In this document: piece by piece, positions 1-64,000 of the stretch
Layout: each line of letters opens with the position of its first letter
Position numbering within the stretch: the stretch's first letter is position 1
Origin: Syntrophales bacterium
GTDB taxonomy: Bacteria; Desulfobacterota; Syntrophia; Syntrophales; UBA6807
Length of the DNA stretch: 64,000 bases
Reading direction: 5' to 3'
Assembly (NCBI GenBank): GCA_040767195.1
Contig: JAXGPA010000006.1
Location: 75,084 to 139,083, forward strand
The notes under the pieces: model-generated
Told to the model about the DNA's origin: nothing
What the model saw: only the letters and a program-made list of their open reading frames with translations
Databases searched by the model: none
Program-made: the position numbers and the translations under genes

Positions 1-2
1 CG

Positions 3-1589
3 GAGTCCCACCAGGAGGCCAAGAAGATCCGAAGCGAGTATGTTCTGGCCGTCCGGGGCACGGTCCGGCGCCGGCCGCCGGACATGGTGAACCCCAACAT
101 GGAAACGGGGGAGATCGAGGTCATGGTGGACGACCTCGAAATTCTCAACGAGTCAAAAACGCCCCCCTTTCTCATCGAGGGGGGGGAAGACATCTCCGAG
201 AACATCCGTCTGCGGTACCGGTACCTGGATCTCCGAAGGCCGCCCATTCAGCGAAACCTCTTTTTGAGAAGCCAGGTCGCCCGGGAAACGCGGAACTACC
301 TTTCCGACAAGGGGTTCATCGAGGTGGAAACGCCCTTCCTCACGAAAAGCACCCCCGAAGGGGCGCGAGACTACCTCGTCCCGAGCCGGATCAACCAGGG
401 CATGTTCTACGCCCTGCCCCAATCCCCCCAGCTCTTCAAGCAGCTTCTCATGGTGTCCGGTTTCGACCGCTATTTCCAGGTCGTCAAGTGCTTCAGGGAC
501 GAGGATCTTCGGGCGGACCGCCAGCCCGAGTTCACCCAGATCGACATCGAGATGTCCTTCATCACCGAAGACGACATCATCGCCACCATGGAAGGCCTCA
601 TGGCTCACATCTTCAAAGCCGGGCTGGGAATCGACATCCCTCTCCCCATCCCCAGGCTTTCCTATAAAGAGGCCATCGATTCCTATGGCCGGGACAACCC
701 GGACACCCGGTTCGGCATGAAGCTCGTGAACATCACCGATGTGTTGAGGAACTCGGGGTTCCAGGTTTTTGCGGAAGTAATCCAGCGGGGCGGTATCGTC
801 AAGGCCATCAAGGTGGAAGAAGGGAAGAGGCTTTCCCGTAAGGACCTGGATGAGCTGACGAACTTCGTCGGCATTTACGGGAGCGCGGGACTGGCCTGGG
901 CCCGGGTCAATCCCGACGGGTGGACGTCACCGGTCTTCAAGTTCCTGAAACCGGAGGAGGTGGAAGGGATCAACCGGGCCATGGACGCTGTTCCGGGAGA
1001 CCTGATCCTTATGGTGGCCGATGTGCCGAGGGTCGTTCACGATTCCCTTGGAAACCTGAGAATTCACCTGGCCCAGAAGCTCGGCCTGGTGAAGCCGGGA
1101 ACGTTCTCCTTCGTCTGGATCGTGGAATTTCCCATGTTCGAGTACAGCGAAACGGAAAAGCGATACATGGCGACCCATCACCCTTTCACGTCCCCCGTCA
1201 TGGAGGACCTCTCCTTCCTGGAAACGGACCCCGGAAAAGTCCGGGCGCGGGCTTACGACCTGGTCCTCAACGGGTCGGAAATCGGCGGCGGGAGCATCCG
1301 GATCCACCGCCAGGACGTCCAGTCCCGGGTCTTCGACGCCCTGGGGCTCTCCCAGGAGGAAGCCCGGACGAAGTTCGGTTTTCTTCTCGATGCCCTGGAA
1401 TACGGGACACCCCCTCACGGCGGCATTGCCTTCGGGTTCGACCGGATCATCATGCTCATGACGGGCGCCGAATCCATCCGGGATGTCATCGCCTTTCCGA
1501 AGACCCAGAAGGCCACCTGCCTCCTCACGGGGGCCCCTTCGGAAGCCACGGTGGAACAGCTCATGGACCTTTCCATAAAGACCGTCTGA
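3..1589 (+). CDS. aspS: Aspartate--tRNA ligase, 5' end outside window
   Basis: Motifs [65 protein letters not shown]; frame is open back to window start. Confidence 0.97.
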
Positions 1590-1633
1590 ACAGCCGGCGA
1601 AACAAGGGCGGATTGTCGATGGATGGATTGACC

Positions 1634-1663
1634 TTGACAAAGGAAGCTTTTAATCGCTATAAA
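1634..1663 (+). promoter_or_regulatory. Sigma70-like promoter upstream of LysM gene
   Basis: TTGACA-N18-TATAAA. Confidence 0.55.
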
Positions 1664-1726
1664 TACAAGTGAGTAAATGAAACGGATCGGTTCCGAAAAG
1701 GAATCGACGGAAAAGGAGGAGAAATC

Positions 1727-2218
1727 ATGATAAACAAAAGGCGTCTTTACGTGTTCGTAACCCTGCTGATCGCCGGCCTCTTCGCCTTCGTTATCGGCGG
1801 CTGCTGCCCCAAAAAACCAGCGGAGACGGCGGCCCCGGCTGAAGAGACCGTGGTGGTGACGGCGGTGGCGGTGGCCGAGGAAGTTCCTCCCAAGCCTCTC
1901 GAGGAAGTGGAGGCGATCGTGGTGGTGGAAGAGGTGGTTATCGCCGCTCCGGAAATGGAATACCACCTGGTAAAGAGGGGGGAATGCCTCTGGTGGATCG
2001 CCGAATACGAGGACGTCTACAACGATCCCTTCATGTGGCCCATCATCTATGACGCCAACAAGGACAAGATCAGCAATCCCGACCTGATTTACCCGGGCCA
2101 GGAACTGAAGATCCCCCGGCTGGGATACACGATGGATGATCTCCAGGAGATGAGGCGTTCCGCGGGAGCGCCCCGGCCCTACGCGCCGCCCGAAGGCGCC
2201 CAGCTTCCCATTCAGTAA
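1727..2218 (+). CDS. LysM peptidoglycan-binding lipoprotein
   Basis: Signal peptide ending IGGC, A/E/V-rich linker, LysM-like YHLVKRGECLWWIA...W..IYDANKDKISNPDLIYPGQELKIP; AGGAG RBS. Confidence 0.88.
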   Translation: MINKRRLYVFVTLLIAGLFAFVIGGCCPKKPAETAAPAEETVVVTAVAVAEEVPPKPLEEVEAIVVVEEVVIAAPEMEYHLVKRGECLWWIAEYEDVYNDPFMWPIIYDANKDKISNPDLIYPGQELKIPRLGYTMDDLQEMRRSAGAPRPYAPPEGAQLPIQ

Positions 2219-2242
2219 AAACAGCTTGCCATGTTAAAACGA

Positions 2243-2274
2243 GAGAGGGCACGTTGTGCCCTCTCTTTTTTTTC
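2243..2274 (+). terminator. Intrinsic terminator
   Basis: GAGAGGGCAC-gtt-GTGCCCTCTC followed by a T run. Confidence 0.8.
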
Positions 2275-2478
2275 ACCCTTGCACCATGTCAAATTCCGAC
2301 ACCGGCGATAGTGGTGCACCACGTTGTTTCCTCATTTCCGCAAACTTTTAAAAAACTGACTAAGCGGTTGGCAGTGACATGTTTGTGTATTCCCGACCCC
2401 GAAAAAAAGGGAGGGAAAAAGCGCGGAAGGGGTCTCTTCGACCTTAAAGCCGGATTTTGGGGGTCAAAAAGGGCTGTT

Positions 2479-2548
2479 TAAGGCCAAAAAAGAGGGCAAA
2501 AAAGGCTCTTTATTCTAATATATCAGATGCTTGCCTTGGTCCGACCCC
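2479..2548 (-). repeat. Copy A of GGGGTCRGACCAAG-N49-GGCCTTA element
   Basis: Reverse complement reads GGGGTCGGACCAAG, 49 nt, GGCCTTA; same spacing as copies at 5139 and 29469. Confidence 0.7.
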
Positions 2549-2639
2549 ATTATGACTTCTATCAAACACTCTCCCGCCCGGCGATCTTGACATCACGTAA
2601 CCTTCGTGCGAAGAAATTAAAAAATACGGAGAATAGCCA

Positions 2640-5087
2640 ATGAAAGGATTGTACCGGGTTTTTCTTGTCTCGCTGTGGTTCTCGATTATGATCGGGTGTG
2701 CTGATGATTCCAATACGTCGCCGGAAGCTCCGCCCTTGCCGGACAGGCCGACGCAACTGTCCGGAGAGTCCTGGATGTCCTACAGCCGGGACGATATCAT
2801 CAACCGGAGGCTTAACGACATCGCCATCCCCGGGACTCACGATTCCGGCACGTACGGTATCACCGCGGACTCGAGTGCAGCGGATGACAAAAAAGGGCTG
2901 TCCGTTGTCATGAAATGGATTGATGACATGGAAAATAAGTGGTACGGCCCGGTACTGGACAGTTTCGGCGTTCTTCAAGCCGTTGATGACGCAGGGAAGG
3001 AAATCACCTCCTGGTGGGCAAGAACGCAGCGGGATGATTTCTCCACCCAGCTCCTCAACGGTATCCGCTATTTCGACCTTCGGGTACAGCAAAGGCACAC
3101 AAGCTCCTTTTACTGCGTCCATTCCCTGCTGGGGGCGAATCTGGATGACCTCCTCGACGGCATCGACTCGTTCTACCGTCTCCCCGATGCCGGCCTTGAG
3201 ATTCTCATTCTGGATTTCCAGCACACCTTTGACATGGACCATAACGCCTTTGTGGATATGCTGAAGACACGCCTCAGGGACAAAAACGGCAGCAGCCTCA
3301 TAATTCCCCGAGGGACGAATCTGCATTTGAAATCGCTCTGGGAAACGAGCCGGCGAATCCTGGTTTTCTACGACGACGAGGCCACGGTGGCAAAGCATCC
3401 GGAGCTTTGGTACAGCTCCAGCGTGAGAACCGGCTCTCAAATACTGTCGCCATGGCCCAACACCGACAAGGCGCACGTACTGTATAAATTTCTGGGTGAA
3501 GGCCTCAACAATACAATAGACAGATACCGCAAGAGCGGGAAGTTAACCGTCCTGCAGGCCCTGGCAACGGAGAATTCCAAGGACGTCGCCCTTTCCATAG
3601 AACAGCATGTCTTCAATCTCTTCAATCATGTACCAATTCTCGGACATATATTGAGAAAACTTGGTTTCGGCCATGTGGGCCCCATGAATTTCTTCGACTT
3701 CAACTTCGGAGGAGGTACCCTGGCGGACCGGTTGAACGACCCTTCTTACAAGGAACTGGCGGCTTACAGGGCAAACATCATCATCATCGACGATTACTCC
3801 CATTTTTACTACATCAAAGACAACGGAGAGGCGGGTGACTACATCGACCTTGTCTGCGAATTGAACGCCACCAGAAACGCCCCACGTCCATACAGCGGTT
3901 CCGTCACCTATCAGACGGCGAATTTCACCGCGGACCACTACAAATCGTACCCCATGGAGATTCGTTTCGTCAACACGGGAGAACGGACCTGGGATCCCCC
4001 CGGTCCGGATGTCACCGACGGTGGCGTTTATCTCGGAACGGCAGCCCCCTATGACCGAATAACCCATTTGTATACAGACGATGGAAACTGGGTTTCGCAA
4101 ACCCGCATCCGGATGCAGAACACTTCCCCCGTGAGGCCGGGAGAGGAAGCGGTCTTCAAATTCTCTGTGACACCCGATGATTATTATGAATCGTCATTCC
4201 AGACATTCGAGTTGGTCGCTTATCCTGAGGGAGGGGCGAAGACCTGGTTCGGCGGCTGCCATGGCAACACGGACATCCATATCCTGACGGACAAGCTTTA
4301 CTACGGAAGCCACTTGAAATCAAGGAGCCCGGGTGTGACCGTTCCCCAGTTTGACGGAACGAACCTATCGGTCACATTTACGAATACGGGCAACATGCCA
4401 TGGTTTCCCGATGTGGTTTTCCTCGGGACGAAGACAGGTGGTACCATCGACTCAACGTACTGGTACACCAATGACGGCAACTGGGTTTCCAAGTCACGCA
4501 TCAGGATGCAGAATATGGTTCCCGTCATGCCGGGAGAAGACGCGGTTTTCGATCTTACAGCGACGGCCGCCTTTGGGGCATATCCGTGGCTCATGCTCGA
4601 ACTGGTGGCTGACAAGGCTGCCGGGGTCGTACCGGCGGGCTGGTTCGGCAGCCAGGGGGATGTCACCTGGCATCTTCCGCTCATTTTTCCCTGGGACGCA
4701 GGATCACTTACCGGAGAACTGGTGGATAAAAGCCCCGACTGTACGATAAGGCGCGGCGATTCACAAACCCTGAGGTTCGTCTTCCGCAATACGGGGAAAA
4801 TAACCTGGTACCCGGACATGGCCTATCTTGACTACGTGCCTCCCGGATCCGGCGCCGCGGGGCTCTTCACCGATGACGGCAACTGGTTTACCGTTAACAA
4901 GATCAGCCTGAAGGACATGGTGCCCGTGAAACCCGGAGAGGAAGGGACTTTCGAGTTTCTGGCTACCCCGGACAGCCATGCCGAAACAGGCGATTACGGG
5001 TTTCATATCAGGATGGACATCTGGTTCGTGGCCGGGTGGGACGTGAAGGGCACGGAGGAAACAATCCGCATCACCGTAACGGAATGA
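2640..5087 (+). CDS. Lipoprotein with PI-PLC X-like phosphodiesterase domain and three NBR1/FW-type Ig-like repeats
   Basis: Lipobox MIGC; IPGTHDSG and QLLNGIRYFDLRV motifs; three repeats F.NTG...W.P...TxDGNW...RI.M...PV.PGEE/D. Confidence 0.75.
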   Translation: MKGLYRVFLVSLWFSIMIGCADDSNTSPEAPPLPDRPTQLSGESWMSYSRDDIINRRLNDIAIPGTHDSGTYGITADSSAADDKKGLSVVMKWIDDMENKWYGPVLDSFGVLQAVDDAGKEITSWWARTQRDDFSTQLLNGIRYFDLRVQQRHTSSFYCVHSLLGANLDDLLDGIDSFYRLPDAGLEILILDFQHTFDMDHNAFVDMLKTRLRDKNGSSLIIPRGTNLHLKSLWETSRRILVFYDDEATVAKHPELWYSSSVRTGSQILSPWPNTDKAHVLYKFLGEGLNNTIDRYRKSGKLTVLQALATENSKDVALSIEQHVFNLFNHVPILGHILRKLGFGHVGPMNFFDFNFGGGTLADRLNDPSYKELAAYRANIIIIDDYSHFYYIKDNGEAGDYIDLVCELNATRNAPRPYSGSVTYQTANFTADHYKSYPMEIRFVNTGERTWDPPGPDVTDGGVYLGTAAPYDRITHLYTDDGNWVSQTRIRMQNTSPVRPGEEAVFKFSVTPDDYYESSFQTFELVAYPEGGAKTWFGGCHGNTDIHILTDKLYYGSHLKSRSPGVTVPQFDGTNLSVTFTNTGNMPWFPDVVFLGTKTGGTIDSTYWYTNDGNWVSKSRIRMQNMVPVMPGEDAVFDLTATAAFGAYPWLMLELVADKAAGVVPAGWFGSQGDVTWHLPLIFPWDAGSLTGELVDKSPDCTIRRGDSQTLRFVFRNTGKITWYPDMAYLDYVPPGSGAAGLFTDDGNWFTVNKISLKDMVPVKPGEEGTFEFLATPDSHAETGDYGFHIRMDIWFVAGWDVKGTEETIRITVTE

Positions 5088-5138
5088 GAAGGTAAGGTAT
5101 CTGCGCCGACGAACCCACGATGACGGGTGGAGGGTGGA

Positions 5139-5315
5139 GGGGTCAGACCAAGATAATATATTTATTTAATTGGATATATCTCTAAAATAAAGACGTTTTT
5201 AGGCCTTAGAAGGATCATTTCAGGGTTAAAAATGATGCTGTAGCGCTCTGAGGGCTTTCGAAGAATCTGCAAGCCCCTGTCCTGCAGGGGCCGGGCATTA
5301 CCTTGGTCCGACCCC
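5139..5315. mobile_element. 177-bp MITE/REP-like element with imperfect terminal inverted repeats (copy B)
   Basis: GGGGTCAGACCAAGATAAT ... ATTACCTTGGTCCGACCCC; AT-rich interior; no target-site duplication seen. Confidence 0.6.
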
Positions 5316-5582
5316 AGCATCACCCCTAATATCACCCCACTATCTTTAGAATTTCTCGGCCGCCTTCGTCAGGAGGTGGCGGGTGGTCTCGTTGAACCGT
5401 CGGCTGCATCACGTTCGTCTTCAACTCATTCAACACCGTTATCTTTTAAAACACTACCATACAGGGGTGCCCGGCCCGGCGAAAAGGAGATCCCCTTTCA
5501 TGACTCGGGAAAACGAAACCCTCCAGAAGGTGATGGAGCGGAGCCGGAAAAGCGGACAACCCATCGTCTCCCGGACCCCCCA

Positions 5583-7544
5583 CTATTCTTCGACGTACCA
5601 CTCTTCGAAGGGGAGATCGTCCTCTCCGCGGAAGGCGGGGACCAGTTCCCGGACGAACCGGGAGGGCTCGAGGGGGGATCGCCGGAAGCCCCGGGAGGCG
5701 TCGGTGACGGGGTGGCACAGGTAGAGCTGGTCCTTCGCCCGGGTGACGGCCACGTAAAAAAGCCGTCTCTCCTCCTCGATCCCCCGGGGGTCGCCCAGGG
5801 CCCGGTAGAGGGGGAACATCCCCTCGGTGCACCAGGCGACAAAGACGACGGACCACTCGAGCCCCTTGGCCTGGTGGACCGTTCCGAGGATGACCCTTTC
5901 AGCGGCGGCCCCGGCAGCGATCCGGTCGTTCTCCTCCCCCTGCCCGCCCATGAGGGCCAGTTCACCGAGGAAATCCGAAACACCGGAAAAACGGCCGGCG
6001 AACCGGGCCAGCCGGACCAGGTCCTCCTCCCGCGCCTCGGGATCGGAAAAGGCCTCTTTCATGTACGCCCGGTAACCGCCGTCGAGAATGGACAGGATGG
6101 CCTTTCCCGGATCGGGGGAACCGCTCCCGGGAACGAATGATTCAAGAAGCCTCCGCACCACCGCGAGGGCGTCCGCGGCGCTTTTCCGGGCATTCGGCAG
6201 AAAGTCCGGGCCCAGCAGGGTTTCCAGGGGGGTTCCCGTGCCGGACAGGGACTGCCATATCTTATCGGCGGTGGCGGCCCCGATGCCGCGCTGCATGAGG
6301 AGAATTCTCCGCCAGGCCGCCTCGTCCATGGGGTTGTCGAAGATCCTGAGGCACGCCGTCACGTCCCGGACATGGGCCTGCTCGACGAACCGTATCCCCG
6401 AGCGAAGCTCGAAGGGAATCCCCCTTTTCGTCATCTCCATCTGCAGTTCCGTGGAGAGGTGGTGGGCCCGGTACAGGACGGCCATGTCCCGGAGGGGCAC
6501 CCCCTCCCCCGCCAGTTCCTCGATCCGTTGGGCGACGAAAAGGGCCTGCTGAAAAGGGTTTCGAAGGGGGACATAGGCCGGCTTGAGGCCTCTTTTCTTG
6601 ATGGACCGCAGTTCTTTCCGGAACGTCCCTTCGGCGCAGGTGATGCAGAGGTTGGCCATGTGCAGGATTTCCGGCGTGCTCCGATAATTCGTTTCGAGCT
6701 TGAAGACTTTCGCGCCGGGATAGCGGCGGGGGAAGCGGAGAATGTTTTCGTGATCGGCGCCCCGGAAAGAATAGATGCTCTGGGAGTCGTCCCCCACGAC
6801 GAGAAGGTTGCCGTGTTTCAGGGCAAGGAGGTCGAGGATCTCCGCCTGGACGGCGTTCGTGTCCTGGTATTCGTCCACGAGAATGTGGAGAAATTTTTCA
6901 CAATAGTGTTCCCGGACCTCGGGGTCGGAAAGGAGGAGATCCCGGAGATTGACCAGGAGATCGTCGAAATCCATGGCGTTCCCCTCTTTCTTCCGGGCTT
7001 CGTAACGGGCCATGACGCTCTCGAGCATCTCCGGGGACAGGCCGTCCCGGCGTGAAGCGCGAAGTCGGACCACCCGGGAAAGGGGCTCGCCGGTGTTGCG
7101 GGCGTAACTGATGCAGTCCCGGACGGTCCGGTCCCTGGGCCCGTCCTTCCGCCCGGTCATCCCCAGGTCCGCCATGGAGCGGTGGACGAGGTGCCGGGAA
7201 TCCTCCTCGTCGAGAATGGTAAAGCTTCTGTCGTAACCGACGCGGTGGGCCCAGGAACGGAGAACCCGGTTGGCCAGGTGGTGAAAGGTCCCGCCCCACA
7301 GCCGGCTGCAGTCCCGGGGAACCCGTTCCTGCACCCGGGACAGCATGTCCCGGGCCGCCTTGTTGGTGAAGGTGGCCAGGAGAATCCTTTCGGGGTCCAC
7401 TCCCTCCTCGACGAGGCGGGCGACGCGGAACGTGAGGGCCCGGGTCTTGCCGCTCCCCGCCCCGGCGATGACGAGAATCGGTCCATCCCCGGCGAAAACC
7501 ACGGCACGCTGTTCCGGGTTCAGCAATTTTTCATAGTCGTTCAT
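5583..7544 (-). CDS. UvrD/PcrA/Rep-family ATP-dependent DNA helicase
   Basis: LNPEQ, AGAGSGKT, VDEYQDTN, VGDDSQSIYSFRGA, NYRS, TVHQAKGLEW, EEERRLFYVAVTRAK; start set at MNDYEK. Confidence 0.93.
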   Translation of the reverse strand: MNDYEKLLNPEQRAVVFAGDGPILVIAGAGSGKTRALTFRVARLVEEGVDPERILLATFTNKAARDMLSRVQERVPRDCSRLWGGTFHHLANRVLRSWAHRVGYDRSFTILDEEDSRHLVHRSMADLGMTGRKDGPRDRTVRDCISYARNTGEPLSRVVRLRASRRDGLSPEMLESVMARYEARKKEGNAMDFDDLLVNLRDLLLSDPEVREHYCEKFLHILVDEYQDTNAVQAEILDLLALKHGNLLVVGDDSQSIYSFRGADHENILRFPRRYPGAKVFKLETNYRSTPEILHMANLCITCAEGTFRKELRSIKKRGLKPAYVPLRNPFQQALFVAQRIEELAGEGVPLRDMAVLYRAHHLSTELQMEMTKRGIPFELRSGIRFVEQAHVRDVTACLRIFDNPMDEAAWRRILLMQRGIGAATADKIWQSLSGTGTPLETLLGPDFLPNARKSAADALAVVRRLLESFVPGSGSPDPGKAILSILDGGYRAYMKEAFSDPEAREEDLVRLARFAGRFSGVSDFLGELALMGGQGEENDRIAAGAAAERVILGTVHQAKGLEWSVVFVAWCTEGMFPLYRALGDPRGIEEERRLFYVAVTRAKDQLYLCHPVTDASRGFRRSPLEPSRFVRELVPAFRGEDDLPFEEWYVEE

Positions 7545-7690
7545 GCCGGATTCGATGACGGTGAAAAAAGGGGGTCGCGCCGGGATGTCTCCGCCGCCGG
7601 AACAACGTCTGCCCGTCCGGGAGAACCGCCCGGGACGCCGCCCAGGCGGTCCCCGCCGGGCCCGTTCGCCGGCGTTGAGGCAAAGGACCG

Positions 7691-8326
7691 TTATTTCGTG
7701 ATTTCCCTGACCGCTTCGGCGCTGCTCACGGAGAGGATGTTTCTCAAAAGCCCCTCTTTCTCGTAGAACCCGATGAGGGGGGCCGTCTTCTCGTTGTAAG
7801 TCTCGAGGCGGTTCGTGATGGCCTCCTCCGTCTCGTCGTCCCTCTGGATCACCGGAGAGCCGCAGAGTTTGCACAGGCCGCCCGGTGCCGGGGGGTTGCT
7901 CTTCACGTTGTATATCGCCTGGCAGTCCGGGTTGGAACAGGTCCTCCGGGTGGTCAGCCGGTCGAGGATCACCTCCCGGGGAACCTCGAGATTCACCACG
8001 AAATCGAGGCGGATATCCAGTTTTTCGAGGAGTTTTTTCAGGGCCTCCGCCTGGGGAATCGTCCGGGGAAAACCATCGAGGATGAACCCTTCACGGCAAT
8101 CCTTTTCGGCAAGCCTTTTTTCCATGATCCGCATGATCAGGTCATCGGGAACGAGGTCTCCCCGGTCCATGTAGGCCTTGGCCTCTTTTCCCAGGTCAGA
8201 CCCTTCCCGGACGGCGGCCCTGAGAATGTCCCCCGTGGAAATCTGGACGGAACCGTCATATTCGGTCAGAAGCTTCGCCACCGTACCCTTCCCCGCTCCC
8301 GGGGCCCCGAGCAATATGATGCGCAT
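7691..8326 (-). CDS. adk: Adenylate kinase with Cys-containing lid
   Basis: LLGAPGAGKGT, STGDILR, GFILDGFPRT, CSNPDC..CKLC, RDDE. Confidence 0.96.
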   Translation of the reverse strand: MRIILLGAPGAGKGTVAKLLTEYDGSVQISTGDILRAAVREGSDLGKEAKAYMDRGDLVPDDLIMRIMEKRLAEKDCREGFILDGFPRTIPQAEALKKLLEKLDIRLDFVVNLEVPREVILDRLTTRRTCSNPDCQAIYNVKSNPPAPGGLCKLCGSPVIQRDDETEEAITNRLETYNEKTAPLIGFYEKEGLLRNILSVSSAEAVREITK

Positions 8327-8408
8327 GAAAATACCTCCCTGTCACGAATTCGAAAACGACCCTTTAAGACAAACGGGGGAAGAGGTCAAGAACTTTCCCC
8401 GGCGGCCG

Positions 8409-8909
8409 TCAGGGCTTCACGGGGAGTTCCCTTTCCGTTTCATTCCGCTCGTAGATGTCGATGGGCGGGGTGCCGAGAAAGACGTTCCCGTCCGCCACCT
8501 TGACGAAGGTCGTGCCCTTCATGACGGAAAACCAGACCCCGACGGTGTCTCCCCCGGGGGCCTCGACACGGAAGCCGTGGAGGCCCGAACCCGTCGCCAG
8601 GACCCGGTGCGCCATGGCCCCGACGAGGTCCTTCAGCGTGTCATCGTCGAGGTCCCTTCTTTTCCAGAGTTCCGACTGGAGGGTGTAGGCCCTGCTGATC
8701 CCCACGATGGCGTTTGGAAGGTTGTCGGAGCCGCTGATGTAGTAAACCAGTCCCGGGTCCACCCGGTACGCCTCGAACCGGGCCGTGACGTCCTTGTCGA
8801 TGACGAACCGCCCGTATTCATGCATCTGCCGGGCGGCACACCCGGAAAGGGTCAGAAGACACAAAACCGCCGCGACGCGAACCCATGCGCTGTTTCCCAT
8901 GCCGTTCAT
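8409..8909 (-). CDS. Hypothetical lipoprotein
   Basis: Lipobox LSGC after hydrophobic stretch; AGGAG RBS; fits between lpxH and adk. Confidence 0.7.
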   Translation of the reverse strand: MNGMGNSAWVRVAAVLCLLTLSGCAARQMHEYGRFVIDKDVTARFEAYRVDPGLVYYISGSDNLPNAIVGISRAYTLQSELWKRRDLDDDTLKDLVGAMAHRVLATGSGLHGFRVEAPGGDTVGVWFSVMKGTTFVKVADGNVFLGTPPIDIYERNETERELPVKP

Positions 8910-8944
8910 GAATCGCTCCTTTCTTGACTCTTTTTAGGCTAACT

Positions 8945-9664
8945 TTACCCCTGGTGAAAAAGAAGGTCAAATTTTCCGTTGTCATAAACGAGGTAGGAAA
9001 AATAACGGACCCAGTCCCCCAGGGTGACGAAATGCCTAATCCTTCCGTCGAGGACCGTTTCCCTCAGGAGGGGCTGATGGCAGTGACCGACCACGACGGC
9101 ATCGTACCCCTCATCAAACTTTTCCCGGGCGAAATTTTGCATTTTCCGTACCAGGGGCGCAGGAGGGTCGCTCAGGTAATCCTTGCTGAAACGGGAACTG
9201 ACGGCGGCCGCCTTCCAGAGGATCGGCGGCGGCAAGGCGGCCTGGAGTTTCCGGAAGAGACCGCTCCGGAAAAACCGCCGGAGCCTGAGGTAGGACCGGT
9301 TGTCCCGGTCGATGGTGTCCCCGTGGGCGATGTAAAAAAGCTTGCCGTCCAGGCGGATGCTGAGATCCCGGGGAACGACGACGAAGCCCCGCCTGCCGAA
9401 AAAGTCCTCGAGAAAGAAGTCGTGGTTCCCCTCGAAATAGTGAATCGTCACGCCTTCTTCCCGAAGCGCCAGGAGACGGTCCACGAGGGGACGGAAAGGG
9501 GCGTAGAACCGGTCGCCCCCGGAAAACCAGAAATCGAAGAAATCCCCAACCAGGAATAGATGATCGTAACGGCCGCTGAAGTCCCGGAAAAAGGAAAGGA
9601 GCATCTCCGATGTTGTTGACGAGGACGATCTCAGGTGGGCATCGGAAAGGAAAACGGCTTTCAC
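8945..9664 (-). CDS. lpxH: UDP-2,3-diacylglucosamine hydrolase
   Basis: SDAHL, GDFFDFW, GNHDF, HGD, GHCHQP, LGDW metallophosphoesterase motifs. Confidence 0.88.
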   Translation of the reverse strand: MKAVFLSDAHLRSSSSTTSEMLLSFFRDFSGRYDHLFLVGDFFDFWFSGGDRFYAPFRPLVDRLLALREEGVTIHYFEGNHDFFLEDFFGRRGFVVVPRDLSIRLDGKLFYIAHGDTIDRDNRSYLRLRRFFRSGLFRKLQAALPPPILWKAAAVSSRFSKDYLSDPPAPLVRKMQNFAREKFDEGYDAVVVGHCHQPLLRETVLDGRIRHFVTLGDWVRYFSYLVYDNGKFDLLFHQG

Positions 9665-9668
9665 GGGT

Positions 9669-10319
9669 TTATCCCGCGCGTCTTTCGACCAGGGACATGC
9701 TGTTGCGGAACAGGGCCGCCACCTCGTCTTCCGCCAGGCCCGCGCCCCGGGCGATCTTTCCGGCCATGGCCGCGGTCACCAGGTCCCCGGGGGCGTGGCT
9801 GTCCGTGTTGAGAACAAGCGAAGCCCCGTGCTTCCGGGCCATGCGGGCGACATGTCCGTTGGTGAGACTGTGCCCCTTCCGGGTGGTGATTTCAAGGCAA
9901 ACACCCTGTCTGGCCGCCAGGGCGGCCTCTTCGTCCGTCACGAGCCCCGGGTGGGCCAGGATGTCCACCGAGGCCTCCAGGGCCGCCCGGTTCGTCCCCG
10001 GGAGAACGGGCTCCACCAGGGTTTCCCCGTGGACGACGACAATGAGGGCCCCCATCTTCCGGGCCTCCCGGACGAGTTCGTCGATGTAGCGGGGATGGAC
10101 GTGGGTGAGCTCGACGCCGGGAAGGCAGCGGAGGGTCGACGCGGCGGAGATTTTCCCGCAAACGGCCACCATCCGGGGAACGATCCAGTCCAGGTTGGAG
10201 TGATCGGCATGGTCCGTGATGGCGAGGGTGGTGTAACCAGCTGCCTCGGCCCTCCGGGCCAGCTCCGACGGGATCAGTTGGCCGTCACTGAAGGTCGAGT
10301 GGGTGTGAAGATCGATCAA
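9669..10319 (-). CDS. PHP-domain phosphoesterase
   Basis: DLHTH...SDG, ITDHAD, VVHGET, ILAHPG, NTDSH; TTG start after GGAGG. Confidence 0.88.
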   Translation of the reverse strand: MIDLHTHSTFSDGQLIPSELARRAEAAGYTTLAITDHADHSNLDWIVPRMVAVCGKISAASTLRCLPGVELTHVHPRYIDELVREARKMGALIVVVHGETLVEPVLPGTNRAALEASVDILAHPGLVTDEEAALAARQGVCLEITTRKGHSLTNGHVARMARKHGASLVLNTDSHAPGDLVTAAMAGKIARGAGLAEDEVAALFRNSMSLVERRAG

Positions 10320-10504
10320 GGGGGCCTCCCCGGGTCCGTTTTTCTCTCTTCCCCAGGGTCTTATGGGAAAAGATGCTGGATCTTCTAACAAATATCCATT
10401 AAAAGGTCAACCAGGAGCCTCTTCTCCACGGGAATTGAAATCTCCAGCACCATGAGATATCCTGCCCGGGAATGAAAGAATGGCCGAGACTGCAGGCGGG
10501 AAGA

Positions 10505-11692
10505 ATGACGAAAACCCTGGACAGGTATCTCCTCAAAGAAATTCTGGCCCCCTTTTTCATGGTCCTTTTCATCCTCACCTTTGTCCTTCTCATCGGACGG
10601 ATCCTTCAGATCATGGATCTCATGGTGAACAAGGGCGTGGGTGTCGTCCTCATGGGAAAAATCCTCCTCTATCTCATGCCCTCCTTCCTCATCCGGACGA
10701 TTCCCATATCCCTCCTCGCGGCGATTCTCATCGGGCTGGGAAGACTCTCCGCGGACAGCGAACTCATCGTCATGAAGGCGTCGGGAATCAGCCTTTCCCG
10801 AATCGCCCGGCCCATTTTCGCCCTGGCCCTCGCGGCGACCCTCTTCACCGCCGCCATGTCCCTCTTCCTGTCCCCCGCGAGCAACCACGCCATGAGGACC
10901 CTTCTCTTTGACCTGGCCCGCCAGAAGGCCGGCGTCGGAATCAAGGAGAAAGTCTTCAACAACCAGTTCAAGGACATGGTCCTCTACGCCGAGAAAATCG
11001 ACCCCCGGGGCGATTTCATGGAAAACGTCTTCATCGCCGACAGCCGCCTTCTCAAGGAAACTACCGTCATCACCGCTCACAAGGCCTTCCTCGTGTCGGA
11101 CCCCGACCGGTTGACCCTGTCCTTTCGTCTCATCCAGGGAAGCACCCACCAGGCGGACCCCCGGAAAGGGACCTACCAGAAAATGGATTTCAATTCCTAC
11201 GACCTGAACCTGGATCTCTCTGTGGAAGGGCAAAATGACGTTCTCACCCAGCGGAAAAGCAAGGAAATGAGTTTTTTCGAGCTTCTCGGGAAGGCCCGGG
11301 GAAGCCGCCCCGACACCCCGGAAAGCCGGGAGCTTGTCATCGAGCTTCACACGAAGCTCACCCTTCCCCTGTCCTGCCTCCTTTTCGCTCTCGTGGGCAT
11401 CCCCCTCTCCATGAGCCGGCACCGGTCCGGCCGGGCCTGGGGATTTTCCGTGGCCATCGCCGTGGTCATGATCTACTACTTTCTCCAGATGACCGTGGAA
11501 TCCCTGGGAGAACGGGGATTCCTCCCCGCCGCCCCGGGGACGTGGATTCCCAACGTTCTCTTCGCCATCGCCGGCGGCAGGCTTTTCCACCTCGCCTCGA
11601 AGGAGAGTCCGCTTTTCCGGGAACGGGCCTTGCCGGGATGGATCGCCCGGGCCGCGAACGTCTTCAGGTTTTCAGGGAAAGGTGACCGGTGA
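10505..11692 (+). CDS. lptF: LPS export permease LptF
   Basis: LDRYLLKE, GRLSADSELIVMKASGIS; 3+3 TM layout; paired with lptG. Confidence 0.9.
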   Translation: MTKTLDRYLLKEILAPFFMVLFILTFVLLIGRILQIMDLMVNKGVGVVLMGKILLYLMPSFLIRTIPISLLAAILIGLGRLSADSELIVMKASGISLSRIARPIFALALAATLFTAAMSLFLSPASNHAMRTLLFDLARQKAGVGIKEKVFNNQFKDMVLYAEKIDPRGDFMENVFIADSRLLKETTVITAHKAFLVSDPDRLTLSFRLIQGSTHQADPRKGTYQKMDFNSYDLNLDLSVEGQNDVLTQRKSKEMSFFELLGKARGSRPDTPESRELVIELHTKLTLPLSCLLFALVGIPLSMSRHRSGRAWGFSVAIAVVMIYYFLQMTVESLGERGFLPAAPGTWIPNVLFAIAGGRLFHLASKESPLFRERALPGWIARAANVFRFSGKGDR

Positions 11693-12777
11693 AAGTCGTC
11701 GACAGGTACATACTCAGGGAATTCACCAAGAAATTCGGACTCGTTCTCGTTTCCATCGTCGGGATTTACATCATCGTGGACTTTTTCGAGAGGATCCGGA
11801 TGTTTCTCAGCAACGGCGCCTCGGCGGGGCAGGTGATTTCCTATTTCCTTTACCAGGTCCCCATGATCGTTTCCCTTCTCCTGCCCGTTTCGGTTCTCCT
11901 GGGAACGCTCATCACCTTTTCGACCCTGTCGAAAAACAGCGAGATCGCGGCTCTCAGGGCCGGGGGTGTGAGCCTGTACCGCATCGCCGTCCCCGTCCTT
12001 CTCCTGGCCGCGGGGATCTCACTGTTCTCCTTTCTGCTCAGCGAGTACGTCACCCCCGTGACAAATCAGCGGGTCAAGCGCCTCGTGTACGTGGAGGTCC
12101 AGAAGCGGGGGCAGCAGCTCACCGTCTTCGGGCGGAACGAGATCTGGTACCGGGGCCGTGACGGCATCTACCACTTCCGGCACTATAACCCCGAAACGGT
12201 CACATTGAGGGGAATCACCATCCATTATCTCGATCCCGGGGACGGGAGCGTCACACGGCGGGTTGACGCGGAGAGGGCCGCCTGGAACGGGCAGGATTGG
12301 ATATTCCACAACCTGCTGGTGACCACCTTCCCCGCCGGGGGCGTTCCCAGCCTGGAAAAAACCGCTGTGATGAAAGCCGATCTACCGGAAAAACCGACGG
12401 ACTTCCTCGTCGTTCAGAAGAGCGCCGACGAAATGGGCTACGGGGAACTGAAAAAATACATCGGGAAGCTGCAGTCGGACGGATATGACGCTGCCCGTTA
12501 CCGGGCCGACCTGTACGGAAAGACGGCGTTCCCCTTCGTGAGCCTCATCCTGGCCGTCATGGGAATTTCCTTTTCCCTGCTCCGGTCGGAAAGAAGCGGG
12601 GGCATCTCGCTCGCCATCACGGCGGGGATCCTCATCGGGTTCTCGTACTGGATTGTCTTCGCCGTCACCCTGTCCCTGGGCCGCTCCGGCACCCTTCCCC
12701 CGCTGCTCTCGGCCTGGGCGGCCAATCTCCTCTTCGGGAGCGCCGCGACGATCATGTTCCTGAAAGTGAGAACGTGA
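11689..12777 (+). CDS. lptG: LPS export permease LptG
   Basis: DRYILREF, LSKNSEIAALRAGGVS, LPPLLSAW; GTGA overlap with lptF. Confidence 0.9.
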   Translation: MKVVDRYILREFTKKFGLVLVSIVGIYIIVDFFERIRMFLSNGASAGQVISYFLYQVPMIVSLLLPVSVLLGTLITFSTLSKNSEIAALRAGGVSLYRIAVPVLLLAAGISLFSFLLSEYVTPVTNQRVKRLVYVEVQKRGQQLTVFGRNEIWYRGRDGIYHFRHYNPETVTLRGITIHYLDPGDGSVTRRVDAERAAWNGQDWIFHNLLVTTFPAGGVPSLEKTAVMKADLPEKPTDFLVVQKSADEMGYGELKKYIGKLQSDGYDAARYRADLYGKTAFPFVSLILAVMGISFSLLRSERSGGISLAITAGILIGFSYWIVFAVTLSLGRSGTLPPLLSAWAANLLFGSAATIMFLKVRT

Positions 12778-12804
12778 TGGCGCTGTAAAAACGGCGCATT
12801 CCTT

Positions 12805-14061
12805 TCAGGTTCCCGTCTCCCAGGAGCGGAGATATTTTTCCTGCTCCGCCGTGAGGGTGTCGATGGAGATGCCCATGGCCGCCAGCTTGAGCCGGGCGAT
12901 TTCCCGATCGATGGAAGAGGGGACCGAATAGACCTTCCTGTCCAGGGTCGCGCCTTCCCTGACGAGATACTCCGCCGAAAGGGCCTGGTTGGCGAAACTC
13001 ATGTCCATGACGCTGGAGGGGTGCCCTTCGGCGGCAGCCAGGTTCACGAGCCTTCCCTCGCCGAGAAGATAGATCCGCCGGCCGTCGGCCAGGGTGTATT
13101 CGCCGATGTGCTCCCGGATCGGGCGGCGATTCACCGAGGCCTCCTCGAGACCGGCGATATCGAGCTCCACGTTGAAGTGCCCCGAGTTGGAAACGATGGC
13201 CCCGTCCTTCATGTCGAGGAAGTGCTCCTTGCGGATCACGTTGATGTCTCCCGTGAGGGTGCAGAAAAAATCTCCGATTCGGGAAGCCTCGGCGATGGGC
13301 ATGACCCGGTAGCCGTCCATGACGGCTTCCAGGGCCCTCAGGGGATCGATCTCGGTGACCACCACCGAAGCCCCCATGCCGGCGGCCCGCATGGCCAGCC
13401 CCCGGGCACACCAGCCGTAGCCGCACACGACGAAGACGGACCCGGCGATGAGGCGGTTCGTCGCCCGGATGATCCCGTCGATGGTGCTCTGGCCGGTTCC
13501 GTAGCGGTTGTCGAAAAGATGCTTCGTGTCGGCGTCGTTCACAGCGATCATGGGAAACAGGAGAACGCCGTCTTCCGCCATGGCCCGCAGGCGGATCACG
13601 CCCGTCGTCGTCTCCTCCGTACCGCCGACAACCCGTTCCGCCAGGGCCGGGCGGTCCCGGTGGATGGTGGAAACGAGATCGGCCCCGTCATCCATGGTCA
13701 TGGTGGGGTTCCGGTCGAGAACGGCGTTGATGTGACTGTAGTACGTTTCCGTGTCTTCTCCCCGGACGGCGAAAACAGGAATCTCCCTGTGGCGGACGAG
13801 ATAGGCCGCCACGGCGTCCTGGGTGCTCAGGGGGTTTGAGGCGCACAGGTACACGTCCGCCCCCCCGGCCTTCAGGGTTTCCACGAGGCTGGCCGTTTCC
13901 GTGGTCACATGAAGGCAGGTCCCCAGGACAACCCCTTTCAGGGGTTTTTCCCGTTCGAACCGCCGGCGGATGCTGTTCAGGACAGGCATGCTCTGGTTCG
14001 CCCACTCTACCTTGAGGGCGCCCTCATCGGCCAGCCCCGGATCTTTGATGTGAAACTCCAT
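12805..14061 (-). CDS. ahcY: Adenosylhomocysteinase
   Basis: [52 protein letters not shown]. Confidence 0.96.
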
Positions 14062-14164
14062 GGTCTTCCTTTCTTTTCTTTTATTGGTCCGTCACCGGTC
14101 GGGCGGTCGTGACGGGGGGGCGGAGAGCCTTCTTCCCTCCCGGCATTCGGGCGCTATCCCGGAG

Positions 14165-15340
14165 CTACAGGCCCGCTTCCCGTCTCAGGACATCCGCCCG
14201 GTCCGCCTTTTCCCAGGGAAAATCATCAAGGAAAAAGGTGACGGCGATGCGCCTGTACATGTCGCCTTTCAAGAGATCGAAGGACTCGATGAGCCCCTTG
14301 GGGGTAAAATCGAAGACCCTTTCCACCAGGACCGACAGGTCCTCGTCGGGGAGGACCCCCGTCCCGAAGGTGTGGACGTTCACCGACAGGGGCCGGGCGA
14401 CGCCGATGGCGTAGGCGAGCTGAACGGAACATTTCCGGGCCAGGCCGGCGGCCACCACGTTTTTGGCGGCGTAACGGGCGCCGAAGGCGGCGCTGCAGTC
14501 AACCTTCTCGGGGGACTTGTTCACCACGGACCCGCCGCCGAGCTGGGCCCCCGGGTGAGCCCCGTAGAACTGGCACACCAGTTTCCGCCCGGTGACCCCC
14601 GAATCGGCGGCGCTGCAGGAATGGACGGCCTGCCACTCCCCGGTGGGGTTGAACAGGAATTCCGTCCTGTCGTCGACCCAGTCCTTCAGGCAGCCGAAGG
14701 CGATTTTCTTCGCCTCTTCCTCCACGCTCTCCCGGCTGTCCGTCACCATCCGGTAGTCCACGGCGTTGGACATGAGCACCTTGGCGAGCCGTCGGGGCTG
14801 TCCCCCGGCATCGTATTCCACGGTGACCTGCCCCTTGCCGTCGGGGGCGAAAACGGGGTTTCCGCACTTTTCGAAAGTCCGCATGAGGCGGTTCACCAGG
14901 ACATAGGGAAGGGGCAGAAGTTCCGGGGTTTCGTCGCAGGCGAAACCGTACATGATCCCCTGGTCCCCCGCCCCGATCTCGCGGTGTTTTCCCAGGTCCG
15001 CCCGGGTTCCCATGTTGATGTCCGGAGACTGGGGAATGACCGCCGTGAGAACCCCCATGGAATGGCCGTTGAGACCGACGGCGGCGTCGCTGTACCCCAG
15101 GGACAGGACGGTCTGCCGGACGATCTTCTCGATGTCCACGTAAACCCGGGTGGAAATTTCACCCCCGACAAGGCAGAACCCCTTGCCCAGAAAGACTTCG
15201 AGGCCGCAGTGGGGCATATTGAAGACATCGAGGCCCAGCTCGGCCTCCTCGTCCAGGATTTGGGCGATGACATGGGCCGCGATGGTGTCGGCCACCACGT
15301 CCGGGTGGCCCTGCTTGATTCCCTCCGATGAAATCAGCAT
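14165..15340 (-). CDS. metK: Divergent methionine adenosyltransferase
   Basis: GHPD, QSPDI, GAGDQGIMYGFA, PDGK.QVT, DSGVTGRK, KVD.SAA; directly upstream of ahcY. Confidence 0.85.
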   Translation of the reverse strand: MLISSEGIKQGHPDVVADTIAAHVIAQILDEEAELGLDVFNMPHCGLEVFLGKGFCLVGGEISTRVYVDIEKIVRQTVLSLGYSDAAVGLNGHSMGVLTAVIPQSPDINMGTRADLGKHREIGAGDQGIMYGFACDETPELLPLPYVLVNRLMRTFEKCGNPVFAPDGKGQVTVEYDAGGQPRRLAKVLMSNAVDYRMVTDSRESVEEEAKKIAFGCLKDWVDDRTEFLFNPTGEWQAVHSCSAADSGVTGRKLVCQFYGAHPGAQLGGGSVVNKSPEKVDCSAAFGARYAAKNVVAAGLARKCSVQLAYAIGVARPLSVNVHTFGTGVLPDEDLSVLVERVFDFTPKGLIESFDLLKGDMYRRIAVTFFLDDFPWEKADRADVLRREAGL

Positions 15341-15356
15341 TCCTCAGCCTCCTCGT

Positions 15357-16001
15357 TTATTCTTTCCGGTTCCCCGTTCCGGGGGCGCTGTTCCCGCTGC
15401 CCACCGGCGGCGAGATCATCCCCCCCGATATGATGAGCGTGAAGGCGTCCTCCACGGTCATGTTGAGATTGACCACGTCGCTCTCGGGGATCATGAGATA
15501 GAAACCCGACGTGGGGTTCGGCGTCGTGGGAACAAAGAGGTTGAGGACCGTTCCGGTGGTCTTCTTCTGAACCTCGCCCTTGGCGATTCCCGTGACAAAG
15601 GCGATACAGTAGATGCCCGGCCGGGGATACTCGATGAGGACCACCCGCCGGAAGCTCATGCTCCTGTCGCCGAAGAGGGCCTCGATGAACTGTTTCACCG
15701 CCTTGTAAATGCTTCGGACAAGGGGAATCTTGTCGACGAGCCACTCACCGAGGCCGACGAACTTCTTGCCCAGGTAGCTGCGGGTGACGAGCCCCACGGC
15801 GAAGATGAACAGGATGGTGAAGATGATCCCCAGGCCCGGGATGTGGAAAGGGAGAAAGCGGTCGGGATGAAACCGGGGGGGGATGAACTGGATGAGGCTG
15901 TCCATCATGCGGACAGTGATGAAGAGCACGTAGACGGTCACGCTGATGGGAACGGTGGCGGCGAGGCCTGTGAGAAAAATTTTCTTGAGGGCGTTTTTCA
16001 T
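15357..16001 (-). CDS. DUF502-family membrane protein
   Basis: FLTGL, IPLVRSIY, VLIEYPRPG, FVPTTPNPTSGF, IISGG. Confidence 0.88.
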   Translation of the reverse strand: MKNALKKIFLTGLAATVPISVTVYVLFITVRMMDSLIQFIPPRFHPDRFLPFHIPGLGIIFTILFIFAVGLVTRSYLGKKFVGLGEWLVDKIPLVRSIYKAVKQFIEALFGDRSMSFRRVVLIEYPRPGIYCIAFVTGIAKGEVQKKTTGTVLNLFVPTTPNPTSGFYLMIPESDVVNLNMTVEDAFTLIISGGMISPPVGSGNSAPGTGNRKE

Positions 16002-16090
16002 CTGTCCCGAGCCTGTGATATCGGAAAGTGCCGGCAGTCTGGTTCCTTAGCAGAAAGGCCGGGCTTTATCAACGACTCTTTCCACCCATG

Positions 16091-16119
16091 AAAAAAGGCG
16101 GTCCGTCAAGCGAACCGCC
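16091..16119 (-). terminator. Intrinsic terminator after panD
   Basis: Minus strand GGCGGTTCG-cttga-CGGACCGCC-TTTTTT. Confidence 0.7.
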
Positions 16120-16163
16120 CCTCGTCATGGGTCAGGTGAAAAGCCGGAAGTGCGTCCGGCCGG

Positions 16164-16523
16164 TCAATCCTTCTTCGTCTTGATCCTGTTTTTCCCGTCG
16201 AGGAAAACGCAGCGGGCCTTCCAGTTCCGGGCCTCCCGGTCTTCCACGTTCACATAGCTGGCGATGATGATCAGGTCCCCCCGCGATCCCTTCCTGGCGG
16301 CGGCCCCGTTCAGGCAGATGACGCCCGACCCCCGTTCACCCCTGATCACGTAGGTGGAAAAGCGTTCTCCGTTGGAAACGTTGTAAATGTCCACTTTCTC
16401 ATAGGGTAGAAAATCCGCCGCCTCCATCAGGTTCTCGTCGATGGCGATGCTGCCCTCGTAATCCAGGCAGGATTCGGTGATCGTCGCCCGATGAAGCTTT
16501 GACTTCAACATGATTCTCTCCAT
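16164..16523 (-). CDS. panD: Aspartate 1-decarboxylase
   Basis: [14 protein letters not shown] autocleavage site, [15 protein letters not shown]. Confidence 0.96.
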
Positions 16524-16556
16524 GACTCACCACTCTCCGGTCGCTTGCGCGTTATT

Positions 16557-17417
16557 TTATGGAATATCCAGGGGCTCGCCGAGGACATGGTTGTCGATGA
16601 GCCTCGGCAGACCCACGCGGACCGCCAGGGCGAGAACGGCCTTTCCCTCGATCCGTTCGACGTCCTCCAGCGATTCGGCATCACACAGTTCGGCATAATC
16701 GATCCTGGCGTGGGGGTGAGACCCGATGAACGCGGTCACCCGGTCCAGGATCTTCCCGGCGTCCCGCTCCCCCTTCTCGTACAGGGTCTCGGCCAGGCGC
16801 AGGGCCCGGCTGAGGCTCAAGGCGGATTCCCTCTCCTCGGGCTTCAGATAGGTGTTCCGGGAACTCATGGCGAGCCCGTCGGGCTCCCGCAGGGTGGCCA
16901 TACCCACGACTTCCAGGTCCATGTTGAGATCGGAAACCATCCGGCGGATGGTCACGAGCTGCTGGTAATCCTTTCTGCCGAAAACGGTCACGTGGGGCTT
17001 GACGATATTGAAAAGCTTGGCGCAGACCGTCGTCACCCCCCGGAAATGGGTCGGCCGCGACCGGCCGCAGAGATTCCGGGTCACCTTCTCCACATTCACA
17101 AAGGTCTGATAGCCCTCGGGGTACATGGCCTCGTTGGAGGGGTAAAAGACGACGTCCACCCCCACATCCTCGGAGAGCTTGAGATCCCGATCAAGGTCCC
17201 TCGGGTATTTTTCGAAATCCTCCCCCGGCCCGAACTGGGTGGGGTTCACATAAATGCTCGTGACCAGGCAGTTCCCTCTTTTTCGCCCCTCCCTCATCAG
17301 CATGAGATGCCCTTCGTGGAGATACCCCATGGTGGGAACGAAGGCGATCTTTTTGCCGGCAAGCCTCAGGGATTCCGAGAATTGCTGCATTTTTTCGGGA
17401 GATTCGATGATTTTCAT
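16557..17417 (-). CDS. panC: Pantoate--beta-alanine ligase
   Basis: [46 protein letters not shown]; start set at MKIIES. Confidence 0.96.
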
Positions 17418-17435
17418 GGTCTGCCCGTCCTTTCG

Positions 17436-17529
17436 AAAAAAAAAGCCTCCCCTCTGAGACGGGAGGCTTTCATTCACGGTCATCCGTCGACTCTCTCCGT
17501 CCCAGTCCGTAACCGGATCCAGGCGGTCC
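17436..17529 (-). ncRNA. pan-RNA-motif-like leader with terminator/antiterminator
   Basis: CCGCCTGGATCCG-gtta-CGGACTGGGACGG bulged hairpin, then GCCTCCCGTCTCAGAGGGGAGGC + T run; CTGGGACGG can pair with CCGTCTCAG; upstream of panCD. Confidence 0.7.
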
Positions 17530-17535
17530 GAAGCC

Positions 17536-17564
17536 GAGGTACCAGACTCAACCGCTGTTGTCAA
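17536..17564 (-). promoter_or_regulatory. Sigma70-like promoter of panCD leader
   Basis: TTGACA-N17-TACCTC with extended TG. Confidence 0.5.
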
Positions 17565-17595
17565 GAAAAATATGGGGATTCGGTTTTCTTTCTCT

Positions 17596-18267
17596 TCACG
17601 AATGGGACGTCTTCATGGCGTCCGACACGGTGTGACCCTGGCTGTCGAGTTTTTCGATCAGCGTTTTCTGATACTGAAGAATGATCCTGACCGTTTCCTC
17701 CGGTTCTTTTTTCAGCCGCTCCAGGCAGATTTTCAGGGCCTCTTCGAACTGACCGGCCCGCCGGAGCAGGTCCACCAGGATCGCCTCCTCCAGCCCGGCG
17801 TCTTCGGCAAACCACTGGCCGTTTTCCCGCGCCTTCATGAAAAGATCGGACGCCTTTTTCCGGGCGGCCGTCGCCCCTTCCTCGAACCCGGCGTCGTCGC
17901 AGGCCCAGGCGGCGTGAATGGCTCCCCATCCCGCTTTCTGATACTCTTTCTGGCTTTCCTGGAGAAGAGACCAGCACAGAAACTGGTTGGCCAGTCTCGG
18001 GTAAGCGGAATTTTCCAGCGTCTTCCGGTATGCGTCACTTTTCACCACGGCTTCGTAAGCCTTGTCCCCCTCGGACAGGTCCGGGGCGCAGTACCGGCAT
18101 GACGGACAGCTGTGAATCCAGTACGACAGGCTGGAACGTTCCGGTTCCGGCGGCCTGGAATCGAGGTCCGTCGAACCCAGGGAGGCCGTTGAAATAACCC
18201 CCGTGTGAACGCTTTCCGTACCGCAGAGGAAACAGTTCTTCGTCTTTTCTCCAAAGGTTTTCAGCAT
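17596..18267 (-). CDS. DUF2225-like Zn-ribbon/helical-repeat protein
   Basis: CFLC ... TDLDSRP ... [34 protein letters not shown]. Confidence 0.72.
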
Positions 18268-18440
18268 GAATGCCCTCCTTATTGATCTCATCCCTTCCGG
18301 GCTTCACCCGCACGGGAGAGTGCCTTGCCCTGAAACGCCTTGAAATAAGAAAGGGGCTTGAAGAAGAATTCATTAAAGGGGATTCCGTCGAAAAAGCCCG
18401 TTTTTTTATAGCGTCCCCGGAAGGACGGGTCAAGGAATAA

Positions 18441-18580
18441 AAAAGGGGACAGATTTATTTTTTGTTTGTCATATATTCGGATTAAATAAATCTGTCCCCT
18501 TTTTCTCCAACAGGGAAAATGACCAACAGGATGTCTAAGTATTTGTCATATCGTTGAATTAAATGAATCTGTCCCTTTTT
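18441..18580. repeat. Cluster of GGGGACAGATTTATTT-type REP-like repeats
   Basis: Perfect 20-bp inverted repeat 18441-18460/18484-18503; third copy at 18561-18580 overlaps the ATPase 3' end. Confidence 0.8.
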
Positions 18581-21180
18581 TTTACGAGCTTTTCCAGTTC
18601 GACGGCGAAGAAGACGATGGATGACAGGAGAAGGGTCATGACGAGTTCCGCGAGGGTCAGGGGGGCCGTCTTGAACACGGGGTTCAGGGCGGGAACGTAA
18701 ATGGTCGCCATCTGCAGGAGAAACGTCAGGACAAAGGCGCCCAGAAGGGGCCTGTTCGACCACAGCCCCTGCCTGAAAAGGGACTCAGACTCGGATCGTA
18801 TGGCCATGACGTGGCCCATCTGGCTCAGGCACAGAACGGTGAACACCATGGTCTGCCAGTGGGCGAGACCGTTCTTGAGGGACCAGGCCTGCGTGAACAG
18901 GGTGACGAACCCCATGAGGAGCCCCACCCAGATGATGTGAACACCGAGCCCCCGGGCAAAAATGCTTTCCTGGGGATGCCGGGGCGGCCTTTCCATGACC
19001 CCCCTCTCCGCCGGCTCCGCCGCCAGGGCAAGGCCGGGAAGGCCGTCGGTGACGAGATTGATCCAGAGAATGTGAATGGGAAACAGGGGAATGGGAAGCC
19101 CCAGGAGGGGGGCGAGAAAGAGCGTCCAGATCTCCCCGGAGTTGCTTGTCATGGTGTACTTGATGAATTTGCGGATGTTGTCGAAGATCCGGCGCCCTTC
19201 CCTGACGGCCCTGACGATGGTGGCGAAATTGTCGTCCAGGAGAACCATGGAGGCGGCTTCCTTCGAAACGTCCGTGCCGGTGATTCCCATGGCCACGCCG
19301 ATATCGGCCCGTTTCAGGGCCGGCGCGTCGTTGACGCCGTCTCCCGTCATGGCGACGTACTGCCCCCGCCCCTGGAGGGCCGTCACGATTCGAAGCTTCT
19401 GCTCCGGGGCCACCCGGGCGTAGACCCGGATCCCCTCGACCCGCTCCATGAACGCCTCCTGGGACATCCCGGCCAGTTCCCGGCCCGTCACGACGGCGCC
19501 ATCACCGTCCTCCAGCATCCCCAGGCGGCGGGCAATGGTTTCAGCGGTCACCGGGTGGTCTCCCGTGATCATCACCGCGTGGATGCCCGCCCGCCGGCAG
19601 AGGGCCACGGCTTCGGCGGCCTCCTCGCGGGGCGGGTCCATCATTCCCACCAGGCCGAGAAAGACCAGGTCGTCCTCCACGTTCGCCGGCGACAGGTCAC
19701 CGGGAACGGCCGTCCATCTCCTCATGGCCACGGAAAGCACCCGCAGGCCCTCGGCGGCCATCCGGTCATTGATTCTACGGACCCCGTCGGCATCGAGGTT
19801 TTCGAGCCCCCGGGATGTCCAGACGCGCCGGGCCTTTTCCAGGAGAACGTCGGTGGCCCCCTTCGTGAAGGACACGGAGCCGCCCGGCCACTCGTGAAAG
19901 GTGGTCATGCATTTCCTTTCCGAATCGAAGGGGATTTCCGCGATCCGCCGGTGCCGGGCCTGGAGGTCCTCTTTCAGGTATCCATGGCGCCGGGCCATGT
20001 TGTAAAGGGCTGTTTCTGTCGGGTCCCCCGTGACGTCGCCGCCGGCGACCTCCCGGGCATCGTTGCAGAGCGCCAGGGCCGCCATGAGAACGGCGGCGGG
20101 GGTATCCTCCCCCCCGGGGGCGGGAAGGCGTTCCGCCCGGACCTGTTTACCGTCCACGTAGATTTCCGCCACCGTCATTCGGTTCATGGTGAGGGTTCCC
20201 GTTTTGTCGGAGCAGATGTAGGTCACGGAACCAAGGGTTTCCACGGCGGGAAGCCTGCGGATGAGGGCGTTGAGACGGACAAGTTTCCGGGCCCCCAGGG
20301 CCAGGGCAATGGTAACGACGGCGGGAAGCGCCTCGGGAATGGCCGCCACGGCGAGAGAAATCGCGGTGAGCAGCATGAGCATGAAAGGCTCTCCCCGAAG
20401 GAGGCCGATGACCAGGATAACGGCACAGACGGCGAGGACGGCCAGGGCGAGTTTCCGGCCGAAATGGGCAAGCTTTTTCTGAAGGGGTGTTTCGCCCTCC
20501 CCCGCCTCCTGGAGCATGGCGGCGATCCTGCCGAACTCCGTGTCCATCCCCGTGGCGACCACGATCCCCTGGCCCCGCCCGGCAGTGACGAACGTCCCCT
20601 TGTAGGCCATGTTCCGCCGGTCTCCCAGGGGCAGGTGCCCCGTTTCCAGGGCGTCGACCCTCTTCTCCACGGGCATGGACTCACCGGTCAGGGCCGCTTC
20701 CTCCAGCGACAGCTGCACCGCCTCGGCAAGTCTCATGTCGGCCGGTATCACGTTTCCCGCCTCGAAGACAACCCAGTCACCGGGGACGAGATCTTCCGCG
20801 GGAACCTGGACAGCCCGCCCATCCCTCACGACGGTCGCCCCGTGGGCCGCCATTTTTTTCAAGGCCTCCATGGCCCGGTCGGCCCGGTATTCCTGGACAA
20901 ACCCGATGACCGCGTTGAGAACGACGATGACGACGATGGCGACGGTGTCTGTCAACTCGCCGATGAAGCCCGATACGAGGGCGGCGGCGATGAGGACCAG
21001 GATCATGAAATCCTTGAACTGGTCCGCCAGCATGACGAGGGGCGTTTTCCGCTTCTTCTCGACGAGGGCGTTGGGACCGTGAACACCGAGGCGCCGGGAC
21101 ACCTCCGCCGCGGAAAGGCCCCTGGACGAGGTCCCCATGTCTTCCATCACCTGCCCCACGTCTCTTTCGTGCCACGCCAT
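18559..21180 (-). CDS. Cation-transporting P-type ATPase (Ca2+/P-IIA-like)
   Basis: LTGES, AIPEALP, CSDKTGTLT, MITGDH, TGDGVNDAPALK, INLVTDG; start set at MAWHERD. Confidence 0.94.
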   Translation of the reverse strand: MAWHERDVGQVMEDMGTSSRGLSAAEVSRRLGVHGPNALVEKKRKTPLVMLADQFKDFMILVLIAAALVSGFIGELTDTVAIVVIVVLNAVIGFVQEYRADRAMEALKKMAAHGATVVRDGRAVQVPAEDLVPGDWVVFEAGNVIPADMRLAEAVQLSLEEAALTGESMPVEKRVDALETGHLPLGDRRNMAYKGTFVTAGRGQGIVVATGMDTEFGRIAAMLQEAGEGETPLQKKLAHFGRKLALAVLAVCAVILVIGLLRGEPFMLMLLTAISLAVAAIPEALPAVVTIALALGARKLVRLNALIRRLPAVETLGSVTYICSDKTGTLTMNRMTVAEIYVDGKQVRAERLPAPGGEDTPAAVLMAALALCNDAREVAGGDVTGDPTETALYNMARRHGYLKEDLQARHRRIAEIPFDSERKCMTTFHEWPGGSVSFTKGATDVLLEKARRVWTSRGLENLDADGVRRINDRMAAEGLRVLSVAMRRWTAVPGDLSPANVEDDLVFLGLVGMMDPPREEAAEAVALCRRAGIHAVMITGDHPVTAETIARRLGMLEDGDGAVVTGRELAGMSQEAFMERVEGIRVYARVAPEQKLRIVTALQGRGQYVAMTGDGVNDAPALKRADIGVAMGITGTDVSKEAASMVLLDDNFATIVRAVREGRRIFDNIRKFIKYTMTSNSGEIWTLFLAPLLGLPIPLFPIHILWINLVTDGLPGLALAAEPAERGVMERPPRHPQESIFARGLGVHIIWVGLLMGFVTLFTQAWSLKNGLAHWQTMVFTVLCLSQMGHVMAIRSESESLFRQGLWSNRPLLGAFVLTFLLQMATIYVPALNPVFKTAPLTLAELVMTLLLSSIVFFAVELEKLVKKRDRFI

Positions 21181-21522
21181 GGAGATTCCTCTTGCGAACA
21201 TACGTTTCCCCGGGTACGGGAAACAGCCCCGAGGCCCGGCGCGTCTTTCATCCGCCGGAGTCTTTTTCATAGACAATACGCCAACGGCTTGTCAATTCTA
21301 AAACGGTGGGGCGGGACAGGAATGAATGGTCGTTCCCGGGAGAAGGCTGTTTCGGGAAAGGGGCTCCAGAAGAACCGGTGATGGGCTCTCCCGGGCCTGT
21401 TGACCGGAGCGTCGGCCTGTTGCCGGCGAGGGACACAGCTGCCGGCCGGACCGGGACGGGCCGCCGCCGGGGGCGCGCACCCGTCCCGGTTCACGCCGGG
21501 AAGCCAGATTTTCAGGCCTTGT

Positions 21523-21957
21523 CTATTCCGGTTTTTTGGGTTCTTTCGGGGGGCTCACGACGGCGATCCCGTCCATGACCATGGTGCCGTCCTGGTTTAA
21601 ACACGACGTTCTCAGCCGGAGACGGTTTTTTTTGTCGTCCTTCTCGATGATCTCCACCCGGGCGGTCAGGGTGTCCCCGATCTTCACGGGGGCGATGAAG
21701 TCCACCTCCTGCCTCAGGTAGATCGTTCCCGGGCCGGGCAGGCTCGTTCCCAGGATGGTGGAGAACATGCCCGCCGAAAGCATGCCGTGGCAGATCCTCG
21801 TTTTCACGAAGGTGGTCTTGGCGTAGGATTCGTTGATGTGGATGGGATTCATGTCCCCCGTGATTCCCGCGTAAAGATACACGTCCGACTCGGAAATGGT
21901 TTTACCGAACTCGGCGGTGTCGCCGATGTTCAACTGAGCTATTGTCTTGCCGATCAT
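21523..21957 (-). CDS. phaJ: MaoC-family (R)-specific enoyl-CoA hydratase (PhaJ-like)
   Basis: GDMNPIH...ICHGML hydratase-2 motif, LPGPGTIY; last gene of the pha operon. Confidence 0.8.
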   Translation of the reverse strand: MIGKTIAQLNIGDTAEFGKTISESDVYLYAGITGDMNPIHINESYAKTTFVKTRICHGMLSAGMFSTILGTSLPGPGTIYLRQEVDFIAPVKIGDTLTARVEIIEKDDKKNRLRLRTSCLNQDGTMVMDGIAVVSPPKEPKKPE

Positions 21958-21987
21958 TTCAGTCCCCCTCCTTTCGCTGGCCGTTTT

Positions 21988-23034
21988 TCAGAACCAGGTC
22001 TTGAAGATCCAGTAATTCTCCCGGAGATCCTGGATGTCGCTTTCCAGCCGGGAGTATAGCTTCACGTTCCGTATGGCGATCCCGCCGAAAAGGGCCAGGG
22101 CGCAGGCGAACTGGACTTCCTCCTCGGTGAACTCGCGGGGTACGGCACTGTAAAGGCGGAGGACGCCGATCACCTCTTCCTTCGACATGATGGGAACGGA
22201 GAGGATGGAGGCGATCCCTTCCCGGGTCTTTTCCTGCCGGTACTGGACGCCGGGATCCCGGGAGGCGTCCCGGACTGTGACGGGCCGGCCCTTGAGCGCC
22301 TCGGCGATGCTTTTTTCCGCCGACACGGGCCCTTTCTTGAGATATTCATCGGAGAGGCCGTGGCTCGCGGCCAGGCGCAGCGTCGTCCTGTCCTCGTCGA
22401 GGAGGCGGATGGAGGCGGCCTTGACGTCGAGGGCCCGGGACACGTCCTGCGTCAGGGTTTCCAGGATTTTTTCGAGATCCAGGCTCGACGCCATCCCGGC
22501 GGCGAGATCGTAGAAGAGTCTCGTCCTCTCCCGGATGTCGTCGACGAGACGGATGTTTTCGATGGCCATGCCCCCCTGCTCCGCCAGGATCGAGAGAAAA
22601 TCGATCTCGCCTCTCGTGAAATCCCTCGGTTCCGCGGTGTATAGGGAAAGAACGCCGATCGCGTTTCCGCCCACCATGACGGGCACCACGAGAATGGTGG
22701 CGATACCCTCGGCCCGCTTGGCTTCCCGGTTCTCGAGCCGGGGATCGGAGAGGGCGTCCCGGAAGTGGAGATACCCCTTTTCCAGCAACGAGGCGTTGAT
22801 CTCCCGGGCCTTTTGCGTGCTCGTGTGCATGTAGTCCGGGGACAGGCCCGTCTGGGCCCTGGCCACGTAGGTGTCCTTCTCCTCGTCGTACAGGAAAAGG
22901 CAGGCCGCCTTCGCCTCCATGGTTTCCACGGCGCTTTGCGTGATGACTTCAAGGAGGCGATCCTTGCCGCCCGTCAATGCGAAGGCCCGGCTGATCCGTC
23001 CGATCGCCTGAATCTTGTTCATTTTCTTTGCCAT
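21988..23034 (-). CDS. Tandem GAF-GAF protein with no output domain
   Basis: Two internal repeats EGIA.IL.VP....IGVL.LY...PR.FT..E; ends in a short coiled coil. Confidence 0.85.
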   Translation of the reverse strand: MAKKMNKIQAIGRISRAFALTGGKDRLLEVITQSAVETMEAKAACLFLYDEEKDTYVARAQTGLSPDYMHTSTQKAREINASLLEKGYLHFRDALSDPRLENREAKRAEGIATILVVPVMVGGNAIGVLSLYTAEPRDFTRGEIDFLSILAEQGGMAIENIRLVDDIRERTRLFYDLAAGMASSLDLEKILETLTQDVSRALDVKAASIRLLDEDRTTLRLAASHGLSDEYLKKGPVSAEKSIAEALKGRPVTVRDASRDPGVQYRQEKTREGIASILSVPIMSKEEVIGVLRLYSAVPREFTEEEVQFACALALFGGIAIRNVKLYSRLESDIQDLRENYWIFKTWF

Positions 23035-23057
23035 TCTTCGGGGAAACCTCCTTTACA

Positions 23058-24515
23058 TCAGGGTTTCTTCGCTCTTTTCGCCGGGGTCTTCCCCCTGGCC
23101 CTCGCTTTCGCTTCCGGGGCCTTTGGCGGGGCCGGAATCGATTCGGCGGGCGGGACCGACTCAGAGGGCCTCACCGCAACGGCAACATCCTCCTCCTTCT
23201 TCCCGGCGTCTGCCGGCGATTCCTTTACGGGTTCCGGCTCGGGCGCCATCGGGGCGACACGTTTCGCCTTCCTCCCGGTCTTTGCCCCCGGCTCCTTTGC
23301 AGATGCCGGCTCCGGCGCCGCCGCGGCGGCGCTTTTCTTTCCGCTGCCTGTCCGGGCCCGAGGCTTTTTCGCGCGGGCCGGTTTCGGTGCCGGCTCCCCG
23401 GCCTTCTCCTCGCCATCCCGCTCCCTGAGCCACCGGATGATCTTGGGGCCGAATTCCTTCTGGGTCTTGGAGCTGACATAGATCCCGATGTGCCCCGTGT
23501 CGAGGCACAGGTCCTCCTTGTCGGTGCTCCCGACCATGGACGTCGTCTTGTCGCAGGCCTCCGGCGGGACCAGGTGGTCGTACCGGGCGTAGATGTTGAG
23601 GATCGGCATGGTGATGTTTTTGAGATCCACCTTTTTCCCGCCCAGGACATACTCGTTCTTGATGAGGAGGTTCTTGAGGTACATGGCGTCGATGAACTCC
23701 CGGAAGGTCTCCCCGGGAAGGTCGGGGCTGTCGAAGATCCATTTCTCCATGCGGAGGAAGTTCTCGACGAAATCCCGGTTGTTCACGTTCTCGACAAAAC
23801 CGACATACTTGTCGATGATGAGCCGGGCGGGGTTGAGGAGAAGAAAGCCCAGGTTCATGAAATCGCCCGGGACGTTTCCGTAGGCATCCACGAGCTCGTC
23901 GGGGCTGATGGACCGGGCCCACACGTTGAGGAGGCTCTGCTCGGTGTCGAAATTCACCGGGGTCACCGTGGTGACGAGGTTTTTCACTTTTTCCGGGTGC
24001 TGGGCCGTGTACATGACGCAGAAGGTCCCGCCCATGCAGATCCCCATGAGGTGGAGATGGGACACGCCGTGTTTTTTCAGGACGAAGTCGACCATGTCGT
24101 TCATGTAGCCGTTGATGTGGTCGTCCAGGGTCAGGTACCGGTCCTTCCGCGTGGCGTACCCCCAGTCGATCATGTATATTTCCAGGCCCGCCTGGAGAAA
24201 GGTCTCCACGACGCTCCGCCCCGGCTGGAGATCGAGCATGGTTTCCCGGTTCACCTGGGCATAGACGATGAAGAGGGGGAAATTGTAGCGCACTTCCTCC
24301 GGCCGGTAGTGCTTCAGCTGGACCCGGTCGTCCTCGTAGACGACCTCGTAGGGAGTCTTGGCGATGTCCGTCTTCAAGGGGCTGAGAAGGACTTCCCGGG
24401 CCTCCCTCATCCGCTCGGCCATCTTGATCGGTTCAACGGCCATCCTGGAAGCGAGAAGGTCCATGGTCATGCCCATCGGGCTGCTTTTGCGACCGGCCGT
24501 TTTATCGTTTTTCAT
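23058..24515 (-). CDS. phaC: Class III PHA synthase PhaC with Ala/Lys/Pro-rich C-terminal tail
   Basis: TP.EVVY, LDLQPGRS, IDWG, GICMGGT, YDHLVPP, TGHIGIYVS; adjacent to phaE. Confidence 0.92.
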   Translation of the reverse strand: MKNDKTAGRKSSPMGMTMDLLASRMAVEPIKMAERMREAREVLLSPLKTDIAKTPYEVVYEDDRVQLKHYRPEEVRYNFPLFIVYAQVNRETMLDLQPGRSVVETFLQAGLEIYMIDWGYATRKDRYLTLDDHINGYMNDMVDFVLKKHGVSHLHLMGICMGGTFCVMYTAQHPEKVKNLVTTVTPVNFDTEQSLLNVWARSISPDELVDAYGNVPGDFMNLGFLLLNPARLIIDKYVGFVENVNNRDFVENFLRMEKWIFDSPDLPGETFREFIDAMYLKNLLIKNEYVLGGKKVDLKNITMPILNIYARYDHLVPPEACDKTTSMVGSTDKEDLCLDTGHIGIYVSSKTQKEFGPKIIRWLRERDGEEKAGEPAPKPARAKKPRARTGSGKKSAAAAAPEPASAKEPGAKTGRKAKRVAPMAPEPEPVKESPADAGKKEEDVAVAVRPSESVPPAESIPAPPKAPEAKARARGKTPAKRAKKP

Positions 24516-25413
24516 GACCCCTTTCCCTCCTTTCGAGCGCTGTCAACCGCTTCTTGATCCTGTAGAGATCCTTGTACACCTCGTCCATTTCCCGGTTTGT
24601 CGGGATGGGAAGATCCTGGAGGAGGTCGATGAGAAACTGCTGCCGGACCTTCCGGTACTCGTAGAGGGCCTTCAGGGTCTCCCGGAGCGTGTCGATGTAA
24701 TCGGGCGACCGGAGCATGTCCAGGTATCTCTTTTCGAGTTTCCCGATCCAGGTCCGGTACCAGGCCCGGGGATCCTCGAGAATTTCCGCTTTCTTCCCCT
24801 CGCCGGAGAGCATTTCCTCCTCCATCATGAGGACCGACTCTTCGATGGGGGCATAGAAAAGGTGGGCGAAATCCATGAGCCGGCCCCGGAAGGCCTGGAA
24901 ACGGTCGACGGTCAGGTTGAGGCGCTCCTGGTAATAGCGCATCAGGCCGAGCTGGGGCAGGTTGAGGTATTTCCGCATTTCCTCCTCGTAGGAGCCGAAC
25001 CAGGCCCGGGATACCTTCCGGAAGAATTCAGAAATGTCCTCGAAGCTCTTTTTTCGCTCCTCCGACGCGGGCGGCGAAAAGGAGGCCAGCTGGTTCCACA
25101 GGGGTTCCATGATCTTCAGGGCCATTTCGGGAATAGCCCCCGACGGGGCGTCACCCGAACCCTGAAGGCTCCGGAAATAGGCCTGCCAGAACTGGTCGAA
25201 GGCCGCCCGGGGGTCTTCGCCGGCTCCCGGCTTCTTCCGGTCCGCCGTTCCCGCTTCACTGTCGGCCCCGGGAAAGCCCTGCCCCTCGGCGGCGGTCTTC
25301 ATGACCCCGAACCACAGGTTGGCCGTCGATTCCCAGAAGTCGAGAGAGGCCCTCGTCAAGGACTCCAGGGGTTCGTTTTCCCCGCGGCCTCGTTCACGAT
25401 CCTTTTCCGTCAT
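24502..25413 (-). CDS. phaE: PHA synthase subunit PhaE
   Basis: PQLGLMRYYQ, WY.TWI...E, LPIPTNREMDEVYKDLY. Confidence 0.85.
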   Translation of the reverse strand: MTEKDRERGRGENEPLESLTRASLDFWESTANLWFGVMKTAAEGQGFPGADSEAGTADRKKPGAGEDPRAAFDQFWQAYFRSLQGSGDAPSGAIPEMALKIMEPLWNQLASFSPPASEERKKSFEDISEFFRKVSRAWFGSYEEEMRKYLNLPQLGLMRYYQERLNLTVDRFQAFRGRLMDFAHLFYAPIEESVLMMEEEMLSGEGKKAEILEDPRAWYRTWIGKLEKRYLDMLRSPDYIDTLRETLKALYEYRKVRQQFLIDLLQDLPIPTNREMDEVYKDLYRIKKRLTALERRERGHEKR

Positions 25414-25946
25414 GATTTTTTCCCCCTTCCCTCTTTCTTTTTCGTTTCCCCGCTTTTTTCACGCCTGTCCCGCGAGGCGCTCTCGAAGGCGGCGACATAG
25501 GATTTCATCAGTTCCTGGAACTGTTCCGTCTGGCGCGTCATGAGATCCTGAACGCCCTGGACGACCTCGTCCCGGGAGGCGTTTTCCCACCCCGCTTCCC
25601 CGCGGAGGCGTCCGATGACCGCCTCCTGCTCCGCCACCTTTTCCTTCAGCCGCGCGCATTCCTCGGCGAGCTTCCGGTACTCCTCCCGGGGAACCATCCC
25701 CATGAGGTTCATGTATTCCTCGTAGGATTTCCGGAAATTCCGCAGGGCCTCTTCCCAGGCGTCACCGCCCCCTTCTTCCGGGGCCGGTTTCTCCTTGAGA
25801 CCGTAAATTCCGGCGAGAAGATTCCCGAACTCCTGGAAGCCCTGGAACCCCTGCTCAATCCACCGGTTGAAGTCTTCCACCCGCCGCTGTCCTTTCGCGG
25901 CGGACAGGAGGACATTCCCCCAGAACTCGAGAAACCTGCTGTCCAT
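25410..25946 (-). CDS. Hypothetical helical protein, PhaE/phasin-like
   Basis: GAGGTG RBS; MGMVPREEY followed by coiled coil; embedded in pha operon. Confidence 0.6.
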   Translation of the reverse strand: MDSRFLEFWGNVLLSAAKGQRRVEDFNRWIEQGFQGFQEFGNLLAGIYGLKEKPAPEEGGGDAWEEALRNFRKSYEEYMNLMGMVPREEYRKLAEECARLKEKVAEQEAVIGRLRGEAGWENASRDEVVQGVQDLMTRQTEQFQELMKSYVAAFESASRDRREKSGETKKKEGRGKKS

Positions 25947-25960
25947 GCCGGTCACCTCTT

Positions 25961-27565
25961 TCAAGCCGCTTTCCTCGGGGTTGGCCTGCCCTTCCCGGCC
26001 GGGCCCGCCGCCTCGAGATCGAGGTGGAACCGGACGGGACCCCGGTATCCTTCTTTCCCGAAAACGGTGTGAAGGGCGCATTCCGAGGTGGGATTGGACC
26101 AGGATGTGGCGATGGCGCCGTGCCCCCGCGGGAAAACGGTCACCTCGACGTCGATGTACTTCCGCGGCGCCAGGGCGGCCTCGGGGTTAACCAGGTCGTC
26201 CTTGGCGGCGTAACACAGGAGCCACGGGATGTTCCTCTCCGGGATTCCCTTGAAATTCAGCGTTTTTCCGAAAAGCTTGACCGGAAGCGTCCCGTCCGGG
26301 GTAACGGGAACCGTGTAGGAGTCGAAACTGAGCTGGGTGATGCCCCTGGGCAGGTCGTTCCTCTCGTACATGAGCCAGTGATTCAGGGCCGCGGCGGTTT
26401 TGCTGACCTTCACTTCGCTGTCGTCGGGCCGGTCGAACATCATGAGATCCCGGTAAAAGGTGTGAATGGGGGATTCCTTGTCCATGCTCTTCAGCTTGTA
26501 CACCCAGCTCATGACCTTGCCGTCCACGACCTCCCCGACGCCGGGGAGGGCCTTGAGGGCATACCCCAGGTCCCGGAAGCGCAGGGGAATGTGCTCGAGA
26601 TACTCGACCAGGGACTGGCTTTCCGTTCCGTCCATGGGGGCGACGCAGGTGACGAGGGCGTCCACGAGGCCGTCGAGCTCACCGGAAAGAATGTCCAGGA
26701 CGGCCATGAATCCGCCCTGGCAGAAACCGTTCAGGGTGACCGGCCGGCCGTGCCTTTTCATGACCGTTTCACAGAAAAGCCGGGTGTCCCGGGCGTCGTC
26801 TTCGCCTGTCATGACCGCGAGGGCGGGCGTCACAGCCACATCCTTCATGATCCGGATGTAGGTGGGAGTACCCTGGTTGGCGAAGGCATGGGTGTAGCTT
26901 TTCCCTTCCCCGGGCAGAAAAGCGAGGATGTTCGCCCCGAGCACGTACGGGGGGATGATAACCACGGGCTTGCCGTCTTCCCGTGACGTGACGGCGGGGT
27001 CCGTGGGAAACACCCGGTAGAGAATGAACCGGTCCGTTTCCGCCACCCGCTCGTAGCCGCCGTTTTCGAAATGAAACCCGAACTCGGAGGCGATGTTCCG
27101 GATCTCGCGGCTGTAATTGTACACCAGTTCCTCGAAGATCTTTGCCTTTCTTTCCGAGTAGGCCAGGATATCCGGGCCTTCCGTCCCGGTGCAGGTGTTA
27201 AGCAGCGCCGTGAAAGCTCTCGCCCATTCCCTGGCATGGTATTCGTTGACGGAACGGATGGTGCTTAAAAGCCCTGTTTTGGCGATCTGGAGGTTGAAAT
27301 AAAAAAGCTCAAGATAGTCACGGGCCGTGTCTTCCGGGGCATGATCGCCGATCTTGACCTTTTCCATGGCCTGAAAGGATTTCAGGGCCACCCAGAAAGG
27401 TTCCATGAAATCGAAGTAATACTGCCAGAGCCCGTTGATGCAGGTCTGAGATGCCTTGACCTGCTCGAATGCCGCAAGAACGGCCTTCCTGTTCAGGTCG
27501 GTCATCTTCTCCTGAAACCGGAGAACCTCTTCCGCCACTTCCATGGGAACCATGCCCCTTTCCAT
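25961..27565 (-). CDS. PhaC-related alpha/beta hydrolase with Cys nucleophile
   Basis: PVVIIPPYV, NGFCQGG, APMD, KDDLV, RGHGAI. Confidence 0.72.
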   Translation of the reverse strand: MERGMVPMEVAEEVLRFQEKMTDLNRKAVLAAFEQVKASQTCINGLWQYYFDFMEPFWVALKSFQAMEKVKIGDHAPEDTARDYLELFYFNLQIAKTGLLSTIRSVNEYHAREWARAFTALLNTCTGTEGPDILAYSERKAKIFEELVYNYSREIRNIASEFGFHFENGGYERVAETDRFILYRVFPTDPAVTSREDGKPVVIIPPYVLGANILAFLPGEGKSYTHAFANQGTPTYIRIMKDVAVTPALAVMTGEDDARDTRLFCETVMKRHGRPVTLNGFCQGGFMAVLDILSGELDGLVDALVTCVAPMDGTESQSLVEYLEHIPLRFRDLGYALKALPGVGEVVDGKVMSWVYKLKSMDKESPIHTFYRDLMMFDRPDDSEVKVSKTAAALNHWLMYERNDLPRGITQLSFDSYTVPVTPDGTLPVKLFGKTLNFKGIPERNIPWLLCYAAKDDLVNPEAALAPRKYIDVEVTVFPRGHGAIATSWSNPTSECALHTVFGKEGYRGPVRFHLDLEAAGPAGKGRPTPRKAA

Positions 27566-27580
27566 ACGCCTTCCCTCTTC

Positions 27581-27844
27581 TTATCCTTCCTTGGGAAAGA
27601 AGGTCTCGACGCGCTTGAAGTTCTCATCCACCGTCTTCTTGAAGGCATCGAAGCCGGTCCGGTAGAGCTTCGACCACTCGGTGATGGCCTTTCTTCTCTC
27701 CGCGTCCCTGCCCGTCGCCTGGGTCAGGTACATGTCAATGACTTTCTCCATCTGCTCCTGGATCATGGTCATGGTGGAAAAAGCGCTGTCAAAAGTCGCC
27801 TTGTTCATGTCGATCATCTGTTTGAGGGTTTTTCTCGAATCCAT
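27581..27844 (-). CDS. Phasin-like small helical protein
   Basis: Paralog of the next ORF (KQ..D....F...F..M..Q.Q..K..D); AGGAG RBS; pha context. Confidence 0.7.
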   Translation of the reverse strand: MDSRKTLKQMIDMNKATFDSAFSTMTMIQEQMEKVIDMYLTQATGRDAERRKAITEWSKLYRTGFDAFKKTVDENFKRVETFFPKEG

Positions 27845-27877
27845 TGTCGGTCTCCTTTCCTGAAACCTTTTCCTTTT

Positions 27878-28153
27878 CTACTTTTTTTCCTTTTCTTCCG
27901 TGGCGAAGTACCGGTCCAGCCGGGCGAAACTCTCGTCAACGGTCTTCTTGAAATCCTGGCTGCCCTTCTTGTAGGCGTTTACCCAGTCCCGGACCGCCTT
28001 TTTCCCTTCCTCGGGAAATCCCGCGGCCTGGTCGAGGTACATGTCCATCATCCTCTGGGACTGCTCCTGAAGCATGGACAGGCCCTTGAACGAGTTCTCG
28101 AAGGTCGACCGGTAAAAATCCAACGTCTGCTTGGCCATTTTCTTGGGATCCAT
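27878..28153 (-). CDS. Phasin-like small helical protein
   Basis: GGAGGTGA RBS before MDPKK; tandem paralog; divergent from phaR. Confidence 0.7.
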   Translation of the reverse strand: MDPKKMAKQTLDFYRSTFENSFKGLSMLQEQSQRMMDMYLDQAAGFPEEGKKAVRDWVNAYKKGSQDFKKTVDESFARLDRYFATEEKEKK

Positions 28154-28228
28154 GTGAATCACCTCCATTTATTTTGTAAATCTGAACCTGAATATAAACC
28201 CCGTTTTGACCCTTGTCAAGATATTTTT

Positions 28229-28358
28229 TTTGCATTGCAACATTTTTTCTCCCGAGTCGCCGTGATTAAAATAAAATGAGTTATTAAAAGAAATTATTGT
28301 TGCAATATTTTTTCAAATTGGTTACAAGTTTCAGAATTGATATTGCAATGAAGCAATA
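28229..28358. promoter_or_regulatory. Putative PhaR operators in phasin/phaR divergent region
   Basis: TGCATTGCAACA (28231), TGTTGCAATA (28298), TATTGCAATGAAGCAATA (28341) in an AT-rich spacer. Confidence 0.5.
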
Positions 28359-28423
28359 ATGAGCGGGCGGTGTTGCCCCGGCGGGCATCGAGCCCCTTCG
28401 CTTGAGAAATCGGGGAGCAAAGG

Positions 28424-28909
28424 ATGGAAGAGACCCTGACCATAAAGAAGTACAGCAACCGCCGTCTTTACGACACGGAGGAAAACAGCTACGTGACCCT
28501 GGCCCGGGTGGCGGAGAGGATAAAGGACGGTCGGCGCGTGGAAGTCGTCGACGCCCGGACGGGGGAGGACGTCACCGCCGGCACCCTGACCCAGATTCTC
28601 GTCGAAGAGGCGAGGAAAAACAACGTGCTCCTGCCCGTCCCCGTCCTTCACCTGTGCATCCAGTTCGGAGACACCGTGCTCCAGGAATTTTTCGGGAAGT
28701 ATCTTCAGCACGCCATTCGAGGCTATCTCGCCCACAAAGCCGCCGTGGACGAACAGTTCGGGCAGTGGCTCGAGTTCGGGAGCGAACTTGCCTCCCCGTC
28801 CGCGAAAACCGTCAACCCCCTGGAGGTTTACGCCCCCTTCCTGGATTTTCTGAAGGAAATGACATTTCCCGGGGCGGCCGATAAAAAGGAACAAAAAAAT
28901 AAAAAGTAA
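28424..28909 (+). CDS. phaR: PHA synthesis regulator PhaR
   Basis: IKKYSNRRLYDTE.NSYVTL, VVDARTGEDVT..TLTQI. Confidence 0.92.
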   Translation: MEETLTIKKYSNRRLYDTEENSYVTLARVAERIKDGRRVEVVDARTGEDVTAGTLTQILVEEARKNNVLLPVPVLHLCIQFGDTVLQEFFGKYLQHAIRGYLAHKAAVDEQFGQWLEFGSELASPSAKTVNPLEVYAPFLDFLKEMTFPGAADKKEQKNKK

Positions 28910-29046
28910 CACCACCGGGTCCTCCACGCGGGGTAGCGGGCGTGCCGATTCATTCGGGACAGGCCTTTTTTCACGGGGACGGGTTTTCTCCCTTGGCAAG
29001 TGGGAAAAAACCGATTCCGGGACAGGCCATAAGTTTTCCATGTCCC

Positions 29047-29075
29047 TTGACAGATGAAAGAATTCGTCGTATTTT
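29047..29075 (+). promoter_or_regulatory. Sigma70-like promoter, peptide unit 1
   Basis: TTGACA-N17-TATTTT. Confidence 0.6.
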
Positions 29076-29111
29076 TGAACGGATTCACAGGAAAACCGAA
29101 GGGGGGGAGCC

Positions 29112-29258
29112 ATGAAAAAAGATGAAAAGAAAGAAATGAAAAAGGCGACCTACGAGAAGCCCGTCCTGACAAAATTCAAGAAACTGACGGACGTGGTGGC
29201 AGGCGAATCGCCACAGACAGGGCCGATATAGCCGGGTCTGGGTTGCACAAGATTTTAG
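29112..29258 (+). pseudogene. A-type leader peptide A1 with in-frame TAG (truncated or read-through)
   Basis: MKKDEKKEMKKATYEKPVLTKFKKLTDVVAGESPQTGPI*PGLGCTRF*; TAG at 29229-29231. Confidence 0.7.
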
Positions 29259-29268
29259 AGAGGGGGCC

Positions 29269-29397
29269 ATGAAGGAACACCGAAAAGAGAAAAAAGAGGA
29301 AAAGAAGGTCTACGAAAAACCCGCGCTGATCCGGCACGGTAAGCTGGGCGATATGACGGGAGGCCCTGTATACAACGGGTTTGAGGAGCTGGAGTGA
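29269..29397 (+). CDS. B-type lasso-leader RiPP precursor-like peptide B1
   Basis: MKEHRKEKKEEKKVYEKPALIRHGKLGDMTGGPVYNGFEELE; G-rich RBS. Confidence 0.8.
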   Translation: MKEHRKEKKEEKKVYEKPALIRHGKLGDMTGGPVYNGFEELE

Positions 29398-29468
29398 ATT
29401 AAACGCGGCAACGGGTACTTCCTTTGTCTTGACAGGTTTCGGCCTTTCTTTTCGGCTTCAAGGGGTAA

Positions 29469-29538
29469 GGGGTCGGACCAAGATAACCTGTTCATATGTC
29501 AGGATATACCTCCCCAAAAAGGCTGTTTTCAGGCCTTA
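29469..29538 (+). repeat. Copy C of GGGGTCRGACCAAG-N49-GGCCTTA element
   Basis: GGGGTCGGACCAAGATAA...49 nt...GGCCTTAGAAG, colinear with the 5139 copy. Confidence 0.72.
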
Positions 29539-30356
29539 GAAGTGCCTTTTCATACCCGGAATCAAGCTTGTAAGACAAAAAGGGCTCCTGAACAGGCCTC
29601 TCCCTCCCCGCCAGGAACCGAATCACTCTCACGGTCCCTCGATGCCCAGGCGCTTCCTGACGTTTTCTCGAAATTCCGGGCTGTCTGCCGAGACGCTCTC
29701 CAGCGGGAAGCCCTGCCTCTCAAAGCCGCCCCCGGGCGATGGTTCGAGATCGCTGCAGGGTTGCCATCCATTTCCGCCAAATCCAATGTATCCCCTTCCC
29801 CGAATGACCGACGACTCCGGCACGGACCATGTTCAGGTCAACATAAAGAAGGAACGCAATGGACGTCTGTGAAAAAATGAGTGAGATCGCACTTTACGCT
29901 CTGTCGACATGACCCGGTCAAGGGTGTGGTTCCCGTTGAGGACGCCGCCATCCGCTCTCCGGGACATCCGGCCGAGGCCTGCAGCAGCCTGACACAAATT
30001 CGCTTGCCATATCGCCTCCTCTGTGACATAAAAAAGTTATCAGGCTCCTTTGTGCAAACGTGTTCGACTCTTGCCGGTTCACGCTCACAAGTTCAGACGT
30101 CCCGCTCCGCCACCCGGGCCTACGCATCGATACCCGTATCTCGAAGATCCTGGGTTGATCCGAACCTGATTCGCCCTTTCATTTTGATTTCAACCACCCG
30201 TTTCCGTCTCCCCTGGCAGACGAACTCATGGGACCACAGGATTCCGGCACCGTGTGTTCTTTCTCCCGAAAAGCCTGTCCGTGGCGGTTTTGTCGTGTAA
30301 CCTTCAACGGGCTGAAACCCTGAGCGTTTCATGCCGAATGTGAAAGGAGGACGTCC

Positions 30357-32393
30357 ATGACCGTGAAAGAGGTGACGGAAACGTCGGAAGCTGAAATTGC
30401 CGTTCACTGGGGGGAAGAGGAGTTCTTTCATCCATCCGCCCGCTTCATCGCCCAGGCAAACATGACGGACCCGGACATCTTCGAGCGCTTCAGCCTGGAA
30501 AATTTCCCCAACTGCTTCAAGGAATACGCGGACCTTTTGACGTGGTACGAATACTGGCACACGACGCTGGACACGAGCGACGCGCCCTTTTTCAAGTGGT
30601 TCGTCGGCGGCCGGATCAATGCCAGTTACAACTGTATCGACAGGCACCTTGAAAAAAACAGGAACAAGACAGCCATTCACTTCGTACCGGAACCGGAAGA
30701 CGAAAGAGTCGAGCACCTCACCTACCGGGAACTGTACGTGAGGGTCAACGAGTTCGCGGCAATCCTGAAGGACTTCTGCGGCCTGAAGGCGGGAGACATG
30801 GTCACCCTCCACATGCCCATGGTGGCCGAACTTCCCATTTCCATGCTGGCCTGCGCGCGGCTCGGCATCATTCACTCGCAGGTTTTCGGCGGCTTCAGCG
30901 GAAAGGCCTGTTCGGACAGGATCATCGACTCGGGAAGCCGTGTCCTCATCACCATGGACGCCTATCACCGGGGCGGGCAGTTGCTCGACCACAAGGAAAA
31001 GGCGGACGTCGCCATCTCCGGGGCGGCCGCGGACAACCAGGAGGTGGACAAGGTTCTCGTCTGGCAGCGCTATCCCGGCAAATATTCGTCAAAGACCCCG
31101 ATGGTGGAAGGGCGCGACTTCTTTGTCAACGACCTGCTGAAGACGTATTACGGGGCCCGGGTTGACCCGGTGCCCATGCCGGCGGAAGCCCCCCTGTTCC
31201 TGATGTACACGAGCGGCACCACGGGAAAGCCGAAAGGCGCCCAGCACAGCACGGGCGGGTACCTTGCCTACGTAACCGGAACATCCAAGTACATCCAGGA
31301 CATTCACCCCGAGGATGTGTACTGGTGCCTGGCGGACATAGGGTGGATCACCGGCCACTCCTACATCGTTTACGGCCCCCTGGCGCTGTGCGCGTCCACG
31401 GTCATTTACGAAGGGGTCCCGACCTTCCCCGACGCCGGGAGGCCCTGGCGGATCGCCCAGGACCTGGACGTGAACATTTTTCACACCGCGCCAACCTCCA
31501 TCCGCGCCTTGAGAAAGCTGGGCCCCGACGAACCGCAGAAATACAATTACCACTTCAAACACATGACCACCGTGGGTGAGCCCATCGAACCGGAGGTGTG
31601 GAAGTGGTACTACAACGTCGTCGGGAAGGGGGAAGCGGCCATCTGCGACACCTGGTGGCAGACGGAAAACGGCGGGTTTCTCTGCAGCACCCTGCCGGCG
31701 ATTCAGCCCATGAAGCCCGGCAGCGCCGGCCCGGGGGTGCCGGGCATTCATCCCGTCGTGTTCGACGAAGACGGCAATGTCGTCCCCCCCGGCACGGGGA
31801 AGGCGGGAAACATCTGCATACAGAACCCGTGGCCCGGCAGTTTCCAGACCATTTGGCGGGACCGGGACCGCTACGTCAGCCAGTATTACGAGAGATACTG
31901 CAAGGATCCGAAAAGCAAGAGATGGCAGGACTGGCCGTACATGACCGGTGACGCCGCCGTCACCGCCGCCGACGGATACGTCCGCATACTCGGGCGGATC
32001 GACGACGTAATCAATGTTTCAGGACACCGGCTCGGAACCAAGGAGATCGAGTCCGCGGCCCTGACCATCGGCGAGGTGGCGGAGGCGGCCGTGGTACCCG
32101 TGAAGCACGAACTGAAAGGGAAGGAACCGGATCTTTATGTTGCCTTGAGGCCTGGCTGCACGCCGAGCGACGATCTCGCCAAACGGGTCCAGGACGCCGT
32201 TGTAACGGAAATCGGGGCGATCGCGAGGCCGAGAAAGGTCTGGATCGTGCCCGACATGCCCAAGACGCGGTCCGGCAAGATCATGCGCCGCGTTCTCAAC
32301 GCCATTTCCAACGACACGGACGTGGGCGACGTCATGACCCTGGCGAATCCGGAAATCGTCGACGAAATAACCAGGATGGTCAGGAAAAAGTAG
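30357..32393 (+). CDS. acs: Acetate--CoA ligase (AMP-forming)
   Basis: YTSGTTGKPKG, ADIGWITGHSY, VGEPI, DTWWQTENGG, GRIDDVINVSGHRLG, PKTRSGKIMRR. Confidence 0.95.
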   Translation: MTVKEVTETSEAEIAVHWGEEEFFHPSARFIAQANMTDPDIFERFSLENFPNCFKEYADLLTWYEYWHTTLDTSDAPFFKWFVGGRINASYNCIDRHLEKNRNKTAIHFVPEPEDERVEHLTYRELYVRVNEFAAILKDFCGLKAGDMVTLHMPMVAELPISMLACARLGIIHSQVFGGFSGKACSDRIIDSGSRVLITMDAYHRGGQLLDHKEKADVAISGAAADNQEVDKVLVWQRYPGKYSSKTPMVEGRDFFVNDLLKTYYGARVDPVPMPAEAPLFLMYTSGTTGKPKGAQHSTGGYLAYVTGTSKYIQDIHPEDVYWCLADIGWITGHSYIVYGPLALCASTVIYEGVPTFPDAGRPWRIAQDLDVNIFHTAPTSIRALRKLGPDEPQKYNYHFKHMTTVGEPIEPEVWKWYYNVVGKGEAAICDTWWQTENGGFLCSTLPAIQPMKPGSAGPGVPGIHPVVFDEDGNVVPPGTGKAGNICIQNPWPGSFQTIWRDRDRYVSQYYERYCKDPKSKRWQDWPYMTGDAAVTAADGYVRILGRIDDVINVSGHRLGTKEIESAALTIGEVAEAAVVPVKHELKGKEPDLYVALRPGCTPSDDLAKRVQDAVVTEIGAIARPRKVWIVPDMPKTRSGKIMRRVLNAISNDTDVGDVMTLANPEIVDEITRMVRKK

Positions 32394-32510
32394 GGAAAAC
32401 ACCGACCCATGTTAAAGAGTGAGAAGGAGGTGATGCAGGAAGGGAAAGCGGAATGAAGGGCCGAAAAGGGCATCCAGGGTGAACGACAAAGAAGAAAGGA
32501 GGGTCATGTG

Positions 32511-32933
32511 ATGAATCTGATCGTCGAACGAGTGGATGTTTGGGCAGCCGCAATCAGGGACGAACCAGGCGGCCTGGCAAAGATACTCTCCGGACTGAAG
32601 GATGCCGGCGCGGACCTCGATTTCATCATTGCCAGGCGGGCGCTGGAACAACCCGGCAAGGGGGTTGTGTTCGTCACCCCGCTCCGGGGCGACGCCGAGG
32701 TCCGGGCCGCCTCAACCTTGGGCTTCAACGTGACGAGCAGCCTCAAGTCGCTCCGCGTGGAGGGAGACAACAAACCGGGAGTCGCCGCGGTACTGACGGA
32801 AAAACTTGCGGCGGCGGGAATCAACCTTCATGGCTTCTCGGCGGCCGTCATCGGGGCGCGGTTCATCATTTACATCAGTTTCGACAGTAGCGAAGACGCC
32901 GCGAGCGCGGAAGCAATCCTGAAAAAGGGGTAG
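32511..32933 (+). CDS. Tandem ACT-domain protein
   Basis: DEPGGLAKIL..L and DNKPGVAA.LT..LA.AGINL ACT motifs. Confidence 0.8.
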   Translation: MNLIVERVDVWAAAIRDEPGGLAKILSGLKDAGADLDFIIARRALEQPGKGVVFVTPLRGDAEVRAASTLGFNVTSSLKSLRVEGDNKPGVAAVLTEKLAAAGINLHGFSAAVIGARFIIYISFDSSEDAASAEAILKKG

Positions 32934-33280
32934 ATCGAACCCGGAAACGACGGAAAGCGAAAGCAATGCGCCTGTGACTGTGTCCGACCGACGGCGGATG
33001 GCCGGGAAGGACGAAGCGCCGGCGGGTCCCTGGATTTCAGAGACCCGTCCGCCGCCGGTCAGATCACGACGGAATCATGTGACATCCATCGTGATGGACA
33101 GGTGGGACCCTTACGTTGCGGCCTCCAGGGCCTGTATTCCTGAAGCCGGTAATCAGCGGCGCCTCCTCGGCAAGTCCCGGAATGAACGATCTCATCCGGT
33201 TAAAGGTTTCAAACCCAGGAATTGGGGGAAAATAAAACCCGGCAGGGACATAACGTTTTGTTATTTCGTTTTAATATTTT

Positions 33281-33308
33281 TTGACAGGCACGAAATTATC
33301 TATAATCT
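33281..33308 (+). promoter_or_regulatory. Sigma70-like promoter, peptide unit 2
   Basis: TTGACA followed by TATAATCT (spacer 14 to TATAAT, 16 to TAATCT). Confidence 0.5.
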
Positions 33309-33342
33309 TATGACATATCCTATTCACCATTAAGGAGGGGCC

Positions 33343-33471
33343 ATGAAGAAAGAAGAAAAGAAGGAACGGAAAAAGGCTCCCTATGAAAAGCCCGTCCTGA
33401 CGAAATTCGGGAAGCTGGCGGACGTGACGGCGGGGGTATCGGAAGGGGCACTCGGCTGCACGAGATTGTAA
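33343..33471 (+). CDS. A-type RiPP precursor-like peptide A2
   Basis: MKKEEKKERKKAPYEKPVLTKFGKLADVTAGVSEGALGCTRL; AAGGAGG RBS. Confidence 0.82.
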   Translation: MKKEEKKERKKAPYEKPVLTKFGKLADVTAGVSEGALGCTRL

Positions 33472-33481
33472 GGAGGGGATT

Positions 33482-33610
33482 ATGAAAGAATACCGGGAAG
33501 AGAAAAAAGAAAAAGAAGAGAAGAAAGTCTACCAGAAACCGGTTCTCACCTTTCGCGGGAACCTGAAGGATGCCGCGGCCGGGCCGCCGAACGGATCAAA
33601 CTTCAAATAA
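33482..33610 (+). CDS. B-type RiPP precursor-like peptide B2
   Basis: MKEYREEKKEKEEKKVYQKPVLTFRGNLKDAAAGPPNGSNFK; AGGAGG RBS. Confidence 0.8.
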   Translation: MKEYREEKKEKEEKKVYQKPVLTFRGNLKDAAAGPPNGSNFK

Positions 33611-33632
33611 TCCTGCCGTGGAATCGAACTCC

Positions 33633-33663
33633 AGGCCGTCCTTCGGGGCGGCCTTTTTATTTT
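33633..33663 (+). terminator. Intrinsic terminator, unit 2
   Basis: AGGCCGTCC-TTCG-GGGCGGCCT-TTTTATTTT. Confidence 0.8.
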
Positions 33664-33781
33664 CCGGCCCTGACATTCCAGGGTGCCCTGCGATCAACGA
33701 TCTTCCCCGGGTCCGGGCCTCCTTTTGCCTCGGCCGGGATGAAATCATATAAGGACAAGGTTATAAAAATTCTGATAAGAC

Positions 33782-33810
33782 TTGACACATTTCATAATTT
33801 TTCTTACTGT
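33782..33810 (+). promoter_or_regulatory. Sigma70-like promoter, peptide unit 3
   Basis: TTGACA-N17-TACTGT. Confidence 0.6.
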
Positions 33811-33845
33811 CTTTCTGATTCCATCTTCAGCCTGAAGGGGGGAGT

Positions 33846-33983
33846 ATGAAGAAAAAAGAAAATCGAGAGATCAAAAAGGCCAGGTACGAAAAGCCCGTCC
33901 TGACGAAATTCAATAAATTGAAGGACGTGATGGCGCAGGGACACACTGGGCCTGAAACTCCGCTGGGCTGCACAAGATTTTAG
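33846..33983 (+). CDS. A-type RiPP precursor-like peptide A3
   Basis: MKKKENREIKKARYEKPVLTKFNKLKDVMAQGHTGPETPLGCTRF; G-rich RBS. Confidence 0.82.
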   Translation: MKKKENREIKKARYEKPVLTKFNKLKDVMAQGHTGPETPLGCTRF

Positions 33984-33993
33984 GGAGGAGACA

Positions 33994-34113
33994 ATGATAG
34001 GAAAACCTGAAGAGAGAAAAATGGAAAAGAAGGCCTATGAGAAGCCCGAACTGAAGCGGTACGGGAAGCTGACGGACGTGATGGCGGAGCTTGTCACGTT
34101 GAAGCCTAAATAA
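33994..34113 (+). CDS. B-type RiPP precursor-like peptide B3
   Basis: MIGKPEERKMEKKAYEKPELKRYGKLTDVMAELVTLKPK; GGAGG RBS. Confidence 0.78.
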   Translation: MIGKPEERKMEKKAYEKPELKRYGKLTDVMAELVTLKPK

Positions 34114-34130
34114 GACCGGAAATAAAAATC

Positions 34131-34162
34131 AGGCCGTCCTTCGAGGCGGCCTTTATATTTTT
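34131..34162 (+). terminator. Intrinsic terminator, unit 3
   Basis: AGGCCGTCC-TTCG-AGGCGGCCT-TTATATTTTT. Confidence 0.75.
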
Positions 34163-34245
34163 CCTTCCAGCCGCTCCAGGAAGGCCGAAAAGCAACGACC
34201 TTTCCCGGGGAGGAGGCAGGACGGGTCTAAATGTTACGAAGACCC

Positions 34246-34274
34246 TTGACTGACAGGAAGTTTTTTCCTATTTT
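34246..34274 (+). promoter_or_regulatory. Sigma70-like promoter, peptide unit 4
   Basis: TTGACT-N17-TATTTT. Confidence 0.55.
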
Positions 34275-34309
34275 TTTGAATTTCTTACATTCCGTGAGGG
34301 GTGGAAGCC

Positions 34310-34441
34310 ATGAAGGAAAAACATGAAGAGAAGAAAGTTGAGAAGAAGATCTACGAGAAGCCGGATCTGAAGCGGCATGGGAAGCTGACCGACATGGTGG
34401 CGGGCGGTATAAGCCCGAATGGTAGTAATGACATCGATTAG
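34310..34441 (+). CDS. B-type RiPP precursor-like peptide B4 (unpaired)
   Basis: MKEKHEEKKVEKKIYEKPDLKRHGKLTDMVAGGISPNGSNDID. Confidence 0.8.
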   Translation: MKEKHEEKKVEKKIYEKPDLKRHGKLTDMVAGGISPNGSNDID

Positions 34442-34491
34442 GGATAACAGTTTAAAGGGATTTTCCGAGTGAAAATTTAATGGCTGAAACT

Positions 34492-34518
34492 GGGCCGTCT
34501 TTCGGGGCGGCCTTTTTT
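34492..34518 (+). terminator. Intrinsic terminator, unit 4
   Basis: GGGCCGTCT-TTCG-GGGCGGCCT-TTTTT. Confidence 0.8.
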
Positions 34519-34593
34519 GTTTGAAAGTGGGGAGAGAATGACCCCCGAAACGGAAAAAGGGGTCACGGTTTTCCCGCAACCCCTTGATTTTCC

Positions 34594-34670
<77 letters not shown>

Positions 34671-34755
34671 ACACGGTTTTAAAGATCAGATTTATTAACA
34701 CAGATTCCACGAAACTGTCAAGAAAGAACAAGCGAACGAACAAGCGCCCGATGCT

Positions 34756-35322
34756 TCAGGGATCGGCTTTTCCCGGCCCCGCAAAAGCGTATTTTCCCAT
34801 TTCCGAAATTTTCCGCTCGCCCAGGGTCGTTATTTCTTTCAGGTCGTCCAGGCTTTTGAGCGGTCCGGAATTTTCCCGGTGCCGGAGGATGGCCTCCGCC
34901 GTCTTCTGGCCGATCCCCGGAATCCGCGTGAGATCGTCGTAAGACGCCTCGTTCAGGTCGACGGGAAGGCCGAAGACCAGTTTCTCCGCCGCCGGCATCG
35001 CATCGATGGAAAGAAGGGGCCTCCCGTCGGGACCCTTCAGCGGGGTCACCCGGTCGCCCCCTCGCAGCGTCTGTTCCAGGACCGCCTCTTCAATCCCCGC
35101 CGGCGGCTTCCACCCCGCCGCCCGGAGAAGGTCTCTCACCGCCGACCCTTCGGGAAGGCCGTAAACGCCTTCCCTGTCCTCGTCTCCCCGGAAGGCCGCG
35201 ACGACTCCTGTTTCCCCCGCCGCCGGGACCAGGGTCCCGCCGTGCCGGCATTCCGCTGTTCCCCCCGGGGACAGGGCGATCCAGGCGAGAGAAAGAGCGA
35301 GGAGAAGGGCTACCCCCTTCAT
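34756..35322 (-). CDS. comEA: ComEA-family helix-hairpin-helix DNA-binding protein
   Basis: Signal peptide, SLBB-like GVYGLPEGSAVRDLL, VDLNEAS..DL..IPGIG...AEAI..HRE..G. Confidence 0.8.
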   Translation of the reverse strand: MKGVALLLALSLAWIALSPGGTAECRHGGTLVPAAGETGVVAAFRGDEDREGVYGLPEGSAVRDLLRAAGWKPPAGIEEAVLEQTLRGGDRVTPLKGPDGRPLLSIDAMPAAEKLVFGLPVDLNEASYDDLTRIPGIGQKTAEAILRHRENSGPLKSLDDLKEITTLGERKISEMGKYAFAGPGKADP

Positions 35323-35459
35323 CTGGTCTTCCCGGAACACCGTCTCCTCCCGTAAGGCGCCCCCCCGGGCGGGGAGCAATGCCGGTTCAGCGGACCGCCC
35401 CGTCGACGGGGGACGCGGGGCGGGATGCCCGCGGCCGTTCACGGGGCTCTCCTTTTCTG

Positions 35460-36680
35460 TCAGTTGTCGTTTTCCAGACCGAAGGCGTCGTGAAGGACCC
35501 GGACCGCCAGCTCCGTGTACTTGCTTTCGATGACGCAGGAAATCTTGATTTCCGAGGTGCTGATCATGAGGATGTTGATGCCTTCCGACGCGAGGGCGGT
35601 GAACATCCGGGAAGCCACGCCGGCATGGCTTTTCATGCCCACCCCCACGATGGACACCTTGGAGATGTTCTCGTCGTATTCCACGCCCTTGGCCCCGATT
35701 TCAACGGACACCTGGTCCACCATGCGCTTCACGTCCCTGATGTCCTTCCGGGCCACCGTGAAGGTGAGATCGGTGAAAGCGTCGATGCTGGCGTTCTGGA
35801 TGATCATGTCCACCGGGATGTTCTCGTCGGAAAGGGGCGTGAACAGGCGGGCGGCGATTCCCGGCCGGTCGGGCACGTGGACCACCGTCACCTTGGCCTG
35901 ATTCCTGTCGTAGGTCACCCCCGAAACGACCTCTTTTTCCATTTCCTTGTCCTCCATGGTCACTAAGGTTCCATCGTCATCGGTAAACGAGGATTTTACG
36001 AAGAGCGGGACGCTGTATATTTTCGCCAGTTCGACGGAGCGATGCTGAAGCACCTTGGCCCCGGCGCTGGCCAGTTCGAGCATTTCGTCGTAGGAAATCC
36101 GCTTCAGCTTCCGCGCCTTGTGGTAGATGTTGGGGTCGGTGGTGTACACGCCGTCCACGTCGGTGTAGATTTCGCAGGCGTCCGCCTTCAGGGCTGCCGC
36201 CAGGGCGACGGCGCTGGTGTCGGAACCGCCGCGCCCCAGGGTCGTGATGTTCCCGTCGGGATCGACGCCCTGGAAACCCGCCACGACGACGACGACGCCC
36301 CGTTTCAGCTCCCGGGACATGGCGTCGGTGTCGACTTTCATGATCCGGGCCTTCGTGAAGGACCGGTCCGTGTGAACTTTCACCTGGTGCCCCAGGAAAG
36401 ACCGGGCCGGGTACCCCATCCGGTTGAGCACCATGGCCAGAAGGGTCACCGTCACCTGCTCTCCCGTGGCAATGAGGGCGTCGAACTCCCGCTCCACCGG
36501 CTTGTCCGACGCTTTCTGGGCCAGCTGGATCAGCCTGTCCGTCTCGCCCGCCATGGCGGAGAGAACGACGACCACGCCGTTGCCGGCGTTCCTTTCTCGG
36601 ATCACCCGGCGGGCCACGCTCTCGATCTTTTCCAGGTTCGCCACCGACGTACCCCCGTACTTCTGAACGATTAAAGACAT
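35460..36680 (-). CDS. lysC: Aspartate kinase
   Basis: [32 protein letters not shown], two ACT domains, ISTSEIKIS. Confidence 0.95.
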
Positions 36681-37172
36681 TTAGCGGAATCCTCCCTCGT
36701 CAAGCGCTTTCCGTAATTTTGCCCTTTTATCTGATTTCGCGGAAATTTCAATCTTTCTTTTGTCCCCGCCGCCATGGTGGAGAAAAACGTGAACGGTCTT
36801 TTCCGGAAGAAGATCGGTGATCTTTTCGGCCCATTCGATGACCATGACGCCGTTTCCGTAAAAATATTCATCCATGCCCATGTCGTCCAGGTCCGCCACG
36901 CCGGAAAGGCGGTACATGTCGAGATGGAAGAGGGGGGTCCGCCCGGGGTATTCGTTGATGAGGGTGAAGGTGGGGCTGGTGATGAAATACGCCTCCGGCA
37001 CGCCCAGCCCCCGGGCGATCCCCGACGTGAGGCAGGTCTTCCCCGTTCCGAGATCGCCCACGAGGGCGACGATGTCCCCCCTTTCGAGGAAAGTTCCCAG
37101 GACCCGCCCCAGCCGGGCCGTTTCTTCGGGGCCGGACGAGTGAATCGTCACCAGGAAACGATCTTCCGTCAT
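36681..37172 (-). CDS. tsaE: t6A biosynthesis ATPase TsaE
   Basis: GDLGTGKT, TSPTFTLINEY, HLDMYRL, IEWA. Confidence 0.94.
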   Translation of the reverse strand: MTEDRFLVTIHSSGPEETARLGRVLGTFLERGDIVALVGDLGTGKTCLTSGIARGLGVPEAYFITSPTFTLINEYPGRTPLFHLDMYRLSGVADLDDMGMDEYFYGNGVMVIEWAEKITDLLPEKTVHVFLHHGGGDKRKIEISAKSDKRAKLRKALDEGGFR

Positions 37173-37570
37173 GGCGGACAGTCCCCCGGAAGATGACGGT
37201 CAGAAAGAACAACGGCCACGGCATACCCTTTCTCGTGGGTCAGGCTGACGTCCCACCGAAGGGGTTCCCCGGAATTCAGGGCTTCCGCGACACGCCCGCC
37301 GACCCGGACAACGGGACGCCCGCCCGGGCCCGCCGCCACATCGATGTCCCGGTAACGCCAGCCTCCCTGAAGCCTCCCGCCGGCGCTTTTGAAAAAGGCC
37401 TCTTTCGCCGCGAAGCGGGCCGCATAGTGCCCGGCGGGGAAGCGCTTCCCTTCGCAGTACCGGATTTCCCCGGGGGTGAAGACGCGGTTTCGGAAGCGGT
37501 CCCCCCATTTTTCGAGGACCTTCCGGACCCGGGATATATCCACGATGTCGACGCCTACCGTTGCCGTCAC
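37169..37570 (-). CDS. acpS: Holo-ACP synthase
   Basis: GVDIV, RVFT..E, ARFAAKEAFFK, SLTHE. Confidence 0.93.
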   Translation of the reverse strand: MTATVGVDIVDISRVRKVLEKWGDRFRNRVFTPGEIRYCEGKRFPAGHYAARFAAKEAFFKSAGGRLQGGWRYRDIDVAAGPGGRPVVRVGGRVAEALNSGEPLRWDVSLTHEKGYAVAVVLSDRHLPGDCPP

Positions 37571-38778
37571 GGCCTCTCGTCCCCCCGGAGGGCCGCCGCC
37601 ACGGCGACGACCTGTTTCATGAAAGCCACGTCGTGCACCCGGACCAGGTGCGCCCCGTTCAGGACCGCCGCCGCCACGGCCGCCGCCGTCCCCGCAAGCC
37701 TCCCCGACGGTTCCCCGCCCGTGATTTTACCGATGAAGCCCTTCCGGGAAGGACCCACCAGGACCGGTCTCCCGAGGGTTTTGAGTTCCTTCAGGTGCCC
37801 CAGGATGGCCAGGTTGTCCTCCGCCGTCTTCCCGAAGCCGAGCCCAGGGTCGACGACGATGTTCTCCTCGTTCACACCCGCCGCCCGGGCCGCCGCGATT
37901 CGTTCCTCGAGAAACCCGATGATGTCCATCATGAGGGCGCCGTAAGTCAGGTCGCCCTGCTGCATGGTCTTCGGGACGCCCCGGATGTGCATGAGAATCA
38001 CGGGAACCCCGGCGCGGCCTGCCGTCTCGGCCATGGCGGGGTCAAAGGAGAGGGCGCTGATGTCGTTGATGATCTCCGCCCCCTCTTCCACCGCCGCCCG
38101 GGCCACGGCGGCCTTGGACGTGTCCACGGAAATGGGGATGGAAAGGCGTTTCTTGAGTTCCCGGATCACCGGCAGGACCCGTCTCATCTCCTCGTCCGCC
38201 GGGACGGGGTCGGACCCGGGGCGGGTCGACTCGCCCCCGATGTCCACCATGTCCGCCCCCTCCTCCTGGAGCCGCAGGCCCCTGCGGACGGCGTCGTCCG
38301 CCTTTTCATAGAGTCCCCCGTCGGAAAAGGAGTCGGGGGTGACGTTGAGAACCCCCATGACACGGGGTTCCGGCCCCAGGGGAATTTCCCGTTCCGGAGT
38401 CTTGAGGACGAAGCGGTCCCGGGCGATGCGCCCGAGAAGGGTTTTGAGCCGTTCCGAAAGGGTCCGGAGCCCGAAGGGCTGGACGGCGAGCTTGGCAGCC
38501 AGGGCCTCCACCTGCTTCCGGGTGCCCATGAGGAGCACGTCCGTCCGCTCCCGGGAACAGTCCACCGTTCCCCGGGACACGGCGGCATCCCCCCCGAGGG
38601 AAAGCATCTCCTGCTTGAGGATGTTTCCGACGTTGCACGGGACCCCTTCGAGATAAACGGGAACGGTTTCCGCCTTCGTCGCCATGGCGCGCTTTCCGTA
38701 GGAGTGGACGCCGATTTTTCGAAAGACGGCCTCGATCTCGCCGGGGTGATTGAACTGGCAATACTGCATCCGCCACAT
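37567..38778 (-). CDS. folP: Dihydropteroate synthase with N-terminal extension
   Basis: MGVLNVTPDSFSDGG, DIGGESTRPG, DPGLGFGK, SRKGF, RVHDV; start set at MWRMQY. Confidence 0.93.
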   Translation of the reverse strand: MWRMQYCQFNHPGEIEAVFRKIGVHSYGKRAMATKAETVPVYLEGVPCNVGNILKQEMLSLGGDAAVSRGTVDCSRERTDVLLMGTRKQVEALAAKLAVQPFGLRTLSERLKTLLGRIARDRFVLKTPEREIPLGPEPRVMGVLNVTPDSFSDGGLYEKADDAVRRGLRLQEEGADMVDIGGESTRPGSDPVPADEEMRRVLPVIRELKKRLSIPISVDTSKAAVARAAVEEGAEIINDISALSFDPAMAETAGRAGVPVILMHIRGVPKTMQQGDLTYGALMMDIIGFLEERIAAARAAGVNEENIVVDPGLGFGKTAEDNLAILGHLKELKTLGRPVLVGPSRKGFIGKITGGEPSGRLAGTAAAVAAAVLNGAHLVRVHDVAFMKQVVAVAAALRGDERP

Positions 38779-38801
38779 GGCTTCACCGGGGGTGCCGCCG
38801 T

Positions 38802-40658
38802 TCAGGCGGTGGCGGGCGCGCCGGCGGAACTGCCGCCGGGGATTTCCTCCCCGGGGGCGGCCTCCCCGGAATCCGTGGTTTCGATGATCCGGTCGATCTC
38901 CTCGGCGTTCAGGACCTCCTTCGAGAGAAGCTCCCCGGCCATCTTGTGGAGGATGTCGATGTGGCGGGACAGGAGGTCCCGGGCCCGGTCGAAGTTCTCC
39001 CGGACGATCCGGGTGATTTCCCGATCGATCTTTTCCGCCGTCTCCTCGCTGTAGTCCTTGTGGGTGGCGAACTCCTTCCCCAGGAAGATCTGTTCTTCCT
39101 TCTTCCCGTAGGCCAGGGGTCCCAGGTCCTCGCTCATGCCCCACTCGCAGACCATTTTCCGGGCCAGTTCGGTGGCCCGCTCGATGTCGTTTCCCGCCCC
39201 CGTGGTGAAGTCCTTGAGGATGAGGCTCTCGGCGGCGCGCCCGCCCAGGAGTATGGCGATGGCGTTGAGGAGGTACTCCCGGGTGTAGGTGTGCTTCTCG
39301 TCCACCGGAAGCTGCTGGGTGAGCCCCAGGGCCCGGCCCCGGGGGATGATGGTCACCTTGTGGATGGGGTCCGTCCCGGGGGTCAGCCGGGCCACCAGGG
39401 CATGGCCTGCCTCGTGGTAGGCCGTGTTTTTCTTCTCCTCGTCGGTGATGACGAGGCTTCGCCTTTCCGCTCCCATGAGGACCTTGTCCTTGGCGAACTC
39501 GAAGTCCGTCATGATCACCCGTTCCCGGTTCGCCCGGGCGGCCCGGAGAGCCGCCTCGTTCACCAGGTTTTCGATGTCCGCCCCGGAAAACCCCGGCGTT
39601 CCCCGGGCGAGGACGTCGAGCTTCACGTCTTCCCCTGCGGGGATTTTGCGGACATGGACCTGGAAGATCTTCTCCCGGCCCTTGATGTCGGGCAGAGGAA
39701 CCACCACCTGGCGGTCGAAACGCCCCGGCCGGAGCAGGGCCGGGTCGAGAACGTCGGGCCGGTTCGTGGCCGACATGATGATGACGCCGTCATTGGACTC
39801 GAAACCGTCCATCTCCACGAGAAGCTGGTTCAGGGTCTGCTCCCGCTCGTCGTGACCCCCGCCCAGGCCCGCCCCGCGGTGCCGGCCCACGGCGTCCAGC
39901 TCGTCGATGAAGATGATGCAGGGGGCGTATTTCTTCCCCTGGGTGAAGAGGTCCCGCACCCGGGAGGCGCCGACGCCGACGAACATCTCCACGAAATCGG
40001 ACCCGCTGATGGTGAGGAAGGGAACCTCGGCCTCCCCGGCGATGGCCCGGGCCAGGAGGGTCTTCCCCGTCCCCGGCGGGCCCACGAGAAGCACCCCCTT
40101 GGGAATGCGGCCGCCCAGGCGGGTGAACTTTTTGGGGTCCTTGAGGAACTCGACGATTTCCTCGAGCTCTTCCGTCGCCTCGTCGATCCCCGCCACGTCC
40201 TCGAAGGTGACCTTCTTGGACTTGTCCGTCATGAGCCGGGCGCGGCTCTTCCCGAAGGACATGGCTTTTCCGCCGCCGGACTGCATCTGGCGCATGAAAA
40301 AGATCCACACGCCGATAAGCAGGATGATGGGAAGCCAGGAGATGAGGATGGTCATGTACCAGCTGTTCCCTTCGGCGGGCTTGACGGAGATCCGGGTCCC
40401 CTTCTCCTGGAGAAGGGCGATCAGCCCCGAGTCCCTGGGCGCGTAAGACTTGAAGAAACGGCCGTCGTTCAGTTTCCCCTCGACGTTCTCCCCCTTGATG
40501 GTCACCTCGGCCACCTGGCCCTTCTGGGCGAACTCCATGAGGTCGCTGTAGAGGATTTCCTGGGTCCCTCTCTGGGGCTGGTTGAACATCTGGAAGAGAA
40601 AGATGAAAACGAGGGTGATGGTCAGCCAGAGGGCTATATTCTTATGCAGTGGATTCAC
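38802..40658 (-). CDS. ftsH: ATP-dependent Zn metalloprotease FtsH
   Basis: Two TM segments, [30 protein letters not shown]. Confidence 0.97.
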
Positions 40659-40754
40659 CTTGTCGAACTCCTTGAGGTCCGTCTTTTTCCCCGGCCCCCC
40701 GCCGCCGGGCGGAGAACCGTAAGCTGATTCCTTTATAACATAAAAGCGATCTTA

Positions 40755-42167
40755 TCAAATCATTTCGGCTCGAACGGCCCGTGTCGTCTCCCCGGTGATC
40801 TTCACGCGGTCGCTCAGGCGGTGGCCGGCCACCCAGAGAACCCCCAGGGCATCGACAACCAGGGGAACCTTTTCCCGGTCCGCCCGGGGAACCTTGTCGT
40901 CCGTCAGGATGTCCCTGACCTTCCGGGAACCGGGACCGCCCAGGGGCCGGATCCGGTCCCCCCGTTCCACCCCGCGGACAAACAGCGGCGGGACCGTTTT
41001 GTCCCGGTCGAAGAAGACGACGTTTCGCGGCGAGAGCCGGCACCGGTCCGGAGGCGCGGCATCGAAGCGGATGGCCCGGCCGGCCTCGGGGATTTCCACC
41101 AGGCCGGGGATCGTCACGGGATAACGGAAAGAGGGCCTTTCACCGGCACCGGCGGCGTCTTCCCCGCGCTGCCGGCCGGGAGGCTTCCGCCCTATGCAGA
41201 CGAGGCTGCCTTCCCGCGTGGCCACCACGCCCCGGGGGAAATGAAGGCTCCCCTCCCGCCGGCTTCCTTCCATGAGTCCCAGCGCGGCCTCCACGTGGGC
41301 GGAAAGGACCTGCCTTTTCTCACCCACGAAACCCTCGAGAAGGTCGCGGATGACCCGCCTTCGCAGGGCGGGGTGCCAGGCGGCGATCTCATCGACGGGA
41401 ATGAACCTTTCGCCGCCGGGACCGGGCCGCCACAACCGGGCCGCACGCCGTGCCTCCTCTTCGAGAAAGTCATTTTCCTCTCTCAGGACCGCCGCGGCCC
41501 GGGTGAGGGTTTCCCGGATGTTTTCATTGTATCGCTCTTCCAGGATCGGGATAAGGTCGTGCCGGATCCTGTTTCTCCGGTACCGGAGATCCCCGTTCGT
41601 CTCGTCCCGCCGGCAGGGGATGCCGTTTTTCTCGAGAAAGGCGAGAATCTCTTCCCGGGACGTCTCGATGAGCGGCCGGATGTACCGACCTTCCCGGACC
41701 GGTTCCATGCCCCGGAGGCCCCGCAGTCCGCTTCCCCGGAGGACGTTCATGAGGATCGTCTCCGCCTGGTCGTCCCGGTGATGCCCCAGGGCGATTTTTT
41801 GAAGGCCTTCCGACCCCGCCGCCTCCTCGAAAAAACGGTACCGCTCTTCCCGTCCCAGTTCCTCCAGGGTGCCCTTCCGCTTTTCGCGGATCTCCCCGAT
41901 GGAGACTTTTTTCGAGAGAAAGGGAAGGCCCAGGTCCGCCGCGTGCGCCCTGACGAAGGCCTCGTCGCCGTCCGACTGGTCCCCCCTGAGGCCGTGGTTC
42001 AGGTGAAGGACCGTCAGCGTGAAGGTCACGGGACCGCGGTAACCAAGAAGGGCGTGGAGGAGGGCCATGGAATCGGGCCCCCCCGAGACGGCGGCGCCGA
42101 CCCGGTCCCCCTGTTGAATCATGCCGTACCGGCCGATGGTTCTTGTGACTTTTCCGATGAAATCCAT
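40755..42167 (-). CDS. tilS: tRNA(Ile)-lysidine synthase
   Basis: AVSGGPDS, NHGLR, GHHRDDQAET, IRPL, RNRIR; upstream of ftsH. Confidence 0.95.
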   Translation of the reverse strand: MDFIGKVTRTIGRYGMIQQGDRVGAAVSGGPDSMALLHALLGYRGPVTFTLTVLHLNHGLRGDQSDGDEAFVRAHAADLGLPFLSKKVSIGEIREKRKGTLEELGREERYRFFEEAAGSEGLQKIALGHHRDDQAETILMNVLRGSGLRGLRGMEPVREGRYIRPLIETSREEILAFLEKNGIPCRRDETNGDLRYRRNRIRHDLIPILEERYNENIRETLTRAAAVLREENDFLEEEARRAARLWRPGPGGERFIPVDEIAAWHPALRRRVIRDLLEGFVGEKRQVLSAHVEAALGLMEGSRREGSLHFPRGVVATREGSLVCIGRKPPGRQRGEDAAGAGERPSFRYPVTIPGLVEIPEAGRAIRFDAAPPDRCRLSPRNVVFFDRDKTVPPLFVRGVERGDRIRPLGGPGSRKVRDILTDDKVPRADREKVPLVVDALGVLWVAGHRLSDRVKITGETTRAVRAEMI

Positions 42168-42183
42168 GAAGCAGGAAGCCTTG

Positions 42184-42834
42184 TCACGGCGGGGACAGGA
42201 CGCCGGGAAGCTCCCGGATGTCCCCCAGGGCGTAATCCGGTTCGAGGGCCAGGAGTTTCACCCCGTCCCCGAGACCGTTCAGGAGGGCGCAGCTCACGGC
42301 CCCGCCGTTTTTCGCCAGGAGCACGTCGTTGACCCCGTCGCCGATAACGGCCGTTTTCTCCGGGCGGGCCCCGTGCCTTTCCAGGAGAACGCCCAGGAGC
42401 CGGGGGTCCGGCTTCCCCCAGGGGTGGCTGTCCATCCCGTATATGCCTTCGAAATACGGCGCCAGCCCCAGCCCTTCGGCGATTCTCACGGAAAAGCGGT
42501 GCGTCTTGTTCGTGAGGATCACCTTCGGGACCGGGGCGAAGTGTTCCAGGACCTCGGGAACGCCCGGGTAGGGGACCGTCGCGTCGAGGAGATGGGTCTC
42601 GTAATGGGAAAGAAAGAGCTCGAGGGCCCGGTCTTTCAGGGAAGCGGCCTTTTCCCCCAGGGACCGTTCAATGAGCTTGCCCACCCCGTCGCCCACGTGG
42701 CTGATGACCTGCTCTTTGGGCAGGCCGGGGAGCCCGAGACGGGCCAGGGCATGGTTCACCGACGCCGTCAGGTCCGTCCCTGAATCCACCAGGGTGCCGT
42801 CAAGATCGAAAATCATCAGTTCCACGGTTCTCAT
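42184..42834 (-). CDS. HAD-IA hydrolase (phosphoglycolate phosphatase-like)
   Basis: FDLDGTLVDS, LTNK, KPDP, IGDGVND. Confidence 0.88.
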   Translation of the reverse strand: MRTVELMIFDLDGTLVDSGTDLTASVNHALARLGLPGLPKEQVISHVGDGVGKLIERSLGEKAASLKDRALELFLSHYETHLLDATVPYPGVPEVLEHFAPVPKVILTNKTHRFSVRIAEGLGLAPYFEGIYGMDSHPWGKPDPRLLGVLLERHGARPEKTAVIGDGVNDVLLAKNGGAVSCALLNGLGDGVKLLALEPDYALGDIRELPGVLSPP

Positions 42835-42897
42835 AACGAATAGATTATATCAGGATTTGCCCGGCGACTCAAAGAGTCCGCCAGCCCGGCCGGGGGG

Positions 42898-44910
42898 TCA
42901 GCCGCCGATGAGGCATTTCCGGATCTTGTCCCAATCCCTCTTTTTCACCCACTCGTATTTTTCGTTGAAAAGCATGTCAGCGTTGTAGAATTTGCCCGAC
43001 TTCACGCGGCCGGCAAACTTTTTCACCTGGGAGGGACCGCCGTTGTAAACGGCGTAAACCATCCGGGCAACGAGGTCGTCATCGAGAGCGATCTCCTTTT
43101 CGATCCTGTCCAGCCGGTTCAGAATGTACTTGAAAAGATACAGCTCCAGGATCCGGCAGCCCGCCATGGCGTTGTACGTGATGTCCCAGCGCAGCCGGTT
43201 GCCCTCGTAAAGGCCCCGCCAGACCCGCTCGTTCACCTGCATGATCCCCACGGACGTTCCGTTGTAGGACCGGAGGTACCGGATCTTTCCCTTTTTCTCC
43301 CGAAACTGCCGAAAACAGCTCTCCTGCCATGCCGCCGCAAGAACGATGTCATGGTAGAGATCATTGTAATCCTTCGGGATCCGGCTTTCCTTCAGGGCCC
43401 CGTCGGCCTGTTCCAGAAGGAGGCCTCGCACCCGCTTCATGTATGCGTCGAGATTGGAACGGTCGACGACCCATTTCCGGATGGAAGGGTCCGCCGGCGG
43501 GGATTCCTCGGCTTCCCCCGCCCAGGCCCGGGAAAAGATCCAGTTCGCCGCCCAGGCGGCGGACCATCTCCTCAGGGCGTCCCCCGGTCCGCCGTCCACA
43601 TCCCCGGCCTCCCCGCCTTCCGGGACCTCCCCCTCCTTCCCGTCTTCCGGAGCCTCCCCTTCCTCCGTTTCACCGGTGTCCCATTCCTCTCCCTCGAAAG
43701 CGGGCCCGGGAAAGTCCGGCGCCCGGCCCAGGCCCAGAACCCTTCTCAGCTTTGCGCTCACCCCGTAATCATAGGGGAGGAGTGGCTCCTTCTCGTCCGT
43801 CAGGAGCCCCATGAGGCGGATCCAGCCGTTCCGGCTGATCTCGATCCCCAGGGTGGGGCCGATCCGGTCGATCGTTTCCAGGGCGTCGGAGGCCGTGAAA
43901 AAAGCCAGGAACCGGAAGAGGTTCCGTGACGGCTCGTCGCCCAGGTGGCGGCGGAAGACGGGCGACAGGCTTTTCCAGGCGGTGATGAACTCCTCCCGGA
44001 CGAAATCACCCCGGTCACTCTCCTCCGACAGGGCATCGACAAACCGGTAACGGGCGTCCAGGAGGGTCGTCAGGAGAATCTCCCGGTCTTCTTCCGTCAG
44101 GGGCTGCCGTGACAGGGTCATGAGGATGGAGATGAGGTAGGTGTCCCACACCTCCCAGGAGTTAATAAACCTGTTCAGGGTTTCATCGGAAAGCTCTTCT
44201 TTTTCCTCCGTTTTTACGAGAGGGCCTTCCGCCGATTCCTCCAGCTCCGCCAGGACCTGCAGGCGGATCCCCCCCCCGTCTCCGTCGACGGTGAATGACC
44301 CCGGCCGAAGGCTTTCGAACATTTTCCGAGCCCTTTCCCGGGAGTCTTCCCGGAAAAGGGGAAGAAGGGTGTCTTTCACGTCCGCCACCGGCGGTCCCAG
44401 GTCTACCGTGATGGTCTTCAGAAATTCGTGGACCCTGGGCTTGACGAAATCCCAGACGAGGCCGGCCACCGTGGCCGGTTCCCGGTCCACCGTGAGAACG
44501 GTGGAATCTTCCGTTTCGAAGAAGAGGGTCCACGTGCCCGGAAGGATGACGGGCCGCTGGAAGAGAACGACGATGCCCTCCCACGTCACGGGAAGCAGGC
44601 AGTCGCCGCCGACGGGGGTCCCCAGGCGGACGGACACCCGCGTTTCGAACCGGATCCGGCCTTCTTCTCCGCCGTAGAGGGGCCGGGACAGGGTGATGTT
44701 CCGGCAGCCTTCACACTCGTCCAGGATCACCACCGATTCATCCACACCCCGAAAAGTCGTGTAGACCACCATGGACCGGAGAAGAGAAAAATCGATGGTC
44801 ATGGGAAAGACGACGCTTTTCGCCTCCCCGAGCGCGGGGGAACACAGAAAGGCCAGCCAGAGGAACAGGATCCCTGTGCGTGCTCTCCCGAAAACGGGTG
44901 TTTTTTTCAT
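42898..44910 (-). CDS. Large secreted protein with C-terminal lytic transglycosylase (SLT) domain
   Basis: Signal peptide; AWQESC, SVGIMQVN, AVYNGG; acidic linker before the SLT domain. Confidence 0.8.
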   Translation of the reverse strand: MKKTPVFGRARTGILFLWLAFLCSPALGEAKSVVFPMTIDFSLLRSMVVYTTFRGVDESVVILDECEGCRNITLSRPLYGGEEGRIRFETRVSVRLGTPVGGDCLLPVTWEGIVVLFQRPVILPGTWTLFFETEDSTVLTVDREPATVAGLVWDFVKPRVHEFLKTITVDLGPPVADVKDTLLPLFREDSRERARKMFESLRPGSFTVDGDGGGIRLQVLAELEESAEGPLVKTEEKEELSDETLNRFINSWEVWDTYLISILMTLSRQPLTEEDREILLTTLLDARYRFVDALSEESDRGDFVREEFITAWKSLSPVFRRHLGDEPSRNLFRFLAFFTASDALETIDRIGPTLGIEISRNGWIRLMGLLTDEKEPLLPYDYGVSAKLRRVLGLGRAPDFPGPAFEGEEWDTGETEEGEAPEDGKEGEVPEGGEAGDVDGGPGDALRRWSAAWAANWIFSRAWAGEAEESPPADPSIRKWVVDRSNLDAYMKRVRGLLLEQADGALKESRIPKDYNDLYHDIVLAAAWQESCFRQFREKKGKIRYLRSYNGTSVGIMQVNERVWRGLYEGNRLRWDITYNAMAGCRILELYLFKYILNRLDRIEKEIALDDDLVARMVYAVYNGGPSQVKKFAGRVKSGKFYNADMLFNEKYEWVKKRDWDKIRKCLIGG

Positions 44911-46457
44911 TCCTTTTCCTTTATCCCGAAGATCTCCGTAACGGCGAGAAACACCGCTTCACGGGCCTCTTCCGTTTCGGCGGTGCCGTCAGCCCGGCCA
45001 TCGGCGGCGCGGAAATAAACCTCCTCCCGCCTTTCCTCTCCCCCGGCCGTTCTCTTTAACACACCATAATGAAAGGAACAACGGTCATCTTCAGCCTTCT
45101 CCACCAGTTCCTTCATGGCGAGGACGGCCCCTCCCCGGGCGAGGTCGGCGAGACCGGCGGAATGGCGGAGGGCCTGCCCGGTGAAGGCGAGGGGAGCCCT
45201 GTCAAGGGGTCCGGCATCCTCGAGGACGCCCGCCCCCCAGGCGACGCCGGCGTTCAGGACCACCGGTATGTCCATCCCTTTCCTGTCCGACCAGGACCGG
45301 CGGAGCGCGTTTATCCTGTTTTTTAACAATACGGCGCATGTTATCGCTTTTCCTGCCGTTTCTCCGCTGAATCCGGACCAGGGGAAAACGCCCCGGAACC
45401 GGCCTTCCCCGGCATTTCCCGGAACCCCCCCCTGGCGGCGGATCACTCCGTCGGCCTCCCGGGCCGCCTCCGAGACGAATTCGGCGTATTCCCGGGATGG
45501 CAGGGCGACGCACAGCTGTGCGAGGCCTTCCATTCTTGCCGCCACGACAATGAAGGCTCCCTTCTGCCCCTGTCCCGGCCCCGCAGCCGCGGATTCCCCG
45601 CCCGGCGGACCGTCCTCGCTCCCTGGTCCCTCCGGCGGCACCGCCTCCCAGACGAAAACGATCTCCTTCCGGAGTCGCAGGCCGTGGAGCAGGAATCTTT
45701 CCGTCCAGCCTTCTCTGTTTTCGAGCTTCAGGGGCACCGTGAGGGCGAATTTCTTTTCCCGTTCCGCCAACCGCTCCCACCTCCGGGCCATGGACTCCCC
45801 CGTTGGGCCGTCCAGGGACAGAATGACCCCCTCCCTGGAAAAAACCGTTTTCATCATGGCGACGTGGGCGTCCAAGACGGCGTCGCTGTCGATCCAGCGC
45901 TCCTGCCAGGTTACCCCCAGGAACCCGGGAAAGGTTTCCCCGCCCCGGGGCGAGCGGTCTTCCAGGGATTCATTAATATCCATAAAATCGTTTTTATAAC
46001 GGCGGTTTAACCAGAGAATCCTGAGTGACTGGTTTATACTATAAGCGGGATAGGGAATATCCTCCCCGGAGCCATGAAGGGGTATACGCCTTCTCGTCCG
46101 GGGCGGCACTTCCCCGCCGGCTTCCCGGGACACGGCTTGCGCTTCTCCGCCGGCTTCCCGGGATATCCGCGGCCCCTCCACGGCCGGTCCGGCCTCGGCT
46201 TTGAGGATGGCCGCCACCTCTTCCATGGACTTGCCGTTTTCCTTGAGCCTTCGGATTCTTTCCATCCGTTCCGCCGCTTCGGGCGGGAAATAGCCGATCT
46301 TCTTCGTTCCCTTCATGCCTTCCCGGGCACCCCCCACCACCGGCCGTGGAAGAAGGCCGGCCTTGATGTAATTGTTGAGGGTTCCCCGGGAGATCCCCTG
46401 CTTCTCCATAAGTTCACGGCTGGAGATCCAGGCGTCATCGGGATGTTTTTTTTCCAT
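44907..46457 (-). CDS. MerR-like HTH fused to a degenerate class III nucleotide cyclase domain
   Basis: N-terminal SSRELMEKQGISRGTLNNYIKAGLLPRP; C-terminal cyclase-like layout (IRRQGG...AGEG, AITCAV.L, NAGVAWG). Confidence 0.65.
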   Translation of the reverse strand: MEKKHPDDAWISSRELMEKQGISRGTLNNYIKAGLLPRPVVGGAREGMKGTKKIGYFPPEAAERMERIRRLKENGKSMEEVAAILKAEAGPAVEGPRISREAGGEAQAVSREAGGEVPPRTRRRIPLHGSGEDIPYPAYSINQSLRILWLNRRYKNDFMDINESLEDRSPRGGETFPGFLGVTWQERWIDSDAVLDAHVAMMKTVFSREGVILSLDGPTGESMARRWERLAEREKKFALTVPLKLENREGWTERFLLHGLRLRKEIVFVWEAVPPEGPGSEDGPPGGESAAAGPGQGQKGAFIVVAARMEGLAQLCVALPSREYAEFVSEAAREADGVIRRQGGVPGNAGEGRFRGVFPWSGFSGETAGKAITCAVLLKNRINALRRSWSDRKGMDIPVVLNAGVAWGAGVLEDAGPLDRAPLAFTGQALRHSAGLADLARGGAVLAMKELVEKAEDDRCSFHYGVLKRTAGGEERREEVYFRAADGRADGTAETEEAREAVFLAVTEIFGIKEKE

Positions 46458-46480
46458 GGCGGCCCCCTTGAAACAGGTTT

Positions 46481-46594
46481 TACAGTATATTTATACTGTA
46501 TAAGCAGAAGGGGCAAGTCAATTGTACTGTATAATTAAATCACATTATTATACCGTTACTTATACAGTATAAATAGATTATTTGTACTGTATAA
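46481..46594. promoter_or_regulatory. Operator-like TACTGTATA repeats upstream of the HTH-cyclase gene
   Basis: Palindromes TACAGTATA-TT-TATACTGTA (46481-46500) and TTATACAGTATAAATA-GAT-TATTTGTACTGTATAA (46560-46594), plus a half-site at 46525. Confidence 0.65.
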
Positions 46595-46774
46595 GTAAAA
46601 ACCCTTCACGTCTCTTTAACTGTACGGGAGGAAAAAAGGCGGTGCCGGGAAACCTCGAAGGAATCATCTCCCCTTGCGCCTTGAAAAGGATAAAGTGATT
46701 CTTTCAGAACCGTCTTGCGCCGGCCCTCGCCCAGGGTGGAACCCGTCACGGCCTGTGGAAGCGGGAACGCTGAC

Positions 46775-46810
46775 AAAAAAGGCCCCCTCCCCTGCCCGGG
46801 AAGGAGGCCT
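46775..46810 (-). terminator. Intrinsic terminator after carbonic anhydrase
   Basis: Minus strand GGCCTCCTTCCC...GGGAGGGGGCC-TTTTTT. Confidence 0.7.
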
Positions 46811-46896
46811 TCGAACCCGCCTTCGAGCGCGTTAATGTTTTTCCTTAGACAGTCCCCGAAATCCTCTTCGGGAAACGAGCCGCTTCAGCACCCCTC

Positions 46897-47676
46897 TCAG
46901 GAGTGTGTCGAACCGGTCTTGTGTTCGTCTTTCGGCGCAGCGGCGTCGTACTTCCGGATGAGTTCGAACTGCCTGGGATGGGGCCCGAGCCAGGACACCT
47001 TGCCCGTCTCGATGTCATAGAGGGCTCCCACGACCTTCAGCTTGTTCCACTTGATCCTTTTCCGCGTAGCCTCGCTCTGCCGCAGAAGATCGTCGATGCT
47101 CTGCCACACGTTGGCTGTGATGGCCTCCTCGACGAGAGCGCCGCCGGAAAGGTCGGGCCTGGCGGCCTTGACGACGTCCACGGCCTTTTCAATGTTCTTG
47201 ACGAGCGGGGGAATGTTCCCGTGCAGCTCGGCGTCGCTCGCGACGGCGGTGACGGCACCGCAGTGGCTGTGGCCCAGAACGACCATGAGGGGCGTTTCCA
47301 GGTGGTCCACCCCGTATTCGATGGACCCCGCCTCATCGGTGTTCACCACGTTTCCCGCCACGCGGACGACGAAGATGTCCCCGATTCCCCGGTCGAACAG
47401 GACCTCCACGGGAACCCGGGAATCGGAGCAGGCCAGGACGGTGACGAAAGGCGCCTGGCCTCTCGAGGTCGTCTCATGGCGCCTGTCCCGGTCCTGGTTG
47501 GGGTGGAGGGCCTTTCCCGCCACGTAACGGCCGTTTCCTTCCTCGAGGACCTGTTGAGCCGTGTTAGGGTCCTTGATCTTTCCCTCGGGAATCCAGAAGT
47601 TCTGGGCGAGATAAAACACGAAATAGATAAAAATGACCGCTCCAACGAAAATCCCGACTTTTTTCAAGTCACTCAT
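46897..47676 (-). CDS. Beta-class carbonic anhydrase with N-terminal TM anchor
   Basis: CSDSRVP, VRVAGN, GHSHCGAV; GGAGG RBS before MSDLKK. Confidence 0.92.
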   Translation of the reverse strand: MSDLKKVGIFVGAVIFIYFVFYLAQNFWIPEGKIKDPNTAQQVLEEGNGRYVAGKALHPNQDRDRRHETTSRGQAPFVTVLACSDSRVPVEVLFDRGIGDIFVVRVAGNVVNTDEAGSIEYGVDHLETPLMVVLGHSHCGAVTAVASDAELHGNIPPLVKNIEKAVDVVKAARPDLSGGALVEEAITANVWQSIDDLLRQSEATRKRIKWNKLKVVGALYDIETGKVSWLGPHPRQFELIRKYDAAAPKDEHKTGSTHS

Positions 47677-47856
47677 GCCATCCGTCCTCCTCGATACGGT
47701 ATTCTTCATTACCGGTAAGGCGGGTCACGGACCCGTCCCGCCGGTCTCATAACATCTGGGGCCGGAATGGTCAATTCAAAATCCCGGTCCCCGGCGGGGA
47801 TTGCAAAAAGAGCGGGCCTGTGTCATGGAAGAAGCACAGGCGGGGAGGGATGGACC

Positions 47857-49047
47857 ATGGAGGCGACGATCATTCTCAAGAAAAGCCGGGACAAGTCGGT
47901 CCGGCGCCTTCATCCATGGATTTTCTCCGGGGCCGTCGGGGAAATCCGGGGAAACCCCGGCCCGGGAGACACCGTGGACATCGTCACCGCCGGGGGCGAC
48001 TGGCTGGGCCGGGGCGCTTTCTCCCCCCATTCATCGATTTCCGCCCGCCTGTGGACCACGAGACCCGACGAGAGGATCGACGACGCCTTTTTTCATGGGC
48101 GGCTGGCCGGGGCCCTGAAACTCCGGAAAACGCTCCCGGAGCTCCAGGACCGGACGGCCTGGCGTCTCGTCAACGCCGAAGGCGACGGTCTTCCCGGTCT
48201 TATCATCGACTGGTACGCGCCGTGGTGCGTGTGCCAGTTTCTGTCCGCCGGGGCGGAGAGATTCCGGGGACCGGTAATCGAAAGCTTGAAGGAAATTCTT
48301 CCAACAACCGGAATATACGAAAGATCCGATTCGAGTTCCCGGCTCCGTGAAGGCCTTGACGAAAGAAAGGGGCTCCTGTGGGGCACCCCTCCAGACGGTC
48401 CCATACCCGTCACCGAAGGCCCCTGCCGCTTTCTCGTTGACATCGCCAACGGGCAGAAAACGGGATTTTACCTGGACCAGGGAGAAAACCGCCGCCTCTT
48501 CGGCGGCGCCGTCACCGGGGGCCGCGTCCTGAACGCCTTCTCGTACACCGGCGGTTTTTCAATCTGGGCCCTGGCGGGAGGGGCCGCCGGGGTGACCAAC
48601 GTGGACGGTTCCGCCCAGGCCCTCGACATGGCCCGCCTTCACGGCCCCCTGAACGGCTTCGACCCGTCGACGGTGGAAACGGTGCGGGGAAACGCCTTTC
48701 ATGTTCTGCGGGATTTCAGGGAAAAAGGCCGGACTTTCGACGCCGTTGTCGTCGACCCGCCCAAGTTCGCCGAATCGAAGGGCCAGGTGGACCGGGCCGC
48801 CCGGGGGTACAAGGACATCAACCTCCTGGCGTTCCAGCTCCTCGCCCCCGGGGGCCTTCTCTTCACCTTCTCCTGTTCAGAGCACGTCTCCCGGGAGCTT
48901 TTTCAGAAAATCGTCGCCGACGCCGCCCTGGACGGCGGCAGGCAGGGAAAGATCCTTCACTTCCTCACCCAGCCGCCGGACCACCCGACGGCCCTCCCCT
49001 TCCCCGAGGGCCTCTACCTCAAGGGACTGGCCGTCCGGGCGGACTGA
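47857..49047 (+). CDS. rlmI: 23S rRNA m5C1962 methyltransferase-like
   Basis: HPWIFSG, EGDGLPG, GQKTGFYLDQ, FSYTGGF, DPPKF, FSCS, DHP...PEG.YLK. Confidence 0.9.
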   Translation: MEATIILKKSRDKSVRRLHPWIFSGAVGEIRGNPGPGDTVDIVTAGGDWLGRGAFSPHSSISARLWTTRPDERIDDAFFHGRLAGALKLRKTLPELQDRTAWRLVNAEGDGLPGLIIDWYAPWCVCQFLSAGAERFRGPVIESLKEILPTTGIYERSDSSSRLREGLDERKGLLWGTPPDGPIPVTEGPCRFLVDIANGQKTGFYLDQGENRRLFGGAVTGGRVLNAFSYTGGFSIWALAGGAAGVTNVDGSAQALDMARLHGPLNGFDPSTVETVRGNAFHVLRDFREKGRTFDAVVVDPPKFAESKGQVDRAARGYKDINLLAFQLLAPGGLLFTFSCSEHVSRELFQKIVADAALDGGRQGKILHFLTQPPDHPTALPFPEGLYLKGLAVRAD

Positions 49048-49185
49048 ACCGTTCCGGGACGCCCGTCCCCGCAGGCATCCCCGCGGGTACTGAAGGAACC
49101 GGCGCGGGCGGGGGCCCGACCATGCCGCCAAGGCTTTTTTTCAGGACTTCGCGGGGTTGGGAAAACGCAAGGGGGTTCGTCAACC

Positions 49186-50067
49186 ATGGAATCAGCGGGG
49201 TCCGGCGCCTTCTCGTACGGCTTTGCCCTCCTGGCGCTTCTTCTCCTGGGAATCCAGCGTTTTTTCTACAAGGTCGCCGCCGAGTGGGAATGCGACATTT
49301 TCCGGACCACCTTCGCCTTCATGATCACCGTCACGGGGCTCAGCGTTCTTTTTTTCCTTTTCCGGGGAACCCCCGCCGGCGGCGCGGGCTTCCTGGTGAC
49401 GGTGGGGGCCGTCAACGGCCTCGCCTTTTTCGCCGCCACGACGGCCACCATGGAGGCGCTGAAACACCTTCCCGCCGGGGTGGTCTACCCCGTCGCCCGC
49501 CTCAATGTGCTCCTCGTGATCCTCTTCGCCGTCCTTTTTCTCGGGGAGAGGCTCACCGTCCCCCAGGCCGGCGGGATCGCCCTGGCCCTTGGGGTCATCG
49601 CCCTTCTCACCCGCCGGGAGGCCGAGGACCCGGTGCGGAAACTGAAAAATCGGGCACGGGGTCTCGTTTTTCTCGGAATCGCCCTGTTCTCCGGGGCCCT
49701 GGCGGCCGTTTCGAGCAAGTACGCCGCCGCCGGGACGGACCCCTTCGCCTTCATGGCCCTTTCCTACGGTGTGGGAACGGTCCTGTCCCTGGCGTCCTCC
49801 CGGCGGCGCCTCGGGGAGCCCTTCCCCGGGCCCGCCGACCGGTCCCTTCTTCTGGGCCTCTCCATGGGCCTTTTCAATTTTTCGGGATTCTACTGCTTTC
49901 TGAAGGCCCTGGAAGAAGGCCCCCTCTCCCTGGTGGCGGCCATCACGGGGCTGCACTTCGTCATGGCCATCGGGCTTTCCGTCCTTTTTTTCCGGGAGCG
50001 GCTGTCCCCGGCCCGCCTTGCCGGGATCGCCCTGACCTTAAGCGCCGTCTTTCTCCTCCACTTCTGA
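49186..50067 (+). CDS. EamA/DMT-family transporter
   Basis: Ten hydrophobic segments in two repeats ending FLGERL/FFRERL. Confidence 0.85.
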   Translation: MESAGSGAFSYGFALLALLLLGIQRFFYKVAAEWECDIFRTTFAFMITVTGLSVLFFLFRGTPAGGAGFLVTVGAVNGLAFFAATTATMEALKHLPAGVVYPVARLNVLLVILFAVLFLGERLTVPQAGGIALALGVIALLTRREAEDPVRKLKNRARGLVFLGIALFSGALAAVSSKYAAAGTDPFAFMALSYGVGTVLSLASSRRRLGEPFPGPADRSLLLGLSMGLFNFSGFYCFLKALEEGPLSLVAAITGLHFVMAIGLSVLFFRERLSPARLAGIALTLSAVFLLHF

Positions 50068-50191
50068 CGGCTTTGTCAAAAGCGTCATATGCGGTGTCGC
50101 CCTTCATCCCTCGTCGTTGCGGCGTACGGACAGGTACGCCTCACTCCTCGGGATTCGGGCTCCTTGCCTCTAACGCTTTTGACAAAGCCGT
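50067..50191 (+). mobile_element. 125-bp MITE-like palindromic element, copy 1
   Basis: Perfect 19-bp TIR ACGGCTTTGTCAAAAGCGT/ACGCTTTTGACAAAGCCGT; internal GGCGTAC..GTACGCC hairpin. Confidence 0.75.
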
Positions 50192-50210
50192 TACGATAAC
50201 AAAAAATAAA

Positions 50211-50274
50211 GGGGGAACAGATTTAAAATCTGCAAAACAAGAGGGGACAGACTTAAATCTGTCCCCTCTTGTTT
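50211..50274. repeat. GGGGACAGA-type REP-like repeats
   Basis: AAACAAGAGGGGACAGA-cttaaa-TCTGTCCCCTCTTGTTT plus a variant at 50211; same family as 18441. Confidence 0.75.
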
Positions 50275-50380
50275 CTCTTATTGATGAACCCCGGGTTTGA
50301 TACCCCCGGCAATGTCATCATGTCATCCCTTCCGACAGCATTGCCGACGGCCCGCAGGCATCATCGGCCTTCCCGCTCCG

Positions 50381-51562
50381 TCACGAAACCTCTTTCAGGG
50401 ACTCGGCGAATCCCGGGAGGGACCGGACGATGGTGTCGTCGTGGACGCAGTAGGCGATCCGGATGTGGCCGGGCCCGCCGAAGGCGCTCCCCGGGACGGT
50501 GAGGATGTTCCGTTTCTGCAGGACCCTGACGAATTCGCCGTCGTCGGGGATGGGGGTGGGGAGAAAGAGATAAAAGGCCCCGTCCGGCTTCGTGACCCTG
50601 TATCCCGCCGCCGCGAGGCCGTCGCACAGGAGGTCCCGCTTCCTCCTGTATTCCTCCACGTCCACGCGGACCCCGTGGATTTTCGCGATGACCCGCTGCA
50701 TGAGCGCCGGGGCGTTCACGTACCCGAGAATGCGGTTGCAGAGCACGAGGCCGTCCATGACCTTGGAAAAATCCGCCATGGCGGGGTGGACGGCGAGAAA
50801 CCCGATCCGCTCCCCGGGGATGGAAAGGCTCTTGGAGTAGGAGGTGGCAATGAGGCTGTTCTCGTAGGCGGGGAAGACGCTCGGGACGGGAACCCCGCCG
50901 TAGACGATCTCCCGGTAGGGCTCGTCGGAAAGGATGTAGACGGTTTTGCCGTATTCCCTGTTTTTCCGGCGGAGCAGGTCCCCCAGGGCGGCGATGGTTT
51001 CCCCGTCGTAGATCCTCCCCGTGGGGTTGTTGGGGTAATTGAGAAGGAGGACCTTGGTCTTTTCCGTGATCGCCTCCTCCAGGGCCTCCAGGTCGAGGGA
51101 AAAGTCGTCGCCGGTCTTCACCGTCTTCGTTACGCCGCCGTGGTTGTCCACGTAAAACCGGTACTCGACGAAGTAGGGCGTGGGGATGAGTACCTCGTCC
51201 CCGGGGTCGAGAAGGGTTTTCAGGGCCACGTTCAGGGCCCCTCCGGCACCGCAGGTCATGACCACGTGGTCCGCCGCAAGCGGGGCGGAATGCTCCTTGG
51301 CGAGCACCCGGGCCACTGCCGCCCGGGTTTCCGGGAATCCGGCGTTGGGCATGTAACCATGGATGCCCTGGGCCTCCTCCTTCGCCGCTTCCACGAGATG
51401 CCGCCGGAATTCTATCGGCGGCCTGACGTTGGGATTCCCGAGGCTGAAGTCGAACACGTTTTCCGCGCCGAACTTCTTCTTCCGCTCAAGCCCCTCCTCG
51501 AACATGCGGCGGATGAGGGACGACTGGGAAACAAACCCTTCGATCTTCCTGGACATGGCCAT
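50381..51562 (-). CDS. PLP-dependent class I/II aminotransferase
   Basis: FSLGNP, NYPNNPTG, SDEPY, SYSKSLSIPGERIG. Confidence 0.92.
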   Translation of the reverse strand: MAMSRKIEGFVSQSSLIRRMFEEGLERKKKFGAENVFDFSLGNPNVRPPIEFRRHLVEAAKEEAQGIHGYMPNAGFPETRAAVARVLAKEHSAPLAADHVVMTCGAGGALNVALKTLLDPGDEVLIPTPYFVEYRFYVDNHGGVTKTVKTGDDFSLDLEALEEAITEKTKVLLLNYPNNPTGRIYDGETIAALGDLLRRKNREYGKTVYILSDEPYREIVYGGVPVPSVFPAYENSLIATSYSKSLSIPGERIGFLAVHPAMADFSKVMDGLVLCNRILGYVNAPALMQRVIAKIHGVRVDVEEYRRKRDLLCDGLAAAGYRVTKPDGAFYLFLPTPIPDDGEFVRVLQKRNILTVPGSAFGGPGHIRIAYCVHDDTIVRSLPGFAESLKEVS

Positions 51563-51643
51563 GGTGTTCTTCTCCTTGCGGCATGATTTATGGATCCATT
51601 CTCCGGACGGTCAAAGCTCCGGCCGAAACACGACTGTTTTCAA

Positions 51644-51769
51644 GCGTCTCCGCAAAAGGTCACGGAGGCGGGACGCCCGGATCCCGGGGAACGAGGCGTA
51701 CCTGGCGGTGCGGTGCCGTGACGGGGGATGCAGGGTAACGCCGCACGCGGGGCTTCTTACGGGGCCGTC
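51644..51769 (-). mobile_element. Degenerate copy 2 of the 125-bp element
   Basis: Reverse complement is colinear with 50067-50191 (GACGGC...CATCCC.CGTC...CAGGTACGCCTC...CGGGAT.CGGGC...CTTTTG). Confidence 0.65.
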
Positions 51770-52518
51770 AGCTCCACGTCCCCCCAAGCCCCAAGCCTGT
51801 CCCCGAAGATCACCACGATTCCCCTGATGCCGGGAATGGCGCCGCCCCACTCGAGGGCCGCCGGGATGTCCGCCTTTCTCCCGATCCGGTTGCACACCGC
51901 CGTGGCGGCCGCGTCGGCCAGGGCCGCCGACGGGGCGACGACGCACACGGCGTCGGCCTTCCCGAAGCTGATGGAATGGCCGATGGTTCCCGAGGACGTG
52001 CAGATCCCCGCGGGGGTGTCTTCCGCCCGGATCTTCAGGGCCACCCGCTCGCTCAGCGGGGACGAGGGCCCGGCGTAAAGCCCCACGACGGTGTCCCCCT
52101 TGTCGATGCGTAGAAAGATGTCTCCGCCGTTTTCCACGATCACGTTCCGGGACTCCCGAAGCAGGTCCCCGCCCACGAAGGCGGCGATGGCCCCTGCCAC
52201 GGCAGCCATGGGGCCGACGCCGGCCAGGGCGGCGGCCCGGATCATTTCGCGAACGACGGCCGGGGCCAGTTCATCCGGTGAAACGGGCTCCAGGGACGTC
52301 AGGAACTCAGGCCTGCCCGCCATGTAGCCCTCGATGAGGCCCCGGCAGCGCAAAACGGACGCGAGGGCCCCGTCCCCCACTTCCCGGTCCGCCCGCACCA
52401 GGAGATCCGTTTCTTTCACCCGCACCGGGAAAGAGACCAGGTCGCCCCGGAAGACCCGGTTCCGGTAGGTCCGCTCCCGGAAGGCCTCCCCCTCACGAGA
52501 ACCGCGTCGATCCCGCAC
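51757..52518 (-). CDS. UPF0280/ApbE-like protein
   Basis: KETDL, VGPMAAVAGAIA, VENGGDI, CTSSGTIGHSISFGKADA, ADAAAT. Confidence 0.88.
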   Translation of the reverse strand: MRDRRGSREGEAFRERTYRNRVFRGDLVSFPVRVKETDLLVRADREVGDGALASVLRCRGLIEGYMAGRPEFLTSLEPVSPDELAPAVVREMIRAAALAGVGPMAAVAGAIAAFVGGDLLRESRNVIVENGGDIFLRIDKGDTVVGLYAGPSSPLSERVALKIRAEDTPAGICTSSGTIGHSISFGKADAVCVVAPSAALADAAATAVCNRIGRKADIPAALEWGGAIPGIRGIVVIFGDRLGAWGDVELTAP

Positions 52519-55500
52519 CGAAGAGTTCCTCCCCTTCCTGGCGGATTTCCTCGCAGATCCGCACGGCGAAACGCTCCCCCAGGGAAAGGACCGTCTCCGA
52601 GCGGCCCGGGTACACCAGGTGGAGATAGGCCCTGTGCTTTCCCGGGTACCGCCGGCAGATCGACTTGAGATCGGAGATCCTGTCCTCTTCCAGGACCGTC
52701 ATGTCCACGGTGAAGTGGACCGACGAGTAAGACTTCCCGATGGCCTCCTCCAGGGGGACGATGTCCGTTCCCTTGACCTTCACGCTTTCTTCCGAGGCGT
52801 CGACGGTCCCCGTGATGAGGAGCGGCTCGTCGCCCTGGATGAGGTCGACCACCTTCCGGAAAAGATCGGGAAAGACGATGACGGTGAAGTTCCCTTTCCG
52901 GTCCTCGAAGGTCACGTTGGCCATGGCCTCCCTTTTTTTCGTGGACATCTTCTTGATGTGGCTCACGATCCCGGCGAGGTTCACCGTCGCCCCGTCGCTC
53001 CGCCCGGGGAGCCCCTGGGAATCGCAGTCCACCACGAGCCGGAAGCGTTCCCCCAGCCGGTCCAGGGGATGGCCCGTCACGTAGAACCCGAGCATCTCCT
53101 TTTCGAAGAGCAGGTGGGTCCGGGAATCCCAGGGCGGGACGTCGGGCAGGTCCGGGGCGGGCTCCATGGGTTCCGTCACCGTGTCGAAGAGGCTGATCTG
53201 GCGGCTCGCCCTGTCCCGGGACCGCCGCTGGACCGCCTCGATCATCCGGTCGCACCCCTCCAGGAGCCTTGCCCGGTTCTTTTCCAGGCTGTCGAAGGCG
53301 CCGCACTTGACGAGGCTTTCCATGACCTTCCGGTTGACCCGGCGGAAATCCACGCGGGTGAGGAAATCGTAAAAGGACGTGAAAGGCCCCTCCGCCCGGG
53401 CGTCCAGGATGGCCCCAACGGCCCCCTCGCCGACGTTTTTCACCGCCGAGAGGCCGAAGCGGATGCGGTCTCCGTGAACGGAAAAATCCCGGTCCGACTC
53501 GTTGATGCCCGGGGGGAGCACCTCGATGCCCATCTCCCGGCACGAGGCGATGTACTTGATGATGTTGTCCCGGTTGTTCTTCTCGCTCGTGAGAAGGGCG
53601 GCCATGAATTCCACGGGGAAATGGGCTTTCAGGTAGGCCGTCTGGTAGGAGATGACGGCGTAGGCCGTGCTGTGGGACTTGTTGAAGCCGTATCCGGCGA
53701 AGGTTTCCATCTGTCCCCAGATGCGCTTCGCCGTTTCCGGCGGTATGCCCTTCTGTTTCGCCCCTTCCACGAAGTGGGGCTGTTCCTTCTCCATCTCCTC
53801 GGGCTTCTTCTTGCTCATGAGGCGGCGCAGCGTGTCCGCCTCGGCGAGGGAATAGCCGCCCAGGAGGCTCGCGATCTGCATGACCTGTTCCTGGTAGAGA
53901 ATGACCCCGTAGGTTTCCTTCAGGATGCTCTCCAGGGCCGGGTGGTCGTAGGCGATCTCCTTTTTCCCCTGCTTCCGGGCGATGAAATCGGGGACCATGG
54001 CCATGGGCCCCGGCCGGTAGAGGGAGATGAGGGCGATGACGTCCTCCAGGGTGTCGGGCTTCATGTTCACCAGGATGTCCTTCATGCCCGCGCTTTCCAG
54101 CTGGAAAACCCCGTCGGTCTGTCCCCGGCAGAGGAGCTGGAAGGTTTTTTCGTCCCTCAGGGGGAGGTTTTCCATGTCGATTTCAAGCTTCTGCCCTTCC
54201 CGGACGAAGTCCAGGGTCTTCCGGATGAGGGTGAGGGTCTTGAGGCCCAGGAAATCGAACTTGGTGAGCCCGACGCTCTGGAGGTCGTTCATGGAATACT
54301 GGGTCATCACATCGCCGTTGGACGTCCGGCAGAGGGGGACCCGCTCCTCCAGCTTCCGGTCCGAGATAACCACCCCGGCGGCGTGGGTGGACGCGTGGCG
54401 GGTCAGCCCCTCCAGGGTGAGGGAGAGGTCGAGGAGCTTTTTCACGCGGTCGTCCTTGTCTCTTTCCTCCCGGAGGCGGGCCTCCGCCTCGATGGCGTCC
54501 TTCAGCTTGATGTTCAGCGTCGCGGGAATCATCTTGGCGATCCGGTCCACCTCGCCGTAGGACATGTTGAGGGCCCGCCCCACGTCCCGGACTACCGCCC
54601 GGGCCTGCATCTTGCCGAAGGTGATGATCTGGGCCACCCGGTCCTTGCCGTATTTCTCCTGGACGTAGTGTATGACCCTGTCCCGGCCCTCCATGCAGAA
54701 ATCGATGTCGATGTCGGGCATGCTCTTCCGGCTCGGGTTCAGGAAACGCTCGAAGAAAAGGGCGTAGCGGATGGGGTCGATGTTGGTGATGCCCAGGGCG
54801 TAGGCGACGAGGCTTCCGGCGGCGGAGCCCCGGCCGGGCCCCACGGGGATCCCCTGGTCCTTGGCGTGGTTCACGAAATCGGCGACGATGAGGAAGTACC
54901 CGGGAAACCCCATGGCCCGGATGATTTCCAGCTCCGATTCGAGTCTCTTCTCGTAGCCGGCCCGTATTTCCGGCCCTTTTTCCTGGACGAGGGGCTCCAG
55001 GATCCGCTCGAGGCCCTCCCGGGCGAGGCGGGCCAGGTGGTCGTCGGCGGTAAGTCCCTGTTCCAACTCGAAACGGGGCAGATAAATCTCATCGAATTTG
55101 AAGGAGAAGCTGCACTTCTCGGCGATCCGCACCGTGTTTTCCACGGCTTCCGGGCAGGCACGGAACTGGTCTGCCATTTCTTCGGGGGACTTGAAGTAGA
55201 ACTCCGTCGTCTCGAAGCGCATCCGGCCGGGGTCGTCGATGGTCTTGCCCGTCTGGATGCACAGGAGGATCTCGTGGGCTTCCGCGTCTTCCCGGCGCAG
55301 GTAGTGGCAGTCGTTGGTTGCCACGAGGGGGATGGACAGGTCCCGGCCCAGGTCGATGAGGGCCGCGTTCACCGCCTTCTGCTCCGGCAGGCCGTTTTCC
55401 ATGAGCTCCAGGTAGAAGTTGTCCGGGCCGAAGAGGTCGCGGTACGCCAGGGCGGCACGGCGGGCCCCCTCTTCGTCGCCCCTTCGAAGACGCCAGGGAA

Positions 55501-55936
55501 TCTCCCCCTGGAGGCAGGCGCTCAGGGCGATGAGCCCCCCCGCGTGCCGGCGCAGGAGATCCCTGTCCACCCGGGGCCGGTAATAGAAGCCCTCCAGGAA
55601 GGCCATCGACGTCAGCTTCACGAGGTTTCGGTAGCCTTCGGCGTTTTTCACGAGGACGGTGAGATGGTGGGCCGTTTCCTCGGTCCTCGGCGACTCCTTG
55701 TCGAAGCGGCTCGCCGGGGCCACGTAGAGTTCACAGCCGATGATGGGCTTGATCCCGTACCGGTAGGCTTTCTGGTAGAACTCGACGGCCCCGTATATGT
55801 TCCCGTGGTCCGTCATGGCCACGGCGGGCATCCGGTATTCCCGGGCGGCCTGGAACAGCTCGTCCAGGCGGATGGCGCCGTCGAGCAGGCTGTACTGGCT
55901 GTGCAGGTGAAGGTGGACGAAGGGCGCGTGCTTCAT
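52493..55936 (-). CDS. dnaE: DNA polymerase III alpha subunit
   Basis: HLHLHSQYSLLDG, GPGRGSAAGS, MPDIDIDF, KFDFLGLKTL, FAGYGFNKSHS. Confidence 0.97.
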   Translation of the reverse strand: MKHAPFVHLHLHSQYSLLDGAIRLDELFQAAREYRMPAVAMTDHGNIYGAVEFYQKAYRYGIKPIIGCELYVAPASRFDKESPRTEETAHHLTVLVKNAEGYRNLVKLTSMAFLEGFYYRPRVDRDLLRRHAGGLIALSACLQGEIPWRLRRGDEEGARRAALAYRDLFGPDNFYLELMENGLPEQKAVNAALIDLGRDLSIPLVATNDCHYLRREDAEAHEILLCIQTGKTIDDPGRMRFETTEFYFKSPEEMADQFRACPEAVENTVRIAEKCSFSFKFDEIYLPRFELEQGLTADDHLARLAREGLERILEPLVQEKGPEIRAGYEKRLESELEIIRAMGFPGYFLIVADFVNHAKDQGIPVGPGRGSAAGSLVAYALGITNIDPIRYALFFERFLNPSRKSMPDIDIDFCMEGRDRVIHYVQEKYGKDRVAQIITFGKMQARAVVRDVGRALNMSYGEVDRIAKMIPATLNIKLKDAIEAEARLREERDKDDRVKKLLDLSLTLEGLTRHASTHAAGVVISDRKLEERVPLCRTSNGDVMTQYSMNDLQSVGLTKFDFLGLKTLTLIRKTLDFVREGQKLEIDMENLPLRDEKTFQLLCRGQTDGVFQLESAGMKDILVNMKPDTLEDVIALISLYRPGPMAMVPDFIARKQGKKEIAYDHPALESILKETYGVILYQEQVMQIASLLGGYSLAEADTLRRLMSKKKPEEMEKEQPHFVEGAKQKGIPPETAKRIWGQMETFAGYGFNKSHSTAYAVISYQTAYLKAHFPVEFMAALLTSEKNNRDNIIKYIASCREMGIEVLPPGINESDRDFSVHGDRIRFGLSAVKNVGEGAVGAILDARAEGPFTSFYDFLTRVDFRRVNRKVMESLVKCGAFDSLEKNRARLLEGCDRMIEAVQRRSRDRASRQISLFDTVTEPMEPAPDLPDVPPWDSRTHLLFEKEMLGFYVTGHPLDRLGERFRLVVDCDSQGLPGRSDGATVNLAGIVSHIKKMSTKKREAMANVTFEDRKGNFTVIVFPDLFRKVVDLIQGDEPLLITGTVDASEESVKVKGTDIVPLEEAIGKSYSSVHFTVDMTVLEEDRISDLKSICRRYPGKHRAYLHLVYPGRSETVLSLGERFAVRICEEIRQEGEELFGAGSTRFS

Positions 55937-55942
55937 GGCCTT

Positions 55943-57403
55943 TTAATCGAGCCAGTAGTTGGGGGCCTCCTTGGTGATGATCACGTCGTGGACGTGGCTC
56001 TCCCGGAGGCCGGCGGCGGTGATGCGTATGAACCGGGCCTTTTTCCTCAGGTCCTCGATGGTCCGGCTTCCCGTGTATCCCATGCCCGCCTTGAGGCCGC
56101 CCACGAGCTGGTAGACGCTCGCCGAGAGGTTCCCCCGGAAGGGGACCCGGCCCTCGATGCCTTCGGGAACGAGTTTCAGGGGGCCTTCCATCTCGTCCTG
56201 GAAATAGCGGTCCCGGCTGCCCTGCTTCATGGCCTCCAGGGACCCCATGCCGCGGTAGACCTTGTAGCTCCGCCCCTGGAAGAAGATCGTCTCTCCCGGG
56301 CTTTCCTCCGTCCCGGCGAAAAGCCCGCCCACCATGACGCAGTGGGCGCCCGCGCCGATGGCCTTGACGATGTCGCCGGAATACTTGATCCCGCCGTCGG
56401 CGACGACAGGGATGTCGTATTTCGAGGCGACCCGGACGCAGTCCCGGATGGCCGACATCTGGGGAACCCCGACGCCGGCGATGATCCGGGTGGTGCAGAT
56501 GGACCCAGGCCCGACGCCGACCTTGATGGCGTCCACCCCCGCCCGGATGAGGGCCTCGGCGCCCTCCTCCGTGGCCACGTTGCCGGCAATGAGCTCGCAC
56601 CGGGGAAAGTTGGCCTTGGTGTCCCGGATGGCGTCGATGACGTTGGCCGAGTGGCCGTGGGAGGTGTCGATGACGATGACGTCCGCCCCCGCCGCGAGAA
56701 GGGCCGCCACCCGCTCCTCCCGGTCCTGGATTCCCACGGCGGCGCCGACCCGGAGCCTGCCCAGGCCGTCCTTGCAGGCCCGGGGGTACTTGCGGATCTT
56801 CTCGATGTCCTTGATGGTGATGAGGCCTTTCAGGTTGTAATCGTCGTCCACGACAAGAAGCTTCTCGATCCGGTGCCTGTGAAGCAGTGTCTTTGATTCG
56901 TCCAGGCTGATGTCCGCCGAGACGGTGACGAGGTTGTCCTTGGTCATCACGTTTCCCACCGGCTGATCGACATTCGTCTCGAACCGGAGATCCCGGTTGG
57001 TGAGTATCCCCACGAGCTTCCTGTTCTTGACCACGGGAACGCCGGAAATCCGGTATTTGCTCATCAGGTCCAGGGCCTCCCGGACCATCTGCTCCGGGTT
57101 GACCGTGATGGGGTCGACGATCATCCCGCTTTCCGATTTCTTCACCTTGTCCACTTCCAGGGCCTGGTTCCCGATGCTCATGTTCCGGTGAATGATCCCC
57201 ATGCCCCCTTCCTGGGCCATGCAGATGGCCGTCCGCGACTCCGTCACCGTGTCCATGGCGGCGCTGATGAGGGGGATGTTGATGGGAATGTTCCGGGTCA
57301 GGACGGTGGATGTTTCCACGTCCTTGGGCATGATCTTCGATTCCGAGGGCATTACGAGAAGGTCGTCAAAGGTGAAACCTTCGTTCACATGGTCGTCCAG
57401 CAT
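55943..57403 (-). CDS. guaB: IMP dehydrogenase
   Basis: [12 protein letters not shown] pair, [24 protein letters not shown]. Confidence 0.97.
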
Positions 57404-57439
57404 GAAATACCTCCATTGAGAAAAAAACCGGTGCCGTCT

Positions 57440-57925
57440 TTACGGCAGATAATGGGACTTTCCGTTCAGGGAAATGAAGTAGGCGTCCCTGTCTTCGTCG
57501 TATTCGATCCACTGGGCAATCTGGTAGTAGGCGGGCCTTGAAAACCGGGCGGGGAAACGGCCCTCCCTGACGGTGCAGTAAAGGACGTTTTCGTCCCCCG
57601 TCCGTAGACTCGAAGGGTCCAGGGGCTCGCACTTCTTCGTGTTCAGGAGAACCTCCAGGGACTCGTTCCCCTCGTCCCGGGAGCCGTTCCGGTAAACGGC
57701 GCGCACCACGTAGGGCGTGTCGTCCACCTCGATGAAGCAGCGGTCCCTTTCCAGCGATATGACGTACTTCCCGAGGTCCTCGTCGAAAAGGAGGTGCTCG
57801 TAGAAGAGGTCGACAATTTCCCGGCGGAACATCTCCGCCCCCTTGTAATACCACACCCCTTCCTTGTCCACCCGGATGTGGCAGGGGGGAACGGCGGTCT
57901 CGCAGGGGTCTTTTTCTTCCGTCAT
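57440..57925 (-). CDS. DUF1285-family protein
   Basis: [30 protein letters not shown]. Confidence 0.78.
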
Positions 57926-58380
57926 GAACGGCCGCCTTTCTTTTCGCTTTCGAGAAGGATGGTCACGGGACCGTCGTTGGTGAGGGCCACCTTCATCATC
58001 GCCTGGAACCTCCCCGTTGACACCCGCCGGACCCGTCGGGCCGCCTCCGCGGCGAAATACTCGTAAAGGTGCCGGGCCTTCTCCGGTTCGGCGGCATCGA
58101 TGAAGGACGGGCGCCTTCCCTTCCGGCAGTCCGCCAGGAGGGTGAACTGGGAAATCACCAGGAGTTCCCCGGCCACGTCGAGGAGGGACAGGTTCATCTT
58201 CCCTTCGCCGTCCTCGAAGATCCGAAGGTTCACGATCTTGTCGAGAAGGTAGTCGGCGTCTTTCTCCCCGTCTTCCCGGGCGACTCCGAGAAGGACGAGA
58301 AGCCCTTTCCCGATGGCGCCGATCTCGTCCCCGTCCACGGAAACGCTGGATTTTTCGACCCTCTGAATGACCGCCCGCAT
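57922..58380 (-). CDS. dtd: D-aminoacyl-tRNA deacylase
   Basis: [26 protein letters not shown]. Confidence 0.96.
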
Positions 58381-58482
58381 GGCCTTCCTCTCGTCATCGC
58401 TTCGATGGCGGCATGTTACCTCTTCTTGTCTTTCCCTTCAAGCCGTTTCGCGCCGAGCCAGGGGGATCGGGCCGCGAACGCC

Positions 58483-58806
58483 TCAGGCCAGGATGTTCTG
58501 GATCTTCATGGCCGCGGCGGCGTCCCCGCCGATCTTCAGCTTTCCCTTCATGAAAAGTTTCACGGGGTTCACCGTTTTCGAGGCCATGCCGACAAAATCT
58601 TCGGCGTCCATGGTGATGACGCAGGTCGCCTCCTTCTTCTCGCCCTTTCCCACCGCGCCGGGCTTGTTGAGGAGATCCACCCACCACCGGCCGCCCCCGT
58701 CACCGGTGATATCGAACTGGAAGACCGCTTTCACCTTGTCCACCAGGTCGGGGTTTGCTTCTATCTTCTTCTGAATTTTTTCCATCACCGCTTCCGCATT
58801 CGTCAT
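58483..58806 (-). CDS. SCP2 sterol/lipid-binding domain protein
   Basis: FQFDITGDGGG.W, NPVKLFMKGKLKIGGD. Confidence 0.88.
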   Translation of the reverse strand: MTNAEAVMEKIQKKIEANPDLVDKVKAVFQFDITGDGGGRWWVDLLNKPGAVGKGEKKEATCVITMDAEDFVGMASKTVNPVKLFMKGKLKIGGDAAAAMKIQNILA

Positions 58807-58930
58807 GGTTCTTGTCTTCCTTTCCCGCGTATCGTCTTTCTGTGCCGTGTCTGGCATCGTGGCCGGGTCCCCGAGGGGTCCGTCCGATGTGTCTCCCGTA
58901 ATCGCAAATTGAAAAATTCAAGAACGCAAC

Positions 58931-59070
58931 AGAGGGACGTCCTTAAATATTTCAATATTGAAATATTTAAGGACGTCCCTCTATTGATTGAAAATTCCGT
59001 TACGACATTGCAACATTCTCGTATCACTGCATATATATCGCAAATTGAATTATTTAAGAACGTCCCCCTT
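58931..59070. repeat. GGGACGTCCTTAAATA-type repeats incl. a perfect 52-bp palindrome
   Basis: 58931-58982 is a perfect spacer-less palindrome; a third copy at 59050-59070 encodes KGDVLK-stop. Confidence 0.8.
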
Positions 59071-60753
59071 AAGTTGGAGGTGTTTGCGGCAGGCTTCCAG
59101 CTCGCCGGCGGCGGCGTCCGTCTCCGCCTCCCAGAGGGAGACCAGCTCCTCCGCCATGCGGCGGTTCCACCCATCCGCCAGACCGTATATCACTTTTCGG
59201 GCCCGGATGTAAAATCGCCAGCCGACCAGGGCGAAGACCACCACGAGACTGCCCAGGGCGGCGAGCCCCCGGGGCGTGAAGAAGGCGGTGATGACGCCCC
59301 CCAGGGCCCTGAACCAGGCCGCCGGCGGGGACTGGGCCGTGAGCCCCCCGAGCTGGTCCCCCGCCAGGGCGGCGAAAAATCCGAGGAGAATGAACCCGTA
59401 AAGGGCATACTGGAACAGGCGGAAGAAGAACGCCCCGGGCGGGCGGATCCTCTCGAGGGCCGAAAGGAGGGTGTCCCGGACCTTACCCTCTCCCCCGGGG
59501 TCCCCGTCCCTCTCCAGGGGGCAGACCCGTTCCAGGGACCGCAGGTTCTCCCGGAGCACGACGGCCTTCCACTCTCTTCGCACCCGGCTGCCGTGGCTTT
59601 CCAGGGAGGCCCCCAGGTCCCGGAAGAACGTTCCCCCCGGGTCCCCGGCCGCCTGGCCCGTTCCGCCCCGGGAAGCCCCCCAGGCTTCCGCCGCCGAGGC
59701 GATCCCGTAGCCGGGCCCGACCAGGATCGCGCTGGGAGGCAGGCGGTCCCGGAGAACGGCCTTCCAGTCCTCCCTTTCGAGGTTCGCCGAGAGGGCGGTT
59801 TCGAATTCCCGCCGCCAGGCCTCCTTTTTCGACGGGATCGCCTCGATGAACGCCCCCAGGCGGCGCTCCAGCACCGCCACGGCGGCCCGTTCCCGGGCCA
59901 GGAGCTCCCGGAGCGACGCCGTTTCGGCATGGAGGTTGGCGGCCTTGATCTCCCGGACTTCCTTGAGGCTCCGCTCGTTGAAGAGCTGCTTCCTGAACTC
60001 GCCGAACCGGTTCCACGGCGAGACGTCCCCGCCTTTCAGGACCTCTTCGGCGGAAACCACGTACACGATGGGATCGGAAATCCCCCGGCCCCGCAGGTGG
60101 TCCCGGAAACGGTCGAGCACCTTGGCCATCTCCTCGTATCCGGCGCCGGCCCCGGGGCGGCCGAAGAAGAGATCCCCCTTGTTGAGGACGAAGTAAAAGT
60201 TCTCCCGGGCCCGGGGGGCCTCGTCGAGAAAATCGTAGAACCGGCCGTCGCCGTATTTCTCGGGGGAGGTCACCCAGTACAGGACGTCCAGGTGTTCCAG
60301 GAACCGGACCACCTTTTCCCGGTGTTCCCCGACGATGCTGTCGAAATCGGGAAGGTCGCACAGGATGATCTGGCCCACCGCTTCCGCCCCGTGGACGTAT
60401 TCCCGGGACGGCACATCCCGAAGGGGAAGGGATTCGGGCAGGGCCGTCCCCTCGTACCGGTAAACCAGCACGTCCTCCGTGTGGGGGCGGCGGTGGCTCG
60501 TGGAGGCGATCGGTTTCCCCGCCAGGGCGTTCATGAGGGACGACTTGCCCACGCCGGTCCCGCCGATGAGGCCCGCCAGGAGGGTGCCCCGCTCGATGTC
60601 CCCCACCTTCCCCAGGAGGCTCTCCACCCGGACCAGGGCCTCCCGGCGCTCCTCCCCGTCCAGGGTGACCAGGTCTTCCCGGCCGAGGAAGGCCTTCAGC
60701 CCGTTCAGGTCCTGCCGCAGGCCGCCGGCGGGGTCCCTCTTTTCCATGGTCAT
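59050..60753 (-). CDS. Dynamin-like GTPase 2 with C-terminal TM segments
   Basis: GGTGVGKSS, RPHT, DLPDFD, SPEKYGD, LNKGD; ATGA overlap with upstream GTPase. Confidence 0.8.
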   Translation of the reverse strand: MTMEKRDPAGGLRQDLNGLKAFLGREDLVTLDGEERREALVRVESLLGKVGDIERGTLLAGLIGGTGVGKSSLMNALAGKPIASTSHRRPHTEDVLVYRYEGTALPESLPLRDVPSREYVHGAEAVGQIILCDLPDFDSIVGEHREKVVRFLEHLDVLYWVTSPEKYGDGRFYDFLDEAPRARENFYFVLNKGDLFFGRPGAGAGYEEMAKVLDRFRDHLRGRGISDPIVYVVSAEEVLKGGDVSPWNRFGEFRKQLFNERSLKEVREIKAANLHAETASLRELLARERAAVAVLERRLGAFIEAIPSKKEAWRREFETALSANLEREDWKAVLRDRLPPSAILVGPGYGIASAAEAWGASRGGTGQAAGDPGGTFFRDLGASLESHGSRVRREWKAVVLRENLRSLERVCPLERDGDPGGEGKVRDTLLSALERIRPPGAFFFRLFQYALYGFILLGFFAALAGDQLGGLTAQSPPAAWFRALGGVITAFFTPRGLAALGSLVVVFALVGWRFYIRARKVIYGLADGWNRRMAEELVSLWEAETDAAAGELEACRKHLQLKGDVLK

Positions 60754-62438
60754 GCCTCCAGCTCTTCCCGGAGGGCGCGAAGCGCCTCCGTCGCCCCGGG
60801 GTCGGGCAGAAGCCCGTCGAGGCACCTCTCGAAGCGGGACGCCTGCTCCTCCAGGATGGACGATATTCCCGATTCATACCGCCTTTTCATCTCCAGGGCA
60901 ACCTTCCGGACCTCCTGGAAAGCGAAGAGTTCCGCCGAGCCCTTGGTGATGAACGGGGCGAGAAAGGACCCCAGGACGGCCTCGAGGAGGGAGATCCCGC
61001 CCCCGATGACGATCTCGAAGGAGAGAAGAAGCCCCCCCCACAGAATGGACGCCGTGTAGATCCCTACCTCCTTCGTTTTCGGAATTCCCCGCGACAGTTC
61101 CCGGAAGGTTTCCTGGAGCCACGCCGCGAGCCGGTCCTGTTCCTCCCGGATGCGGGCCTCCACCTCCTCCCTCTCCATGGAGACGCCGGTCTCCCGGAGG
61201 GCGGAAAAAAGAGGCGCCTTCTCGTCGGGCGGGGAAAGCCGCTCCAGGACGGCGAGCTGGAACTGGTCCACGGCGTTCCACAGGGGGGTGTTGTCCACCT
61301 TCTCCTGGATCTTTTTGACCTCGCGCCGCCGTTCCCTGTCCCATCCGAGAAGACCCGCCAGGCGCAGGGGGAAGAGAATGACTTCCCGGACGAATCGCCG
61401 GGGGCCCCGGAGAAGGTCGTACCGGGCGAAGATCCGGCCGATTTCCTTCTGAATGTGCCGTTTCCTCTCCTCCAGGTTCCGGGATTCCAGAACTGCGAGG
61501 AGGTCCCTGGCCGTCTCTTCGGAGAGGCCCCGGAGATTTTTCCGCCAGTCTTCGGCGGCCCGCCCTTCCTCCTCCAGGGCGTGGAGAAGCGCGAAGGCCC
61601 GGCCCGCCAGCCTCGACCGGGCCCGTTCCGCTTCCGCCGCCTTGACGGCGGGACAGGCCTCTTCCCCGTAGTGCTCGAAAAAATACGACCGGAAGACGCG
61701 GAAGGCGGGCAGGCCGTCCAGGTCCCCGGGACCGGCGGGGTAGACCCGGGGAACGAGAAAAACGGGAGGCCGTTTTGCCCCCTCGGCGGCCCCGGGGAAA
61801 AGGCGTTCCGCCTCGCCGGCGGTCATGTTCTCATCGGCCTTGTTCAGAACAAAAAGGTGGGGTTTCCCCTCTTCCAGGATTTTCCCGTAGTACCGGGCCG
61901 GCACCTCGTCGGCGTACTTTTCCTGGCTCGTCACGAAGATGACCACGTCGGAAAGGAGGTAGAGGTCTTCCGCCATGGTCCGGTTCCGGATCTCCACGCT
62001 GTCCACGTCGGGGGTGTCCACCAGGGCGAGGAAGCGCAGGTCCTCCCGGCGGTGGGTGATCACCGTGAGGACGCCCGGGCCGCCCGTTCTTTTTCCTTTT
62101 CCCGTGCCGCCGGCGAAGACCACCCGGATTTCCGGGAAGGGGAAGCCCTCCGCCGGGGAAAGGCTTTCGTGGATGAAAAGAACGGGCCCTTCCGTCTTCG
62201 GCCGCTCCACCCCCGCTTCGCTGATTTCCTCGCCGCACAGGGCGTTCAGGATCGTCGACTTCCCCGTCCCCGTCCCGCCCATGAGAACGGCCCACAGGAC
62301 CGGCACACCCGCCTTGTAACGGCAGGCGGCGAGCTCCCGGGGGAAGGTCCGTCCCAGGCGGGCGATCTTCCCGTATCCCGGCGTGAGGCCCGGGAAGCGA
62401 AGGCTCCCCGGTTCGAGGGCCGACAGGAACTGGTTCAC
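60750..62438 (-). CDS. Dynamin-like GTPase 1
   Basis: GGTGTGKST, RPKT, DTPDVD, SQEKYAD, LNKAD, helical stalk and hydrophobic paddle; GTG start after AAAGGA. Confidence 0.8.
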   Translation of the reverse strand: MNQFLSALEPGSLRFPGLTPGYGKIARLGRTFPRELAACRYKAGVPVLWAVLMGGTGTGKSTILNALCGEEISEAGVERPKTEGPVLFIHESLSPAEGFPFPEIRVVFAGGTGKGKRTGGPGVLTVITHRREDLRFLALVDTPDVDSVEIRNRTMAEDLYLLSDVVIFVTSQEKYADEVPARYYGKILEEGKPHLFVLNKADENMTAGEAERLFPGAAEGAKRPPVFLVPRVYPAGPGDLDGLPAFRVFRSYFFEHYGEEACPAVKAAEAERARSRLAGRAFALLHALEEEGRAAEDWRKNLRGLSEETARDLLAVLESRNLEERKRHIQKEIGRIFARYDLLRGPRRFVREVILFPLRLAGLLGWDRERRREVKKIQEKVDNTPLWNAVDQFQLAVLERLSPPDEKAPLFSALRETGVSMEREEVEARIREEQDRLAAWLQETFRELSRGIPKTKEVGIYTASILWGGLLLSFEIVIGGGISLLEAVLGSFLAPFITKGSAELFAFQEVRKVALEMKRRYESGISSILEEQASRFERCLDGLLPDPGATEALRALREELEA

Positions 62439-62667
62439 GGGATGTTTCCTTTCATGCCGGCTGTTTAAGAAACCGGCATGACTGGATTTACCAGATGGGC
62501 GGGAAAACATCAACGAAGACTTCAACGAAAGCAACGGAATCAGGCGGGGAGAGGCACGCCGGCGGTGCCCCCCTGTGACGGCCGACAGGGGGATTACGAT
62601 GCCTGGGGTCTTCCAGAGAAAACGCCCGTCTTGTATCGGTTGAAATTACCGTGTATTTTAGGAAACC

Positions 62668-64000
62668 ATGAAACGGGAGATCCTTTTCGTCAACCCCTGG
62701 ATTCACGATTTCGCCGCCTACGATTTCTGGGCGAAACCGCTGGGCCTTCTCCACCTTGCCGCCCTGGTGCGCCGAAATGGGTTTCCCGTCAGGCTCGTCG
62801 ACTGTCTCGACGGGAGCCGCCTTCCCGGGCCGGGCGCCGGCGGAACGGGGAAGCCGAAGCGGAAAGGCGACGGGTCGGGACACTTCCCCAAGGAAAAGCT
62901 CCCCAGGCCCGGGGCCCTTCGAGACATCCCGAGAACCTTCCGCCGGTACGGCCTGCCGCCGCCCGCCGTCCGGGATATCCTGGCCGGGATCCCCGCCCCG
63001 GCCCTCATCCTGGTGACCGCCATGATGACCTACTGGTACACCGGGGTCCGGGAAACGGTCGATCTCCTCCGGGAAGTCTTCCCGGGCGTTCCCGTGATCC
63101 TCGGGGGCAATTACGCCTCCCTCCTCCCGGACCACGCCCGGCGCCATGCCGGGGCGGACCGGGTCGTCACCGGCCGGGGCGAGGCGGCCCTCCCCGGCCT
63201 TTTCCGGGAGTTCCTGGGAGAGGACCTCTCCTTCATCCCCCCGGGGGAACGGCCGGACGACGCCCCCTGCCCCGCCTTTGACCTCTATCCCCGCCTCGAA
63301 CAGGTTTCCCTTCTCACCTCCCGGGGCTGCCCTTACCGCTGCACCTACTGCGCCTCCGCCTTTCTCGGCGGCCCTTTCACCGCCCGGGACCCCATCGCCG
63401 TGGTCGACGAGGTGGAACACTGGAAACGGACCCGGGGCGTCCGCCATTTCGCTTTCTACGACGACGCCCTCCTGTGGCGGAGCGCGGAGCGGGCGGTGCC
63501 CATGATGGAGGAGATCATCCGGCGGAACCTGGACTGCGCCTTCCACTGCCCCAACGGCCTTCATCTCCGGGAGGTCACGGAAAAAACGGCCCGGCTCATG
63601 AGAAAGAGCGGTTTCCGGACGATCCGGTTCGGCTTCGAGACGGCCAACCTCCGGCGGCAGGCCGAAACGGGGGGCAAGGTCACCAGCGACGAGACGAAGG
63701 AGGCGGTGGGCCATCTCCGGCGGGCGGGCTACGAAAGGGCGGACATCGGCCTCTACCTCCTGTGCGGGCTTCCCGGCCAGGGCGCCGGGGAGGTCCGGGA
63801 GGGCATTGCGTTCATCGAAAACTGCGGCGCCCGGCCCATCCTGGCCGAGTATTCCCCCATTCCTCACACGGCCCTGTGGCCGGAAGCCGTCGCCGCCTCC
63901 CCCTTCGACATCGCCGGGGAGCCCCTCTTCCAGAATAACACCCTCCTGCCCTGCCAAAGCGGCGCCCTGACCCTGGCGGATTACCGGGAGCTGAAGGCCC
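62668..64000 (+). CDS. B12-binding radical SAM protein, runs off window end (absent from ORF track)
   Basis: MKREILFVNPWIHDFAAYDFWAKPLGL..., ILGGNYAS, RGCPYRCTYCAS, FYDDAL, FGFET. Confidence 0.88.
   Translation, partial: MKREILFVNPWIHDFAAYDFWAKPLGLLHLAALVRRNGFPVRLVDCLDGSRLPGPGAGGTGKPKRKGDGSGHFPKEKLPRPGALRDIPRTFRRYGLPPPAVRDILAGIPAPALILVTAMMTYWYTGVRETVDLLREVFPGVPVILGGNYASLLPDHARRHAGADRVVTGRGEAALPGLFREFLGEDLSFIPPGERPDDAPCPAFDLYPRLEQVSLLTSRGCPYRCTYCASAFLGGPFTARDPIAVVDEVEHWKRTRGVRHFAFYDDALLWRSAERAVPMMEEIIRRNLDCAFHCPNGLHLREVTEKTARLMRKSGFRTIRFGFETANLRRQAETGGKVTSDETKEAVGHLRRAGYERADIGLYLLCGLPGQGAGEVREGIAFIENCGARPILAEYSPIPHTALWPEAVAASPFDIAGEPLFQNNTLLPCQSGALTLADYRELKA

What the first reader, a model, noticed from the sequence alone, without database searches (positions are those of the whole stretch)
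29112..34441. Array of seven unannotated lasso-leader peptides in repeated A+B units: candidate new RiPP/peptide system
Seen: seven ORFs of 39-48 codons, below the ORF-track cutoff, each with an RBS. All have a K/E-rich N-terminus and Y-[EQ]-K-P-x-L-x-x-x-x-[KN]-L-x-D, followed by short and very different tails. Three units are A then B with exactly 10 nt between A stop and B start; a fourth has B only. Established: YxxPxL...L leaders bind RiPP recognition elements (lasso B1/PqqD fold). Differences from lasso peptides: only two of seven keep the penultimate Thr, and the cores are too short to thread a ring. Inference: a non-lasso, RRE-dependent and possibly two-component peptide family with diversifying cores.
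Basis: partly seen in the sequence, partly recalled or inferred. Interest (0 to 1): 0.9.

Follow-up and report, generated by a model that had tools for sequence, protein, structure and literature searches.

The report
Scattered precursors for cyclase-free phosphopeptides
These seven tiny genes are real peptide precursors that a lasso-type enzyme cluster elsewhere in the genome, lacking the ring-closing enzyme, most likely turns into short linear phosphate-decorated peptides, some carrying a conserved cysteine tail that may be the target of an extra radical enzyme.

Summary
The seven ORFs are real and belong to a ten-member family in this genome. The genome's only RRE and only B2 leader peptidase lie on contig C8 with an HprK-like kinase, a PF14907 nucleotidyltransferase, a radical SAM/SPASM enzyme and a DUF362 + B12-radical SAM pair; no lasso cyclase is there. 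All 14 of 339 same-order genomes with the kinase orthologue carry these precursors, 12 of the 13 other than G000 in cis. Cores are short (median 8 aa), 62 of 66 hold Ser, and a conserved LGCxxF tail occurs only where the SPASM orthologue does (2 of 2 versus 0 of 14 genomes). Best reading: linear Ser/Thr-phosphorylated peptides, a B2-cleaved cousin of the 2026 LPP family; obligate A+B pairing is unsupported. This scan noted such cyclase-less clusters before on other DNA. No product or activity has been shown.

The parts
29047..29075 (+). sigma-70-like promoter of cassette 1
   Evidence: consensus match only
29112..29231 (+). precursor A1, 39 aa; predicted core GESPQTGPI, ended by in-frame TAG
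   Evidence: this 39-aa form is seen on 10 contigs (P0034)
29232..29258 (+). in-frame remnant of the LGCTRF tail behind the A1 stop, probably untranslated
29269..29397 (+). precursor B1, 42 aa; predicted core GPVYNGFEELE, the only one of 66 cores without Ser or Thr
33281..33286 (+). TTGACA -35-like box of cassette 2 (no canonical -10 spacing)
   Evidence: not passed by the strict scan
33343..33471 (+). precursor A2, 42 aa; core GVSEGALGCTRL with Cys tail; passes NF033521
33482..33610 (+). precursor B2 (peptide), 42 aa; core GPPNGSNFK
33633..33662 (+). terminator-like hairpin, shared family with cassettes 3, 4 and the C7 cassette
33782..33787 (+). TTGACA -35-like box of cassette 3
   Evidence: not passed by the strict scan
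33846..33983 (+). precursor A3, 45 aa; core QGHTGPETPLGCTRF with Cys tail
33994..34113 (+). precursor B3, 39 aa; core ELVTLKPK
34131..34160 (+). terminator-like hairpin of cassette 3
34246..34274 (+). sigma-70-like promoter of cassette 4
34310..34441 (+). precursor B4, 43 aa; core GGISPNGSNDID
34492..34520 (+). terminator-like hairpin of cassette 4, just before tRNA-Pro

Best explanation
The seven ORFs, with three more on C7 and C9, are RiPP precursors processed in trans by the single maturation cluster on contig C8 (RRE, B2 cysteine peptidase, radical SAM/SPASM, HprK-like kinase, PF14907 nucleotidyltransferase, and convergent DUF362 + B12-radical SAM). Proposed steps: (1) the RRE binds Tyr(-17)/Pro(-14)/Leu(-12) [inferred from the identical register in BsfA]; (2) the kinase phosphorylates a Ser or Thr at core position 2-7 [inferred from BsfK and LppK and from Ser enrichment]; (3) the nucleotidyltransferase adds a nucleotidyl or sugar group to that phosphate [inferred, weakest core step]; (4) optional tailoring: B12-radical SAM methylation [guess from family] and SPASM action on the Cys of the LGCxxF tail, most likely a thioether cross-link [inferred from co-occurrence]; (5) B2 cuts after residue -1 and frees a linear 5-15 residue peptide, which in relatives is N-capped by pyroglutamate, formyl or acyl groups [site supported comparatively]. 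Shown here: genes, motifs, selection, co-occurrence. Not shown: any product. Most likely role (about 40%): a fast-diversifying small-peptide library for signalling or competition.
For: One RRE and one B2 in a 98.8% complete genome, adjacent to each other; B2 keeps Cys-His, kinase keeps His/Walker A/DD; RRE's best solved relative is the lasso RRE TbiB1. Of 339 same-order genomes, 16 have precursors, 14 the kinase orthologue (E <= 1.4e-97, next hit 5.6e-21) and all 14 have precursors; 13 of the 16 have the B2 orthologue. In 12 of the 13 kinase genomes other than G000 a precursor lies beside B2 or the kinase, including the same-genus G001 at the syntenic site; G458 from another order repeats the layout. 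Ser in 62 of 66 cores against a control mean of 29.8 (max 44 of 1000 draws) and 1 of 67 leader 8-mers. 7 of the 14 kinase genomes have no asparagine-synthetase/cyclase-like match at all. 4 of 4 clusters with an in-cluster glutamine cyclotransferase encode a precursor with Gln exactly at predicted +1, versus 1 of 7 family-f15 kinase genomes without. Cys in 49 of 116 database homologues, always as [LF]GC plus 3-5 residues; tail in 2 of 2 genomes with the SPASM orthologue and known cores, 0 of 14 without.
Against: In G000 no precursor lies in the cluster, so the link is by homology and uniqueness only. 3 of the 10 G000 cores lack Ser and B1 lacks Thr too; only 2 of 10 keep Thr(-2), and LppK did not accept Thr (PMC13381572) although BsfK did (PMC10368454). 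Deleting lppN changed nothing detectable (PMC13381572). Genomes are kin, so the counts overstate independence; the tail-SPASM link rests on two positives and two close negatives (G001, G458), and the alignment used for held four tail-bearing rows. G123 and G126 have one precursor each but no orthologous kinase or B2; G270 has B2 and SPASM but no precursor found (70% complete). G000 and G001 have Gln(+1) cores without a cyclotransferase. No ABC exporter motif within 3 kb of 16 cluster loci (several contigs end early). RNA support is weak: contigs of 2 of 3 RNA runs touch cassettes 3-4, none covers A2/B2. The strict promoter scan found 2 sites against 2.0 expected by chance.
Confidence: 0.72

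Rival explanations
1. The G000 copies are orphans drifting away from the cluster: duplicated cassettes, partly dead, no longer processed.
For: In-frame stop in A1; B1 has no Ser/Thr; Thr(-2) mostly lost; a 165-bp dispersed repeat sits inside the C8 operon; thin RNA cover.
Against: Leader pN/pS 0.35-0.37 and synonymous variation in the tail codons; over 100 close homologues with the same relaxed -2 residue and recurrent tail-less forms; all C8 genes are intact.
Confidence: 0.08
2. The peptide is only a scaffold: the modified Ser (and Cys) is excised as a small intracellular metabolite or cofactor, as in PQQ or mycofactocin (analogy recalled).
For: Little beyond one Ser is conserved in the cores; no exporter seen; radical SAM enzymes are frequent partners.
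Against: Ser position varies from 2 to 7; N-terminal capping enzymes and up to 8-10 divergent paralogues per genome make sense only if the peptide persists; patchy presence, 14 of 339 genomes.
Confidence: 0.08
3. Obligate two-component system in which an A (Cys-tail) and a B peptide act together.
For: Three A-then-B cassettes in the window; the C7 cassette also has two genes.
Against: Solo A-type genes in G001, solo B4 and C9 copy, variable tandem numbers in relatives, B cores unrelated to each other.
Confidence: 0.06
4. True lasso peptides, cyclised in trans by one of the two asparagine-synthetase-like proteins.
For: YxxPxL leader, B1 + B2, kinase and nucleotidyltransferase as in the bsf cluster; two AsnB-like genes in G000; A3 and 14 of 116 homologues have Asp/Glu at 7-9 with a tail; one AsnB-like gene lies about 1.6 kb from an orphan precursor in G122.
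Against: 65 of 66 cores fail the ring-plus-tail test (that G122 core has 5 residues); 7 of 14 kinase genomes have no cyclase-like match; G000's two lie among glycosyltransferase and corrinoid-methyltransferase-like genes (read from sequence); a glutamine cyclotransferase or formyltransferase needs the amine that a lasso ring consumes.
Confidence: 0.04

Closest known systems
Linear polyphosphorylated peptides (LPP; lppA-K-B-S-D-N) of Bacillota, PMC13381572
   Same: Discrete RRE, HprK-like kinase and nucleotidyltransferase without macrolactam cyclase; YxxP leader of the same register; internal Ser near the core start; variable C-termini.
   Different: B2 cysteine peptidase instead of SipW-like LppS (TIGR02228 not found in G000); cut predicted after T-x rather than after T; no MsbA-like exporter seen; cores of 5-15 aa rather than 45 in the tested case; up to ten precursors, in trans; radical SAM and N-capping enzymes; different phylum.
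bsf phosphorylated-lasso cluster of Bradymonas sediminis (bsfA, K, B1, B2, N, C, D), PMC10368454
   Same: Split B1/B2, kinase, nucleotidyltransferase; Tyr(-17)/Pro(-14)/Leu(-12); non-Thr residue at -2; Ser near position 3.
   Different: bsf has the cyclase C and exporter D; here neither is in the cluster and cores are too short to thread.
Paeninodin / pseudomycoidin lasso clusters (PadeK, PsmK, PsmN), as reviewed in PMC8498205
   Same: HprK-like kinase plus nucleotidyltransferase acting on a precursor Ser; PsmN adds hexose to the phosphate in vivo.
   Different: Those modify the C-terminal Ser of a lasso; here Ser is C-terminal in only 4 of 66 cores and there is no lasso.
TIGRFAM cassettes HPr-rel-A (TIGR04352), SynChlorMet (TIGR04248/04249), GeoRSP (TIGR04302/04303)
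   Same: PqqD-family protein with HprK-related kinase and/or radical SAM/SPASM; all give sub-threshold hits to the C8 proteins.
   Different: All scores are far below the curated cut-offs (e.g. 80.6 vs 200 for TIGR04352; 35.9 vs 100 for TIGR04248).

Membership tests
Lasso peptides | YxxPxL leader | tested here: met
   10 of 10; 1 of 7 above NF033521 cut-off
Lasso peptides | RRE (B1) and transglutaminase-like peptidase (B2) | tested here: met
   one each, adjacent, on C8
Lasso peptides | asparagine-synthetase-like macrolactam cyclase with the cluster | tested here: not met
   none in the C8 locus or among ORFs of the related clusters; no NF033535 match at all in 7 of 14 kinase genomes. The cut-off itself is insensitive: G017's cluster cyclase-like gene also missed it.
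Lasso peptides | Asp/Glu at core 7-9 with a tail to thread | tested here: not met
   1 of 66 cores (A3) passes, criterion D/E at 7-9 plus at least 5 further residues; 14 of 116 database homologues
Lasso peptides | Thr at -2 | tested here: inconclusive
   2 of 7 here, 51 of 67 family-wide; Ile/Val(-2) is known in lasso precursors (PMC10368454)
LPP (Popov et al. 2026) | discrete RRE + HprK kinase + NTP transferase, no cyclase | tested here: met
LPP (Popov et al. 2026) | archaeal-type signal peptidase LppS | tested here: not met
   no TIGR02228 match in G000; B2 present instead
LPP (Popov et al. 2026) | MsbA-like exporter in the cluster | tested here: not met
   no ABC motif pair within 3 kb of 16 loci (motif test, some contigs truncated)
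LPP (Popov et al. 2026) | (poly)phosphorylation of a core Ser | not testable with these tools
   Ser in 62 of 66 cores, position 2-7 mostly; no biochemistry
LPP (Popov et al. 2026) | RRE falls in the LPP clade | not tested
   no tree with LppB was built
Sacti-/ranthipeptides (definition recalled) | radical SAM/SPASM enzyme plus Cys-bearing core forming a thioether | tested here: inconclusive
   CxxxCxxC and a Cys-rich SPASM domain present; Cys tail co-occurs; cross-link not testable

The most novel reading that the evidence does not exclude
A modular, undescribed RiPP class: one RRE serves a genome-wide library of 5-15 residue cores; kinase and nucleotidyltransferase build a nucleotidyl-phospho-Ser/Thr, B12-radical SAM/DUF362 methylates it, and a dedicated SPASM enzyme uses the invariant LGCxxF tail to close the hypervariable core into a thioether ring, so that a single stop codon (as in A1) switches a precursor between cyclic and linear product.
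Probability: 0.22. Interest if true: 0.82.

Novelty: new variant of a known kind. Interest (0 to 1): 0.55.

Why it matters
It extends cyclase-free, kinase/nucleotidyltransferase RiPP chemistry from Bacillota LPPs to anaerobic syntroph-type bacteria with a different protease, and offers unusually tractable substrates (8-residue cores, 116+ natural variants) for three open questions: what PF14907 nucleotidyltransferases do to phosphopeptides, what DUF362 does beside a B12-radical SAM, and what the SPASM enzyme does to the LGCxxF tail. It also shows that precursors can be dispersed as promoter-peptide-terminator cassettes far from their enzymes, where cluster-based mining misses them.

Tried and rejected
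Pyrrolysine read-through of the A1 TAG: no PylS above cut-off, no CUA tRNA among 39 tRNAs; rejected. ACS/ACT and PHA genes as part of the system: they lie on three separate contigs in G001 with no link to its precursors; rejected. The formyltransferase after the C9 precursor as an orthologue of the cluster formyltransferases: only 32-36% over 53-97 residues, and another G000 gene scores higher; left open. RRE-leader complex prediction: never ran, queue full; no result. Laying reads: contigs only; the A1 stop was not among the 40 differences shown of 204, so its polymorphism is untested; run X17 had no cover on any precursor. Metagenome scan gave only 4 loci, none with a Cys-tail precursor in reach. 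Order of G458: 2 of 27 genomes matched, no new case. Phylum sample: 7 of 401 matched, four of them (G603, G649, G687, G503) with longer cores and more distant enzymes, G603 beside asparagine-synthetase-like ORFs, so they were left out of all counts. ESM Atlas: nearest cluster unnamed, 110 members. Scan look-up by sequence: nothing. Paper searches found no description of this architecture; Kretsch et al. 2023, which may list RRE-peptidase pairs in non-lasso clusters, was not held.
Full report
OBSERVATION. All seven ORFs are in the sequence. A genome-wide motif scan and a profile search find exactly ten family members: the seven, two in tandem at C7:254162 and 254313, and one at C9:65502. Tyr, Lys, Pro and Leu of YxKPxL and a later Leu are invariant in all ten. 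A1 is 39 codons: an in-frame TAG separates it from an intact eight-codon tail, so its real gap to B1 is 37 nt; A2-B2 and A3-B3 are 10 nt. The stop is not pyrrolysine, and the 39-aa form is recorded on 10 contigs. The region is four cassettes, each with a TTGAC box 62-65 nt upstream (5 of 6 cassettes in the genome, sixth at 78-86; chance 7.5% per window), three ending in a shared hairpin. The strict promoter scan passes only two, no more than chance. The acetyl-CoA synthetase and ACT genes between cassettes 1 and 2 are unrelated: in G001 the three flanking blocks lie on three contigs. Leaders are under purifying selection (pN/pS 0.37 for the seven, 0.19 for 45 family-f15 precursors), cores are not (about 1.0, uncorrected, ungapped).

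THE ENZYMES. G000 (98.8% complete) has one PqqD-family RRE and one transglutaminase-like B2, adjacent on C8. The operon reads RRE, B2, radical SAM/SPASM, HprK-like kinase, PF14907 nucleotidyltransferase, met head-on by DUF362 and a B12-radical SAM. Catalytic motifs are intact. No precursor lies there in G000, but the same-genus G001 has one directly after the nucleotidyltransferase at the syntenic site and lacks the three radical SAM/DUF362 genes there. Among 339 genomes of the order, 16 have precursors, 14 have the kinase orthologue, separated by more than 70 orders of magnitude from the other 30 genomes with weaker kinase hits, and 14 have a strong B2 hit plus one weak one. All 14 kinase genomes have precursors; three of them seeded the profiles, eleven are independent tests, though kin. 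In 12 of 13 other than G000 a precursor lies beside the kinase or B2. Exceptions: G123 and G126 (one precursor, no orthologous enzymes), G245 (contig starts inside the SPASM gene, B2 not found), G270 (B2 and SPASM, no precursor, 70% complete). G458, from another order, has RRE-B2-kinase-nucleotidyltransferase facing DUF362-B12-radical SAM with three precursors between. Records titled Smithella and Syntrophaceae carry the same clusters.

NO LASSO. With the BsfA register (Tyr -17, Pro -14, Leu -12; PMC10368454, passages), 67 distinct precursors (69 rows, two exact duplicates dropped) have Thr at -2 in 51; 66 have a core, median 8 residues; only A3 passes a ring-plus-tail test. No genome of 18 has a lasso cyclase above the NF033535 cut-off, but that test is weak because G017's cluster-linked synthetase-like gene also misses it; stronger is that 7 of the 14 kinase genomes have no match at all. 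G000's two asparagine-synthetase-like genes lie on other contigs. One such gene is near an orphan precursor in G122, whose core has five residues. The variable genes inside related clusters are N-capping enzymes that need a free amine: glutamine cyclotransferase, formyltransferase, GNAT. In 4 of 4 clusters with the cyclotransferase a precursor in the cluster begins with Gln exactly at +1, against 1 of 7 family-f15 kinase genomes without it (p = 0.015 ignoring kinship). This supports both the B2 cut site and a linear product. G000 and G001 have Gln(+1) cores and no such enzyme.

WHAT THE CORES KEEP. Ser is in 62 of 66 cores and Ser or Thr in 65; matched-length C-termini of long ORFs give 29.8 on average, at most 44, and leader 8-mers 1 of 67. 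Ser is internal, mostly position 2-7, as for BsfK and LppK (Ser3), unlike PadeK. G000 itself is the weakest case (7 of 10 with Ser, 9 with Ser or Thr). A protein search returned 150 hits, 120 listed, 116 with the motif: Ser/Thr in 111; residue -2 relaxed (Val 45, Thr 34, Ile 11, Leu 11); 49 have Cys, always as LGC (48) or FGC (1) plus 3-5 residues, LGCTRF in 29, each with Ser or Thr upstream (the query held four tail-bearing rows and hits include the window's own peptides). Tail codons vary synonymously. The SPASM orthologue (62% identity; others 38% or less) is in G000, G245 and G270 only. Tails occur in G000 and G245 and in none of the 14 other genomes with cores. Only G001 and G458 are close negatives, so this is a lead, not proof.

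MECHANISM. Shown: genes, selection, co-occurrence. Inferred from named precedents: RRE binding and RRE-assisted kinase and B2 action (BsfB1/K/B2), phosphorylation of an internal Ser/Thr, a linear product (LPP). Less sure: the nucleotidyltransferase step (PsmN adds hexose in vivo per PMC8498205, passages; lppN deletion had no visible effect). Guessed: methylation by the B12-radical SAM with DUF362, seen as a pair in 8 genomes, and a Cys thioether by SPASM. No exporter was seen. Expression: contigs of RNA run X15 cover 33884-34348 and X16 34164-34328, the non-coding stretch 29584-30011 is uncovered in all three RNA runs, A2/B2 is uncovered; DNA carry-over is not excluded. I put the pathway reading at 0.72 and a signalling or competition role at about 0.4.

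COMPARISON. It works like LPP (PMC13381572; I read abstract, introduction, the first two results sections and discussion, and searched the text; no supplements) but fails two defining features, LppS and the exporter. It shares everything with bsf except cyclase and exporter. It is not a lasso peptide system. The LPP main text has no mention of radical SAM, DUF362, formyl or syntrophs. RRE-Finder notes that about half of lasso-type RRE hits lack peptidase plus cyclase (PMC7470986, passages); PMC10885120 was seen as passages. Searches found no paper on this architecture; subscription papers, including Kretsch et al. 2023, were not available. NCBI already labels two homologues 'putative RiPP precursor' and 'lasso RiPP family leader peptide-containing protein'. 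Earlier notes of this scan describe cyclase-less B2 clusters in other genomes, one with DUF362, radical SAMs and formyltransferase; they pointed me to the LPP paper, which I then read.

VERDICT. What this locus adds is the dispersal of ten precursors in trans, comparative support for the cut site, and the LGCxxF tail tied to a SPASM enzyme. Interest 0.55.

Noticed in passing
L004:14063-14226 (G000:C8:231799-231962): A roughly 165-bp dispersed repeat (24 blastn hits in G000) sits between the B2 and SPASM genes; a 97%-identical metagenome contig (L093) lacks it there. Looks like a miniature mobile element.
   Followed up: partly
window 25410-28909: PhaR-like regulator (PF07879) divergent from two short phasin-like ORFs and a 534-aa possible PHA synthase; the last three had no Pfam hit and the labels are recalled.
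   Followed up: no
window 30357-32933: Acetyl-CoA synthetase plus ACT-domain gene, conserved as a pair in relatives at other sites, well covered by RNA contigs.
   Followed up: partly
L088:276-7518: G193 has a different cluster: B2, RRE, a precursor ending in a Tyr-rich run, kinase, nucleotidyltransferase, B12-radical SAM and an asparagine synthetase.
   Followed up: no
L069:2-3305 and L084:2846-8136: G117 and G120 carry a second RRE-nucleotidyltransferase-kinase cassette, in G120 fused to GT2 domains, right beside the cluster.
   Followed up: no
L003:10375-11472: Formyltransferase-domain gene directly after the C9 precursor, followed by a sulfatase and its maturase; link unproven.
   Followed up: partly
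window 34563-34664 and L002:10607-10804: Two of the precursor sites in G000 abut tRNA genes (Pro; Asp and Val), typical insertion sites.
   Followed up: no
window 29200-34307: Contigs in runs X15 and X3 join cassette 1 to cassette 3 or 4 with short sides (20-30 letters), and carry a variant of A3/B3 with 21-25 differences; may be strain-level reshuffling or paralogue cross-mapping.
   Followed up: no
L074:8953-16306: G099's cluster holds GNAT, ATP-grasp, glutamine cyclotransferase and Mur-ligase-like genes as tailoring candidates.
   Followed up: no

Follow-up and report, generated by a model that had tools for sequence, protein, structure and literature searches.

The short peptide genes of this locus share a leader and a Cys-containing C-terminus that enclose unlike cores; what are they, and which enzyme, if any, acts on that C-terminus? 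A first-pass annotation of the window (the whole 64-kb stretch of DNA analysed here) had described A-type peptides with a common leader, a variable core and an LGCTR[F/L] end, and had proposed that the tail is either a follower or itself the site of modification. The precursors form a family resembling those of the linear polyphosphorylated peptides (LPP). Some members carry a conserved Cys tail, and gene content links this tail to a clade of radical SAM/SPASM enzymes that is uncharacterised. The lasso-type leader and the kinase/nucleotidyltransferase backbone of the system are additions to what that annotation contained.

Precursor genes in the window

A2 and A3 are intact genes, and for both of them the description is borne out. 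A2 (33343-33471, + strand) encodes a 42-residue precursor with a lasso-type leader, the core GVSEGA and the tail LGCTRL (33451-33471); A3 (33846-33983, +) encodes 45 residues, with the core QGHTGPETP between its leader and the tail LGCTRF (33963-33983). A1 (29112-29231, +) has the A-type leader and the core GESPQTGPI and ends after 39 residues at an in-frame TAG (29229-29231). The tail PGLGCTRF and a further stop follow in frame (29232-29258, +), the full reading with tail being 29112-29258. All three have YEKPVLTKF.KL.DV.A in common, and a single Cys sits fourth from the end of each reading. A tailless paralog lies 10 nt 3′ of every A gene: B1 (29269-29397, +) after the A1 tail, and further paralogs after A2 (33482-33610, +) and A3 (33994-34113, +). 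The A2-B and A3-B units end in a terminator-like hairpin (33633-33654, recognised by consensus match only, and 34131-34152, both +); the same element (34492-34513, +) is located 3′ of a solo tailless precursor of the A/B family (34310-34441, +). The range first assigned to the A-type peptides, 33343-33983, holds A2 and A3 but also takes in the tailless paralog between them, and A1 lies 4.2 kb outside it.

A six-frame search of the genome (G000, 98.8% complete; 4.77 million positions) finds the pattern LGCTR[FL]-stop three times, in A1, A2 and A3. The precursor family has ten members in this genome, seven in the window, two on contig C7 and one on C9. Metatranscriptome contigs (X1/X2) span parts of 33892-34348 without differences and leave A2 uncovered; contigs cannot prove transcription, and we take them as a weak hint.

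The leader conforms to the motif [Y/W]xxPx[L/V/I], with Y-x-K-P-x-L invariant in all 15 aligned precursors. A2 scores above the cut-off of the NCBIfam lasso-leader model NF033521 (23.9 bits, cut-off 19); the other six window peptides fall below it or give no score. With core positions numbered from the cleavage site inferred by lasso register, Ser is found at position 3 in 47 of 114 precursors and at position 4 in 27, one or the other being occupied in 72. Shuffling gave a mean of 28.9 (sd 4.3), and none of 2000 shuffles was as high as the observed 72. The core of A3 has no Ser.

Several neighbouring features were also observed. Polyhydroxyalkanoate genes (MaoC, PhaC-like, PhaE and a PHA regulator; 21523-28909) are located immediately upstream of A1. 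Two precursor groups sit just 5′ of tRNA genes, one in the window (34594-34670, tRNA-Pro by ARAGORN) and one on C7 (~254.6 kb, tRNA-like by eye). A 92-nt AT-rich repeat occurs at 5131-5222 and, just 3′ of B1, at 29461-29552 (72% identical), with an inverted relative near 2511-2548; the repeat is possibly a mobile-element end. A 60-nt AT-rich palindrome, 97% complementary and loopless, is present at 58927-58986. Beyond the window, family f15 (L136-L152) is a tailless branch with acidic leaders (YEKPELxxYEDL), up to seven precursors per locus and short Ser-bearing cores, and its loci carry DUF362, B2 and B12 radical SAM genes in a row.

Conservation of the tail

A profile search for relatives matched 182 small proteins, of which the best 120 were considered. 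Among 120 distinct precursors analysed, 54 have a core Cys, 51 of these 54 as LGC, and none has two. An A-type leader precedes the tail in 48 of the 51 LGC precursors and is also found on 27 tailless ones; tailed peptides were among the search seeds, hence these shares are not population frequencies. Sorting 92 distinct genes (the window plus L075-L135) gave 39 that are tailed, 5 in which a stop precedes a GC-like remnant and 48 with neither, the pattern for "tailed" itself demanding hydrophobic-[GSC]-Cys. The tail begins 5-15 residues past the leader, a variable distance that fits a motif read locally. The peptide ends three residues after the Cys in 29 of 36 distinct tailed relatives and four to six residues after it in 7 of 36; the early claim that the Cys is always fourth from the end thus holds for A1-A3 and most relatives, but not for all. 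Phe is at Cys+3 in 34 of the 39 tailed genes, and L, S, Y, V, A, G and N also occur there.

It is conceivable that the tail is kept at the level of DNA or RNA, through coupling to the B gene, RNA structure or recent duplication, with the amino acids incidental. A start codon does lie downstream after all 18 tailed genes with an FK leader, and at least four genes have a recognisable tail 3′ of a stop. However, 15 of the 17 tailed genes with an HK leader have no such downstream start, the tails 3′ of stops visibly decay (L083/L085, L132), and no consensus pairs indicative of RNA structure were found in 12 tail sequences. The codons also speak against this reading. Leu is written with five codons, TTA and TTG among them, across the 39 tailed genes, and pairwise differences over the five tail codons are 1655 synonymous versus 583 non-synonymous (raw pairs, which are non-independent). 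The first-pass annotation had allowed that the tail might be missing from other species, or that its synonymous sites might be as conserved as its non-synonymous ones; neither is so, because the tail is conserved in other lineages and varies synonymously. Judged from these comparisons the tail is selected as protein, and its retention as nucleic acid is highly improbable.

Stop codons before the tail

For A1 the initial description stands as regards the leader and the in-frame LGCTRF. The TAG is nevertheless real, and because of it A1 ends ...GPI, leaving the tail untranslated under the standard code. The same 39-residue protein is present on 10 contigs from four sources, and a TAG of this type is also found in the metagenome loci L106, L107 and L118. 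A search for PylS gave none over cut-off. Together, the recurrence of the 39-residue form, the TAG in three metagenome loci and the lack of PylS indicate that A1 is most simply a tailless precursor with a relic tail. In-frame tails 3′ of a stop are seen in four genes, A1 (TAG), L081 (TGA), L084 (TAA) and L083/L085 (TAA, altered tail); a fifth case, also in L083/L085, is doubtful, and the remnant in L132 is out of frame. The use of three different stop codons argues against dedicated recoding. If tailless products are a normal output of the family, such recurrent loss of the tail from tailed genes is what one would expect.

Pyrrolysine readthrough of the A1 TAG was considered and rejected, in view of the PylS search and of pre-tail stops that are TAG, TGA or TAA by lineage.

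The maturase cluster

None of the 60 long ORFs scanned in the 64-kb window is a RiPP maturase. The single PqqD match in the genome is the first gene of a five-gene run on C8 (~228.6-232.7 kb), comprising the PqqD/RRE, a B2-type transglutaminase-like peptidase, a radical SAM/SPASM enzyme, an HprK-like kinase and an NTP_transf_5 nucleotidyltransferase. The RRE and the leader peptidase are both above cut-off (PF05402 and PF13471), and the Cys and His motifs of the B2 peptidase are intact. For the kinase and nucleotidyltransferase, PF14907 is above cut-off and TIGR04352 reaches 80.6 bits, below its cut-off of 200. Precursors adjoin the orthologous cluster in three genomes (G001, G252, G458) and at three further loci (L120, L126, L129). 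We regard it as very probable that the precursors of the window belong to this RRE-B2-SPASM-kinase-nucleotidyltransferase pathway on another contig. No C-terminal protease is obvious in any cluster read, and no SpI-type peptidase, MsbA-like exporter or other transporter was found among the cluster ORFs.

Macrocyclisation and lipidation had been among the early suggestions, and the products might be lasso peptides, or the Cys might be lipidated in the manner of a CaaX box or lipobox. The lasso leader match and the Glu at core position 7 of A3 would suit the former, and the position of the Cys in the window genes, fourth from the end, the latter. A lasso cyclase is, however, absent from every cluster read. 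The genome has two PF00733 (asparagine-synthetase-like) genes, which sit among unrelated genes and score 115 and 186 bits versus 525, short of the NF033535 and NF033561 cut-offs. Just 24 of 88 distinct precursors have Asp or Glu at core positions 7-9, and A1 and A2 are not among them. The CaaX and lipobox rules concern aliphatic residues, length and a hydrophobic signal region. Here Thr-Arg is not aliphatic, 7 of 36 tails exceed the CaaX length and no hydrophobic signal region precedes the Cys. Lasso macrocyclisation, lipidation and CaaX processing are therefore unsupported, and we give lasso or lipidated products hardly any credence.

Converging on the five-gene run are genes for DUF362 and a B12 radical SAM enzyme (C8, ~226.2-228.6 kb; L004:8499-10858). 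The pair is found together with such precursors in several lineages, and DUF362 may play an accessory role in RiPP formation that has gone unrecognised. Two more PqqD-kinase-nucleotidyltransferase cassettes are found in G739 (L205, L206), amid glycosyltransferase-like genes and without precursors of this family.

Co-occurrence of the tail with a SPASM enzyme

The first-pass annotation had proposed looking for Cys-modifying enzymes that co-occur with the tail. The check, once run, indicated one radical SAM/SPASM clade. In all six systems in which both the SPASM ortholog (42-62% identity) and a precursor were found (G000, G252, G739, L120, L126 and L129), at least one precursor is tailed; precursors were counted from regions around leader matches, and G252 has two tailed among the eight read. 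G739 amounted to a forward test, having been entered via a tailed peptide: five of its five precursors, on five contigs, are tailed, and the ortholog was then found (43-44% identity over the contig-limited part). The enzyme is also present in G276 (70% complete), where no precursor was found.

The twelve genomes without a SPASM ortholog have a Cys tail in none of 46 precursors. In G001, of the window's genus, B2 abuts the kinase (12 nt), none of 25 scored candidates is a SPASM ortholog and all three precursors are Cys-free. In G458, from another order, the cluster has DUF362 and the B12 enzyme and is without the SPASM gene (53 nt gap), and its three precursors are likewise Cys-free. The remaining ten, from family f15, have distant kinases, and their leaders are acidic; of their 40 precursors none has Cys and all have Ser. 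No SPASM ortholog was found in them, four genomes being fully scored and six at up to six candidates each.

Close kinase orthologs are rare (3 of 339 genomes of the order, 2 of 401 of the phylum and 1 of 27 in the order of G458), and the genome sample for this test is therefore small. Moreover, L120 is closely related to L126, and all f15 genomes fall into a single clade. Mapping the tail/enzyme label onto the kinase tree takes three changes, of which well-supported branches force at least two; a count this low was also reached in 30-33 of 500 shuffles. With only about two to three independent events, the pattern is consistent and falls short of statistical proof. The counts treat 19 weak matches inside long ORFs of other genomes of the order as unrelated and leave out G137 and G008, which have weak leader matches and no precursor by pattern.

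The small number of events is also a point in favour of a tail unrelated to the SPASM enzyme, with co-occurrence reflecting shared history and a free Cys that forms disulfide dimers, binds metal or is used by another enzyme; further radical SAM enzymes, a true SbtM among them, are indeed encoded in the genome. Against this, the SPASM gene was lost on two separate branches (G001, G458) and every Cys was lost with each, the G739 forward test held, and SbtM and the B12 enzyme are distributed wrongly. We consider an unrelated tail improbable, and we hold with good confidence that the tail is tied to the radical SAM/SPASM enzyme on C8.

Three other proteins were tried as the tail enzyme and rejected. 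Both the B12 radical SAM enzyme and DUF362 occur in G458 and at the f15 loci, all of them tailless, and no close ortholog of the B12 enzyme was found in G739, which is tailed. SbtM likewise occurs in two tailless genomes, G001 and G458, and searches of the tailed genomes G252 and G739 did not find it.

The SPASM clade and the chemistry of the tail

The clade comprises 47 sequence clusters among the matches listed, above a clear score gap. It keeps the seven standard SPASM Cys and adds an eighth, C246, in 47 of 47 versus 12 of 71 outside. C264 (45/47) and C247 (41/47) are conserved too, thus the ligand set is unsure. Lys-66 and Arg-191 (enzyme at L004:13051-14061, − strand) are invariant in all 47 and occur in only 2 and 0 of the 71 outside; such conservation makes them candidates that could hold a phosphate or the C-terminal carboxylate. 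Against the SbtM model TIGR04082 the enzyme of this genome scores 66.4 bits (cut-off 350); the mycofactocin maturase model, far below cut-off, is its second-best NCBIfam match. Sequence and fold searches of the PDB gave distant matches only, the best, SkfB, being weak. The AlphaFold model has a mean pLDDT of 67, with values below 50 over much of the SPASM domain, and a fold search with it returned generic SPASM/twitch matches. Complex prediction for enzyme and precursor gave a score of 0.02, which speaks to neither side.

The SkfB paper cautions that function is poorly predicted by sequence in this subfamily, and describes an anSME AuxI cluster fully ligated by C255, C261, C276 and C330, an open AuxI site in CteB and seven SPASM Cys in AlbA (PMC6231123). 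Seven are also given for the ranthionine-forming CrpC, whose rings are short, from Cys to about +3, with varied acceptors (PMC13692751). SbtM, according to PMC9204691, effects a −4 Da change at a Gly-Cys motif through C-beta H-abstraction, leading to a thiooxazole; that the paper favours a model with the auxiliary cluster binding the Cys in SbtM counts against the present reading. Background on anSME and MftC is found in PMC10114670. All eight SbtM copies that we aligned have eight SPASM Cys, the extra one aligning upstream of the motif and not at C246. By alignment, then, the eight-Cys state is common to the clade and to both Cys oxidisers checked, anSME and SbtM, and this favours oxidation of the tail Cys, to a thiooxazole, over thioether formation. 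Fully ligated clusters are also found in SuiB and PqqE, which yet form C–C bonds.

The same SPASM enzyme could instead make a thioether (sactionine or ranthionine), closing a small ring between the tail Cys and either the variable core or a nearby residue, the +3 Phe being the likeliest. The co-occurrence serves this reading just as it serves oxidation. The prevalence of Phe at +3 recalls the Cys-to-~+3 rings of CrpC (PMC13692751), the nearest sister clade of SPASM enzymes adjoins multi-Cys precursors, and SkfB is the best, if weak, PDB match in both sequence and fold. Thr-Arg/Lys-Phe following the tail Cys is also conserved, and a ring would account for that conservation too. The residue at +3 is variable, however, and the eighth Cys, invariant in the clade and missing in six of seven sister-clade enzymes, would shut the AuxI site thought to be used by thioether formers. 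This weighs somewhat against the thioether named in the first-pass annotation, which we consider rather unlikely but a serious contender.

If the tail were a follower or docking motif, the SPASM enzyme would act elsewhere (on the core, by epimerisation of a tail residue or by C-terminal decarboxylation) and the Cys would be left unchanged. The layout of leader, core and tail suits such a role, as does the exact end of most tails three residues past the Cys; the clade-specific Lys-66 and Arg-191 could hold the carboxylate or a phosphate, and the mycofactocin maturase model is among the distant matches noted above. On the other hand, the last residue and the tail length vary in 7 of 36, and the cores have no common target residue except Ser, which tailless systems also have. 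Because there is neither an obvious C-terminal protease nor a common core residue that a SPASM enzyme could target, we favour the modification site, leaving the follower, the other half of the original proposal, as the weaker and an unlikely alternative. The tail Cys is, on balance, probably chemically changed. That the tail is the SPASM modification site, with the Cys oxidised and most probably joined to the Gly before it in a thiooxazole, is our working proposal, put forward tentatively from patterns of co-occurrence and conservation; oxidation at C-beta specifically, drawn from analogy, we likewise advance with some reserve.

Two related systems were noted alongside. A sister SPASM clade with seven SPASM Cys, at 34-37% identity, is found at L168-L172 and L162 (G222, G253, G268, G071, G225 and G054); its loci have PqqD and, mostly, kinase-like or nucleotidyltransferase genes, and the precursors beside them combine a YxKP leader with several Cys and end in GS; three of these precursors were tested and gave no NCBIfam match. 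On C5 (~95-320 and 505-2055, L214) the window's genome also encodes a true SbtM (723 bits, cut-off 350) and, 5′ of it, a short ORF. The N-terminus of this ORF is signal-like, and it is interrupted by two TGA codons in frame, which fall within repeated ASS-x-TG motifs. This ORF is likely a selenocysteine SbtA in which the motif is Ser-Sec, not Gly-Sec.

Proposed pathway and significance

On lasso and LPP precedent, the RRE would bind YxKPxL, the HprK-like kinase would phosphorylate Ser at core position 3 or 4, the nucleotidyltransferase may extend the Ser phosphate, and B2 would cut after ...DVxA and free a linear peptide. The co-occurrence suggests that the SPASM enzyme would act on tailed precursors only. 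By analogy with anSME and SbtM, H-abstraction at the Cys C-beta would give a thioaldehyde, and its closure on the Gly carbonyl a 5-thiooxazole. Tailless paralogs, and those A genes that, like A1, acquired a stop ahead of the tail, would yield phospho-only products. As to biological role, diversified small signalling or metal-binding peptides would be our guess.

The products could represent an undescribed RiPP class in syntrophic anaerobes: a genome-wide set of hypervariable linear peptides with a phospho- or nucleotidyl-Ser near one end and a radical-SAM Cys heterocycle near the other, the C-terminal chemistry being a plug-in module turned on or off in each gene according to whether the LGC tail is kept or lost to a stop codon. 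We offer this as a possibility, with doubts. Were it true, a set of peptides that are likely phosphorylated would gain a second layer of chemistry through modification of the tail Cys, and with a tag of 5-6 residues nearly any sequence upstream could become a substrate of the SPASM clade; peptide engineering could make use of an enzyme that needs only a portable tag at the C-terminus and is indifferent to what lies upstream. The uncharacterised clade of 47 clusters is in any event paired with a specific, very short substrate motif, which makes the pairing testable with a peptide of 42-45 residues. The pathway appears modular, with a kinase core, an optional B12/DUF362 pair and an optional SPASM enzyme and tail. 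Precursors that lie tens of kb or more from their maturases escape cluster-based mining.

Comparison with known systems

We found no literature on this precursor/SPASM system, most subscription journals being outside the coverage of the search. In anSME, too, an extra AuxI Cys comes soon after the first (C255/C261 there, C239/C246 here), and the reaction is oxidation, at C-beta, of a peptidyl Cys or Ser. Its substrates are sulfatase proteins with a different motif (CxPxR), and identity in the fold search is 17-18%. AlbA, SkfB, CteB and CrpC are alike in being RRE-dependent radical SAM/SPASM enzymes with Cys-bearing precursors; in AlbA, CteB and CrpC the SPASM domain has seven Cys or AuxI is open, and the substrates mostly contain several Cys, whereas here there are at least eight Cys and a single substrate Cys. 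The SynChlorMet cassette (TIGR04248-04251) likewise brings PqqD-like, kinase-like and SPASM genes together, but the ScmC/D/E/F models give 26.5/125, 35.9/100, 103/400 and 80.6/400 bits, and the present cluster has one SPASM enzyme together with B2.

The SbtM/SbtA thio(seleno)oxazole RiPP (TIGR04082; PMC9204691) shares a SPASM enzyme acting on a Gly-Cys motif, eight SPASM Cys and the phylum. The enzyme here is of another family (66 versus 350 bits), shorter and with a separate RRE, its extra Cys is at a different position, the precursor is of a different type, and the genome has its own SbtM elsewhere. The split-B1/B2 lasso systems of paeninodin and pseudomycoidin, as described in PMC8498205, have the same leader motif, B1 and B2, an HPr kinase homolog and a nucleotidyltransferase. 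In contrast to them, a cyclase and, mostly, a ring Asp/Glu are missing here, and the Ser lies close to the N-terminal end of the core, not at its C-terminus.

The nearest relative is the LPP system of Bacillota (Popov et al. 2026, PMC13381572). That paper describes a discrete RRE, a YxxP leader, an HprK-like kinase, an NTP transferase, no macrolactam cyclase, and variable cores with Ser near position 3, all as found here; in LPP the kinase polyphosphorylates Ser3, and deletion of the NTP transferase had no detectable effect. By analogy, phosphorylation of Ser is likely in the present system too. The leader peptidase is SpI in LPP and the transglutaminase-like B2 here, where no exporter is seen in the cluster, and LPP clusters have 1-3 precursors compared with ten dispersed precursors with short cores. 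The LPP logic would thus extend to Desulfobacterota, with a B2 peptidase. The terms 'radical', 'rSAM', 'DUF362' and 'Syntroph' are absent from the main text of PMC13381572; the optional SPASM enzyme with its Cys tail, the B12 radical SAM enzyme and DUF362 are the features that set the present system apart.
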